Assembly: GCA_964478985.1 (NCBI GenBank) | Contig: CAYZJW010000001.1 | Span: 9,969 to 46,941 of the forward strand | DNA from: an uncultured Actinomycetota bacterium | Lineage (GTDB): Bacteria > Actinomycetota > Humimicrobiia > Humimicrobiales > Humimicrobiaceae | Length of the DNA stretch: 36,973 nucleotides | Direction: 5' to 3' | Shown here: positions 1 to 36,973 of the stretch, in pieces | Layout of the letters: each line of letters opens with the position of its first letter | Position numbering within the stretch: position 1 is the stretch's first letter | The notes under the pieces: generated by a model | Databases searched by the model: none | Told to the model about the DNA's origin: nothing | Seen by the model: only the letters and a program-made list of their open reading frames with translations | Translations under genes and position numbers: made by a program

Positions 1-72
1 CTACCATCTTACTGTAGCGCATATACCGATAAGCGAACCCAGTATCATAAGTATCCTGTAAAGCTTCTTCAT
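1..72 (-). CDS. 23-aa hydrophobic micropeptide (MKKLYRILMILGSLIGICATVRW), unannotated
   Basis: Hand-translated from the reverse complement; it is below the 60-aa cutoff of the track. AGGAGG at 81-86 lies 8 nt upstream of the ATG at 70-72. The TAG stop at 1-3 is flush with the window edge. It is co-directional with the upstream operon. Confidence 0.35.
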   Translation of the reverse strand: MKKLYRILMILGSLIGICATVRW

Positions 73-90
73 CTTTTCCACCTCCTCTTA

Positions 91-258
91 TTATTTGCCC
101 GGATTTTCATTTTGGTACCAATCCATGAATATCCCTATATATTCTTCCAGCTGATCTTTGAATATCAGTACCAGTATTAATATTATTAAGACCGCAATTA
201 CTGCTATGGCTGTCTTCTCCCATACCGTAAGGCTCCTTTTTTCTCCTTCTCCGGTCAT
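91..258 (-). CDS. 55-aa single-pass membrane protein, unannotated (MTGEGEKRSLTVWEKTAIAVIAVLIILILVLIFKDQLEEYIGIFMDWYQNENPGK)
   Basis: Verified codon by codon. The ATG (256-258) overlaps the TGA (255-257) of the upstream HTH gene as ATGA. It has a clean 20-residue hydrophobic helix flanked by charged residues, and TAA at 91-93. It replaces the implausible 60-aa track ORF 107-289 in another frame. Confidence 0.55.
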   Translation of the reverse strand: MTGEGEKRSLTVWEKTAIAVIAVLIILILVLIFKDQLEEYIGIFMDWYQNENPGK

Positions 259-638
259 GATCTCCTGGTCCTGCTTTCGATGAAATCATCCAGACTGTCA
301 GAAGGTATCCGCCAGGAACTTCTTCCTTCCCTTATCTTGAAACCCTTGAGTTTTCCTGTTTTTAGCAGGTTCCATATATTGTCAATAGAAAGCTTCAATA
401 TCTTTGCCACCTGCTCCGCCGTGTACAGGACCCGGTCTGGTGATGCTTTTTCCTGCTCCTGTTCCCCCACAAAACTGTCCAGGAAATCCTCCAGCTCCTC
501 TTCCTTTATCCTTATAGCTTTCCCCACCCTTATTGCTTTTAGCTTCTTGAGCATGACCACTCTTATTATCTCTGTCTCACTTATACCGGTCAGTTCTGAA
601 ACCTCGCTTATGGTATAAAGTTTTTTTTCATCTCCCAT
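255..638 (-). CDS. DNA-binding protein with two tandem excisionase/MerR-type HTH domains
   Basis: Two repeats of the same pattern. Repeat 1 is LYTISEVSELTGISETEIIRVVMLKKLKAIRVGKAIRIKEEELEDFL. Repeat 2 is LYTAEQVAKILKLSIDNIWNLLKTGKLKGFKIREGRSSWRIPSDSLDDFI. They are joined by an acidic linker. The start lies 1 nt after the upstream stop. Confidence 0.8.
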   Translation of the reverse strand: MGDEKKLYTISEVSELTGISETEIIRVVMLKKLKAIRVGKAIRIKEEELEDFLDSFVGEQEQEKASPDRVLYTAEQVAKILKLSIDNIWNLLKTGKLKGFKIREGRSSWRIPSDSLDDFIESRTRRS

Positions 639-639
639 A

Positions 640-1710
640 TCAAAAAACCCTGCTTATAAGACCGTCCATGCTGTCTTGAAGGTCTATTATCCCTGCAGGC
701 CTTCCGCTGCTGATCAAATATTTCCTTTTTGCCTCGCATATAAAGGGAATCTTTTCACAAAGAGCGATGCCGGTCATATCCTCCAGTTCATCAGCGGTAA
801 GCCGGTTTGTATCATCAGCCCTGTTTAAGACAGCCAGTTTTTTCTGTCTGCCGGGAAGGAATTTATTAAATGCCTTTATCCTCTGGATCATGTCTATGTC
901 CTGCGATATCACCAGCACTGAAGTGGTGGATATGTTTATCATCTCCAGTGAGATATTGTCATATCTGAAGGGCAGGTCAGCAACTATCATGTCGTATTCA
1001 TTACGGGCAGAATAGACCAGGTCGTCCAGCATATCGATACTGAACTTTTCACCCCTGTAAAGGGAAACGGGCGGGCATAATACATCAACCCCCTCAAAGC
1101 TGGATATATCCTTCCAGACATCTTCATCACCCGCCAGGACATCTTCTGCAAAATGGTCCAGGCTGCGCGGATTTTTCATGCCAAGAGCCAGATGCATATC
1201 CGATGGCCCCTCACAAAAATTAAGGTCTATTACCAGGACCTTTCCCATATCCCTGTCATTGAATCTTCTGGCCATATTGAAAGCCATGGATGTCCTGCCG
1301 GTCCCTCCCTGTACGGAGTAGAAAGAGACGACCTCCTGTTTCAGGAACCTGTATTGCCCGGCATCATTTTTTTCTGCAGGTCCAATCCTGTCTATGGCCT
1401 GTAGTATATCCTGGAAACCCATCTTTGTGTCGGGACATCCTGTGCATGCAGCTCCCGGGAGTATATCGTTATTCCTGCTGCTTCCTGTTATTATTAGCTT
1501 TGAATCCGAATTTAGAGTAATAAAATCAGAGATCTCCCTGAATTCCTCTATTTCATCTGATAGTAAGATATAATCCGGCATATATTCTTCTATATAATGC
1601 CTGTAATTATATTGGAGGTTTAGTGCAGTCAATCTGTGGCCTCTGGATTGGAAGCTGCCTATATTATCAGATATTTCCCTGTTATTTCCTATATAAAGTA
1701 TCATTCCCAT
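640..1710 (-). CDS. TadZ/CpaE/Ssd-like ParA/MinD-family protein: receiver-like N-domain plus atypical P-loop domain
   Basis: About 130 aa of N-terminal receiver-like fold (MILYIGNN..DYILLSDEI..KLIITG). The ParA-like core follows: VVSFYSVQGGTGRTSMAFNMA (Walker A position), KVLVIDLN, and DMIVADLP (Walker B). Confidence 0.7.
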   Translation of the reverse strand: MGMILYIGNNREISDNIGSFQSRGHRLTALNLQYNYRHYIEEYMPDYILLSDEIEEFREISDFITLNSDSKLIITGSSRNNDILPGAACTGCPDTKMGFQDILQAIDRIGPAEKNDAGQYRFLKQEVVSFYSVQGGTGRTSMAFNMARRFNDRDMGKVLVIDLNFCEGPSDMHLALGMKNPRSLDHFAEDVLAGDEDVWKDISSFEGVDVLCPPVSLYRGEKFSIDMLDDLVYSARNEYDMIVADLPFRYDNISLEMINISTTSVLVISQDIDMIQRIKAFNKFLPGRQKKLAVLNRADDTNRLTADELEDMTGIALCEKIPFICEAKRKYLISSGRPAGIIDLQDSMDGLISRVF

Positions 1711-1843
1711 GCTGCAAATATTATTATAATTTATTATTACTTTTATTAATATTTTATTATTATATTTTTATTTATAATAGTATTTATAGATGTGATAATA
1801 TTAAACAATTTTTAACCATATCTGATATATATTTTATATATAT

Positions 1844-1883
1844 TTGACATTTCTATAATAAATCTATTATACCGCTATGTCAA
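1844..1883. promoter_or_regulatory. Two-fold symmetric divergent promoter-like element (TTGACA ... TGTCAA)
   Basis: Minus strand: TTGACA (1878-1883), N17, TATTAT (1855-1860), pointing at the TadZ-like operon. Plus strand: TTGACA (1844-1849), N15, TATTAT (1865-1870). The arms ATTTGACAT and ATGTCAAAT are exact reverse complements. Confidence 0.4.
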
Positions 1884-2028
1884 ATCTTTTTGTTATTATC
1901 TGGTATATGGCGTGGTTTTCCGGTTATGGCCGGTATTTACTGGCAAAATTGCAGTTGATGGTGAATAAATAGCTGATGTTTTCGGCAGAAGCTGTTATTT
2001 CTGTGATTATTGGCCGGGAGCCTTTTAA

Positions 2029-2328
2029 TTACCGGATTTTCTGGCTGTTTTTTAGCAGGACACCTGAATAATCTATCGACTGGTCTCCTTCAACCTGTAT
2101 CTTCTTGTAATTTGATGCAGCGCCAGATATTATCCTTATCTTTTTCTTTGCTACTCCGGTGATCTCCGAGATCAGACTGATAAGCTCCCGGTTTGCTTTT
2201 CCTTTTTCTGGGGCTGCTGCCACCCTTATCTTTATCCTGTCCCCGTAAAGGCCGTCTATTTTAGTCCTGGCAGCATTGGGTCTTATATAAAAGTCATAGA
2301 TATCAGTCATCAGTTTTGAAGAAATCAT
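2029..2328 (-). CDS. yggU: DUF167/YggU family protein
   Basis: About 96 aa with IKIRVAAAPEKGKANRELISLISEITGV, matching the YggU pattern V.A.P..G.AN..L. It is the last gene of the ylm block. The start could instead be the ATG at 2310, which overlaps the divIVA stop. Confidence 0.8.
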   Translation of the reverse strand: MISSKLMTDIYDFYIRPNAARTKIDGLYGDRIKIRVAAAPEKGKANRELISLISEITGVAKKKIRIISGAASNYKKIQVEGDQSIDYSGVLLKNSQKIR

Positions 2329-3136
2329 TTATAATATCAGGATTAGCAATATCTATCTTTTTCCTGTCTTTTTTTAATTCTTCTTCATCTTCTTTATCTT
2401 CCGGTCCTGCATTATCTTCTTTTACGGGATCCGTTCCACTTTTTTCATCACTTTCGCCGTCGTCCAGCTTTTCCAGCATCTCATCCGTAAGTGCCGCCAG
2501 GTCCTTCAGGTCGTTTTCTTCCAGGCTGCTATCCCTGCCGTCTTTCCTGGCATGTTTGTAGACAACCTCTTCCCTGATGTTGCTGCTGCTGCCGGGCTGT
2601 TTTTCCCCGATTGCCGTTTCCTGGCCGCTGCTGCTGTTTTGTCTCTTGCTTTCGTTTTCCGCAGCCTCAAGGGAATCCATCAGTTTCCCGTCCCCCACCG
2701 AGGCCATCTTCTGTTTGAAATCATCGGCAAATCTTGATATCTGCTGTTTAAACTCAGAATATTCTTTCCTGAGGCTGGTAATGCCGGATTCCAGGGAGAC
2801 CTTTTCATCGCGGAGCCTCCTTAATTCCTGTTCTTCCTCTATCTTCTTTTTTCCCATCATCTCTTCAGCCTCGATCTTTGCCTTCTGCTTGATGTCTTCT
2901 GCCATGCGGTGGGCGGATATGAGGGCTTCCTGTATTACTTTTTTCATCTTGGAGGATTCGGTATCGCCTTCATATTTGATGGTGTCTATTCTTTCTTCCA
3001 TTTCCCTGATCTTTTTCTGCATCCCTTCAAATTCCATAGCCAGAAGATCAAGGAATTTATCTACTTCTTCAGGCTTGTAGCCCTTAAAGACTATATGGAA
3101 TTCCTTTTTGTGAATACTTTCAGAACTTAAACTCAT
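2303..3136 (-). CDS. divIVA: DivIVA-domain cell-division/polarity protein
   Basis: N-terminal IHKKEFHIVFKGYKPEEVDKFLDLLAMEFE, the DivIVA lipid-binding signature. A coiled coil and a long acidic tail follow. GGAGGT Shine-Dalgarno sequence upstream. Confidence 0.9.
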   Translation of the reverse strand: MSLSSESIHKKEFHIVFKGYKPEEVDKFLDLLAMEFEGMQKKIREMEERIDTIKYEGDTESSKMKKVIQEALISAHRMAEDIKQKAKIEAEEMMGKKKIEEEQELRRLRDEKVSLESGITSLRKEYSEFKQQISRFADDFKQKMASVGDGKLMDSLEAAENESKRQNSSSGQETAIGEKQPGSSSNIREEVVYKHARKDGRDSSLEENDLKDLAALTDEMLEKLDDGESDEKSGTDPVKEDNAGPEDKEDEEELKKDRKKIDIANPDIINDFFKTDD

Positions 3137-3177
3137 AGCTACCTCCGAAATTGGCTAATACTTATTACATATTATTG

Positions 3178-3465
3178 CTATATATATCTTACCGCTACAT
3201 ATCTTAAAAGTACTGTTATCAATTGTATCACTAAAATGGCTGCAATATAAGACAGGTCCAGATATCCCCTGCCTATCCGCACCAGCGGTATTATTTTCCT
3301 AAATAATACCAAAAATGGTTCAGTTATGTCGAACAGGAATTTATAGACTCTTCCTAAAAAACCCATTCCAGGGTTGATCCTGAACCAGGACAGTATGAGC
3401 CGGAAAAAAAGGATATAGGAATATATGCGCAGGATAAATATGATTATTTCAAAGAATACTGCCAT
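3178..3465 (-). CDS. yggT: YggT family membrane protein
   Basis: 95 aa, two to three transmembrane helices, at the conserved position after sepF/proC. The ATG abuts the proC stop with a 0-nt gap. Confidence 0.85.
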   Translation of the reverse strand: MAVFFEIIIFILRIYSYILFFRLILSWFRINPGMGFLGRVYKFLFDITEPFLVLFRKIIPLVRIGRGYLDLSYIAAILVIQLITVLLRYVAVRYI

Positions 3466-4287
3466 CTAGGTCATTTCCCTTTCAAGTTCCCGTGAACGTT
3501 TAAGCGCGCTTTCTACTGCTTTTTCCACTATCTCAGGCAGCCCTTTTTCCCTGAAAGCCAGAAGAGCCCTTTCAGTGGTCCCTCCGGGGGATGCCACTTT
3601 TGATATAAGCTCTTCCATATCTATGCCCGATCTCATTATCATCTCTCCTGACCCGGTCATGGTTACCGCAGCCAGCTTCCTGGCAGTACCGGGGTCCAGC
3701 CCGTTTTTTATGGCTGCTTCTATAAGCGCCTGGCAAAAAAGGAAAAAATATGCCGGACCGCTCCCGTTTATAGCTGTGGATATGTGCTGGAGGTCCTCAT
3801 CGATGATGCTGCATTTTCCCACTGATCCCATGAGCTCCATTACAAAGTCCAGTTCACTCTGAGCCGCATACTTTCCCCTGCTAATGGTTATCATACCTTT
3901 TTTATAAAGCGCGGGCGTATTCGGCATCACCCTTAAAACGGAAGTCCCCTGGCCCAGGTTTTTCTCATAATAGGAAGTGCTGATACCGGCAGCTATGCTT
4001 ATTATGCAGTTATTTTCTTTCCTGAAACAATCACCCATGGTCTTTATAAGTGCGGCAATATCCTGGGGCTTTACAGCTATTATGAGATATTTTGATCTTT
4101 TTACTATAGTGCAGATGTCTGTAAAAGACTCGATCATGTATTTATTTATTATATAATCCCTCCTGGAAGCATCCTTTTCCAGGAAACCCACATCATCCGG
4201 CCCCAGGAAAGACATCTCCAGAAGACCATTGAGTATCGCCTCACCCATATTTCCGCAGCCTATAAATGAGATCTTCTTTTCTTTCAA
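3466..4287 (-). CDS. proC: Pyrroline-5-carboxylate reductase
   Basis: Rossmann motif ISFIGCGNMGEAI and C-terminal VASPGGTTERAL signature. TTG start with AAGGGGA 7 nt upstream. Confidence 0.92.
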   Translation of the reverse strand: MKEKKISFIGCGNMGEAILNGLLEMSFLGPDDVGFLEKDASRRDYIINKYMIESFTDICTIVKRSKYLIIAVKPQDIAALIKTMGDCFRKENNCIISIAAGISTSYYEKNLGQGTSVLRVMPNTPALYKKGMITISRGKYAAQSELDFVMELMGSVGKCSIIDEDLQHISTAINGSGPAYFFLFCQALIEAAIKNGLDPGTARKLAAVTMTGSGEMIMRSGIDMEELISKVASPGGTTERALLAFREKGLPEIVEKAVESALKRSRELEREMT

Positions 4288-4298
4288 TATATATCCCC

Positions 4299-4778
4299 TT
4301 AAAAAGACTTGAGGAATCCTTCCTCATTCAAGATGCCGTTTTCCCCGGTATTGACTTCCACACTTGAAGGTATTATCAGGAATACCCTGTCTGCCACTTT
4401 CTTTATATCGCCTTCCAGGGCATATGTCAGTCCGCTGCAGAAATCTATTATACGCTTGGATATATTGGTGTCCACCTTCTGGAGGTTTACTATGACCGGG
4501 ATATCATTCTTGAAATTATCAGCTATCCCCTGTATCTCCTCGAATTCGCCCGGCTCGGCTACAAAGACCCTGTTTTTGCCTGACTCACGGGCACTGCTTA
4601 TAAGGGATACCTTTTTCCGGGGAGGTTTTCTTGAAGACATCCTCTCAGAAGCAGATATATTCTCTTTCGGTATCTTGCTTTTCTCCCGCAGTGGCAGTCT
4701 TTCTTCCTCTTCCACTTCAATTTCCTCTTCGTCTGACAGTCCGAAAAAGGATAATGTCTTTCTGAAAAAACTGCTCAT
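4299..4778 (-). CDS. sepF: Cell division protein SepF
   Basis: N-terminal amphipathic MSSFFRKTLSFFGL. The C-terminal domain reads VFVAEPGEFEEIQGIADNFKNDIPVIVNL...ISKRIIDFCSG. AGGAGG upstream. Confidence 0.9.
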   Translation of the reverse strand: MSSFFRKTLSFFGLSDEEEIEVEEEERLPLREKSKIPKENISASERMSSRKPPRKKVSLISSARESGKNRVFVAEPGEFEEIQGIADNFKNDIPVIVNLQKVDTNISKRIIDFCSGLTYALEGDIKKVADRVFLIIPSSVEVNTGENGILNEEGFLKSF

Positions 4779-4799
4779 AGTTCCTCCTGGCCTTAATTC

Positions 4800-5480
4800 C
4801 TATTTAAAAATGCTGGAACCTATCCTTATCATGGTAGCTCCTTCTTCTATAGCTGCCATAAAATCATTGCTCATCCCCATGGACAGTTCGGAAAAGTGAC
4901 CGGTTATCCCCAGACCGGATATCCTGTCCTTCAACTGCCTCAACTGTTTGAAAAGGCCCCTTATAAGCTCCATATCACCGGTATAGGGGGCCATGGTCAT
5001 AAGACCTATTAACCTGGTGTTCTCCACCTTTTCTGCCTTAGTAATAAAATCTATCATATTGTCAGGATTCAGTCCATATTTGGTTTCTTCGCCTGATATA
5101 TTGACTTCGGCCAGGACATCCTGCACCTTGCCGCACCTGCCTGCCTGTTTCCCTATCTCTTCCAGGATCTTAAGGGAATCGATAGAGTGTATATAATCGA
5201 CTTCAGGCACCACATCACGCGCTTTCCTGCTCTGCAGGTGCCCTATGAAATGCCACACTGCTTTCCTTTCTACATTGGCCTTCTTGCTCAGAAGTTCATC
5301 TGCACGGTTTTCTCCAAAATTATCTATGCCCAGTTCACTTATCATCCTTACACCTTCGGCATCCGTATATTTGGTAGCAGCTACAATTGTCACCTCCAGG
5401 GGATCCCTTCCCGCATTCCGGCATGCGGATGCAACCTGTCCTTTAAGCCTTATTATATTATTCCTGTATTTTTCTATCAT
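4800..5480 (-). CDS. yggS: YggS/PROSC-family PLP-binding (PLP homeostasis) protein
   Basis: VTIVAATKY (PLP lysine), WHFIGHLQSRK and LSMGMSNDF motifs. About 226 aa. Confidence 0.92.
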   Translation of the reverse strand: MIEKYRNNIIRLKGQVASACRNAGRDPLEVTIVAATKYTDAEGVRMISELGIDNFGENRADELLSKKANVERKAVWHFIGHLQSRKARDVVPEVDYIHSIDSLKILEEIGKQAGRCGKVQDVLAEVNISGEETKYGLNPDNMIDFITKAEKVENTRLIGLMTMAPYTGDMELIRGLFKQLRQLKDRISGLGITGHFSELSMGMSNDFMAAIEEGATMIRIGSSIFK

Positions 5481-5495
5481 ATATCCCTTAAATGA

Positions 5496-6293
5496 TCATC
5501 TATCACAAACCATGGCCACTGCCGCCTGCCTGCCCGTGACCTTTTCCCTGCGATAGGAAAAATACTGGCTGCTGCAGCAGGTGCAGGCACCGGTATCAAA
5601 AATATTTTCCGCAGGTATGCCAAAATCCAAAGCCTGCCTCCGGTTGAGGCCGGCCAGGTCCAGAAATCTTCTTCCATTGCGGGATGCAATGCTGCCGCCT
5701 GCATACTTTTTTCCGGCAAATCCCAGCGCCAGGTCATCTCCCACCTCATAACAGCATTGCCTGATGCCCGGCCCTATAAATACCATGATGCTGTCCCTAC
5801 TGGAGCCGAACCGGGTGCTGAAAGTCTCAAGGGCCCCGGCAGCCATGCTTTTCTGTGTGCCCTTCCAGCCGGCATGAACAGCGCATACAGCCCTTTTTTT
5901 GATATCTGCAAATACCATGAGCATGCAGTCTGCCCCCATCACCATTACTGGCAAGTCATTACAGCCAGTCATAAGGCCGTCTGCATCCTGCTGGATATCC
6001 CCGTCTAAATGCTTGGTGTCTTCCCTTACTTCGATCATATTATTACCGTGCACCTGGCGGGCAGAATAAAGGCAGCCGTCCAGATCCAGTATTTTCTTTA
6101 GCAAAAGGCGCCTGTTCTTTTTAACTGTTTCCCGGTCATCCCCAACATGGTATGCAAGGTTAAGTGAATCATACGGACTCTGGCTAAAGCCGGTATTCCT
6201 GGAGGTAAAACCGCAGAAAAGTCCGTACCTGCCTAAAAAAGAAAAAGCCAGAAAAGACAGTCCTGAGATCTTTTTTTCTTCCATCAACCGCAT
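5496..6293 (-). CDS. pgeF: PgeF/YfiH (DUF152) peptidoglycan-editing factor / purine nucleoside phosphorylase family
   Basis: SPYDSLNLAYHVGDD, ARQVHGN, GADCMLMVF and AVHAGWKG motifs. Conserved position just downstream of ftsZ. Confidence 0.9.
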   Translation of the reverse strand: MRLMEEKKISGLSFLAFSFLGRYGLFCGFTSRNTGFSQSPYDSLNLAYHVGDDRETVKKNRRLLLKKILDLDGCLYSARQVHGNNMIEVREDTKHLDGDIQQDADGLMTGCNDLPVMVMGADCMLMVFADIKKRAVCAVHAGWKGTQKSMAAGALETFSTRFGSSRDSIMVFIGPGIRQCCYEVGDDLALGFAGKKYAGGSIASRNGRRFLDLAGLNRRQALDFGIPAENIFDTGACTCCSSQYFSYRREKVTGRQAAVAMVCDR

Positions 6294-6300
6294 TATATGC

Positions 6301-7455
6301 CTATTTTTTGTCTTTTCTCAGAAAAGTGGGGATATCCAGGTAGTCGTCATCATTTATAGCGGCGAAATCGTCATCCCTGAACTTATCCCGGGCAGGTCTT
6401 TCTTCTTCCTCTACCAGCTCTTCTTCCAGCTCGTCCAGCTTCTTTCCTATTTCTTCCTTTTGCTTCCCTGCTTTTTCCTTTTTTTCTGCCTGGCCGGCTG
6501 GGGCCTTGATGCTGCCGGAGCCAAATCCGGTAGCTATAATAGTCACCTTTATATTATCATTCATCTTTTCATCTATGACAGACCCGAAAATAATATTGGC
6601 ATCCTGGCTGGAAGCATTCCTTACTATCTCTGCAGCTTCATTTATCTCATAAAGCTTAAGGTCGGGGCCGCCTGATATGTTCAGGAGTATCCCGGTAGCA
6701 CCATCTATGGAATCTTCGATGAGGGGGCTGCTTATGGCACTCTGGGCAGCCTTTATGGCCCTGTTGTCGCCTGAAGCTGTTCCCTCGCCCAGTATGGCAT
6801 TTCCTGCACCCTTTATGATAGATCTCACATCTGCGAAATCGAGATTTATAAGGCCGGGAAGGGTGATAAGGTCAGTGACTCCCCTGACACCTGCCTTAAG
6901 TACATTGTCGGCAAGCTTGAAAGCATTCAGCAGGGTCGTATTGTCATCAGCTATCTCCAGCAGCTTGTCATTTGGTATCACGATAAGTGTGTCTACCATG
7001 GACCTCAGTGCATTGATCCCTTCTTCTGCCTGGACCATCCTCTTCCTTCCTTCAAAGGTAAAAGGTTTTGTGACCACAGCCACTGTAAGGCAGCCGGCCT
7101 CGCTGGCAATCTTTGCTATTGTGGGGGCAGCCCCGGTTCCGGTACCTCCTCCTTCACCCAGAGCCAAAAATACCATGTCCGCATCCTTGACAGTCTCTCT
7201 TATCTCATCTGCTGATCTCTCGGCAGCATCTTTTCCCATTTCGGGATTAGAACCGGCTCCCAGGCCTGATTCGCCGATGAGTACTTTTTTATCTGCATTG
7301 GACATCATAAGCGCCTGGGCATCTGTATTTATTGCTACAAACTCGCAGCCGCTTAGATTGTCCTCCATCATCCTGTTTATGGCATTGCTTCCGCCGCCGC
7401 CGATTCCGAGAACCCTTATGACCGCATAATAACTTTTATCAAGATCCAGAGTCAC
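6301..7455 (-). CDS. ftsZ: Cell division GTPase FtsZ
   Basis: GIGGGGSNAINRM, the tubulin signature GGGTGTGAAP, and the C-terminal peptide DDYLDIPTFLRK. GTG start with AGGAGG upstream. Confidence 0.98.
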   Translation of the reverse strand: MTLDLDKSYYAVIRVLGIGGGGSNAINRMMEDNLSGCEFVAINTDAQALMMSNADKKVLIGESGLGAGSNPEMGKDAAERSADEIRETVKDADMVFLALGEGGGTGTGAAPTIAKIASEAGCLTVAVVTKPFTFEGRKRMVQAEEGINALRSMVDTLIVIPNDKLLEIADDNTTLLNAFKLADNVLKAGVRGVTDLITLPGLINLDFADVRSIIKGAGNAILGEGTASGDNRAIKAAQSAISSPLIEDSIDGATGILLNISGGPDLKLYEINEAAEIVRNASSQDANIIFGSVIDEKMNDNIKVTIIATGFGSGSIKAPAGQAEKKEKAGKQKEEIGKKLDELEEELVEEEERPARDKFRDDDFAAINDDDYLDIPTFLRKDKK

Positions 7456-7470
7456 TTTAATACCTCCTGT

Positions 7471-8718
7471 TTAATTTTTTATCATCCTGGAAATGAACTC
7501 CCTGAACCGGCTCAAAAACCCCTTTTCATCACTTCCATTATCAGTACCATCCATATCCGCCAGGCTTTCAAGCTGATGTGCATATTTAAGCAGGCCTACA
7601 CCGGTAGAATAGAAAGGCTCGCCGATCACTTCCTGGGGCCCTTCGACTTCTTCCGGAAGCCCCAGCCTGACAGGCATATCGAATACCGATTCCGCAAGCG
7701 CTTTTATCCCTTTAAGCCTGGAAGAACCTCCCGTAAGGACCAGTCCGCACGGCAGTGAATGCATGTAGCCGTGTTCCCGGACTTTTTCTTTTACAAGTTC
7801 AAATATTTCCTTCACCCTTGAATTGACAATATTATACAGTCTGATATTAAGGGTGGTCTTATTCCTGTTTATCTTTATCTCGCCCATATTCACCTTGCTC
7901 AGGTTCTCGTAGAAATCATAGTCTACATTTGCATACTTCTTCTTTATTTCTTCCGCTTTGGCAAATGTTATATTGAGACCCACGGATATGTCATTGGTCA
8001 CAAGGTTGCCGCCCACTGGAAGGCAATAGGTGAATATCATCTTCCTGTCTTTGTATATGGCAATATCGGTTGTCCCGCCCCCGATATCCAGAACCAGGGA
8101 GCCGCTTTCCTTTTCCTCCGAAGTAAGCACTGCTTCGCTGGAAGCCAGGGCTTCAAGTATTATATCCTCGACTTCTATTTTAGAGGACCTTACCGTATTT
8201 ATCACATTATTTATTTGCAGTGATGACCCGTATACTGCCAGCAGCTCCACTGCCAGTTTTCTGGCTGAGAGCCCTATGGGGTCTATTATCCCATTCTCGT
8301 CATCTATGACAAACTGTTTTATAAGTGTGTGTATTATATTATTGGAAGACGGCATGTTTACCCTGTTTGCCTGGGCTATAAGCCTGTCCACATCAGCCTT
8401 CCTTATAAGGTGGTTGGGGGTATTGATGCTGATCTCGCTCCAGTTGGTTACAAATGATATATGCTTCCCGGTCACGCCGATAAATGCTTTGTCTATAAAA
8501 TATTTGGTCGATCTTTCAGCTTCATCTACGGAACTAAGGACTGACCTTGTAGCTTCATTTATATCGACAATCAATCCCTTCTTCATGCCCCTGCAGGGAG
8601 AGATGCCATACCCTATTATCCTGAGGACATTGTTTTTACCTATTTCTCCTATCAGGGTAACTACTTTGGTGGTACCGATATCTATACCGACAATATAACC
8701 ATCCTTGGCTGACAACAA
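7471..8718 (-). CDS. ftsA: Cell division protein FtsA
   Basis: Actin-fold phosphate motifs VGIDIGTTKV and LDIGGGTTDIAI. C-terminal amphipathic FLSRFREFISRMIKN. TTG start with GGAGG upstream. Confidence 0.95.
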   Translation of the reverse strand: MLSAKDGYIVGIDIGTTKVVTLIGEIGKNNVLRIIGYGISPCRGMKKGLIVDINEATRSVLSSVDEAERSTKYFIDKAFIGVTGKHISFVTNWSEISINTPNHLIRKADVDRLIAQANRVNMPSSNNIIHTLIKQFVIDDENGIIDPIGLSARKLAVELLAVYGSSLQINNVINTVRSSKIEVEDIILEALASSEAVLTSEEKESGSLVLDIGGGTTDIAIYKDRKMIFTYCLPVGGNLVTNDISVGLNITFAKAEEIKKKYANVDYDFYENLSKVNMGEIKINRNKTTLNIRLYNIVNSRVKEIFELVKEKVREHGYMHSLPCGLVLTGGSSRLKGIKALAESVFDMPVRLGLPEEVEGPQEVIGEPFYSTGVGLLKYAHQLESLADMDGTDNGSDEKGFLSRFREFISRMIKN

Positions 8719-8727
8719 AACCTCCGC

Positions 8728-9510
8728 TTAATATTTGAACACCGGGTTATCAGGGTTCTTTAAATCTATTATATTATAAATCCTATCTTCTTTTAATAAT
8801 AGTTTTAGTACTTCTATCTTTTTTATAGTCTGGGTGCTGTCACCGAATATTATCTCCAGCCCCTGGCGGGTGGTAAAATATATATCGCCGCTGACATTAT
8901 CCCTGATGCCGGCACCGGTTATAATTTCCCTGAGACCGTCATCAAAGCCTGCATATATGTCAGCGCAGCTTAAGACATTCTTCTTTGCAGCCACATCGCC
9001 CGGTTCAAGCCTATAGCCTTTGGTATCCCTGACTTCCAGGAGGTCTGTATATTCTTCGGGAGCGTTTCTCCCCAGGTCCTCCAGCACAATTCCTTCCCCG
9101 TCCAAAAGATAGCGGATGTCGCCGCGCAGCAGTATAAGTAAAGGCTTTCTTTCTGCCAGGTTTATATCAATAGAGTCAGGAAAGATCTTTTTGAACTCCA
9201 CCGACCTTATCCATACAAGCTTCTCCAGTATCGCATCCTCTGTCTCCTTCTTGTCGGCCTCGAATATATTCTTTCCCTGGATGCCGGGAAGCAGCTCCAT
9301 TATGAGCTCGTCTTCATAATGCGTATTGCCATTTATGTCAATATTCTTTATCCTGAAATAATTACTATTGTAAAAGTAGTTCAACCCCCACAGGGCAGCC
9401 GCAAAAGACGCCAGCACCAGGATGGTCTTTAGTGCCATCCACATCCTCCTGGCAAAGATCTTTCTTCTCCTTGCACCTACCAGGTTTTTTGTTTTTTTTG
9501 TTTCTGCCAC
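8728..9510 (-). CDS. ftsQ: Cell division protein FtsQ/DivIB (POTRA domain)
   Basis: Basic N-terminal tail, one transmembrane helix, then FRIKNIDINGNTHY (start of the POTRA domain). Located between ddl and ftsA. GTG start. Confidence 0.85.
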   Translation of the reverse strand: MAETKKTKNLVGARRRKIFARRMWMALKTILVLASFAAALWGLNYFYNSNYFRIKNIDINGNTHYEDELIMELLPGIQGKNIFEADKKETEDAILEKLVWIRSVEFKKIFPDSIDINLAERKPLLILLRGDIRYLLDGEGIVLEDLGRNAPEEYTDLLEVRDTKGYRLEPGDVAAKKNVLSCADIYAGFDDGLREIITGAGIRDNVSGDIYFTTRQGLEIIFGDSTQTIKKIEVLKLLLKEDRIYNIIDLKNPDNPVFKY

Positions 9511-9511
9511 G

Positions 9512-10504
9512 TCAATAGATCTTCAGGTCAGCACAGTCAAGTATTATTTCTACCAGGTGGTCAAAACTTATGCCAGCCGCGCCGGCAGCCATTGGGACCA
9601 GGCTGGTGGAGGTCATGCCAGGCATGGTATTGATCTCAAGTATATACGGCACATTTTCCTTATCCAGGATGAAATCGGTCCTGGATATACCGCGGCAGCC
9701 GAAATCCAGGTGGCATCTAAGGGCAAGATCCATCACCCTGTCTGTTATTGCCTTATCTATTTCTGCAGGGACAATATACTCGGTAAGGTTTTTAGTATAT
9801 TTTGACTCATAATCAAAAAAGCCGCTTATGGGCTTTATCTCGATCACCGGCAGAACCCTGAGTCCCTGGCCCACTCCTATGACCCCTGCCGTGAGTTCTC
9901 TTCCGCTTATATATTTTTCTATCATCACCCTGCTGTCATATTGTGAGGCCAGTCTTATGCCAGCCTCCAATTCTTCAATGCCGGAAGCCCGGCTGATTCC
10001 GATGGTGGAGCCTTCGGCGTTTGGTTTTATGACTACCGGGTAACCCATGCCCCCTGAGATCTCCCCGTCTACCTGCATTATTTTTTTAAGGGGATCCCCG
10101 GAATCCACTTCAAGAAAAGCGGGCGTGGGAAATCCTTCCTTTGACATTATCTTTTTTGACAGTATCTTATCCATTACCAGGGCGCTGGAAAGCACTCCGG
10201 ACCCCGTATATGGTATCTTAAGGAGTTCCAGAAGGCCCTGCACGGTACCGTCTTCGCCATAACGCCCGTGAAGTGCCAGGAAGGCAATGCCCGTCTTCTT
10301 TATACGTTCAATAAAATCCTCTTCCCGGGGATCTATAAGCACGGCAGAATAGCCGGACCTGTGCAGGGAATCAAGAATATTATTGCCTGTCTTTATGGAT
10401 ATTTCTCTTTCCGAAGATATGCCTCCAGCCAGTACCCCTATTATGATGTCCTTCCTTTTTTGCCTTATCCTTAGTCCGCCAATATCCGGCATGTTTATTT
10501 CCAT
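9512..10504 (-). CDS. ddl: D-alanine--D-alanine ligase
   Basis: LHGRYGEDGTVQGLLELL, the ATP-grasp core, and LEINTMPGMTSTS. Confidence 0.95.
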   Translation of the reverse strand: MEINMPDIGGLRIRQKRKDIIIGVLAGGISSEREISIKTGNNILDSLHRSGYSAVLIDPREEDFIERIKKTGIAFLALHGRYGEDGTVQGLLELLKIPYTGSGVLSSALVMDKILSKKIMSKEGFPTPAFLEVDSGDPLKKIMQVDGEISGGMGYPVVIKPNAEGSTIGISRASGIEELEAGIRLASQYDSRVMIEKYISGRELTAGVIGVGQGLRVLPVIEIKPISGFFDYESKYTKNLTEYIVPAEIDKAITDRVMDLALRCHLDFGCRGISRTDFILDKENVPYILEINTMPGMTSTSLVPMAAGAAGISFDHLVEIILDCADLKIY

Positions 10505-10508
10505 TTGA

Positions 10509-11426
10509 TCATCCTATCAGTTTTACTTCATATTCGAGAAGAATCCCGTACCTTTCCTTTACCTTATCCATCATTATCCTGGATAGTACCACAATATCTT
10601 CCGGCGAGGCATCTCTTACATTCTCAATAAAATTTGCATGTATGGGTGAGACCCGGGCGCCGCCATAAGAAAAACCTTTCAGCCCGCATTCATCTATAAG
10701 GGCTCCGGCAGGACTGTCAGTATTTTCCGGATTCTTAAAGAAGCATCCGCTGGTCCTGGCACCCACAGGCTGTGTCTTTCTCCTCCTGTCCATTTCCTTT
10801 CTGATCCTTTCTGCCAGTTCATCTTCCCCGGACCTGGCAGGCTTTAATACCGCGGATACTACAGCAGTCATCCCCGGTATGCCCTGGGACCTGTAGCCGG
10901 CATGCAGATCGCTTCCGCTGCATTCTTCTAAAGTAAATCCCTTCTCCGTCTTCCGGATATAATCCAGTTTGATGATGCTGCCGCATATCCAGCTGCCGGA
11001 GGAGCCGCTGTTTCCGGCCACGGCTCCGCCCAGCGTACCCGGTATGCCGGTCATAAAAGCCAGGTCAAGTCCCCTGGCTGCAGCTTTTGTTACCAGCAGC
11101 TTCATTTCCGCGGCTGCCCCTGCGGTTATATTGCCCGATCTGTCTATTTCTATATTTTTCATCGGCTTCCCCAGCTTTATGAGAACCAGATCAAGGTACT
11201 TGCCGGTAAATACTATATTGGTGCCGCCTCCGATCATCAGGTAGCGGATATTTTCTTCTTCCAGCAGATTCAAAAGTCCTGCCAGCGAGGGGGCGGCATC
11301 TACCGTGATCAGGGCAGCAGCCTTTCCCCCTGCCCCCATAGAACATAATCTAGCCGTATTGCAGTCGGGGACAGTGTCTTTTATACCTGCCTTATCCGCT
11401 ATTTTCTTTATTCTTGAATAATTCAT
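10509..11426 (-). CDS. murB: UDP-N-acetylenolpyruvoylglucosamine reductase
   Basis: FAD-binding IGGGTNIVF, SGCFFKNP and AGALIDECGLKG motifs. Confidence 0.93.
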   Translation of the reverse strand: MNYSRIKKIADKAGIKDTVPDCNTARLCSMGAGGKAAALITVDAAPSLAGLLNLLEEENIRYLMIGGGTNIVFTGKYLDLVLIKLGKPMKNIEIDRSGNITAGAAAEMKLLVTKAAARGLDLAFMTGIPGTLGGAVAGNSGSSGSWICGSIIKLDYIRKTEKGFTLEECSGSDLHAGYRSQGIPGMTAVVSAVLKPARSGEDELAERIRKEMDRRRKTQPVGARTSGCFFKNPENTDSPAGALIDECGLKGFSYGGARVSPIHANFIENVRDASPEDIVVLSRIMMDKVKERYGILLEYEVKLIG

Positions 11427-12786
11427 CGGTTACCCTGGTTATGTCTCCCGCACCCATAAGCAGCAGCATGTCTCCCGACCTTATCTGGCTGTCAATATAG
11501 CCGGAAATATCTGACAGGCGCGGGATATATGCAATTTTACTGCTAAAATCATTGTCCAGTATGGAGTCTACCAGCGCCTTTCCGTTTATACCTGGAAGGG
11601 GCTGCTCCCCGGCGCCATAGACATCAGTGATGACAAGGATATCGCTTTTCTGGAAAGCGCCTCCAAATTCCCGGCTCAGGTGGGCCAGCCTGGAATACCG
11701 GTGAGGCTGGAACACCGCTATCACCCTGCCCTCTCCTTTGCCGGTAAAGGCAGCTTCCAGGGTGGCTTTTATCTCTGAAGGATGATGGGCATAGTCATCA
11801 AATACTTCGGCGCCTCTGATCTGCCCCCTTCTTTCAAATCTTCTTTTGACACCGGTAAAGCCTTCGAGGATATGGGCCGCTTTTTCCATGTCCTGGCCCA
11901 GGGCTCTGCAGGCGGCCAATGCTGCCATGCTGTTTTTTATATTATGGAGCCCGGGCACATTAAGGTTTATCCTGAGGGAACTGTTTCCGTAATCCAGGGT
12001 ATAGGATGAACCCAGGCCGCGGTATCCGATATCGGAAGCAGATATATCATTGCCGGCTGAAAGGCCGAAAGTTATTATGTTCAGGTCATCCCTGCGGGGT
12101 ATGCTGCCAGGGTCTGTCTCGTCGCCGTTTATCAACAGCCATCCGCCTTTTTTTATATTAAGCATAAACCTGGTAAAGCTTTCCTTTAACTGGTCCATAC
12201 TGCTGTAATGGTCAAAATGGTCCGGTTCTATATTGGTTATGATCCCTATGAACGGCCGGTACTTTAAAAAGGACCCGTCGCTTTCACAGGCTTCGGCTAC
12301 CACATACTGGCTATTGCCGCTTTTGGCATTTGAACCCAGCTCATTCAATTCGCCGCCCACCACTATGGTAGGATCAAGGCCAAGCCCCCTGAAGACCATG
12401 GATATCATGGAGGTAGTGGTGGTCTTTCCATGGGTACCGGCTACAGCTATGCCCTGCTTGAGATTTATTATCCATGACAGTATATCAGACCGGCTGAAAA
12501 CCGGGATACCTGCTTTACCTGCCCGGATCAGCTCTGGATTATCTGCCGGTATGGCGGCAGAATAGATGACTGCCTGGGAATCTTTAACATTTTCACCGCA
12601 GTGTCCTATGATGACAGGTATGCCTTCCTTCCGCAGGAGCAGGGTATACCTGGAATCCTTCATATCGGACCCCCTTACATCATATCCCATTCCCGCCAGC
12701 ACCAGCGCTATGGCGCTCATGCCGGCTCCGCCTATGCCTACCAGGAAATATTTCCGGTATTTATCAAATCCATTATCTTGTCTCAA
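11392..12786 (-). CDS. murC: UDP-N-acetylmuramate--L-alanine ligase
   Basis: VGIGGAGMSAIALVL, VAGTHGKTTTTSM and DDYAHHPSEI. The TTG start overlaps the murG TGA as TTGA. Confidence 0.95.
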   Translation of the reverse strand: MRQDNGFDKYRKYFLVGIGGAGMSAIALVLAGMGYDVRGSDMKDSRYTLLLRKEGIPVIIGHCGENVKDSQAVIYSAAIPADNPELIRAGKAGIPVFSRSDILSWIINLKQGIAVAGTHGKTTTTSMISMVFRGLGLDPTIVVGGELNELGSNAKSGNSQYVVAEACESDGSFLKYRPFIGIITNIEPDHFDHYSSMDQLKESFTRFMLNIKKGGWLLINGDETDPGSIPRRDDLNIITFGLSAGNDISASDIGYRGLGSSYTLDYGNSSLRINLNVPGLHNIKNSMAALAACRALGQDMEKAAHILEGFTGVKRRFERRGQIRGAEVFDDYAHHPSEIKATLEAAFTGKGEGRVIAVFQPHRYSRLAHLSREFGGAFQKSDILVITDVYGAGEQPLPGINGKALVDSILDNDFSSKIAYIPRLSDISGYIDSQIRSGDMLLLMGAGDITRVTDELFKNKENSG

Positions 12787-13922
12787 TAAACATCCTCCAT
12801 CAGTTTATTGCATATTATAGCGGAGCTGTCCATATTTGTTATGTCCTGACAGCAATCCCTCATCTTATTATATACTTTCCTTTCCCCTTTAAGCAGATAT
12901 TTTATCTTGTTTTCCAGCAGTCCGGGCTTGAGGTCTTTTTCTTCTATCAATATCGACCTGCCCTGCTTTTGCATATAGCGGGCATTATATGTCTGATGAT
13001 CATCTATGGCAAATGGATAGGGTATAAGGATAGAAGGGATACCTGCTGCCGCTGTCTCGAATATGGTATTCGCTCCCGCCCTGGCGATTACCAGATCGGT
13101 TACACGATAGACTTTTTCTATATCATCTATGAAGGGATATACCCTGATATCTATGCGGCCGCCGGGATCCATTCCCCTGACAGCGGCCGCCACATGCTCA
13201 TAAAACCTGGTGCCGGTGATAAGGAGGACCTGTATAGAGTTCTCCCCGTCCTTCATCGCTGTCAGCTCCAGCAATGAACTGTTTATCCTTTCGGCTCCCT
13301 GGCTTCCCCCGAATGCGGTTATAGTGAATTTTCCGGGCGCAAGCCCCCATTTCTTATAGTCTGGGGCCAGTTTTGCCGAATTCTTTATGCTTTTCCTTAC
13401 TGGATTGCCGGAAAATATAATATTTACCCTGCCCTTTTCCAGGTATTTTTCCGTATCCCTGAAGCTGGAAAAGAAATAACTGGCTCTCCTGGAAAAAAGC
13501 CGGTTAAGCCTTCCCGGGATATAATTCTGCTCATGCAGGGCAAAACCGGTCCTGGAAACAATTGCTGCCAGAAGTACAGGGGCACAGATATAGCCCCCCA
13601 TTCCCAGGACTGCATCTATGTTTTTTTTCCTGATTATCGACAGCGACTTAAAAAAACCGGGTATAAGCTCCAGCAAAAACATCAGGTATACTGCCGTTTT
13701 CCTCAGCAGGCTGCCGCCGCCGGCAAGTCCCCGTCCCCGCACGGCATGGAATTCTATTCCCATGGCTGTTATCAGCCTGCGGCCGGAGCCCCTGCCGGAC
13801 CCTATAAAGGTCATGGATGTCCCCGGATAATAATCCCTGATATGTTCTATTATTGCCACTGCCGGGTAAAGGTGTCCCCCGGTCCCTCCCCCGGCTATCA
13901 GTATGTTCTTTTCATTCATCAT
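12783..13922 (-). CDS. murG: Lipid II-forming N-acetylglucosaminyltransferase MurG
   Basis: IAGGGTGGHLYPAVAI and C-terminal ARAGANTIFETAAAGIPSILIP. Confidence 0.95.
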   Translation of the reverse strand: MMNEKNILIAGGGTGGHLYPAVAIIEHIRDYYPGTSMTFIGSGRGSGRRLITAMGIEFHAVRGRGLAGGGSLLRKTAVYLMFLLELIPGFFKSLSIIRKKNIDAVLGMGGYICAPVLLAAIVSRTGFALHEQNYIPGRLNRLFSRRASYFFSSFRDTEKYLEKGRVNIIFSGNPVRKSIKNSAKLAPDYKKWGLAPGKFTITAFGGSQGAERINSSLLELTAMKDGENSIQVLLITGTRFYEHVAAAVRGMDPGGRIDIRVYPFIDDIEKVYRVTDLVIARAGANTIFETAAAGIPSILIPYPFAIDDHQTYNARYMQKQGRSILIEEKDLKPGLLENKIKYLLKGERKVYNKMRDCCQDITNMDSSAIICNKLMEDVY

Positions 13923-15087
13923 TCACCTTGCTGTTGATATCCTTCTTTATCCTCCTGACCAGCAGGTTCTGCCTGGAAATATTGAGCAGTATGCCTGCAC
14001 CAGTCATATTTATCATAAGGGATGAGCCGCCCCAACTTATAAAGGGGAGAGTAAGCCCGGTCACGGGTATCAGCCCGGTCACTACCGACATATTTATGAT
14101 CGCAGGTATTGCGATCATTCCTGTGAGTCCTGCCGCCATGGCCCTGCCAAAGTCTTCTGTAGTCCTTGAGACTATCCTTATGCCAAAGAAAGCAAATAAT
14201 AAAAACAGAAGGACTATTATCATTGTCCCTATAAGGCCCAGTTCCTCACCAGCAATGGCAAAGATAAAGTCAGTCTGGGCTGCAGGAAGATAGGAGTATT
14301 TCTGGACGCTGTTGCCCAGGCCCAGGCCTGTTATATTGCCCGAGCCCAGGGCTATCAGGGACTGGTTTACCTGGAAATTGGCGCTTTCCCCCCCGGCCGT
14401 ACCGTTAAAAAAAGCAAGGATCCTTTCCCTCCTGTAATCCTCCAGGAATGAATATGCGGCAGCTACCAGGATCCCGAAAAGGCCAAGCCCCAGCATGTGA
14501 TGGAGCCTTACCTGGCCGACATATAATACCATAAACACTATGAGCCATATGACTATTACCGTACTCAGGTCAGGCTCCAGGAATATAAGCACGGTTATCA
14601 GGCAAAGCACAAAGAAAGAAGGCCAGAGCAGCCTTTTTATCCCTGGCTGCTTCCGGTAATCCCTGTTTATCCTGTCGGCAAAAAATATTACCAGGGCAAG
14701 CTTGGCAAATTCTGAGGGCTGGGGGCTGAAAAACCATAGATCCAGCCATCTCCTGGCTCCGCCTGATTCCACGCCGAAACCAGGTATCAGGACCAGTGCC
14801 AGAAGCCCTATTATGATGAGTATTAAAAAGCTGGAGAACCGGCGGTATTTTTTATAATCTATCCTGGAGGCAGCCAGGAAGAATATAAAGGATATAAACC
14901 ACCAGATGACCTGCCTCCTTATAAACCAGTAGGGGTCATTGAAAAACCTCTCACCTACGGATATGGAGGCGCTGGAGATCATTATTACCCCTATTATGGA
15001 AAGGATAAGGGTGATTATGAACAGGAAATAATATTCCAGCCCTATGCTGAATATCCTGTGTCTTTTTATATGTGGTACATCTGTCAT
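13912..15087 (-). CDS. ftsW: SEDS-family peptidoglycan glycosyltransferase FtsW
   Basis: Polytopic membrane protein with FSPQPSEFAKLALV and SWGGSS motifs. I trimmed the track ORF to the ATG at 15087 (MTDVPHIKRH...), which overlaps the murD TGA as ATGA. Confidence 0.92.
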   Translation of the reverse strand: MTDVPHIKRHRIFSIGLEYYFLFIITLILSIIGVIMISSASISVGERFFNDPYWFIRRQVIWWFISFIFFLAASRIDYKKYRRFSSFLILIIIGLLALVLIPGFGVESGGARRWLDLWFFSPQPSEFAKLALVIFFADRINRDYRKQPGIKRLLWPSFFVLCLITVLIFLEPDLSTVIVIWLIVFMVLYVGQVRLHHMLGLGLFGILVAAAYSFLEDYRRERILAFFNGTAGGESANFQVNQSLIALGSGNITGLGLGNSVQKYSYLPAAQTDFIFAIAGEELGLIGTMIIVLLFLLFAFFGIRIVSRTTEDFGRAMAAGLTGMIAIPAIINMSVVTGLIPVTGLTLPFISWGGSSLMINMTGAGILLNISRQNLLVRRIKKDINSKVNDE

Positions 15088-16523
15088 ATTTTTTGCCTGG
15101 CAAAAACAGCTTTTTTGAACCTGTTCCCCCTGTCCCTGTAGTCGGCGAACATGTCCATGCTGGCGCATCCGGGAGACAGCAGGAGGACATCCCCCCTGGA
15201 GGTGATGTCGAGACCTTTTTCCACCGCCTCTTCCATGGTGCTGCAGATATAGATGCCAATACCGGCTTCACGGCTGAATAATCTCTGCATCTTTTCCGCT
15301 GAGCTGCCTATGAGGATTATATTTTTTACCGAAGTCCTGAGTGAGGGTATGACCGCCCTGAAGTCCATTTCCTTATCCAGTCCGCCCATAATTATGGTGA
15401 CTACCCTGTCGAAATCCCTTAGCGCTGCTATTATGGAACCGGGGTTGGTAGACTTGGAATCATTTATGCACCTTATGCCTGATACCAGTCCCAGGTATTC
15501 CATCCTGTGGCTGAGGGGCCTGAAATCCCTTATGGCAGCTCCGGCGCTATCCGGGTCTGCACCCATCATAAGAGCTGCAGCCGCAGAAGCTGCCGCATTG
15601 GACATATTGTGCATGCCCTTAAGCATGGCCCCTTCTATATCGATCTTTCCCTCCATGGGGGGTATCCGGTAGTGGATATGGCAGTCTTCGTACCAGACTT
15701 CGGGTTCACTGCCGGGATCCAGGCTGTATCTTATCAGCCGCGGTCCCTGTTCCCTGCCGCTTATGCAGGGTATCAGGGAAAAAGCCATGCTGTCATCCAT
15801 ATTTATTATGGCAAAATCCTGGCTGTCCTGGCGGGCAAAAAGCTTCATCTTTAACCGGGCATATTCACTGATGTCTCCATGCCGGTCCAAATGGTCGCTG
15901 GTGATATTCAGGAGTACTCCCGCAAAGGGCTTAAAAGTCTGTGACCTTTCCAGCTGGAAACTGCTTACTTCCACCACTCTTATAATATCATCATCAAAAG
16001 CGCATCCTGAGATCCCGTCGATCTTTATGGTATCCAGGACAGGCGACCCCACATTTCCGCATACCCTGTTTTCCAGTCCGGCACTGTCCAGTATAGCTCC
16101 TATAAGTCTTACCGCTGTGGTCTTGCCATTGGTGCCGGTGACTGCTGCCAGCCTTGACCTCTGCCCTGGATTTAGAAGCCTGAATGAAAGCTCCAGTTCA
16201 TCCCATACCGGGATACCGGCTTCATCGGCCAGTGAAAGAAGCCTGTTGGCAGGAGGTATCCCGGGACTGGCTATGACCAGGTCTACTCCTTCCAGTATCC
16301 GGCTTTCAGCATCATGATCAGGCTTTAACACCACTTCTATACTTCCCTCTTTAACTGCGCCGGCAAAGAGACCCAGTTTTCCCGGATCAAGAGAGGTATT
16401 GTTGTCAAATGCGGTTATATGGTTTCCCAGGCCTGCAAGAGTCCTGGATGTGTTTATGCCTGTAAGCCCCAGGCCCATTACCAGTATCTTTTTTTTCTGG
16501 AAAATAATATCAATACTTTTCAT
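15084..16523 (-). CDS. murD: UDP-N-acetylmuramoylalanine--D-glutamate ligase
   Basis: ILVMGLGLTGINTSR and AVTGTNGKTT, with Mur ligase middle and C-terminal domains. Confidence 0.95.
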   Translation of the reverse strand: MKSIDIIFQKKKILVMGLGLTGINTSRTLAGLGNHITAFDNNTSLDPGKLGLFAGAVKEGSIEVVLKPDHDAESRILEGVDLVIASPGIPPANRLLSLADEAGIPVWDELELSFRLLNPGQRSRLAAVTGTNGKTTAVRLIGAILDSAGLENRVCGNVGSPVLDTIKIDGISGCAFDDDIIRVVEVSSFQLERSQTFKPFAGVLLNITSDHLDRHGDISEYARLKMKLFARQDSQDFAIINMDDSMAFSLIPCISGREQGPRLIRYSLDPGSEPEVWYEDCHIHYRIPPMEGKIDIEGAMLKGMHNMSNAAASAAAALMMGADPDSAGAAIRDFRPLSHRMEYLGLVSGIRCINDSKSTNPGSIIAALRDFDRVVTIIMGGLDKEMDFRAVIPSLRTSVKNIILIGSSAEKMQRLFSREAGIGIYICSTMEEAVEKGLDITSRGDVLLLSPGCASMDMFADYRDRGNRFKKAVFARQKI

Positions 16524-16534
16524 GACAGACCTGA

Positions 16535-17548
16535 TCAGTCAATGAATTTTAAATAATATATGAAAAAACCTGTGGCAGCAAAAATAGCGCAGACCAGCCA
16601 GAACCTTATGATAACCCTTATCTCCGGCCATCCCAGCAGTTCGAAATGATGGTGTATGGGTGCCATCTTGAACACCCTTTTTTTAAACGCCTTAAACCAG
16701 AGGACCTGTATTATTACTGAAAGAGTCTCGGCTACGAATAATCCTCCTATTACTATAAGCAGTATCTCCTGCTTCAGGACTATGGCTATGGCGGCAATAA
16801 GCCCCCCCAGGCCAAAAGAACCGGTATCACCCATAAAGATCTCCGCCGGTGATGTATTCCACCACAAAAACCCTATGCAGGCAGCTATGGCGCTGCCGCC
16901 TATTACAGCTACATCTATGCTGTATGAAAGGTCAAGTATAGTCCACTCCAGAAAAGCAATAAAACAGAAAACGGCTATGACTATCGAGGCAGAACCGGCA
17001 GCCAGACCGTCCAGTCCGTCTGTAAGGTTTACGGCATTTGTGGAAGACAGGATTATAAGTACCACTAGCACATAATACCAGTATCCAAGCTCCACGCTTA
17101 TGGCTGTAAATGGGATATTGATATATGTGCCCAGGTCCAGGATATGATGGTAGAATAATATGAAATATACGCATATGAGTACCAGCAGGAATATCTTTAC
17201 CCATCCCCTGAGGCCTATGGAGCGCTGTTTCCTTAATGCCATATAGTCATCGATAAAGCCTACTATGCTGCATAAAAGCAGTATGGAGGTCACGAAAAAG
17301 CCCTCCATGCTGTAATCCTGGTATCTGTAGTACTTGATAAGGGTGACTATTATAAAGGCGGCAATGGAGGAAAGTACTATTACTATGCCGCCCATAGTCG
17401 GGGTACCGGCTTTGGCGGTATGGGTCCTGGGGCCGTCTATCCTTATCCTTTCGCCTATTGCCCTTGCCTTCTGGAACCTTATAAACAAAGGAGTAAGTAC
17501 CAGCGAAAGGAATCCTCCCAGTGTTATCGATAAAAATATCCAGTTCAT
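16535..17548 (-). CDS. mraY: Phospho-N-acetylmuramoyl-pentapeptide transferase
   Basis: GTPTMGG, NAVNLTDGLDGLA, MGDTGSFGLGG and APIHHHFE. Confidence 0.97.
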   Translation of the reverse strand: MNWIFLSITLGGFLSLVLTPLFIRFQKARAIGERIRIDGPRTHTAKAGTPTMGGIVIVLSSIAAFIIVTLIKYYRYQDYSMEGFFVTSILLLCSIVGFIDDYMALRKQRSIGLRGWVKIFLLVLICVYFILFYHHILDLGTYINIPFTAISVELGYWYYVLVVLIILSSTNAVNLTDGLDGLAAGSASIVIAVFCFIAFLEWTILDLSYSIDVAVIGGSAIAACIGFLWWNTSPAEIFMGDTGSFGLGGLIAAIAIVLKQEILLIVIGGLFVAETLSVIIQVLWFKAFKKRVFKMAPIHHHFELLGWPEIRVIIRFWLVCAIFAATGFFIYYLKFID

Positions 17549-17573
17549 TAAACCCTGCTCCTTAAGGATAGCA

Positions 17574-19040
17574 TTATTGCTTTTCTATAAAGCATGTTCC
17601 CGGGGCTATTTTTTTAAGGTATTGGACAATACCCTCCATTTTAGCCGCTCTTGATCCTTTTACCAGGACTATATCTCCTGTTTCAATGATATTTCCCAGG
17701 TCCTCCAGCAGTTTTTCCCTGTCATCATAAGCCATGCATCTCTGGCTTTTCCCGCAGGTCTCCATGAAACCACGGCATATGTTTTTTGCCAGTTTACCTG
17801 ATGTCACTAAAACGTCAATATCTTTTTTCGAGGCATATTTACCGGTATCTGAGTGCAGCCCGGCGGCAGAATCTCCAAGCTCCAGCATATCCCCCAGGAT
17901 GGCTACGGATCTTCTATTGCTTTTTTTCGATATCAGGTCAAGTGTATCCAGGGCTCCCTGCACCGATACCGGACTGGCATTATAACAGTCATCTATGACC
18001 ATAAGTCCCCCGCATCTCAGTACTTTCATGCGGTGCGCCTCCATGTCAGCATCCTCCAGGCCTTTTTTTATCATGTCGATGCCGGCTCCTGCCATATGGC
18101 ATACTGCTGCTGCCAGGCATGCATTATAAATATTGTGGTAGCCTGGATGGCTGCCCTTTATATGGACCAGCCTTTCTCCTGCTTTATACAGGTCAAAGCT
18201 GAACCTTCCCAGATGGTCGCTATCTTTTTCAATAAAGTTATAATCCCTGCCGCTGTTTCTGCCGAACTCTATTATATCCACACCTGCCAGTCCCTTTATA
18301 AAAGGTGTCATATCATCATCCGCATTCAAAAAAAGCATGCCCCGGTTTGCCCTTACCGGGCCGGCTATCTCGGCCTTGGCCGCAGCCAGACTCTCAATAG
18401 AATCAAAAAACTCCATGTGGGAGCCGCTTATGGAAGTTATTGCCCCTATCTTCACATTACTGGCATCAGCCAGGGGACCTATCTGACCGCCTCCCCTCAT
18501 CCCCAGCTCCGCCACAAAAAAATCGGTACTGCTGTCTATATTGAATATAGTCTTTGAAACACCTATTTCAGTATTAAAATTTTTGGGGGTCTGCACTATA
18601 CCGAAACCCCTTTTAAGGACTGAGGCGACAAGACTTCTGACTGTGGTCTTTCCCAGGCTGCCGGTTATTCCTATGGTCACCACATCAAACTGCCTGATAT
18701 AGCCTCCTGCAAGTCTCATAAGGAAATCCCTGCTGTCATCTGTCTCCAGGATCATTAGGTCCCGGATTTTCCCTGTCCCTTCATATGCCGGCGGCAAAGG
18801 GACCTTTGCCTTTTTCTTTTTTTCATATACCAGGCCCCCGGCACCGGATCTGACTGCAGCATCCATGAAATCATGGCCGTCAAAGTTTTCTCCCGAAACG
18901 GGGATAAACAGGTCTCCTTCTTCCAGTGTCCTGCTGTCTGTGGATATGCTGCCGATCAGGCTTTCCTTATTGCCGGACAGCATCCTGGCGCCCGTCCATA
19001 TAAGGGCATCATCCAGTCTTATCTTTTTTCTTATCTTCAT
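17574..19040 (-). CDS. murF: UDP-MurNAc-tripeptide--D-Ala-D-Ala ligase
   Basis: GITGSLGKTT and DDCYNASP. Its position follows murE, and the ATG overlaps the murE 3' end by 32 nt. Confidence 0.93.
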   Translation of the reverse strand: MKIRKKIRLDDALIWTGARMLSGNKESLIGSISTDSRTLEEGDLFIPVSGENFDGHDFMDAAVRSGAGGLVYEKKKKAKVPLPPAYEGTGKIRDLMILETDDSRDFLMRLAGGYIRQFDVVTIGITGSLGKTTVRSLVASVLKRGFGIVQTPKNFNTEIGVSKTIFNIDSSTDFFVAELGMRGGGQIGPLADASNVKIGAITSISGSHMEFFDSIESLAAAKAEIAGPVRANRGMLFLNADDDMTPFIKGLAGVDIIEFGRNSGRDYNFIEKDSDHLGRFSFDLYKAGERLVHIKGSHPGYHNIYNACLAAAVCHMAGAGIDMIKKGLEDADMEAHRMKVLRCGGLMVIDDCYNASPVSVQGALDTLDLISKKSNRRSVAILGDMLELGDSAAGLHSDTGKYASKKDIDVLVTSGKLAKNICRGFMETCGKSQRCMAYDDREKLLEDLGNIIETGDIVLVKGSRAAKMEGIVQYLKKIAPGTCFIEKQ

Positions 19041-20511
19041 AATATTTTTCTACTACTTCAGTATCACTGAAATGTATCCTCCTGCCTTTTTCAAATTCCT
19101 GATAGTCTTCATGGCCTTTACCGGCTATAAGGACTATGTCGCCGGGACGGGCTTTGTCCATGGCTGTAAATATAGCCTGTTCCCGGTCAGTTATCCTGGC
19201 ATATCCTTTAATGCCTTCCTGCCTGAAGCCTTCCTCGATCATATCTATTATTCTTTCGGGGTCCTCGGACCTGGGATTATCTGAAGTTATTATGGAAAAA
19301 CCGGCAAGCCTGGCTGATATTGCCCCCATCTTTTTCCTTTTATCCCTGTCCCTGTCTCCTCCGCAGCCGAATACAGATATCAGCCTTCCCCCGTCACTCA
19401 AAATATTTGCGGCGGTCTCCAGCACATTCCGCAGGCCGTCAGGAGTATGGGCATAATCCACTATGACTGTCTTTTCGGGGTCCTTGCCTATTTTTTCGAA
19501 TCTTCCCCCGAATCCCTTCATCCTGCTTATGCCGGTCAAAATATGGTCTGTGCTTATCCCGGCTTCCAGACATACCGCAGATGCAGCCAGTATATTATAT
19601 ATATTGAATATGCCGCAAAGAGGAGTCCTGACTTTCAATGCGGGTATGCCGTCGCCCGTGATAACCATTTTTATACCATCCACGGAGCTGGTAATATCAG
19701 CTGCCCGTATCCGGGCTTTTTCATTATTTATGGCATAAGATGTCTTTTTCATGCCGGTTTGGCGGAAAAGCCTGAGCCCGAAACTGTCATCTATATTGAT
19801 AATAGCTTTTCCATCACCATAATACTGCCGGTTTGCAGTGTTAAACAGCCTGGATTTTACTTCAAAATAATCTTCCATACTGCCGTGATAATCAAGGTGA
19901 TCCTGGGACAGGTTGGTAAATACCAGGAAATCAAAATCAATTCCATCTACCCGGTGAAGGTCTATGGAATGGGATGAAACTTCCATGCAGGCAAACTCTG
20001 CCCCGCTTTCAAGACTCCTGGAAAAAAACCTCTGCAGTTCTATTGATTCAGGTGTGGTCCTGTCAAAGATGACTTCTCTGCCGTCTATAAATGACCTGTA
20101 TGTAGTGATGGTGGAAGTCTTTTTTCCGGCTGCCTTCAGTATGGAATCTATAAGCCAGCAGGTGGTGGTCTTACCGTTGGTGCCTGTGATGCCTATCACT
20201 TTGAGCGACCTTGAAGGATCCCCGAAAAAATTCCTGCTTATGGCGGGAAGAGCCTTCCTGGTATCATCGACGATCACCTGGGTTACCGAAGGATCAAGGA
20301 CCAGCTTTTTATTGCATATAACTGCCACGGCACCATTCCTTACCGCATCCAGCGCATGATCATGGCCATCCTGCCTGAATCCCTTTACCGCAGCAAATAA
20401 TCCTCCCCCGGCTGTCTTCCGGGAATCCAATGTTATATCATCTATAGAAATAGCCGGGTCTCCGTAGATCTTTGTATGCCTGACCCCATCCAGTAACTTT
20501 TCTAATCTCAA
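19009..20511 (-). CDS. murE: UDP-MurNAc-L-Ala-D-Glu--2,6-diaminopimelate ligase
   Basis: GITGTNGKTTT, EVSSH, DYAHTPDGL and GCGGDRDRDKRKKMG. The DNPR motif (ITSDNPRSEDP) is typical of meso-DAP-adding enzymes. TTG start. Confidence 0.95.
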   Translation of the reverse strand: MRLEKLLDGVRHTKIYGDPAISIDDITLDSRKTAGGGLFAAVKGFRQDGHDHALDAVRNGAVAVICNKKLVLDPSVTQVIVDDTRKALPAISRNFFGDPSRSLKVIGITGTNGKTTTCWLIDSILKAAGKKTSTITTYRSFIDGREVIFDRTTPESIELQRFFSRSLESGAEFACMEVSSHSIDLHRVDGIDFDFLVFTNLSQDHLDYHGSMEDYFEVKSRLFNTANRQYYGDGKAIINIDDSFGLRLFRQTGMKKTSYAINNEKARIRAADITSSVDGIKMVITGDGIPALKVRTPLCGIFNIYNILAASAVCLEAGISTDHILTGISRMKGFGGRFEKIGKDPEKTVIVDYAHTPDGLRNVLETAANILSDGGRLISVFGCGGDRDRDKRKKMGAISARLAGFSIITSDNPRSEDPERIIDMIEEGFRQEGIKGYARITDREQAIFTAMDKARPGDIVLIAGKGHEDYQEFEKGRRIHFSDTEVVEKYYEDKKKDKTG

Positions 20512-20549
20512 TGCAGACCTTTCCTAAAATATTTTTGCATGACCATTTT

Positions 20550-20574
20550 ACTATATGATTATACATCATATAGT
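20550..20574 (-). other. 10-bp AT-rich hairpin directly after the ftsI stop
   Basis: ACTATATGAT, a 5-nt loop (tatac), then ATCATATAGT. The arms are perfect. It sits 1 nt from the ftsI TGA (20576-20578), inside the only sizeable gap in the mur/fts block. Confidence 0.4.
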
Positions 20575-20575
20575 A

Positions 20576-22282
20576 TCATTTAATGACCTTTATCCTCTGC
20601 AGCGAAAACTCCATTATCTCCCTGAACACCGGAGCGGCTACGGTGCCTCCCCATACTGTCCTTTCCTCGCCCTGAGGCTCATCCACCACTATTATTATTG
20701 CAATTTCCGGATTTTCATAAGGAGCAAAACCCACAAAAGAAGTAATGCTCCTTCCCTCGCTGTATCCCACACCGCTCCTGTTGGCCTTTTCTGCAGTCCC
20801 GGTCTTGCCGCAGACATCTATTCCCTCTATTTGGGCATTGGTGCCTGTGCCGTCCTGGACCACTGAAAGCATCATATCCCTTACAGCAGAGGCTGTCCCG
20901 GCGCTTATTATCCTTTTATCCTCCAGGTCCAGCAGGCTTTTTTCTTCCGGATCACCCGGCATCAGCCCGCTTACAATAGAGGGCTGCAGGAGATATCCGC
21001 CATTCGCGATAGCACATACCGCCCTTAAGAGCTGAAGCGGGGTCACTGAGATGCTCTGTCCTATAGCCAGCGCGCCTATGGTGGAAGCGGGCCAGCTCTC
21101 ATGATCATGAAATATCCCGTTTTCCTCTCCCGGAAGTTCAATGCCTGTCCTGGCCCCGAACCCAAAAGCCTTTATGCCTTCCCAGAAGACCCTGTCTCCC
21201 ATGCTCAGGGCAACCACTACCGCCCCCACATTGCTGGAATTCTGGATTATCTCTGAGGTAGAGTATTGAATATTAGATCTCCTGAATATCTCCTTTATGG
21301 TCCTGTCAGCAACTCTTATAGACGGCGGCAGATCGAAAACCTGCTGGGCGCCGACAGTACCCCGCTCCAGGGCGGAGGCGATGTTTACGATCTTAAAGGT
21401 GGAACCCGGCTCATAAGTAAAGGATGTGCCGGCCGGCTTATAGAGATCCCCGTCATAGTCCTGGTAATTATTGGGGTCAAAGCCGGGATATGAGGCCATA
21501 GCCAGCACTTCACCGTTACGGGGATCCATTACCACTGCTGCAGCGCCTATGGCATCATATTGCCTTACAACCTCCTCAAGGCTTTTTTCAGCCATAAACT
21601 GTATCTGTGTATCTATAGTCAGGACTATATCTTTGCCGTCTACCGGTTCCAGGTATGTCTCTATATTCCCCGGGAGGATATTACCGAACACATCCCTGCC
21701 TGCTTCAGCCCTTCCGTCAATGCCTCTTAATATAGTCTCATACTGAAGCTCTATACCGTACAATCCATTTCCATCTGTACCTGTAAAACCTATGACAGGC
21801 GCCCCCAGCATATCCTGGGGATAATATCTCTTTCCCTCATCCTGTATATATATACCTTCAATTCCCAGACCGGCCACTTCCGAGGCATCGCTGGAATCTA
21901 TCTTCCTCTGTATATATACAAATCCCATATCCCGGTTGGAAAGCTTTTCATAGATCTCCTCCCTGTCCATATCCAGGACTTCTGATATAAGAAAGGCTGC
22001 CTCCCCGGGATCATCTATCTCCCCCGGATTGGCATATATAGTCTTTTCTATGAGGCTGACAGCCAGCTCATTCCCATTGCGGTCCAGTATCTTGCCCCTT
22101 TTGGAATAAAGCTTGAACTCCCCCATGTGCTGATAGCGGGCATAGGTCTGGTATTTGGAAGCATCTAGATATTGTATGGATACCAGCCTGTATGAGATGA
22201 TACAAAAAGCTGCTAAAAATAAAATAAACAGGAAATATATTCTTTTCCTGTTTATCCTGCTCTCTTTTTTTTTTGCTGTCAT
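20576..22282 (-). CDS. ftsI: Class B penicillin-binding protein (septal transpeptidase FtsI/PBP2B-like)
   Basis: N-terminal transmembrane helix and dimerisation domain. Transpeptidase motifs GSTFK (SxxK), NSSN (SxN) and GKTGTA (KTG). Confidence 0.93.
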   Translation of the reverse strand: MTAKKKESRINRKRIYFLFILFLAAFCIISYRLVSIQYLDASKYQTYARYQHMGEFKLYSKRGKILDRNGNELAVSLIEKTIYANPGEIDDPGEAAFLISEVLDMDREEIYEKLSNRDMGFVYIQRKIDSSDASEVAGLGIEGIYIQDEGKRYYPQDMLGAPVIGFTGTDGNGLYGIELQYETILRGIDGRAEAGRDVFGNILPGNIETYLEPVDGKDIVLTIDTQIQFMAEKSLEEVVRQYDAIGAAAVVMDPRNGEVLAMASYPGFDPNNYQDYDGDLYKPAGTSFTYEPGSTFKIVNIASALERGTVGAQQVFDLPPSIRVADRTIKEIFRRSNIQYSTSEIIQNSSNVGAVVVALSMGDRVFWEGIKAFGFGARTGIELPGEENGIFHDHESWPASTIGALAIGQSISVTPLQLLRAVCAIANGGYLLQPSIVSGLMPGDPEEKSLLDLEDKRIISAGTASAVRDMMLSVVQDGTGTNAQIEGIDVCGKTGTAEKANRSGVGYSEGRSITSFVGFAPYENPEIAIIIVVDEPQGEERTVWGGTVAAPVFREIMEFSLQRIKVIK

Positions 22283-22299
22283 TTTCTTACATATCTACA

Positions 22300-22827
22300 T
22301 CAGGGTATAAAAAATGTCAATACGCTTTCTGATACCACCAGCACTATATCCTGGAAATAATATAAGGTCCCCAGCAGATTGTCATAATTACCTGGTATTG
22401 CCGGCAGGCTTTCCCTGGATATATAATCAAATATCTTTTCATTATTTATGATATCGTCCCCGGAGATAGCTATGACTTCCATGGGATCCGACTTCATCTC
22501 CAGCCTTTCACCGGCAGCTGCAAGTATGCGTGAAGGTGACCTCAAAGACGATATCTCCAGCTTCAGCCTGTCAGACCTGTCTTCCTCTACAGCTATCATG
22601 CCATTGAGCCTGTATATCTCTTTCTGGTAATTTATACTCTGCACCTTTAGCCCTATATTCAGCAAAAGCCCCAGGCAGGCAAACAGGATAACGACCACCA
22701 TAATATAAAAAGGTCCGCTATTGCAGTATAATACCTGTCTTCCCTGCCGTACTCTCTTGTCTTCTTTAACAAGATAAAGTACAGGTTTCTGGAAATCATT
22801 AAGTTTTTCTGCTGTTTCCGGCATCAT
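22300..22827 (-). CDS. ftsL: FtsL-like bitopic division protein with extended C-terminus
   Basis: Sits in the rsmH-ftsI slot. It has one transmembrane helix, a coiled coil, and SSLRSPSRILAAAGERLEM, which resembles the FtsL-family motif. Confidence 0.7.
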   Translation of the reverse strand: MMPETAEKLNDFQKPVLYLVKEDKRVRQGRQVLYCNSGPFYIMVVVILFACLGLLLNIGLKVQSINYQKEIYRLNGMIAVEEDRSDRLKLEISSLRSPSRILAAAGERLEMKSDPMEVIAISGDDIINNEKIFDYISRESLPAIPGNYDNLLGTLYYFQDIVLVVSESVLTFFIP

Positions 22828-22831
22828 CTTT

Positions 22832-23776
22832 TCAAACTTTCTTCAATGCTCTTAGCCTGGCGCTCCCCGAACGGGGGTTTTGCCTTATTTCGCTCTCATC
22901 AGCCATGACCGCCCCTTTTGTCAGGGTCTCTGCTCTTTTTTTGGCTCCGCACCTGCAGACAGGCAGGCCCGGGGGACATGTGCATATGCCTTCAAATTCC
23001 CTGAACATCGTCTTTACCATCCTGTCTTCCAGTGAATGATAGGAGATTATGATCATCCTGCCGCCTGTTTTCAGTACCTGGAAGCCGTCATCAATTGCTT
23101 TTTCAAGGTTCTCCAGTTCCCTGTTTACCTCTATCCTTATAGCCTGGAATACTCTTTTTGCAGGGTCTCCCCTGCGCCTGCCGTGTGAACCGGGGGGAAT
23201 GGAGCCCCTTATTATAGCGGCAAGTTCCCCGGTTGTTCCTATAAATCCATGCTTTCTTCTTTTCTCAATATTGGCAGCTATGCGGCGGGAAAACCTTTCC
23301 TCACCGTATTCAAAAAAGATCTTCTCCAGCTTTTCCCCGGGATAACTGTTAACCACATCTGCCGCTGTCAGTTCCTGGCTTCCTGAAAACCTCATATCCA
23401 GGGCTTCATCCCTTCTATAGCTGAATCCCCTTCCCGAACTGTCTATCAGGAAAGAAGACAGGCCCAGGTCCAGCAATATACCGTCTACATCCCCTATTCC
23501 CAGTCTCCTCAATATCTGACTTATATTTGCAAAGTTATCATTGACCGGTATCATATATACGGCCAATGACCCTAATCTATTGGCGGCGGTGCTTAAGGTC
23601 TGACTATGAAGATCTACTCCAATTACTTTGCCTGTGGGGGCAATGGCTTTAATTATTTCTGCAGTATGACCCGCACCGCCAAGTGTCCCGTCGAAGACTA
23701 TGTCTCCCTGCTTCGGGCTCAGATACTCCAGGACCTTATCAAGCAAAACTGGTATATGGAAGAAATCTTTACCCAT
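22832..23776 (-). CDS. rsmH: 16S rRNA (cytosine1402-N4)-methyltransferase
   Basis: HIPVLLDKVLEYL, DGTLGGAGH, DLGLSS and SYHSLEDRMVK. Confidence 0.96.
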   Translation of the reverse strand: MGKDFFHIPVLLDKVLEYLSPKQGDIVFDGTLGGAGHTAEIIKAIAPTGKVIGVDLHSQTLSTAANRLGSLAVYMIPVNDNFANISQILRRLGIGDVDGILLDLGLSSFLIDSSGRGFSYRRDEALDMRFSGSQELTAADVVNSYPGEKLEKIFFEYGEERFSRRIAANIEKRRKHGFIGTTGELAAIIRGSIPPGSHGRRRGDPAKRVFQAIRIEVNRELENLEKAIDDGFQVLKTGGRMIIISYHSLEDRMVKTMFREFEGICTCPPGLPVCRCGAKKRAETLTKGAVMADESEIRQNPRSGSARLRALKKV

Positions 23777-23790
23777 ACCGGCCCGCTTCT

Positions 23791-24225
23791 CTAAAATCCC
23801 AATTCCTCAAATGCATCCTGGTCCTCAGAGAACTGGGAATCAGCCTTATTATAATAACTGTTCCAGTTTTCCTCTGACCAGATCTCTGCCCTGTCCGATA
23901 CTCCTACCAGGACTATTTCTTTTTTCAAACCAGCATATTCTATCAGGTTCTGGGGGATCCTGGTCCTTCCCTGCTGGTCTATACTTTCCATGGAAGCTGA
24001 TGAGAAAAACCATCTTGAGAAACTCTGTATATTCCTCCTGGCCATGGGATTCTCCGCTATCTTATCCTCTATCCTCTTCCATCCTTCCCTGGAAAACATA
24101 AACAGGCACTTCTCATCGAAACCTTTGGTGATTATTACTCCCTTTATTATTTCTTCCCGGAACTTTGCAGGGATGAATATCCTGCCTTTACTGTCTATTG
24201 TCCTGCGATGTTCGCCTAAAAACAT
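23791..24225 (-). CDS. mraZ: Transcriptional regulator MraZ
   Basis: Two SpoVT/AbrB-type repeats: DSKGRIFIPAKFR and DQQGRTRIPQNL. It is the first gene of the dcw cluster. Confidence 0.96.
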   Translation of the reverse strand: MFLGEHRRTIDSKGRIFIPAKFREEIIKGVIITKGFDEKCLFMFSREGWKRIEDKIAENPMARRNIQSFSRWFFSSASMESIDQQGRTRIPQNLIEYAGLKKEIVLVGVSDRAEIWSEENWNSYYNKADSQFSEDQDAFEELGF

Positions 24226-24256
24226 TTACAGCCTGCCGGACCATTTTTAACAAAAT

Positions 24257-24295
24257 AGTGGGAAAACTATTCCATTTTCCACCACTTTCCCCCAC
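24257..24295 (-). promoter_or_regulatory. Putative MraZ operator: three GTGG-type boxes at 10-bp phasing
   Basis: The minus strand reads GTGGG-ggaaa-GTGGT-ggaaa-ATGGA (24271-24295). An inverted GTGGGAAAA copy lies at 24258-24266. The site is 32-70 nt upstream of the mraZ ATG. Confidence 0.5.
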
Positions 24296-24466
24296 ATCAC
24301 ACCAATAAAGTACCATATTAAACATCATTTGTAAACTAATTTTTAAAAAAATAGTAAAAATAATTATTATTATTTAGTGGATTTTTTATTCAATAATAAT
24401 ATCTAACTATATATTGTTATTGAATAAGACAATATGATATGCATACACAATATATTGTGCAGACTG

Positions 24467-24706
24467 TCAGTTTTCCCTGTCTATCTCCAGTTCCCTGGCA
24501 ACCAGCCTTCCTTCTTCTGACCTGGTAAGCTCTTCTATCTTCTGTTCCGCCTGGTTCAGCTTTTTGAGGCAATGGGAAGAAAGCTTTATGCCCTGTTCAA
24601 ATCTCTGCATGGAATCCTCCAGAGATATATTTTCATCTTCCAGCTTTTTAACTACCTCTTCCAGTTTCTCCAGCGCTTCCTCAAAATCCATTTTATCGAT
24701 GTTCAT
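24467..24706 (-). CDS. xseB: Exodeoxyribonuclease VII small subunit
   Basis: 79 aa, all helical: FEEALEKLEEVVKKLEDENISLEDSMQRFEQGIKLSSHC. The start lies 1 nt after the xseA stop. Confidence 0.9.
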   Translation of the reverse strand: MNIDKMDFEEALEKLEEVVKKLEDENISLEDSMQRFEQGIKLSSHCLKKLNQAEQKIEELTRSEEGRLVARELEIDREN

Positions 24707-24707
24707 G

Positions 24708-26069
24708 TTAGATCCCCGACCCGGATAATCTTTTTGTTAATATCTCAAGCACCCTGGCTTTGATGCTTCCGTCTCCCAGCTGTATCCCAATATCATCGCC
24801 GGGAGAAACTGCTTTTACGCTTTTTATGCTTTTATCCTCTATGGTGATTATGGCAAAACCTCTTTTAATTATATTTGCCGGGCTGTTTTTCTCAAGGCTT
24901 TCCATGGTAAATCCGGCAAATCTTTTTTTGCTCTCTATATGGTTGGCAATACTGTTTTTCCACCTGAATATATTATTCTTAACAGTAAGCCTGGCCGAAC
25001 CGATGCGCGAGATTATCCTTTCCCGCCTCAGCCCGGCATTCCATCCGGCCAGGACCTTTCTTTTCTTGCCGGTGATGTCTTCCATATTGTCTTCTAGACC
25101 CCTGAGCGCCATGACAGTATCCTGGTATTTAGCCCCCAGGAGAGTGTCGGGCCTTAGAAAATATTTTCTGTCTATAAGGGACCGCAAATACCTCCGGTAG
25201 TTTTTGGCCAGTCCCAGGGATCTTTCCCGCATGGCTGCCGCCGCAGTCTTGATATCCCTGGTGATCTTTTCCTTGTCCAGGATCACGTTTTCAGCGGCTA
25301 CCGATGGAGTAGCAGCCCTGAGGTCTGCCACAAGATCTGATATGGTAAGATCTGTCTGGTGCCCGACTGCCGAGATAACAGGGATGGTGCAGTCATATAT
25401 GGTGCAGGCCAGTTCCTCGCTGTTAAAACCCCACAGGTCTTCCAGGGAACCGCCGCCCCTGGCTATTATTATTACGTCCACACCGTACTGGCATAGATCT
25501 TCTATGGCCTGGCAGAGATCTGCCGCTGAGGTCATGCCGCCAACATTTACATTCCTTACTATGAGATGAAAATTAGGGAACCTTTTTTCCAGGACAGATA
25601 CCATATCCTTAAGCACCGCCCCGCCGATGGATGTGGCTACTCCTATCCTCTGCGGGAGCATGGGTATCTTTTTTTTCTTTCCGCTGTCGAAATACCCCTT
25701 TTTTGAAAGTTTATCCTTTAACTGCTCAAAGGCCAGTATCAGGGCACCTTTTCCCACGGGACGGGCATCAAGAGCTATGACCTGGTATTCACCCCTTTTT
25801 TCGTAGACAGAGACATAGCCGTTCACCTGCAGGTGCAGTCCTTCTTCCATATCAAATACCAGCCTGCGGTTATTCTGATGGAACATCACTATCCTGACCT
25901 TGCTGTCTTCGTCCTTCAGGTCAAAGTACATATGCCGGGAGTTATGGAAAAAGAAATTGCTTACTTCTCCTTCCACCCAGATATCGGGAAAGCTGCCTTC
26001 CAGGTCCTGCCTGATCAGGCGGTTTAATCCGCTTACGCTGTAGATGATGGGAATATTACTGTTATTCAT
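24708..26069 (-). CDS. xseA: Exodeoxyribonuclease VII large subunit
   Basis: N-terminal OB fold (IWVEGEVSNFFFHNSRHMYFDLKD) and catalytic core (IIIARGGGSLEDLWGFN, AVGHQTD). Confidence 0.93.
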   Translation of the reverse strand: MNNSNIPIIYSVSGLNRLIRQDLEGSFPDIWVEGEVSNFFFHNSRHMYFDLKDEDSKVRIVMFHQNNRRLVFDMEEGLHLQVNGYVSVYEKRGEYQVIALDARPVGKGALILAFEQLKDKLSKKGYFDSGKKKKIPMLPQRIGVATSIGGAVLKDMVSVLEKRFPNFHLIVRNVNVGGMTSAADLCQAIEDLCQYGVDVIIIARGGGSLEDLWGFNSEELACTIYDCTIPVISAVGHQTDLTISDLVADLRAATPSVAAENVILDKEKITRDIKTAAAAMRERSLGLAKNYRRYLRSLIDRKYFLRPDTLLGAKYQDTVMALRGLEDNMEDITGKKRKVLAGWNAGLRRERIISRIGSARLTVKNNIFRWKNSIANHIESKKRFAGFTMESLEKNSPANIIKRGFAIITIEDKSIKSVKAVSPGDDIGIQLGDGSIKARVLEILTKRLSGSGI

Positions 26070-26079
26070 CGGTATAGCA

Positions 26080-26631
26080 TTACTGGAGATCCCAGTATGT
26101 AACCATTATCTGGGTCCTGTCCGGTGACAATTCCTTTACCAAAACATCGACCACCCTGTCCCTGTCTTTGCTGGAAAATGTATATTTGGTTATGAGTATA
26201 TCATCGTCCTGGCCGCCCGCAAACTCTTCTTCCAGTTTGGCCATGCTTTTCTGGTAGATAAAATCCCGGTTCCAGATAGACTGCACTTTTTTATTCCTGT
26301 AATATTCTTCCACAACCGCAAATGCCTCATCTGTCTCCAGGATCACATATATGATCTCCTGTTCCTCGATAAGGGCTCTTGCTTCTTCCACCCTGGAATC
26401 CGGGTAGTAGAAAGTATCGAATGTCTCCAGGAAATCCTTATTTCTCAACAGCTCCTCAAACTCTTCTTCGGTGAGTTTTCCGCTATCCCTGCCTTCTACT
26501 TCTTCTATATTTATGGCTGAAGTATCCCCCGGACTAAAAAGACCGGAAAAGATACAGGAACTGGTTAATGCCGGGACAGCTGCCAGAAATATGCATAACA
26601 TGATTATGGCCCATTTTCTATTCTTCATCAT
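26080..26631 (-). CDS. Hypothetical acidic lipoprotein
   Basis: Signal peptide MMKNRKWAIIMLCIFLAAVPALTSSC with a relaxed lipobox. I recognise no catalytic motif. It ends 10 nt before xseA. Confidence 0.55.
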   Translation of the reverse strand: MMKNRKWAIIMLCIFLAAVPALTSSCIFSGLFSPGDTSAINIEEVEGRDSGKLTEEEFEELLRNKDFLETFDTFYYPDSRVEEARALIEEQEIIYVILETDEAFAVVEEYYRNKKVQSIWNRDFIYQKSMAKLEEEFAGGQDDDILITKYTFSSKDRDRVVDVLVKELSPDRTQIMVTYWDLQ

Positions 26632-26640
26632 ATCATCCTT

Positions 26641-27102
26641 TTAAAGTGTAAAAAATATTCTGTACAGTATATAGGAACAGAAAATAATCTCCACGGAAGC
26701 CATGATAATATTCAGTACATTCTCATAACCTTCTGTACGCTCCATCAGGAGTTTTACCGGCTGTTTCATGAATCTTTTTATCTTTGGCAAAAACCTCGCC
26801 ATTGAATAAATCGAGTATCCCACCAGTATCGAGCTTCCCAGTATCACTATATTGTCATTAAAAAGGTACACGCAATAAACAAAATAACCGATCTCGGCCA
26901 GGTTCAGCGCTATTATTACTCCCAGGGACATGATCACCGGACCGCCGGCCGCCTGGCTGCCTGTTTCCAGCTCCGGCATACTCTCCTCCAGCCTGGCAGC
27001 ATCTTCGGCCAGCACCCCTTTTCCCCTGGCCCTTATCATAAATCTTAAACTTGAAACATGCAACCAGATCAATATTATCGATAAAAATGTTAATAAAATC
27101 AT
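26641..27102 (-). CDS. Hypothetical 4-TM membrane protein
   Basis: About four hydrophobic helices and a charged loop (AEDAARLEESMPELE). I trimmed to the ATG at 27102 because the track start at 27105 is TTG. There is no Shine-Dalgarno sequence. A TATAAT (27112-27117, minus strand) lies just upstream, so a leaderless transcript is possible. Confidence 0.55.
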   Translation of the reverse strand: MILLTFLSIILIWLHVSSLRFMIRARGKGVLAEDAARLEESMPELETGSQAAGGPVIMSLGVIIALNLAEIGYFVYCVYLFNDNIVILGSSILVGYSIYSMARFLPKIKRFMKQPVKLLMERTEGYENVLNIIMASVEIIFCSYILYRIFFTL

Positions 27103-27189
27103 CAATACATAATTATAATATTATTTTTAAGATTTGGGAATACATTTGAACACTTATGCAGAGGAGTGGAGAATAAGCCAGAAGTCCTG

Positions 27190-27495
27190 CTATTTTGCCG
27201 GTTTTTTGGATTCCACCCTGTCTTCTTTTGGCCTGACCCCGGTTTCCGGTTTTTTATCCTGACCCTTTTCATCATTTTTTTTGCCTGCCTGGGAATTATT
27301 TATGGAACTTTTATTACCCGGCTTATAGTCTGTACTGTAAAAACCGGAACCCTTAAATATTATACCTACGGGAGAAAAAACCCTCCTGGTATCAGACTTG
27401 CACTTTATACAGGGCACGCAGCCATTTCCTCCGGGCTTTACCAGCTTATCGAAGGTCTCTCCGCATTTATCACATCTGTAGCTATATATCGGCAT
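27190..27495 (-). CDS. FmdB-family zinc-ribbon protein
   Basis: MPIYSYRCDKCGETF...CIKCKS...FKGSGFYSTDY (the CxxC...CxxC type), with a basic low-complexity tail. I trimmed to the ATG at 27495, which has AGGGGAAG upstream. Confidence 0.8.
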   Translation of the reverse strand: MPIYSYRCDKCGETFDKLVKPGGNGCVPCIKCKSDTRRVFSPVGIIFKGSGFYSTDYKPGNKSSINNSQAGKKNDEKGQDKKPETGVRPKEDRVESKKPAK

Positions 27496-27526
27496 TGTTT
27501 CTTCCCCTACTATGGACCAGGAAGAA

Positions 27527-27555
27527 AATATATACCAATTGGAAATTTTAGTCAA
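27527..27555 (-). promoter_or_regulatory. Sigma70-like promoter for the fmdB-like operon
   Basis: On the minus strand: TTGACT (27550-27555), N17, TATATT (27527-27532). It lies about 30 nt upstream of the ATG at 27495. Confidence 0.4.
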
Positions 27556-27571
27556 ACATTTTTACCAGTTT

Positions 27572-27580
27572 TGCTATAAT
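27572..27580 (+). promoter_or_regulatory. Extended -10 element (TGcTATAAT) for the lone plus-strand gene
   Basis: TGCTATAAT at 27572-27580, 23 nt upstream of the ATG at 27604. I see no good -35 element. Confidence 0.35.
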
Positions 27581-27603
27581 GTCAGGCGGAAACACTATAA
27601 TTT

Positions 27604-28050
27604 ATGAATAAGACAAATATAATCATAATAATAATCTGTACTGCAATAATTGCTGCAGCCGCCTATTTATCTTTAAGGGAAGAACCGTTAATAAGAGATA
27701 TATACCTGGCAGACAGCCTGGATCCGGGACATGGATTCCCCCGGGATGAAGATATCCGCCACTTTGACAGCAGTGATCCCGGCATCTACCTGATAATACA
27801 GGTAAGTGACATTGAAGAGGGCCAAAGACTGAAAACGGAATGGGTATTCTTAGGAGATGGCGGACAGAGCATAATGCAGACTGATGATATAGTAATTAAC
27901 GACGACGGAAGCGGCAGTATTGCGGTCTACCTGGTCAAAAGGGACGGTCTCTATGCCCCCGGTGATTACCTGGTAAAAATAGGTCATGCTGGTACTCAGC
28001 AAAAACAGCTGACATTCTCGGTAAGCGGCGGTCAGGCGCCAGAACCGTGA
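27604..28050 (+). CDS. Hypothetical N-terminally anchored exported protein
   Basis: The N-terminal transmembrane or signal anchor NIIIIIICTAIIAAAAYL is followed by about 115 aa of beta-rich acidic domain. It is the only credible plus-strand gene, and its 3' end overlaps the convergent 2PGK-like gene by 19 nt. Confidence 0.6.
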   Translation: MNKTNIIIIIICTAIIAAAAYLSLREEPLIRDIYLADSLDPGHGFPRDEDIRHFDSSDPGIYLIIQVSDIEEGQRLKTEWVFLGDGGQSIMQTDDIVINDDGSGSIAVYLVKRDGLYAPGDYLVKIGHAGTQQKQLTFSVSGGQAPEP

Positions 28051-28991
28051 GCATACTCAGTCCCCAGCCTGTCAAACTGGTCTTTCACTGTCTTGAATAC
28101 CAGTTCCAGGGCTTTTTTTACTGTATTGTCCAGATTATAGTTCTGGATTATGCTTACATTATTTTTTGCCGCCAGGTCTTCCAGGTAATCCTGTATCATA
28201 AGTATCTTGTCCAGGTGTTTGATATATCTCTGTACCGGCCGTGAACCCTGGGTCTCCACTGTCCTTTTGGCAAAATGCTCTTTATGGACATCCTTATCAG
28301 GTACAGCGATAAGCATGCTGATGATAATGGCCTTATCGTCATATCTGGCGGTATCCAGGTATCCCGGCACCACATGGGCTCCTTCTATGACTATATCTGT
28401 CTTTTCTTCTACGCTCCTCTTTATAATAGCTTCAATGCCTACATTTACCGCCAGTACCTGCTCCCTGAAGCCCAGTATTACCGGCTCCACTCCTGTCGGA
28501 GGCAGGGTCAGGTTCTTATATGCACTGTAGGAAGAACCCCTCAGGGGACGGATAAGTCTTTCTGATACTGAAGCCCGCATGACTTCCCTTATGGCATCAG
28601 TAGACGCAACCCTGGTGATATTAAGCCGGCTGGCCAGTACCGTGGCAACCGTAGATTTGCCAACGCCTGTAGCCCCGCCCACAAGGATAATAGTGGGTTT
28701 ATGCAGTTTCCCCACAGACTGCCACAGAAGATATTTCTCGGCATTTTCCAGCCCCGCTTCTTCCTTTATAAACCTGAAGGCAAGGGACCTTAGCTCGTCC
28801 AGGGTTATGGATCTTATATTATTATCAGTAAAATAATCCTGAACATCGGAAGCTATCTTGTGGGCTGTTACCATCTCCAGCCCGGCTACTGCTATGGAAG
28901 ATGCCAGGATGCCCCTGGAAAACGGAAGCCCGCTTTTCTTATCCGATATGACTACCGTATTATGTTTTGATTCTTTTTCTCCCTGACCCAT
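28032..28991 (-). CDS. 2-phosphoglycerate kinase-like protein (COG2074 type)
   Basis: N-terminal ATP-cone-like segment (LPFSRGILASSIAVAGLEMVTAHKIASDV), then P-loop ILVGGATGVGKST. It lies 12 nt downstream of the cDPG synthetase-like gene, with AGGAG upstream. The family call is from memory of family features. Confidence 0.7.
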   Translation of the reverse strand: MGQGEKESKHNTVVISDKKSGLPFSRGILASSIAVAGLEMVTAHKIASDVQDYFTDNNIRSITLDELRSLAFRFIKEEAGLENAEKYLLWQSVGKLHKPTIILVGGATGVGKSTVATVLASRLNITRVASTDAIREVMRASVSERLIRPLRGSSYSAYKNLTLPPTGVEPVILGFREQVLAVNVGIEAIIKRSVEEKTDIVIEGAHVVPGYLDTARYDDKAIIISMLIAVPDKDVHKEHFAKRTVETQGSRPVQRYIKHLDKILMIQDYLEDLAAKNNVSIIQNYNLDNTVKKALELVFKTVKDQFDRLGTEYAHGSGA

Positions 28992-29003
28992 CGGCTTTGG
29001 CTC

Positions 29004-30389
29004 CTATTCTATCAATCCCATAAGTTCTTTTTTAAAGCTGCTTCCCCTTTTGGCTGCCACCGGGATATTATCGATAAATGAGACTTCCTTTTTGTTCTCG
29101 GAAGCATAGCGGGTAAGGACATCTACCGCAGCTGCCTTCAGTTCGGTAAGTATGGTATCAAAAGCCGGGCTGGCGGCCAGGTCTTTTCTCAGTTCCTGCC
29201 TGTTTGAGAGGTTGAAGCTGGCTGACGCTACCCGGCATCCGTATTCCTTCTCCATATATTTAATTATTTTATTTTCTATTGCCGGGCTGGCAGTCATGGC
29301 CAGGAATACTTTCCTGCCTTTTATATTTGACAGCGGTTTGGGTCTGAATACAGTCCTTAACACTGCTGCTCCCGGATTATATTTTTTTATCTCTTTTTCC
29401 AATTCAGCTATCTTATTGCTGTCTGCCATCGGTTCTTCGCACATGGTAAGGATTATAAGGTCTGCCAGGATTATCCTGTATATCCCCAGATACCCTATGA
29501 TGCTGGTCCAGTCCTGGAAAGCTCCGATGACGCAGATCCTGGCGTCTGTGTCTATTCCGGGTATGGAAGCACCGCTTCCCTCTACTATCAAAAGGTCCGG
29601 GCCCAGGCTTTCGGCTATTCTTGCACCCTGTTCCAGATTGGTCATGAATATATCACCGGCAAAACCCCCGCCGCATCTCCTGCAGCCTATAGTGGTTATC
29701 TCGCTCAGCATTGCATCTTCAATATAATCAGAACTGGCATGAAGTCCTTTCCGGTTAAGTCCAAGCAGGTATTCCGGGTTAATATCTATTTCATCACCTT
29801 TTATGACCTGCGGTTCCGCAGGGCCTCCCCTTCCCATTGCCAAAACGGCTGTTTCAATATCCTCCTCGGAATATAATTTGGCCGCATATGAACTTATTGC
29901 CGTCTTTCCTATCCTCTTTCCTGTACCTATTATGGAAATCGACTTTACGGAAAGCCTGATATCTTGCCTCTGGCTCTCAAAAAGGAAATCCGGCCCCATA
30001 TAACTGCATCCTCTGGCAATGCAGAAAGATGCTATCTTCATCCTGGACCTGTAGTCCACCACCGGTTCATCACTCAGGTCATATGCTATATCGGGCTTGA
30101 AGTGCTTAAGGGCTTCCGTAAAATCATGGTCCAGGTCACTTATGATATATACTTTTCCTCCGAAATAGTCTTCCAGGTCATCCATCACCAGCTTTTCGCT
30201 CCCGCCCAGAAACACGATGCCGGCAAAACTTCCTGTAAAACAGTCTTTCAGCATGGCCAGTGCATCCCTGGTCACATCAGGATAGTGTTCTCCGTCTATC
30301 AGGGCTATAAGCTTTTTATGCCTGTTGTCTTTTCTCCGTAATAAATTTTTCACAGAGCTTAGCCTTCCTGCCCACCCTTTTGACTCCAA
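29004..30389 (-). CDS. cpgS: Cyclic 2,3-diphosphoglycerate synthetase-like protein
   Basis: About 450-460 aa, with N-terminal LIALIDGEHYPDV and central P-loop IIGTGKRIGKTA. It is adjacent to the 2PGK-like gene. The track start is TTG (30389). A GTG at 30353 with AGGAAGG upstream is an alternative start. Confidence 0.6.
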   Translation of the reverse strand: MESKGWAGRLSSVKNLLRRKDNRHKKLIALIDGEHYPDVTRDALAMLKDCFTGSFAGIVFLGGSEKLVMDDLEDYFGGKVYIISDLDHDFTEALKHFKPDIAYDLSDEPVVDYRSRMKIASFCIARGCSYMGPDFLFESQRQDIRLSVKSISIIGTGKRIGKTAISSYAAKLYSEEDIETAVLAMGRGGPAEPQVIKGDEIDINPEYLLGLNRKGLHASSDYIEDAMLSEITTIGCRRCGGGFAGDIFMTNLEQGARIAESLGPDLLIVEGSGASIPGIDTDARICVIGAFQDWTSIIGYLGIYRIILADLIILTMCEEPMADSNKIAELEKEIKKYNPGAAVLRTVFRPKPLSNIKGRKVFLAMTASPAIENKIIKYMEKEYGCRVASASFNLSNRQELRKDLAASPAFDTILTELKAAAVDVLTRYASENKKEVSFIDNIPVAAKRGSSFKKELMGLIE

Positions 30390-31122
30390 GGATCTTTTCT
30401 ATCCTGTCAAAGGGAGACCTCCTGTATATATCTATCTCTTTTTCCCTGATATATATTATATTATAACTGGGCTCTATGATGCCCCTGAGTCTCAGGCAGG
30501 AGACGGTACCCGCAGTCACCACCAGCATATCTTCTATCCTCCACAGGTAAGGCACGTGTTTGTGTCCGCAAAGCACCATATCCACCCCGGCATCGACGAT
30601 GGTCTCCAGGACATCCCCGGCATCATTTACAATATTACGTTCCCTCCCCGTATTGGGCACCGAGACCAGGTGGTGATGTATGGCGAATATCTTGAAATTC
30701 TTTTTAGGTTTTTTAGCTAACTCTTCTTTGATCCATTTATAGTGCTCCCTGCCTATCTGCCCGTTATCAAGGTCAGGCTCGCTGGAGTCGGCAGCTATTA
30801 TGGTGACTTCTTCATTGCTAAAGGTCTTATACCTCTGGCCGAAAAGTTCCTCAAAGTGGAGATATCCCACATTCCTGGAATCATGATTTCCAAGCTGAAC
30901 CATAAGGTTTTTACATTTTATGGGAGCCAGGTAATTCTTAACTGTTTCATATTCGCGCCTGAACCCATTGGCTGTAAGGTCGCCGGTTATGATGACTACA
31001 TCAGGATTTAGCTCATTTATCTCATCTATTGCCCTGGTAAGAAGGCTGGGGACAAAGTGGGATTCCCCCACATGGATATCCGATATCTGGGCAATAATGG
31101 TCTCTTTTTCTTTTTCAGCCAT
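30316..31122 (-). CDS. Calcineurin-like metallophosphoesterase
   Basis: The full metal-binding motif set is present: SDIHVG, TGDLTANG, GNHD, IHHH and CGHKH. The 3' end overlaps the cDPGS-like ORF by 38-74 nt. GAAAGGAAG upstream. Confidence 0.85.
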   Translation of the reverse strand: MAEKEKETIIAQISDIHVGESHFVPSLLTRAIDEINELNPDVVIITGDLTANGFRREYETVKNYLAPIKCKNLMVQLGNHDSRNVGYLHFEELFGQRYKTFSNEEVTIIAADSSEPDLDNGQIGREHYKWIKEELAKKPKKNFKIFAIHHHLVSVPNTGRERNIVNDAGDVLETIVDAGVDMVLCGHKHVPYLWRIEDMLVVTAGTVSCLRLRGIIEPSYNIIYIREKEIDIYRRSPFDRIEKILGVKRVGRKAKLCEKFITEKRQQA

Positions 31123-31183
31123 CAGAACTTCCTTTCAAGCTAATATCTGTACAAAGTCCACATGTATAATACTACTTTCATTA

Positions 31184-32296
31184 TCATCCAAAAAGGTTTA
31201 ATCTTCCAGAAATATCTCTATATTTCTTCTCACCCCGGAGCACACGGCAGCAAAGCCTGAAAAATCTTTCATCCGTCCTGAAAAGCTTATAGAAAAAAAT
31301 GGGAAAGGAAAAGAAAACCTTTGAAAACCTGAGGGATATTTTTATGTCCTCATAAATATCTTCCCATATCCTCTGCCGGTAATCAGGGAAGTCAAACCTG
31401 GATGTCCTTAATGCATTATCTATGCTTTCTGCCGCCATATGGGAACTCTTGAGTGAATTATATATGCCTTCACCCGTAAAGCCGTCCCCCAGGCAGGCAG
31501 CATCCCCCACAGCCAGGACCCTGTAGCTGCAGACCGGCGTATTTTCTGTACGGACCGGTATAGACTGGGCTTTGATATCGGTCATATTCCCATTGCTTTT
31601 TCCATTCATATAGGCATGAAAATAACTTTTCATGGCCCGGGCTGTAGAAAAAGGGGCGCCTATGCCATAGGATATTATCTTTTTCCTGGGAAAAGCCCAT
31701 ACATAACCATTTTTTATACCGCCAAAATCCAGGCCGGCTGCATCATAATACTTTTTTTCCTCCTCAGGACCTGAAGTTCTTTCCGTTTCATAGCCAAGTA
31801 TCCTCATTATGCTGCTTCCGGAAGTAAGCAATCGGTGGACTGCGCCTCTTATGCCGTCAGCCCCGGCAAGGACCCTGGCTTCATATGACCTCTGTGCAGT
31901 ATCAACCCTTATAATATCCTTTCCCGGTGCATATCCTGTTACCGTTTCTCCAAAATTTATACTGCATCCCTTATCCAGGGCTTTTTTTGCCAGAAAGGCA
32001 TCAAACTCGCTCCTCTGGACAGTATGCAGGATGGGAAGCATATACTTCCTGGAGAAAACATCCCTTTTCCTGTAGCTGAATAAGATGCCATGCAGGCTTT
32101 TATGCACTACTTTACTTATATCAAAAGGGATAAGGGCCAGGCTCCTGTGCTGCAGGCCTCCGGCGCATATCTTATGCCTGGGAAATTCCTGCTTTTCCAA
32201 TATAAGGGTATTAATACCTCTGCCGGCAAGCAGATAACCCAGAAGGCTCCCCGAGGGGCCGGCTCCCGAGATTATCACATCATATCTTGAATCCAT
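31184..32296 (-). CDS. Geranylgeranyl reductase-family FAD-dependent oxidoreductase
   Basis: YDVIISGAGPSGSLLGYLLA dinucleotide fold, and VLAVGDAACLGDGFTGEGI. I trimmed to the ATG at 32296 (MDSRYDVII), though 32302 is also possible. The track TTG start would lie inside the upstream terminator. Confidence 0.85.
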   Translation of the reverse strand: MDSRYDVIISGAGPSGSLLGYLLAGRGINTLILEKQEFPRHKICAGGLQHRSLALIPFDISKVVHKSLHGILFSYRKRDVFSRKYMLPILHTVQRSEFDAFLAKKALDKGCSINFGETVTGYAPGKDIIRVDTAQRSYEARVLAGADGIRGAVHRLLTSGSSIMRILGYETERTSGPEEEKKYYDAAGLDFGGIKNGYVWAFPRKKIISYGIGAPFSTARAMKSYFHAYMNGKSNGNMTDIKAQSIPVRTENTPVCSYRVLAVGDAACLGDGFTGEGIYNSLKSSHMAAESIDNALRTSRFDFPDYRQRIWEDIYEDIKISLRFSKVFFSFPIFFYKLFRTDERFFRLCCRVLRGEKKYRDISGRLNLFG

Positions 32297-32309
32297 TAGC
32301 ATTAATTTT

Positions 32310-32360
32310 ATAAAAAGAAAAAGCAAAGCACAACAAATTAATATTGCTGTGCCTTGCTTT
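32310..32360 (-). terminator. Rho-independent terminator after the ABC ATPase gene
   Basis: In the minus-strand RNA the stem is AAAGCAAGGCACA / UGUGCUUUGCUUU: 13 bp with one G-U pair and a 15-nt loop. UUCUUUUUAU follows. Confidence 0.6.
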
Positions 32361-32386
32361 CAATATGATATATCAGGCTTTGTTCC

Positions 32387-33484
32387 TTATATGTATGCCT
32401 TTTCTGTCTTCTTGTCAAATAGATGCATCATATCCAGGTCAATGTACAGTTTTGCCTTGTCTCCGCTCCTCAGTTTTGACCTTGGGGAGACACGGGCTGT
32501 CATAAGCACTCCGTTTATGTCCACATAGACATATATCTCTGCACCCATGGGCTCTGTTACCTCTACATCGGCGGTAATGGTATTGCTATCCCCGGCTTCG
32601 GGAATGAATTCTGCATCTTCCAGGTCCTCGGGCCTTATGCCGGCGACTATATCCTTGCCTGCAAGGTCGTTCTTCTTGATGATATCCTTGAGCTTGTCAC
32701 TGGTATCGATCTCAAACTGGTCATTCTTCAGAGTCAGCTTTTCAGTGACCGTGACATCCACAAAGTTCATGGCCGGAGATCCTATGAAACCGGCAACGAA
32801 CATATTGTCAGGATGGTCATAGACTTCCTGGGGCGCCCCGGTCTGCTGTACGATGCCGTCCTTCATGATAATGATCTTGCTGGCCATGGTCATAGCCTCT
32901 GTCTGGTCATGGGTGACATAGACGATAGTGGCTTTGAGCCTCTGGTGCAGTTTGGCGATCTCTGTCCTCATCTGTACCCTTAACTTGGCATCCAGGTTTG
33001 ACAGCGGCTCATCCATAAGGAACACTTTGGGGTCCCTTACAATGGCTCTACCCAGGGCTACACGCTGTCTCTGCCCTCCTGAAAGCTGTTTGGGTTTTCT
33101 CTTGAGAAGATCTTCGATCTTCAGGATCCTGGCGGCGTTCTGTACTCTTTTTTCGATCTCGGCTTTGGGGGTCCTTCGCAGCTTGAGCCCGAAAGCCATG
33201 TTGTTGTAAACATCCATGTGGGGGTAAAGGGCATAGTTCTGAAAAACCATAGCGATGTCCCTGTCCTTTGGGGGGACATCGTTGACCAGTCTGTCTCCGA
33301 TATAGATTTCTCCCTCGGTTACTTCCTCCAGTCCTGCTATCATACGCAGGGTGGTGGTTTTACCGCATCCTGAGGGTCCTACCAGGACCACAAATTGTTG
33401 ATCTTCGATGACGTCGTTCATCTTGTTAACAGCCACAACCTCATCGAATCTCTTGGTCAGGTCTTTTAGAAGTACCTTAGCCAT
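32387..33484 (-). CDS. MalK/UgpC/MsiK-type carbohydrate ABC transporter ATP-binding protein
   Basis: Walker [10 protein letters not shown], signature [14 protein letters not shown], Walker [12 protein letters not shown] and H-loop VTHDQ. A C-terminal regulatory OB/TOBE-like domain is present. No permease or binding-protein gene is adjacent. Confidence 0.93.
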
Positions 33485-33490
33485 TTGATT

Positions 33491-33520
33491 CTCCCTTACT
33501 CAAATTAATAAATAAGGGAG
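33491..33520 (-). promoter_or_regulatory. Hairpin pairing the ABC ATPase Shine-Dalgarno sequence
   Basis: In the minus-strand RNA, CUCCCUUA (33513-33520), a 14-nt loop, then UAAGGGAG (33491-33498). The 3' arm is the only Shine-Dalgarno sequence for the ATG at 33484. Confidence 0.35.
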
Positions 33521-33539
33521 ATTATAACCCAAAACCATA

Positions 33540-34379
33540 TTATTTTCTATAAAATGACAGGTATTTCATGCCGTATGGATCCCTTCCGGCAAGGAAATCC
33601 GCTGCCCTCATGGCTTCAATAAGTCCCGGCGTCAGGGGATCGGCTATGGGCGCATTCAGGCCGTTCATTATCCCCATGGAGATGAAATGTATATTTATCA
33701 GTTCCCTGTTAGGCATGCCGTAGCTTATATTGGAATATCCTCCTGTTGTGGCGACACCATATTCAGCCGCTATCCTCCTCTGGGTCTCAATAGTTGTTTT
33801 TGCCGACTCGGAATTGGTGGAATTAGTCATCACCAGGGCATCAAATACCAGGTCCTGCCTGTCTATTTTCATCTTTTCTGCCCGCTTCATGATCTTTTCC
33901 GCTATGGCAAGCCTTTTTTCTACTGTATCGGGTATACCGTTTTCGTCCATCATCAGGCAGATAACGGCAGAGCCGCTTTCCGCTACCACCGGCAGCAGGT
34001 TTTTCATGGACTTTTCCTCACCGTTTACTGAATTTATGAGGACCTTGTTGGGATAGACCTTAAGTGCCGCCTTGAGCGCTTCCGGATTGGCAGAATCCAG
34101 GCATATGGGCTGATCCGTCTGCTCCATGACTGCTTCTACGGCCCTGGGCAGCATGTCCACCTCATCCACTCCTACAGCACCTACATTTATATCGATAATA
34201 TCCCCGCCTGCTTCGGCCTGTTTCCTGGCATCTTCCCTTACTATATCCAGCTTGCCTTCCTGAAGCTCTGCCGCAAGCTTTTTGCGTCCGGTAGGATTTA
34301 TCCTTTCGGCAATTATTACCGTTGGCAGTCCCTGGCCGAATCTTACTTCTGTACCGTTACCGGTTACCACTGTTTCCAT
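33540..34379 (-). CDS. Pterin-binding methyltransferase (methyl-THF:corrinoid methyltransferase, AcsE/MeTr-like)
   Basis: IIAERINPTGRKKL, GGDIIDINVG, ICLDSANPEALKAAL, LINSVNGEE and GYSNISYGMPNR. These match the pterin-binding TIM-barrel pattern of the AcsE/MetH domain. Confidence 0.75.
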   Translation of the reverse strand: METVVTGNGTEVRFGQGLPTVIIAERINPTGRKKLAAELQEGKLDIVREDARKQAEAGGDIIDINVGAVGVDEVDMLPRAVEAVMEQTDQPICLDSANPEALKAALKVYPNKVLINSVNGEEKSMKNLLPVVAESGSAVICLMMDENGIPDTVEKRLAIAEKIMKRAEKMKIDRQDLVFDALVMTNSTNSESAKTTIETQRRIAAEYGVATTGGYSNISYGMPNRELINIHFISMGIMNGLNAPIADPLTPGLIEAMRAADFLAGRDPYGMKYLSFYRK

Positions 34380-34420
34380 GGCGATGATCCTTTCTCTCTT
34401 TTATTCATTAATCATCCCCC

Positions 34421-35521
34421 CTATTTATAAGTATTCCTGTAAAGCATTGTAAATATATCCAGGAACAGCTTATTTATCTCTTCTGTTGCTATGGTCACCC
34501 TTATATATCCCGGAAAACCAAGATTTTCACCGGGCCTTACTATGAATCCTTTCCTCAGCAGTCCTTCTACTATATCCCCGCTTTTTTCTCCCGCATCTAT
34601 AAGCAGGAAATTGGCATATGACCTGACATATCCTATGCCTTCCTTTTCCAGTACATTATAGTATATCTGCCTCTGTTTAGAAACGGCATCGCTTATCTTC
34701 CCTACATAGCCACTTGACTCAAGCGCGTACAAAGCTGCTTTCTGGGCCATGGCATTGACATTAAAGGGCAGCCTTACCTTATTTATGGCTGCAGCCGCTT
34801 TCCGGGATCCCAGCCCATAGCCTATCCTCAGGCCGGCCAGCCCATATGCCTTGGAGAAAGTCCTGAGAAGCATCAGGTTGTCCCTGCCTTCCAGGTAGCC
34901 GACAGTCTCCAGCCGGTCCTGCCGGGGGCAGTATTCATAATATGCCTCATCCATCACTACCAGTATATCATCAGCAATACTGCGGATGACCTTCCGGAAT
35001 TCATCCCCGGTTATTTTTGTACCGGTAGGATTCTGGGGATTTGTCAGGAAAAATATCCTGGTACTGTTGTCTACCGCATCCAGCATGCCCTCTATATCCT
35101 GCCTGAAGTCTTTCAGGGGCACCTTCCTGGCTGAAGCTCCGCATTTTAAGGCAGATTTTTCGTAAATGGGAAAGGTGGGATCAGCGATCACTATATTGTC
35201 TCCAGTTCCGGTAAAACTGTCGCATATCATCTCTATTATCTGGTCAGAACCGCTGCCTATTATGATCTGGTCATCCGGGATACCATAGAATTCCGACAGT
35301 CTTTTCCTTATCATGACGCATCCTGCATCAGGATAATAGATCATACTGTCCATATAAGAAGCCATCTTTTCCGCCAGTCCCGGCGGCAGTCCGAAAAGGT
35401 TCTCATTGGATGCCAGCTTATATACCCGGTCCAGGCCGTATTTTTGCTTTATTTCTTCAAGCGTCCTTCCTGCAACATATTCGGGAAGTCCGGCTATCTG
35501 CTTTTTTATTTTAAGACTCAT
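34421..35521 (-). CDS. hisC: Histidinol-phosphate aminotransferase
   Basis: LASNENLFG, LTNPQNPTG and RTFSKAYGLAGLRIGY (PLP lysine). The ATG abuts the hisD stop. Confidence 0.92.
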   Translation of the reverse strand: MSLKIKKQIAGLPEYVAGRTLEEIKQKYGLDRVYKLASNENLFGLPPGLAEKMASYMDSMIYYPDAGCVMIRKRLSEFYGIPDDQIIIGSGSDQIIEMICDSFTGTGDNIVIADPTFPIYEKSALKCGASARKVPLKDFRQDIEGMLDAVDNSTRIFFLTNPQNPTGTKITGDEFRKVIRSIADDILVVMDEAYYEYCPRQDRLETVGYLEGRDNLMLLRTFSKAYGLAGLRIGYGLGSRKAAAAINKVRLPFNVNAMAQKAALYALESSGYVGKISDAVSKQRQIYYNVLEKEGIGYVRSYANFLLIDAGEKSGDIVEGLLRKGFIVRPGENLGFPGYIRVTIATEEINKLFLDIFTMLYRNTYK

Positions 35522-36865
35522 CTAACCCTGCCTTTCAAATCTTTTCCTGACCGAATCCCTGTGTACATACAATCTTTCAAAACCGGCCATTTCTTCTATA
35601 TATCTTCTTTCCGCCTCCAGGGCAGCCCTGCTGTATGTGCATATGCTGCTCCTCTTGAGGAAATCCCCCACTCCCAGGGGTGATGAGAACCTGGCGTTTC
35701 CTTCAGTAGGTATGACATGGTTTGTTCCCCCGATATAGTCGCCCACTGCCACCGGGGTATTGTCTCCTATAAATATAGCTCCTGCATTCCTTATGCCCTC
35801 CAGCACATGGCCGGGATCACTTACCATTATCTCCAGATGTTCCGGCGCGGTCATATTGGCAGCTTCTATTATGATATCAATATCCGGTGAAAAATATATC
35901 CGGCACTGCTGTCTTACGGATTGGGCCATGACCCTGAAATTACCGGCATAATCCTTACGGCTTCCGTAATACCGCAGCATCTCATGCATGCATTCAGCTG
36001 CCTGTTCTGCCAGTTCCCTGTCAGAAGAAAGGAGTATGCTCCTGGAAAGGGGGTCGTGTTCTGCCTGGGAAAGCATATCTGCCGCGGCCAGCTCCGGCCT
36101 GGCGCTGCTGTCGGCTATAATAGTTATGTCGCTGGGGCCAGCCAGGCTGTCTATCCCCACATATCCATATACCAGTTTTTTTGCCAGGGTCACGTAAATA
36201 TTACCCGGACCGGCGATCTTGTCCACTTTCTTTACTGATGAAGTCCCGAAAGCCATGGCGGCTATGGCCTGGGCTCCCCCCATCCTGTATATCTCGCTGA
36301 TACCAAGAATACTGCACAGGTAAAGCATCACCGGATCTATTTGTCCATTTATATCGGGAGGCGAGCACACTGCAATACTGTCTACCCCTGCAGTGACAGC
36401 AGGTATTGAAGTCATAAGCAGCGTGGAGGGATAGGCATACCGGCCGCCCGGGATATATAATCCCACACGTTCAATAGGTGTGACTTTCTGGCCGGTCCTG
36501 GCTCCCCTGCTGTCTTCCTTCATCCATGAGGTCTCACTATGCTCATACTGGGACCTGTGAAATGATTCTATGTTTTTACGGCTTATATCCAGTGCCCTGA
36601 CCAGGTCGGGAAGTTCCTTTTTTACCTTTTGGGCAGCTTCCTTTATTTCTTTTCCCGCCACCCTTATATTTTCCCTGCCGGCATCAAAACCGTCATACTC
36701 CTTTATGAAGCGGCAAAGGGCGTCATCTCCATTTCTTTTTATACCGTCTATCACGGCTTCCACCGTCTTAAGTGCGTCGGCGCTGCCGGACTCAGGCCTG
36801 GTGAGGCCTTCCAGTATTTCTCCCGCATTATCAAGTTTTATGACTTTCAGTAAAATGGAGTCCAT
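35522..36865 (-). CDS. hisD: Histidinol dehydrogenase
   Basis: [16 protein letters not shown] and [13 protein letters not shown] motifs. Confidence 0.96.
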
Positions 36866-36937
36866 GTTCCCGGATAGCTTTGATATTTTCTTTATTTCAA
36901 TTAATATATATCCTAAATAATTAAAGACAGGTCTAAT

Positions 36938-36965
36938 ATTATAGGGAAATCGGTGAAATATTCAA
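36938..36965 (-). promoter_or_regulatory. Sigma70-like promoter upstream of hisD
   Basis: On the minus strand: TTGAAT (36960-36965), N16, TATAAT (36938-36943). It lies about 70 nt upstream of the hisD ATG. Confidence 0.45.
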
Positions 36966-36973
36966 CTTTAAAA

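Follow-up and report, generated by a model that had tools for sequence, protein, structure and literature searches.

A TadZ-like protein, a tandem helix-turn-helix protein and a pilin-like peptide encoded behind divIVA in an uncultured actinobacterium: a probable remnant of a Tad pilus locus

The window considered here is a stretch of 36,973 nucleotides from an uncultured member of the Actinomycetota (class Humimicrobiia), and the part that concerns us is its beginning, where four genes on the minus strand (g1 to g4) follow divIVA and yggU. All four open reading frames are present as listed in a preliminary description made from the sequence alone, including the tight junctions it reported: the g1 stop codon TGA occupies positions 642-640 and a single base separates it from the ATG of g2, and the ends of g2 and g3 are joined by an ATGA overlap. 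The features are given below in the direction of transcription.

2303-3136, minus strand: divIVA, upstream context
2029-2328, minus strand: yggU/DUF167, overlapping divIVA by 26 nt
1914-1927, minus strand: candidate direct-repeat operator, two [AT]AAC[CT] copies (ATAACC, AAAACC), proposed from motif enrichment
1855-1883, minus strand: promoter-like element TTGACA-17-TATTAT, sigma-70-type, 11 of 12 consensus positions
640-1710, minus strand: g1, 356 aa, pseudo-receiver plus MinD/ParA-type P-loop domain, TadZ/CpaE-like
255-638, minus strand: g2, 127 aa, two tandem HTH_17 domains with a variable acidic linker
91-258, minus strand: g3, 55 aa, single transmembrane helix
79-85, minus strand: Shine-Dalgarno sequence GGAGGTG of g4, found before 32/32 g4 copies in 23 genomes
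1-72, minus strand: g4, 23-aa hydrophobic peptide MKKLYRILMILGSLIGICATVRW, its stop codon at the window end

The unit appears to be transcribed from a promoter of its own. The TTGACA-17-TATTAT element precedes the g1 start codon by about 145 nt, within a 318-nt AT-rich spacer after yggU, and the same arrangement (TTGACA-N17-TATTAT) stands before g1 in about 30 of 40 related loci. The preliminary description had correctly spoken of such an element, but its position (1883-1855) falls outside the range 1-1710 to which it was assigned. Upstream of the -35 hexamer the motif [AT]AAC[CT] occurs at a density of 1.85 per 80 nt, against 0.70 in shuffled sequences and 0.41 downstream (27 loci), and neighbouring copies are spaced 10-11 nt apart in 11 of 25 cases. 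Judged from these sequence statistics, the pair of copies just upstream of the -35 is a candidate operator. Rfam gave no credible match, whether positions 1-2400 were scanned with permissive E-values or the whole window with gathering scores, so the AT-rich leader corresponds to no known riboswitch; no tRNA genes are found in the window. A look for RNA sequencing runs containing the region turned up none.

The order divIVA-yggU-g1-g2-g3 is kept as far as the contigs extend: it recurs in 44 species-level genomes and in all the more distant relatives examined, and in one clade the yggU-to-g1 gap is only 23-96 nt. Such recurrence goes far beyond chance. Linkage of the genes to one another and to divIVA-yggU, which had been proposed as a check on the preliminary description, therefore holds throughout the clade. 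The apparent lack of Tad secretion genes, noted earlier at a point where the window ends, is borne out by longer contigs, as none follow in any extended contig; no match to tadA/B/C/E/G or cpaB turned up in the window and the roughly 0.8 Mb of related loci searched, the lists of neighbouring genes agree, and T2SSE and T2SSF genes are absent within about 10 kb in each of more than 50 loci. Neither a tad locus downstream nor a breakdown of linkage, the two findings named beforehand as contrary to the preliminary description, was thus encountered.

g1 belongs with TadZ and CpaE in both fold and ancestry. Its AlphaFold model (pLDDT 78) consists of a five-stranded receiver-like N-domain and a MinD-like P-loop domain, which together with a match to Pfam AAA_31 (28.6 bits; cutoff 27) agrees with the earlier reading of a receiver-like domain fused to a ParA/MinD-like one. 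The NCBIfam models minD_arch and CpaE_hom_Actino/Ssd both score under their cutoffs, the latter (TIGR03815) at 41 bits, far under its 154-bit cutoff. The top Foldseek match of the model, and its best full-length one, is the Eubacterium rectale TadZ structure 3FKQ (360 columns, E 4e-11), followed by the CpaE-like structure 3EA0; the MinD-like proteins FleN and BcsQ are also among the fold matches. The closest g1 sequences outside the clade are proteins encoded in tad loci, and g1 shares 27% identity over 272 aa with one such outgroup protein, P0242. Exhaustive profile searching reveals a continuum from the g1 family to longer receiver-ATPase proteins, whereas word-indexed searches with g1, as a single sequence or as a profile, gave a false "gap" below E 1e-64; the Tad-locus relatives surfaced in the exhaustive search only. 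The TadZ/CpaE-like label of the preliminary description is upheld by the 3FKQ match and by the Tad-locus setting of the closest outgroup homologues, and g1 is descended from TadZ/CpaE-type positioning proteins.

The motifs of g1 depart from those of active MinD-type ATPases at several positions. The Walker A sequence is SVQGGTGRTS (residues 132-141) and the family pattern is QGG[VT]G[KR]T[ST]; 91/91 members carry Gln at the signature position. The P-loop Lys is retained as K in 86/91 members and replaced by R in 5/91, and is N in a sister lineage; the Arg of the window's g1 is lineage-specific and no family trait. The preliminary description had both lysines absent, which is correct for the window's protein but does not extend to the family, where Gln is invariant and the P-loop Lys is mostly kept. 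Sister lineages with the same synteny still have Lys at the signature position, and Gln is also found there in P0248, an outgroup TadZ from a Tad locus, so Gln alone is no proof of changed function. The switch motif is DLN, aligned to the DgD/DaD of archaeal and Aquifex MinD with Asn at the second Asp, and N164 is invariant. In the receiver-like domain the phospho-acceptor position, at the end of strand 3, is taken by S51 (at least 90% conserved), which in the alignment faces the Asp of P0242. At the C-terminus, where MinD has its amphipathic membrane-targeting helix, the model shows a helix whose sequence is not basic (residues 345-355, DSMDGLISRVF; family consensus end IF). A classical ParA-ParB partition pair was ruled out, since g1 lacks catalytic residues and has TadZ proteins as its nearest relatives.

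Set beside its relatives, g1 combines shared and divergent features. In common with TadZ/CpaE it has an atypical receiver without a phospho-acceptor, a MinD/ParA-like domain and an atypical Walker A motif, and the second Asp of the MinD DxD is missing from both g1 and TadZ. It differs from the TadZ Walker A consensus K/RGGXGXS/T (bioRxiv 10.64898/2026.07.08.737194) in having Gln rather than K/R at the first position; it is shorter than TadZ/CpaE, with a degenerate receiver, and it lies after divIVA-yggU in every genome rather than in a tad locus. Most members of the g1 family retain the P-loop Lys that is missing in many TadZ proteins. With MinD, g1 shares the P-loop fold and the overall topology of the ATPase domain; unlike MinD, it has no KGGxGK[ST] motif, no DxD catalytic Asp and an extra N-terminal pseudo-receiver, and it is not accompanied by minC or minE. 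Ssd (Rv3660c), the actinobacterial CpaE homologue named septum site-determining protein, is still encoded beside tadA-like genes, unlike g1.

The outgroup loci indicate where the neighbouring genes came from. The homologues P0242, P0245 and P0248 sit in loci of the form tadE-tadZ-HTH_17-(cpaB)-tadA-tadB-tadC-flp, and P0249 in a classical tadZ-cpaB-tadABC-Flp_Fap-tadE locus. Taking the outgroup order tadE-tadZ-tandem HTH_17-cpaB-tadA-tadB-tadC-flp and removing cpaB-tadABC yields g1-g2-g3. The second gene fits this scheme closely: g2 is collinear with the outgroup tandem HTH_17 protein over both domains (29% identity, E 6e-14) and is descended from the tandem HTH_17 protein behind tadZ in the outgroup Tad loci. 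Pfam PF12728 (HTH_17) matches g2 in two stretches with 87.4 bits (cutoff 27) and TIGR01764 with 65.9 (cutoff 28.8), and each half superposes on BldC (6AMA/6AMK; TM 0.76-0.83, rmsd 1.7-2.0 A) and on the Xis proteins 4J2N and 8DGL (1.3-3.1 A for the whole set), in keeping with the two excisionase-type HTH domains that had been described. A search of the PDB by sequence returned no BldC chain; its matches were limited to one designed repeat protein and a weakly scoring Xis.

The likeness of g2 to BldC and to Xis/RdfS-type excisionases thus lies in the fold of each half. BldC is a single domain of about 68 aa; g2 is a fused tandem of 127 aa with an acidic linker, has no significant sequence match to BldC and has its translation coupled to that of a TadZ-like gene. 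In 2018 Schumacher et al. reportedly observed BldC binding direct repeats head to tail, an arrangement that the covalent tandem in g2 would mimic. Across the class g2 is 65-82% identical, compared with 34-52% for g1, and no other protein of the neighbourhood is as conserved, SepF and DivIVA included.

We think it rather probable that g1-g2-g3 is what is left of a Tad (Flp) pilus locus which, in the Humimicrobiia-type Actinomycetota, has lost cpaB, tadA, tadB and tadC locally and has become fixed directly after divIVA-yggU with its own promoter. g1 and g2, and with them perhaps g3, are better described as such a remnant than as a novel type of positioning system, an origin that the preliminary description had missed. 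The third gene is the most equivocal part of this reading. g3 encodes the 55-aa single-pass membrane protein noted before, with one transmembrane helix, a basic N-terminus, an invariant Glu-Lys that opens the helix and an amphipathic tail ending in W-Y. It occupies the slot of flp once cpaB-tadABC are deleted and has the layout of a Flp pilin: Flp/Fap pilins likewise have 50-58 aa, a short basic leader, Thr at +2, Glu at +5, one hydrophobic helix and a short amphipathic tail. Glu at +5 is found in 32/32 members and Thr at +2 in 28/32, and the register matches the outgroup Flp sequences G/SEITE and G/ATLIE. In contrast to Flp/Fap, the Gly at -1 is unconserved (15/32), Lys stands for Tyr at +6, and Pfam and profile matches are sub-threshold. 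Pfam Flp1_like scores 21 bits (cutoff 33.5) in 3/24 members, with other generic transmembrane families as frequent, and the probability that hhalign assigns to a match with either of two outgroup Flp proteins is 1-2%. As the Pfam scans (24 members) and the hhalign comparisons were both non-significant, g3 is not classed here as a pilin; its layout and position appear Flp-pilin-like, the homology being statistically unproven.

The same observations bear on whether the genes might still serve a pilus. In a split but working Tad system g1 would be the TadZ, g2 its regulator and g3 its Flp, with tadV, cpaB and tadABC encoded elsewhere and the position behind divIVA either incidental or a means of polar placement. 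The homology of g1 and g2 to Tad-locus components and the Flp-like length, basic leader, Thr and Glu of g3 are what such a system would offer, and the search for machinery covered loci only, so that tadA/B/C and a prepilin peptidase may sit elsewhere. A substrate of prepilin peptidase would not tolerate loss of the cleavage-site Gly or of the leader, whereas g3 has the Gly in fewer than half of its members and the sister-lineage g3 begins MRWWEK, without a leader; from these two observations we conclude that g3 is no longer a processed pilin. The lack of any Tad machinery gene within about 10 kb of the >50 loci also counts against a split system. In favour of a split system, TadZ has been described as a polar localiser (bioRxiv 10.64898/2026.07.08.737194). 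Against it, a single-cell study of a UBA1414 actinobacterium reports only a few type IV pilus genes in the genome (PMC7325909), and beyond that remark the Humimicrobiia/UBA1414 literature examined is silent on the g1-g4 locus. Taken together, we regard a split working system as unlikely.

The position behind divIVA invites another interpretation, in which g1 is a MinD/MipZ/ParA-like protein that places the division site or the chromosome together with DivIVA, g2 is a DNA-bound partner, centromere-like or nucleoid-occlusion-like, and g3 and g4 are membrane factors that set where or when the septum forms. It can point to the invariant attachment of the unit to ftsZ...sepF...divIVA-yggU, to the narrow gap behind yggU in one clade and to a conservation of g2 that exceeds that of SepF and DivIVA. 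A further point in its favour comes from Ssd (Rv3660c) of Mycobacterium tuberculosis, an actinobacterial protein of the TadZ/CpaE type like g1, which blocks septation when overexpressed (PMC3095998). Against it stand the missing signature Lys and catalytic Asp of g1, the lineage-variable P-loop Lys and the lack of a MinC, MinE or ParB-like partner, no minC or minE having been found in the window or in the neighbouring gene lists. Patterning of the ParA/MinD type requires an ATPase cycle. Synteny is the sole link to division, and in most genomes the unit has its own promoter. This interpretation seems to us improbable, and the "division-site or polarity module" of the preliminary description, which had that synteny as its only basis, is unsupported as stated.

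The end of the unit carries g4, the 23-aa hydrophobic peptide with a strong Shine-Dalgarno sequence of the preliminary description; its reality as a gene is backed by a pN/pS of 0.25 and by the invariance of GGAGGTG (85-79 in the window) in 32 copies. In other genomes g4 is a tandem repeat unit present in 1-3 copies. The window ends on the last base of one perfect 86-nt g4 repeat copy, and because it stops exactly there we take the contig end to be an assembly break; a two-copy g4 repeat was overlooked by Tandem Repeats Finder and shown by another repeat search. The downstream neighbours in relatives, absent from the preliminary description, are repeated g4, an HD-GYP gene and a gene for a 191-aa membrane protein. 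Between g4 and the HD-GYP gene lies a conserved TGnTATAAT promoter belonging to the latter, which rules out g4 as an HD-GYP leader peptide; a lipoprotein signal is likewise ruled out, the Cys being unconserved and a lipobox absent. HD-GYP and g4 are both missing from one whole clade that retains g1-g2-g3.

This neighbourhood also bears on a purely transcriptional reading, a switch of the FleN-FleQ type in which g1 antagonises the transcription factor g2 by binding it, g2 controls the HD-GYP gene among others, and g3 and g4 are sensors or modulators, with no spatial role. It can appeal to the DNA-binding fold that g2 shares with the developmental regulator BldC, to the conserved promoters with direct repeats upstream, to the HD-GYP neighbour under its own promoter and to FleN and BcsQ among the fold matches of g1. 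The clade that keeps g1-g2-g3 without HD-GYP and g4 argues against it, and it overlaps with the remnant reading instead of excluding it; as an account of its own we consider it very improbable.

Returning to the Tad remnant, a working mechanism can be sketched from the motif residues and domain folds. g1 would be an ATP-binding scaffold with poor or no hydrolysis, a view that follows from the invariant signature Gln, the variable P-loop Lys, the DLN switch and the Ser at the phospho-site, and it probably works through nucleotide-dependent or constitutive dimerisation, with its pseudo-receiver domain probably recruiting proteins as in TadZ. With two BldC/Xis-type winged helices linked covalently head to tail, g2 is expected to recognise direct repeats in DNA, for which the TAACC-type repeats upstream of the unit's own promoter are candidates, and it is probably the partner that g1 now controls or localises. 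The putatively pilin-derived, bitopic g3, independent of prepilin-peptidase cleavage, is probably a membrane anchor. g4, a genuine repeated micropeptide, more probably functions with the MASE9-HD-GYP phosphodiesterase, as the two are gained and lost together. That DivIVA ties the module to a pole or septum may be supposed from the invariant synteny, the sole basis for it. Joining these elements, we offer as a tentative and rather doubtful proposal that the locus is an exapted, DivIVA-linked module in which a hydrolysis-dead TadZ descendant with a pilin-derived anchor tethers or releases a tandem BldC-like DNA-binding protein at the pole or septum.

To our knowledge the Actinomycetota have no Min system and the placement of their septum is still an open question, and we know of no claimed MinD-like regulator there other than Ssd, itself a TadZ homologue. 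A TadZ descendant without a local pilus machine, fixed where the division cluster ends in divIVA throughout a deep-branching class and accompanied by an exceptionally conserved tandem BldC-type DNA-binding protein, is a natural test case for whether, and in what way, cell-cycle or developmental control has recruited pilus-positioning proteins. Should tadABC exist elsewhere in Humimicrobiia genomes, the finding would shrink to an unusual split Tad locus. The locus also adds three small-protein families without prior names, namely the tandem HTH_17 protein, the pilin-like peptide of 50-58 aa and the peptide of 20-24 aa. If the exaptation reading is true, the module would tie cell division to the chromosome or to a developmental regulon and would show a route by which TadZ/Ssd-type proteins gain division functions.

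Downstream of divIVA and yggU, at the end of the window, lie four minus-strand genes (g1 to g4), which a preliminary description made from the sequence read as a TadZ/CpaE-like ATPase, a double-HTH protein and two micropeptides. The four-gene observation as such was confirmed: the open reading frames were found as described and all the listed details of the unit are correct, and only the range assigned to it, 1-1710, must be widened to take in the promoter-like element.

Gene layout in the window
3466-4287: proC (pyrroline-5-carboxylate reductase), between sepF and yggT within the division cluster
2303-3136, minus strand: divIVA
2029-2328, minus strand: yggU/DUF167, 26-nt overlap with the 3' end of divIVA (2303-2328)
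318-nt spacer between yggU and g1, ~25% G+C
1883-1855, minus strand: promoter-like TTGACA-17-TATTAT
640-1710, minus strand: g1, 356 aa
255-638, minus strand: g2, 127 aa, start codon 1 base past the g1 stop
91-258, minus strand: g3, 55 aa, ATGA overlap with g2
1-72, minus strand: g4, 23 aa, GGAGGTG ahead

The overlapping divIVA-yggU pair is kept in all related loci, and the proC insertion in all related genomes. Elsewhere in the window, three ORFs (183, 154 and 461 aa; 26080-27105 and 29004-30389) are without Pfam match, and two 1-kb stretches of low G+C (24001-25000, 0.38; 27001-28000, 0.41) gave no tRNA and no Rfam match.

Metagenome contigs reaching 200 kb encode proteins identical to g1 and g2, and extension past position 1, which the preliminary description had called for, revealed no tad gene downstream. 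One or two g4 copies lie 3' of g3 on these contigs; in other assemblies of this organism the duplication is a perfect 86 nt from Shine-Dalgarno sequence to stop codon, with a 33-nt spacer (locus L007, 10553-10757), and other species have one to three copies with periods of 113-171 nt. Because the window stops exactly where one g4 copy stops (the last base of the repeat copy at window 1-86), the contig end can be put down to a repeat that broke the assembly. Past g4 come a 417-aa MASE9-HD-GYP c-di-GMP phosphodiesterase and p191, a multi-pass membrane protein of 191 aa that matches no Pfam family (L007 10826-12661), and further on convergent glycosyltransferase, 5-formyltetrahydrofolate cyclo-ligase and DegV genes.

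Homologues of g1 and g2 occur in uncultured members of the Actinomycetota; those that carry a name are Candidatus Humimicrobiaceae or Hydromicrobium (class Humimicrobiia). The order sepF-proC-yggT-divIVA-yggU-g1-g2-g3-g4(1-3 copies)-HD-GYP-p191 recurs in 44 species-level genomes as far as contigs reach, in which g1 is 34-52% identical to the window protein and g2 65-82%, above SepF, ProC and DivIVA, its second HTH domain being near-invariant. One clade, in which the yggU-to-g1 gap is only 23-96 nt, retains g1-g2-g3 and jointly lacks g4, HD-GYP and p191. In three sister lineages, and in the members that diverge most (29-32% identity), the order is divIVA-yggU-g1-g2, then a small ORF.

The best explanation of this arrangement is an orphaned Tad remnant that has been re-used. 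Whereas word-indexed searches with g1 gave a seemingly isolated family, an exhaustive profile search revealed a continuum (31 proteins at E <= 1e-30; 527 at E <= 1e-10). P0242, P0245 and P0248, which come next in relatedness, have receivers of canonical appearance, share the LIDLNFxEGPxD motif and are encoded within complete Tad loci ordered tadE - TadZ-like gene - tandem HTH_17 - CpaB-like - tadA - tadB - tadC - Flp-like (58 aa, …DERG/SEITEQIFW…) - tadG-like; the more distant P0249 lies in a classical tadZ-cpaB-tadABC-Flp_Fap-tadE locus. Across both of its domains, g2 aligns collinearly with the outgroup tandem HTH_17 protein, and the outgroup order minus cpaB-tadABC is exactly g1-g2-g3. With the outgroup Tad proteins as queries, tblastn gave no match to the window or to Humimicrobiia-type loci totalling ~0.8 Mb. 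The Tad subtype with a tandem HTH_17 between tadZ and cpaB/tadA is seen at L059 8531-8998, L062 1838-2227 and L060 2541-2918; no description of this protein as a Tad accessory was found in the literature searched.

The AlphaFold model of g1 (pLDDT 78) comprises a five-stranded receiver-like domain, with Ser at the phospho-acceptor position, and a MinD-like domain, and matches TadZ of Eubacterium rectale (3FKQ) best, over the full length, followed by CpaE-like 3EA0, archaeal MinD and BcsQ. ATP hydrolysis by the sandwich dimers of MinD and Soj depends on two residues, the signature Lys and the second DxD Asp; in g1 the former is Gln in 91/91 family members and the latter an invariant Asn. Since both residues are replaced, we infer that g1 may bind nucleotide and would hydrolyze it poorly, like TadZ. 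The P-loop Lys is retained in 86 of the 91 and is Arg in five, from at least four lineages including the window's, and across the divIVA-linked clade residues 134-141 read KGGSGKT, KGGTGKT or KGGAGNT (the variants of sister lineages with the same synteny), QGGVGKT or QGGTGRT; this variation, with the Lys-to-Arg changes, suggests relaxed constraint on catalysis. The TadZ Walker A consensus is K/RGGXGXS/T (bioRxiv 10.64898/2026.07.08.737194), from which g1 departs at the first position (Gln). The TadZ/CpaE-like assignment thus stands on fold and ancestry, but not on locus context or the first Walker A residue.

Both halves of g2 adopt the winged-helix fold of BldC and Xis-type excisionases. BldC is a head-to-tail binder of direct repeats, and g2, as a fused tandem, would by analogy bind in the same way. 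Direct repeats of [AT]AAC[CT], often spaced 10-11 nt, lie just upstream of the -35 element (window ~1914-1927) and are enriched upstream of the g1 promoter (1.85 per 80 nt versus 0.70 in shuffles, 27 loci), making them a candidate operator to which a tandem HTH protein could bind. This promoter is conserved in ~30/40 loci and a conserved TGnTATAAT element separates g4 from HD-GYP; as each has its own promoter, g1-g4 and HD-GYP-p191 are probably separate transcription units.

The micropeptides g3 and g4 are real genes. The 32 g4 copies from 23 genomes have a common frame, the GGAGGTG Shine-Dalgarno sequence and a C-terminal V-R-W, with pN/pS = 0.25 and saturated synonymous sites; sister-lineage locus L057 (9558-9926) has two copies of a 20-aa variant (MAKFFKMVLSMIGFGSTVRW). 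Although the transcription units are probably separate, g4 and HD-GYP co-occur, and g4 is missing alongside HD-GYP and p191 from the one clade and also from a distant lineage; this joint absence suggests a functional link between g4 and the phosphodiesterase. For its part, g3 has an invariant Glu-Lys where the helix begins and W-Y close to its end, and shares with Flp proteins its length, basic leader, Thr at +2, Glu at +5 and hydrophobic helix; Pfam and profile comparison with Flp gave no significant match. The cleavage-site Gly is present in only 15/32 members, and the sister-lineage homologue in the same stretch of L057 starts directly with MRWWEK, without leader and with the Glu at residue 5. 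Probably, then, g3 derives from Flp yet has ceased to be a substrate of prepilin peptidase, which speaks against a pilus as the present product. On the loci searched (the window and ~0.8 Mb of related loci), the main rival, a Tad system that is split but working, is the less probable reading; the UBA1414 study, covering one genome, names no more than a few genes for type IV pili (PMC7325909).

We consider it reasonably probable that the orphaned Tad remnant was instead re-used, in which case g1 would act as an ATP-binding scaffold and g2 as its DNA-binding partner, with a membrane peptide completing the module. From the invariant synteny we infer that this module is tied to division or polarity, for which the effect on septation reported for Ssd, a TadZ homologue (PMC3095998), is a precedent.

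Follow-up and report, generated by a model that had tools for sequence, protein, structure and literature searches.

A putative cyclic 2,3-diphosphoglycerate cassette with a linked metallophosphoesterase gene in uncultured Actinomycetota

Introduction

Cyclic 2,3-diphosphoglycerate (cDPG) is regarded as a signature extremolyte of hyperthermophilic methanogens and is under development as a high-value protectant. To our knowledge, no gene has so far been assigned to its turnover. The cDPG synthetase (cDPGS) of Methanothermus fervidus has been crystallised (PDB 8ORK/8ORU; De Rose et al. 2023, PMC10690619), and synthesis of the compound has been described as a branch off gluconeogenesis (PMC1224877). 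In agreement with an earlier note on the DNA studied here, which described cDPG as documented only in thermophilic methanogens, the structural paper states that the compound occurs exclusively in hyperthermophilic methanogens (PMC10690619), and this counts against its presence in bacteria. A bacterial homologue of the archaeal 2-phosphoglycerate kinase (2PGK; COG2074) is not in itself a novelty, this 'archaeal' gene having been noted for Thermus and Deinococcus already in 2005 (PMC1274311). ArcE, a cDPGS paralogue, is common in bacteria, and its similarity to cDPGS has been called low, with cDPGS serving as the outgroup (PMC11032458). We found no papers discussing bacterial relatives of the synthetase and kinase pair; the candidate bacterial papers that mention diphosphoglycerate concern glycolytic intermediates only.

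The current study concerns a stretch of 36,973 nucleotides, hereafter the window, from an uncultured Actinomycetota bacterium, in which the earlier note had proposed a methanogen-type, two-gene cDPG pathway.

Results

The window contains a complete dcw cluster, within whose region MraZ, RsmH, PBP, MurE, MurF, MraY, MurD, FtsW, MurG, MurC, MurB, Ddl, FtsQ, FtsA, FtsZ, SepF and DivIVA were identified, and its nearest relatives are uncultured Actinomycetota MAGs. The contig is bacterial, as had been claimed from its mur, fts and PBP genes. From an F(IVYWREL) value of 0.406, calculated over only 34 proteins, the growth temperature of the host is estimated at about 45 C, a value below the hyperthermophilic range. 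The window gave no matches in Rfam and tRNA scans, and a promoter scan returned 12 sites versus 12.9 in the shuffled expectation, i.e. no excess.

Just upstream of the dcw cluster lies a minus-strand cassette of three genes encoding, in order, a metallophosphoesterase (MPE), a cDPG synthetase and a 2-phosphoglycerate kinase (Table 1). The 3' end of the MPE gene overlaps the synthetase start by 38 nt, while the kinase gene begins 12 nt downstream of the synthetase gene; both this gap and the kinase coordinates had been given correctly before. The operon is closed on its downstream side by a convergent gene that shares 19 nt with the 3' end of the kinase gene. The convergent gene is kept only within the clade of the window, and its product had no match in Pfam or NCBIfam profile scans. 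On the opposite side, a flavoprotein gene is separated from the MPE gene by 61 nt and is possibly co-transcribed with it. Since it lies upstream of the cassette in window-clade loci only and is missing from the cassettes of Hakubella and Thermoleophilia, this geranylgeranyl reductase gene was not retained as a cassette member. Further upstream, a terminator-like hairpin between an ABC ATPase gene (32387-33484) and the cassette may delimit the transcription unit on its upstream side, the total of such sites in the window being not above shuffled expectation in the same consensus scan.

Table 1. Annotated features of the cassette and its immediate surroundings (window coordinates)
Feature	Coordinates	Strand	Basis
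Convergent gene, no assigned function, hydrophobic N-terminus	27604..28050	+	ORF list
2-phosphoglycerate kinase (COG2074-type), P-loop domain, 319 aa, ATG start	28032..28991	-	NCBIfam NF003259
cDPG synthetase (cpgS-like), 449 aa	29004..30353	-	PDB 8ORK/8ORU match; maximal ORF to TTG 30389 = 461 aa
Binuclear metallophosphoesterase (Rv0805/GpdQ-like), first cassette gene	30316..31122	-	Pfam Metallophos
Geranylgeranyl-reductase-family flavoprotein	31184..32326	-	NCBIfam TIGR02032, E = 2e-52, above cut-off
Terminator-like hairpin, 18 bp stem and T-run, after ABC ATPase gene	32319..32361	-	Consensus scan only

The synthetase matches PDB 8ORK by phmmer with E = 5.9e-125 (query residues 24-446, chain residues 4-434) and shares 48.6% identity with M. 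fervidus cDPGS over 422 columns. The earlier identification of the 29004-30389 reading frame as a cDPG synthetase is upheld by this full-length match; the frame lies at the coordinates originally given, on the minus strand, with a TTG start and a length of 461 aa. The motifs quoted from it, KKLIALIDGEHYPDVT and IIGTGKRIGKTA, are likewise present at residues 25-40 and 153-164. This frame is nevertheless probably 12 codons too long, with the true start at GTG 30353, because that codon is preceded by GGAAGG and agrees with the start called in a 94%-identical relative, where the gene product has 449 aa. Pfam and NCBIfam profile scans gave no match to the synthetase; Pfam PF27272 (CpgS_N) is found only in precomputed annotations, including that of the 94%-identical relative, and the model is presumably newer than the Pfam release that was scanned. 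The protein was accordingly identified from the PDB match together with the precomputed PF27272 annotations.

All 11 checkable ligand residues are identical to those of M. fervidus. In the Walker A region, K145, R146, K149 and T150 correspond to K158, R159, K162 and T163 of the window protein, which are invariant in 34/34 sequences, whereas E45, K46, D208, E305, T353, E404 and K406 correspond to E65, K66, D221, E318, T366, E416 and K418. The full pattern, EKKRKTDETEK, occurs in 150 of 188 full-length homologues, the exceptions differing almost entirely at one adenosine contact, and in every one of the 27 metagenome homologues checked. Judged from its sequence, the window synthetase is a full-length, intact-looking homologue of the crystallised enzyme.

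For the kinase, NF003259 was matched from end to end (E = 8.4e-92; protein residues 9-307, profile positions 2-297 of 306) at 307.8 bits, 35 bits short of the curated equivalog cut-off of 343. The best NCBIfam matches by a wide margin are 2PGK equivalog models, the next-best models are 2PGK as well, and homologues are named 2-phosphoglycerate kinase by both NCBI and JGI. The COG2074 identification made previously is thus borne out, though just under the curated cut-off. Counting against it is the existence of COG2074 relatives that act on other substrates, e.g. mevalonate-3-phosphate 5-kinase. Both kinase motifs reported earlier, PFSRGILASSIAVAGL..AHKIASDV and LVGGATGVGKST, are present. The P-loop part of the accompanying domain claim is clear (GGATGVGKST, with AAA_18 and AAA_33 matches), whereas the ATP-cone-like N-terminus is weakly supported, matching Pfam PF03477 with E = 4.9e-4 and 21 bits, under the cut-off of 25.8; some close homologues do have precomputed PF03477 matches.

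The MPE gene had been overlooked in the original two-gene framing, which holds for the pair but omits this conserved third member (30316-31122). Its product matches Pfam Metallophos with E = 1e-18 and 68.9 bits against a cut-off of 21.5, which speaks to superfamily membership only. The nearest PDB sequences are Rv0805 and GpdQ, and an AlphaFold model (pLDDT 82.5) was matched by Foldseek to purple acid phosphatase, Rv0805 and GpdQ with TM scores near 0.65; neither comparison singled out an enzyme whose known substrate would be relevant here. For the cyclic-nucleotide phosphodiesterases, the scores fall far below the equivalog cut-offs, at 41.1 bits versus 225 for CpdA and 44.7 versus 400 for SpdA. 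The metal-ligand motifs and many Arg and Lys residues are invariant among the homologues, and the MPE is better conserved than its partners (59% versus 42% and 34%; L039). It also lies upstream of the pair in 18/18 window-clade loci with enough flank. This linkage is not merely inherited synteny, as 6/6 second-tier homologues examined (54-62% identical) immediately precede cDPGS-2PGK, although the surrounding genes fall into three different contexts. Among the non-actinomycetotal cassettes and archaeal loci surveyed, the MPE was not found. Its association with the pair across at least three unrelated flanks, together with a conservation above that of both enzymes, makes the MPE a candidate cDPG or 2,3-diphosphoglycerate (2,3-DPG) hydrolase. 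Speaking against this role, it looks soluble, in contrast to the cDPG hydrolase activity of M. thermautotrophicus, which is membrane-bound.

When examining the distribution of the pair, we found the kinase gene adjacent to the synthetase gene in all 21 of the metagenome loci that belong to the window's clade (21/21) and in 9/11 from other Actinomycetota, versus 0/39 loci of the methanogen type. The two are also neighbours in every bacterial genome locus with flanking sequence, in both gene orders, and in one Thermoplasmata locus. Conserved pairing in bacteria, which the earlier note had proposed to check, was therefore observed both within the clade and in other lineages, and none of the results it had named as unfavourable (no profile match, best matches to unrelated P-loop enzymes, no conserved pairing) was obtained. 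The generalisation that all bacterial loci pair both genes had to be corrected, as the metagenome survey revealed kinase-less cDPGS homologues that retain the full ligand set and whose operon partners are a GntR/PhnF-type regulator, a PhnS2/PhnU2-like ABC transporter or an iPGM-like protein. Fused 2PGK-cDPGS-ApgM-CBS cassettes occur in Poribacteria, Omnitrophota and unclassified bacteria, and since ApgM makes 2-phosphoglycerate, these provide independent support for the assigned chemistry. Among the Actinomycetota, the cassette adjoins GlpX FBPase, transaldolase or ApgM, neighbours that fit synthesis of cDPG as a branch of gluconeogenesis (PMC1224877). Bacterial relatives of the pair number in the hundreds, and many are already auto-named with these enzyme names by NCBI and JGI, so the rarity implied at first was overestimated. 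What is new here is the cassette-linked MPE and the 2PGK-cDPGS-ApgM-CBS cassettes of other bacteria. To judge from these homologues, many bacteria probably possess a pathway that has been taken to be confined to methanogens.

The ancestry of the locus was considered as well. In GC content and skew it does not differ from its flanks, and synteny of the neighbourhood extends through a deep clade of Actinomycetota, down to relatives whose cDPGS is 55-58% identical. Phylogeny with archaeal sequences, another check suggested earlier, was performed by neighbour-joining with bootstrap: the methanogen clade splits from all bacterial sequences with 92-93% support, the window clade receives 100%, and the bacterial sequences are not nested within the methanogens. 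Deep bacterial branches receive only 22-38% support, for which reason no direction of any ancient transfer is assigned. These data indicate that the cassette is a vertically inherited chromosomal feature in a clade of uncultured Actinomycetota.

Discussion

Based upon these features, we consider it probable that the kinase and synthetase of the cassette make cDPG, that the MPE acts on the same metabolite pool, and that the vertically inherited system supplies a reserve or osmolyte rather than a heat protectant. By homology, the kinase would convert 2-phosphoglycerate and ATP to 2,3-DPG, after which the synthetase would form the intramolecular phosphoanhydride at the expense of another ATP, yielding cDPG by the M. 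fervidus mechanism. Gene linkage suggests that the MPE draws upon the same pool; most plausibly it would hydrolyse cDPG to 2,3-DPG, or else dephosphorylate 2,3-DPG, so that the cell could both build up and draw down cDPG. The pool may serve as an anionic osmolyte or as a reserve of phosphate, carbon or energy, which is more likely than a heat protectant because the organism is predicted not to be a hyperthermophile. Counting against the proposal, a synthetase and a hydrolase encoded in one operon would create a futile cycle unless regulated.

A more ambitious version of this proposal, which we offer tentatively and regard as less probable than its core, is that the MPE is the long-missing hydrolase of cDPG, or else a phosphatase dedicated to 2,3-DPG, and that the cassette is a self-contained 'cDPG battery' storing and releasing phosphate, carbon and phosphoanhydride energy in non-thermophilic, mostly subsurface Actinomycetota. 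If so, cDPG would be a widespread bacterial metabolite with storage, not thermoprotection, as its primary role, instead of a methanogen-specific extremolyte, and the transporter-linked cDPGS homologues of other metagenome contigs would represent scavenging of the same compound.

Of the alternatives, the one that survives best, although we think it unlikely, is that the cassette is mainly degradative or energy-yielding: cDPG or 2,3-DPG would be taken up or stored and then converted back, with a gain of ATP through the synthetase and release of phosphate by the MPE, and solute accumulation would not be its main role. The M. fervidus synthetase has indeed been reported as reversible, the kinase-less, transporter-linked operons elsewhere look like uptake and catabolism, and a putative hydrolase is encoded in the window's own cassette. 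However, this cassette includes an ATP-consuming kinase that commits 2-phosphoglycerate to the pathway and is without a transporter; the nearby ABC ATPase gene stands behind the terminator-like hairpin and is not kept beside the cassette in other lineages.

Less probable still is the reading, raised in the earlier note, that the two proteins are diverged paralogues making a different compound. In that case the synthetase homologue might be an arginine synthetase of the ArcE type (arginine + ADP + Pi <-> citrulline + NH3 + ATP), or the kinase might act on some other small acid. ArcE is a real and common bacterial paralogue (PMC11032458), and the window kinase scores under the curated 2PGK cut-off in a family that holds other specificities. 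Against this, the low similarity between ArcE and cDPGS (PMC11032458) differs from the 48.6% identity to a verified cDPGS found here; all checkable 2,3-DPG, Mg and ATP ligands are conserved, which makes a different product unlikely; and the cassettes of other bacteria include a fused phosphoglycerate mutase. An ArcE identity is further disfavoured by the window's gene content, profile scans having found neither ornithine carbamoyltransferase nor carbamate kinase genes.

The remaining suggestion, horizontal acquisition of an archaeal pathway, is hardly credible as a recent import from a methanogen that may not be integrated into host physiology: the pathway was first discovered in methanogens and the closest solved structure is archaeal, but the ordinary GC and skew, the synteny down to 55% cDPGS identity, the non-nested tree, and a gene order and MPE partner that differ from those of methanogens all argue otherwise.

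Should the cassettes be active, the preferred reading, cDPG synthesis with an MPE acting on the same pool, has several consequences. Firstly, the range of cDPG would grow to Actinomycetota, Poribacteria, Omnitrophota and other bacteria of non-thermal habitats, which would favour a storage or osmotic role over thermoprotection. Secondly, operon-encoded enzyme pairs suited to moderate temperatures would be usable for production in bacterial hosts. Thirdly, the conserved MPE would be a concrete candidate turnover enzyme.

Compared with known systems, the window synthetase most closely resembles M. fervidus cDPGS, sharing over the full length its two-domain architecture, made up of a unique N-terminal domain and a P-loop C-domain, and an identical Walker A motif (GTGKRIGKT). 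The 2,3-DPG contacts (K145, R146), Mg ligands (T150, D208) and nucleotide contacts (E305, T353, E404, K406) are identical, as is the trans-subunit pair E45/K46. It differs in belonging to a bacterium that is apparently not hyperthermophilic. Unlike in Methanobacteria, whose synthetase and kinase genes are unlinked, the window gene shares an operon with 2PGK, and the MPE gene runs into its start. The kinase shares with archaeal 2PGK (COG2074; NF003259/PRK04220) the end-to-end profile match and the P-loop, with weak support for an N-terminal ATP-cone-like segment, but falls below the equivalog cut-off in a family without a solved structure or residue-level functional map. ArcE (T. kodakarensis TK2200) belongs to the same P-loop superfamily as the synthetase and has in the past been mixed up with proteins annotated as cDPGS or 'GTPase' (PMC11032458), yet it is typically encoded near arcB/arcC, which the window lacks; the window protein is set apart from the published description of ArcE by its cDPGS identity and ligands. 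Finally, the MPE shares the class III binuclear-metal fold and the D-x-H, GD, GNHD, H and GHxH motifs of Rv0805, the M. tuberculosis cyclic-nucleotide phosphodiesterase, and GpdQ, the Enterobacter glycerophosphodiesterase, but is only 15-20% identical to them, and its strict linkage to cDPGS-2PGK and extra invariant Arg and Lys residues mark it as a distinct subfamily.

The candidate cDPG genes

The two adjoining ORFs picked out in the earlier note lie exactly where it placed them, carry the motifs it quoted and are separated by 12 nt (see Table). The first would encode a synthetase of cyclic 2,3-diphosphoglycerate (cDPG), although its maximal ORF probably begins 12 codons too far upstream, as a start at the GTG at 30353, which follows a GGAAGG, would match the 449 aa called for this gene in a 94%-identical relative. 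Membership of the cDPG synthetase (cDPGS) family, as the earlier note had proposed, rests not on a profile, since no model in the local Pfam and NCBIfam libraries matched the protein, but on its end-to-end alignment with the Methanothermus fervidus enzyme of known structure (PDB 8ORK/8ORU; E = 5.9e-125, 48.6% identity). The contacts of the latter to 2,3-diphosphoglycerate (2,3-DPG), Mg2+ and ADP have been named by residue (PMC10690619), and when the numbering was reconstructed from the alignment, the stated amino acid was recovered for 11 of the 12. All 11 (E65, K66, K158, R159, K162, T163, D221, E318, T366, E416 and K418) are identical in the window protein, and the same pattern occurs in 150 of 188 full-length homologues, nearly all of the remainder deviating solely at the adenosine contact E305. 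The twelfth, the nucleotide contact P335 of PMC10690619, is Phe in the 8ORK sequence and was left out of the comparison; the closest prolines are 332 and 337, of which P337 is family-invariant. In PDB 9SXB, a second deposited "cDPG synthetase" structure (436 aa; E = 4e-103 against the window protein), the MCEEPMA glutamate equivalent to E305 is missing, and a literature search found no associated paper.

Among known paralogues, the strongest competitor for this assignment is ArcE, an arginine synthetase from Thermococcus kodakarensis, which is only distantly similar to cDPGS but widespread among bacteria (PMC11032458); the window protein could be read as an arginine synthetase of this type. 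Arguments to the contrary are its high identity to a verified cDPGS, the conserved 2,3-DPG ligands and the absence of arcB and arcC from the window. For the cDPG synthetase and its neighbors alike, the functions given here are those we infer from sequence.

The best NCBIfam matches of the adjoining kinase, by a wide margin, are two 2-phosphoglycerate kinase (2PGK) equivalog models (E = 8.4e-92 and 1.2e-88, end-to-end), and close homologues already bear this name at NCBI and JGI. However, its score of 307.8 bits falls under the curated cut-off of 343, the segment previously likened to an ATP-cone matches that domain weakly and no 2PGK structure is available; its assignment therefore rests on the profile match and genomic coupling. 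COG2074 was recorded as an "archaeal" gene in Thermus and Deinococcus in 2005 (PMC1274311).

Table. Features of the window and of the homologous loci (L-numbers; positions within each locus)
Locus	Feature	Position	Strand	Remarks
Window	cDPGS	29004-30389	minus	461 aa, TTG start, maximal ORF
Window	2PGK	28032-28991	minus	319 aa
Window	Calcineurin-type metallophosphoesterase (MPE)	30316-31122	minus	directly upstream of cDPGS
Window	FtsA	7471-8718	minus	between FtsQ and FtsZ
Window	Geranylgeranyl-reductase family	31184-32361	minus	exceeds TIGR02032 cut-off
Window	Pterin-binding protein	33540-34379	minus	weak CdhD and MtrH similarity, possibly AcsE-like methyltransferase; upstream of cassette clade-wide
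Window	Convergent ORF	27604-28050	plus	148 aa, hydrophobic N-terminus; 19-nt overlap with kinase stop region
L019, L022, L029, L025, L121	2PGK, cDPGS, archaeal-type phosphoglycerate mutase (ApgM) and, where the flank suffices, CBS-pair protein, in this order; Poribacteria, Omnitrophota and unclassified bacteria	L019:4853-9259, L022:4820-9094, L029:200-4254, L025:485-4033		
L085	GntR/PhnF-type regulator upstream, PhnS2/PhnU2-like ABC transporter downstream of cDPGS	4173-9135		no kinase
L067	PhnS2/PhnU2-like ABC transporter downstream of cDPGS	4965-9223		no kinase
L125	ABC ATPase upstream, iPGM-like protein downstream of cDPGS	3834-8085		no kinase
L120	iPGM-like protein downstream of cDPGS	4755-7920		no kinase
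L113	MPE, cDPGS, GlpX	1851-5217		GC 0.68
L117	MPE, cDPGS			GC 0.68; sequence stops ~570 nt past cDPGS
L037, L038	MPE, cDPGS, 2PGK			Ca. Hakubella thermalkaliphila; upstream Hom, ThrC, GHMP kinase; downstream transaldolase, Rho
L039-L041	MPE, cDPGS, 2PGK			Thermoleophilia-like; upstream phosphoribosyltransferase gene, opposite strand; downstream GlpX
L042, L044	MPE, cDPGS, 2PGK			upstream ApgM gene or glycogen-debranching-enzyme gene
L006-L018, L028, L069-L122	cDPGS			mesophilic gut/rumen Methanobrevibacter and other Methanobacteria; gene intact

Host, origin and physiology

The contig is bacterial, as the earlier note stated, because the window contains a complete division and cell-wall cluster (MraZ, RsmH, PBP, MurE, MurF, MraY, MurD, FtsW, MurG, MurC, MurB, Ddl, FtsQ, FtsA, FtsZ, SepF and DivIVA); XseA, HisD and HisC are also encoded, and outside the cassette the genes form a colinear minus-strand array. 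The closest genomes are uncultured Actinomycetota MAGs (94-96% protein identity), with Candidatus Humimicrobiaceae among the named relatives. FtsA is, to our knowledge, absent from classical Actinomycetes, and its presence in this dcw cluster would fit a deep-branching class. The pterin-binding gene hints at Wood-Ljungdahl-type C1 metabolism in the lineage. The geranylgeranyl-reductase gene probably starts at a downstream Met, since the initial codons of its maximal ORF run into an 18-bp terminator-like hairpin. The convergent ORF matched no family and is conserved solely within the window clade of uncultured Actinomycetota.

The earlier note had also considered acquisition from archaea. The GC content and skew of the cassette equal those of its flanks, and in neighbor-joining trees, which are unrooted in practice and do not fix the deeper bacterial branch order, the window clade is monophyletic (bootstrap 100%) and a methanogen/Altiarchaeales clade is split from all bacterial sequences plus one from Thermoplasmata (92-93%). 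These data exclude a recent transfer from methanogens. The family comprises 182 clusters at 50% identity (E <= 1e-30), the window clade being a single one, and >7,900 clusters were matched at 90% identity.

Amino-acid composition yields a growth temperature of ~45 C from 34 window proteins, a small sample that includes membrane proteins, using a formula reportedly due to Zeldovich et al. 2007. Relatives' record names refer to groundwater, aquifer sediment, marine sediment and the subsurface. Even among methanogens the synthetase extends beyond thermophiles, since mesophilic Methanobrevibacter carry it intact. Given this temperature estimate, these habitats and the mesophilic methanogens, a purely thermoprotective role of cDPG is unlikely here; storage of phosphate, carbon or energy, or an osmolyte role, as discussed for M. 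thermautotrophicus, would fit better.

Gene pairing and alternative cassettes

Among 32 genome loci, 2PGK adjoins cDPGS, in either gene order, in every bacterial locus with flanking sequence and in one Thermoplasmata locus, and within 6 kb of cDPGS in no Methanobacteria locus. In a survey of 80 metagenome loci, retrieved by a diverse family alignment, 2PGK was adjacent in 21/21 loci of the window clade (MPE upstream in 18/18 with enough flank), in 9 of 11 other Actinomycetota-like loci (MPE likewise 9/11) and in none of 39 methanogen-type loci (MPE 0/39). The pairing noted earlier is thus conserved in most bacterial loci, apart from a small group of unclassified, bacterial-looking contigs without the kinase (L067, L068, L082, L085, L086, L125 and L120). 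As these retain the complete ligand set, the family chemistry looks uniform, yet some bacterial copies stand outside the biosynthetic pair; these kinase-less loci may serve to take up or catabolize cDPG or 2,3-DPG. Separately, no 2PGK was detectable among the cassette genes of L113 and of L117, the latter over the ~570 nt available past cDPGS.

A different arrangement is seen in Poribacteria, Omnitrophota and two unclassified bacteria, where a cofactor-independent phosphoglycerate mutase of archaeal type (PF10143, E ~1e-50) comes directly after the pair and, if the flank is long enough, precedes a CBS-pair protein; the gene order is the reverse of the window's and MPE is absent. Such mutases convert 3-phosphoglycerate to 2-phosphoglycerate, the kinase substrate, and their position lends independent support to the predicted pathway. 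Actinomycetota cassettes adjoin GlpX fructose-bisphosphatase (with start/stop overlaps), transaldolase or ApgM, in agreement with a published account in which cDPG synthesis branches off gluconeogenesis (PMC1224877).

A linked metallophosphoesterase and comparison with known systems

The earlier note confined biochemically shown cDPG accumulation to thermophilic and hyperthermophilic methanogens, and the primary literature still treats it as exclusive to hyperthermophilic methanogens. Bacterial homologues already carry automated-pipeline labels and a Pfam family (PF27272) exists, whereas full-text literature searches found no paper on a bacterial cDPG pathway. The window cassette would thus represent a known pathway in a bacterial host; what appears to be undescribed is the MPE, with its strict linkage, and the alternative cassette architectures.

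The MPE stop codon lies 38 nt within the cDPGS gene. Within the window clade this linkage proves little by itself because the entire neighborhood is syntenic, and more distant homologues were therefore searched. In all six examined (54-62% identity), MPE lies directly upstream of cDPGS-2PGK, amid flanks unlike those of the window and of one another. MPE is also more conserved than its partners: L039 shares 59% identity with the window in MPE, 42% in cDPGS and 34% in 2PGK. Its metal-binding motifs are all invariant, as is a set of additional Arg and Lys residues.

MPE resembles the class III enzymes Rv0805 and GpdQ and the purple acid phosphatases in sequence and predicted fold, but at just 15-20% identity, and it scores far under the CpdA and SpdA cut-offs. 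It is thus an uncharacterized subfamily, defined by its association with cDPG genes, for which we infer hydrolysis of cDPG or 2,3-DPG as a candidate activity. A cDPG hydrolase activity is known from M. thermautotrophicus, and we know of no gene assigned to it; that activity is membrane-bound, whereas the window MPE appears soluble.
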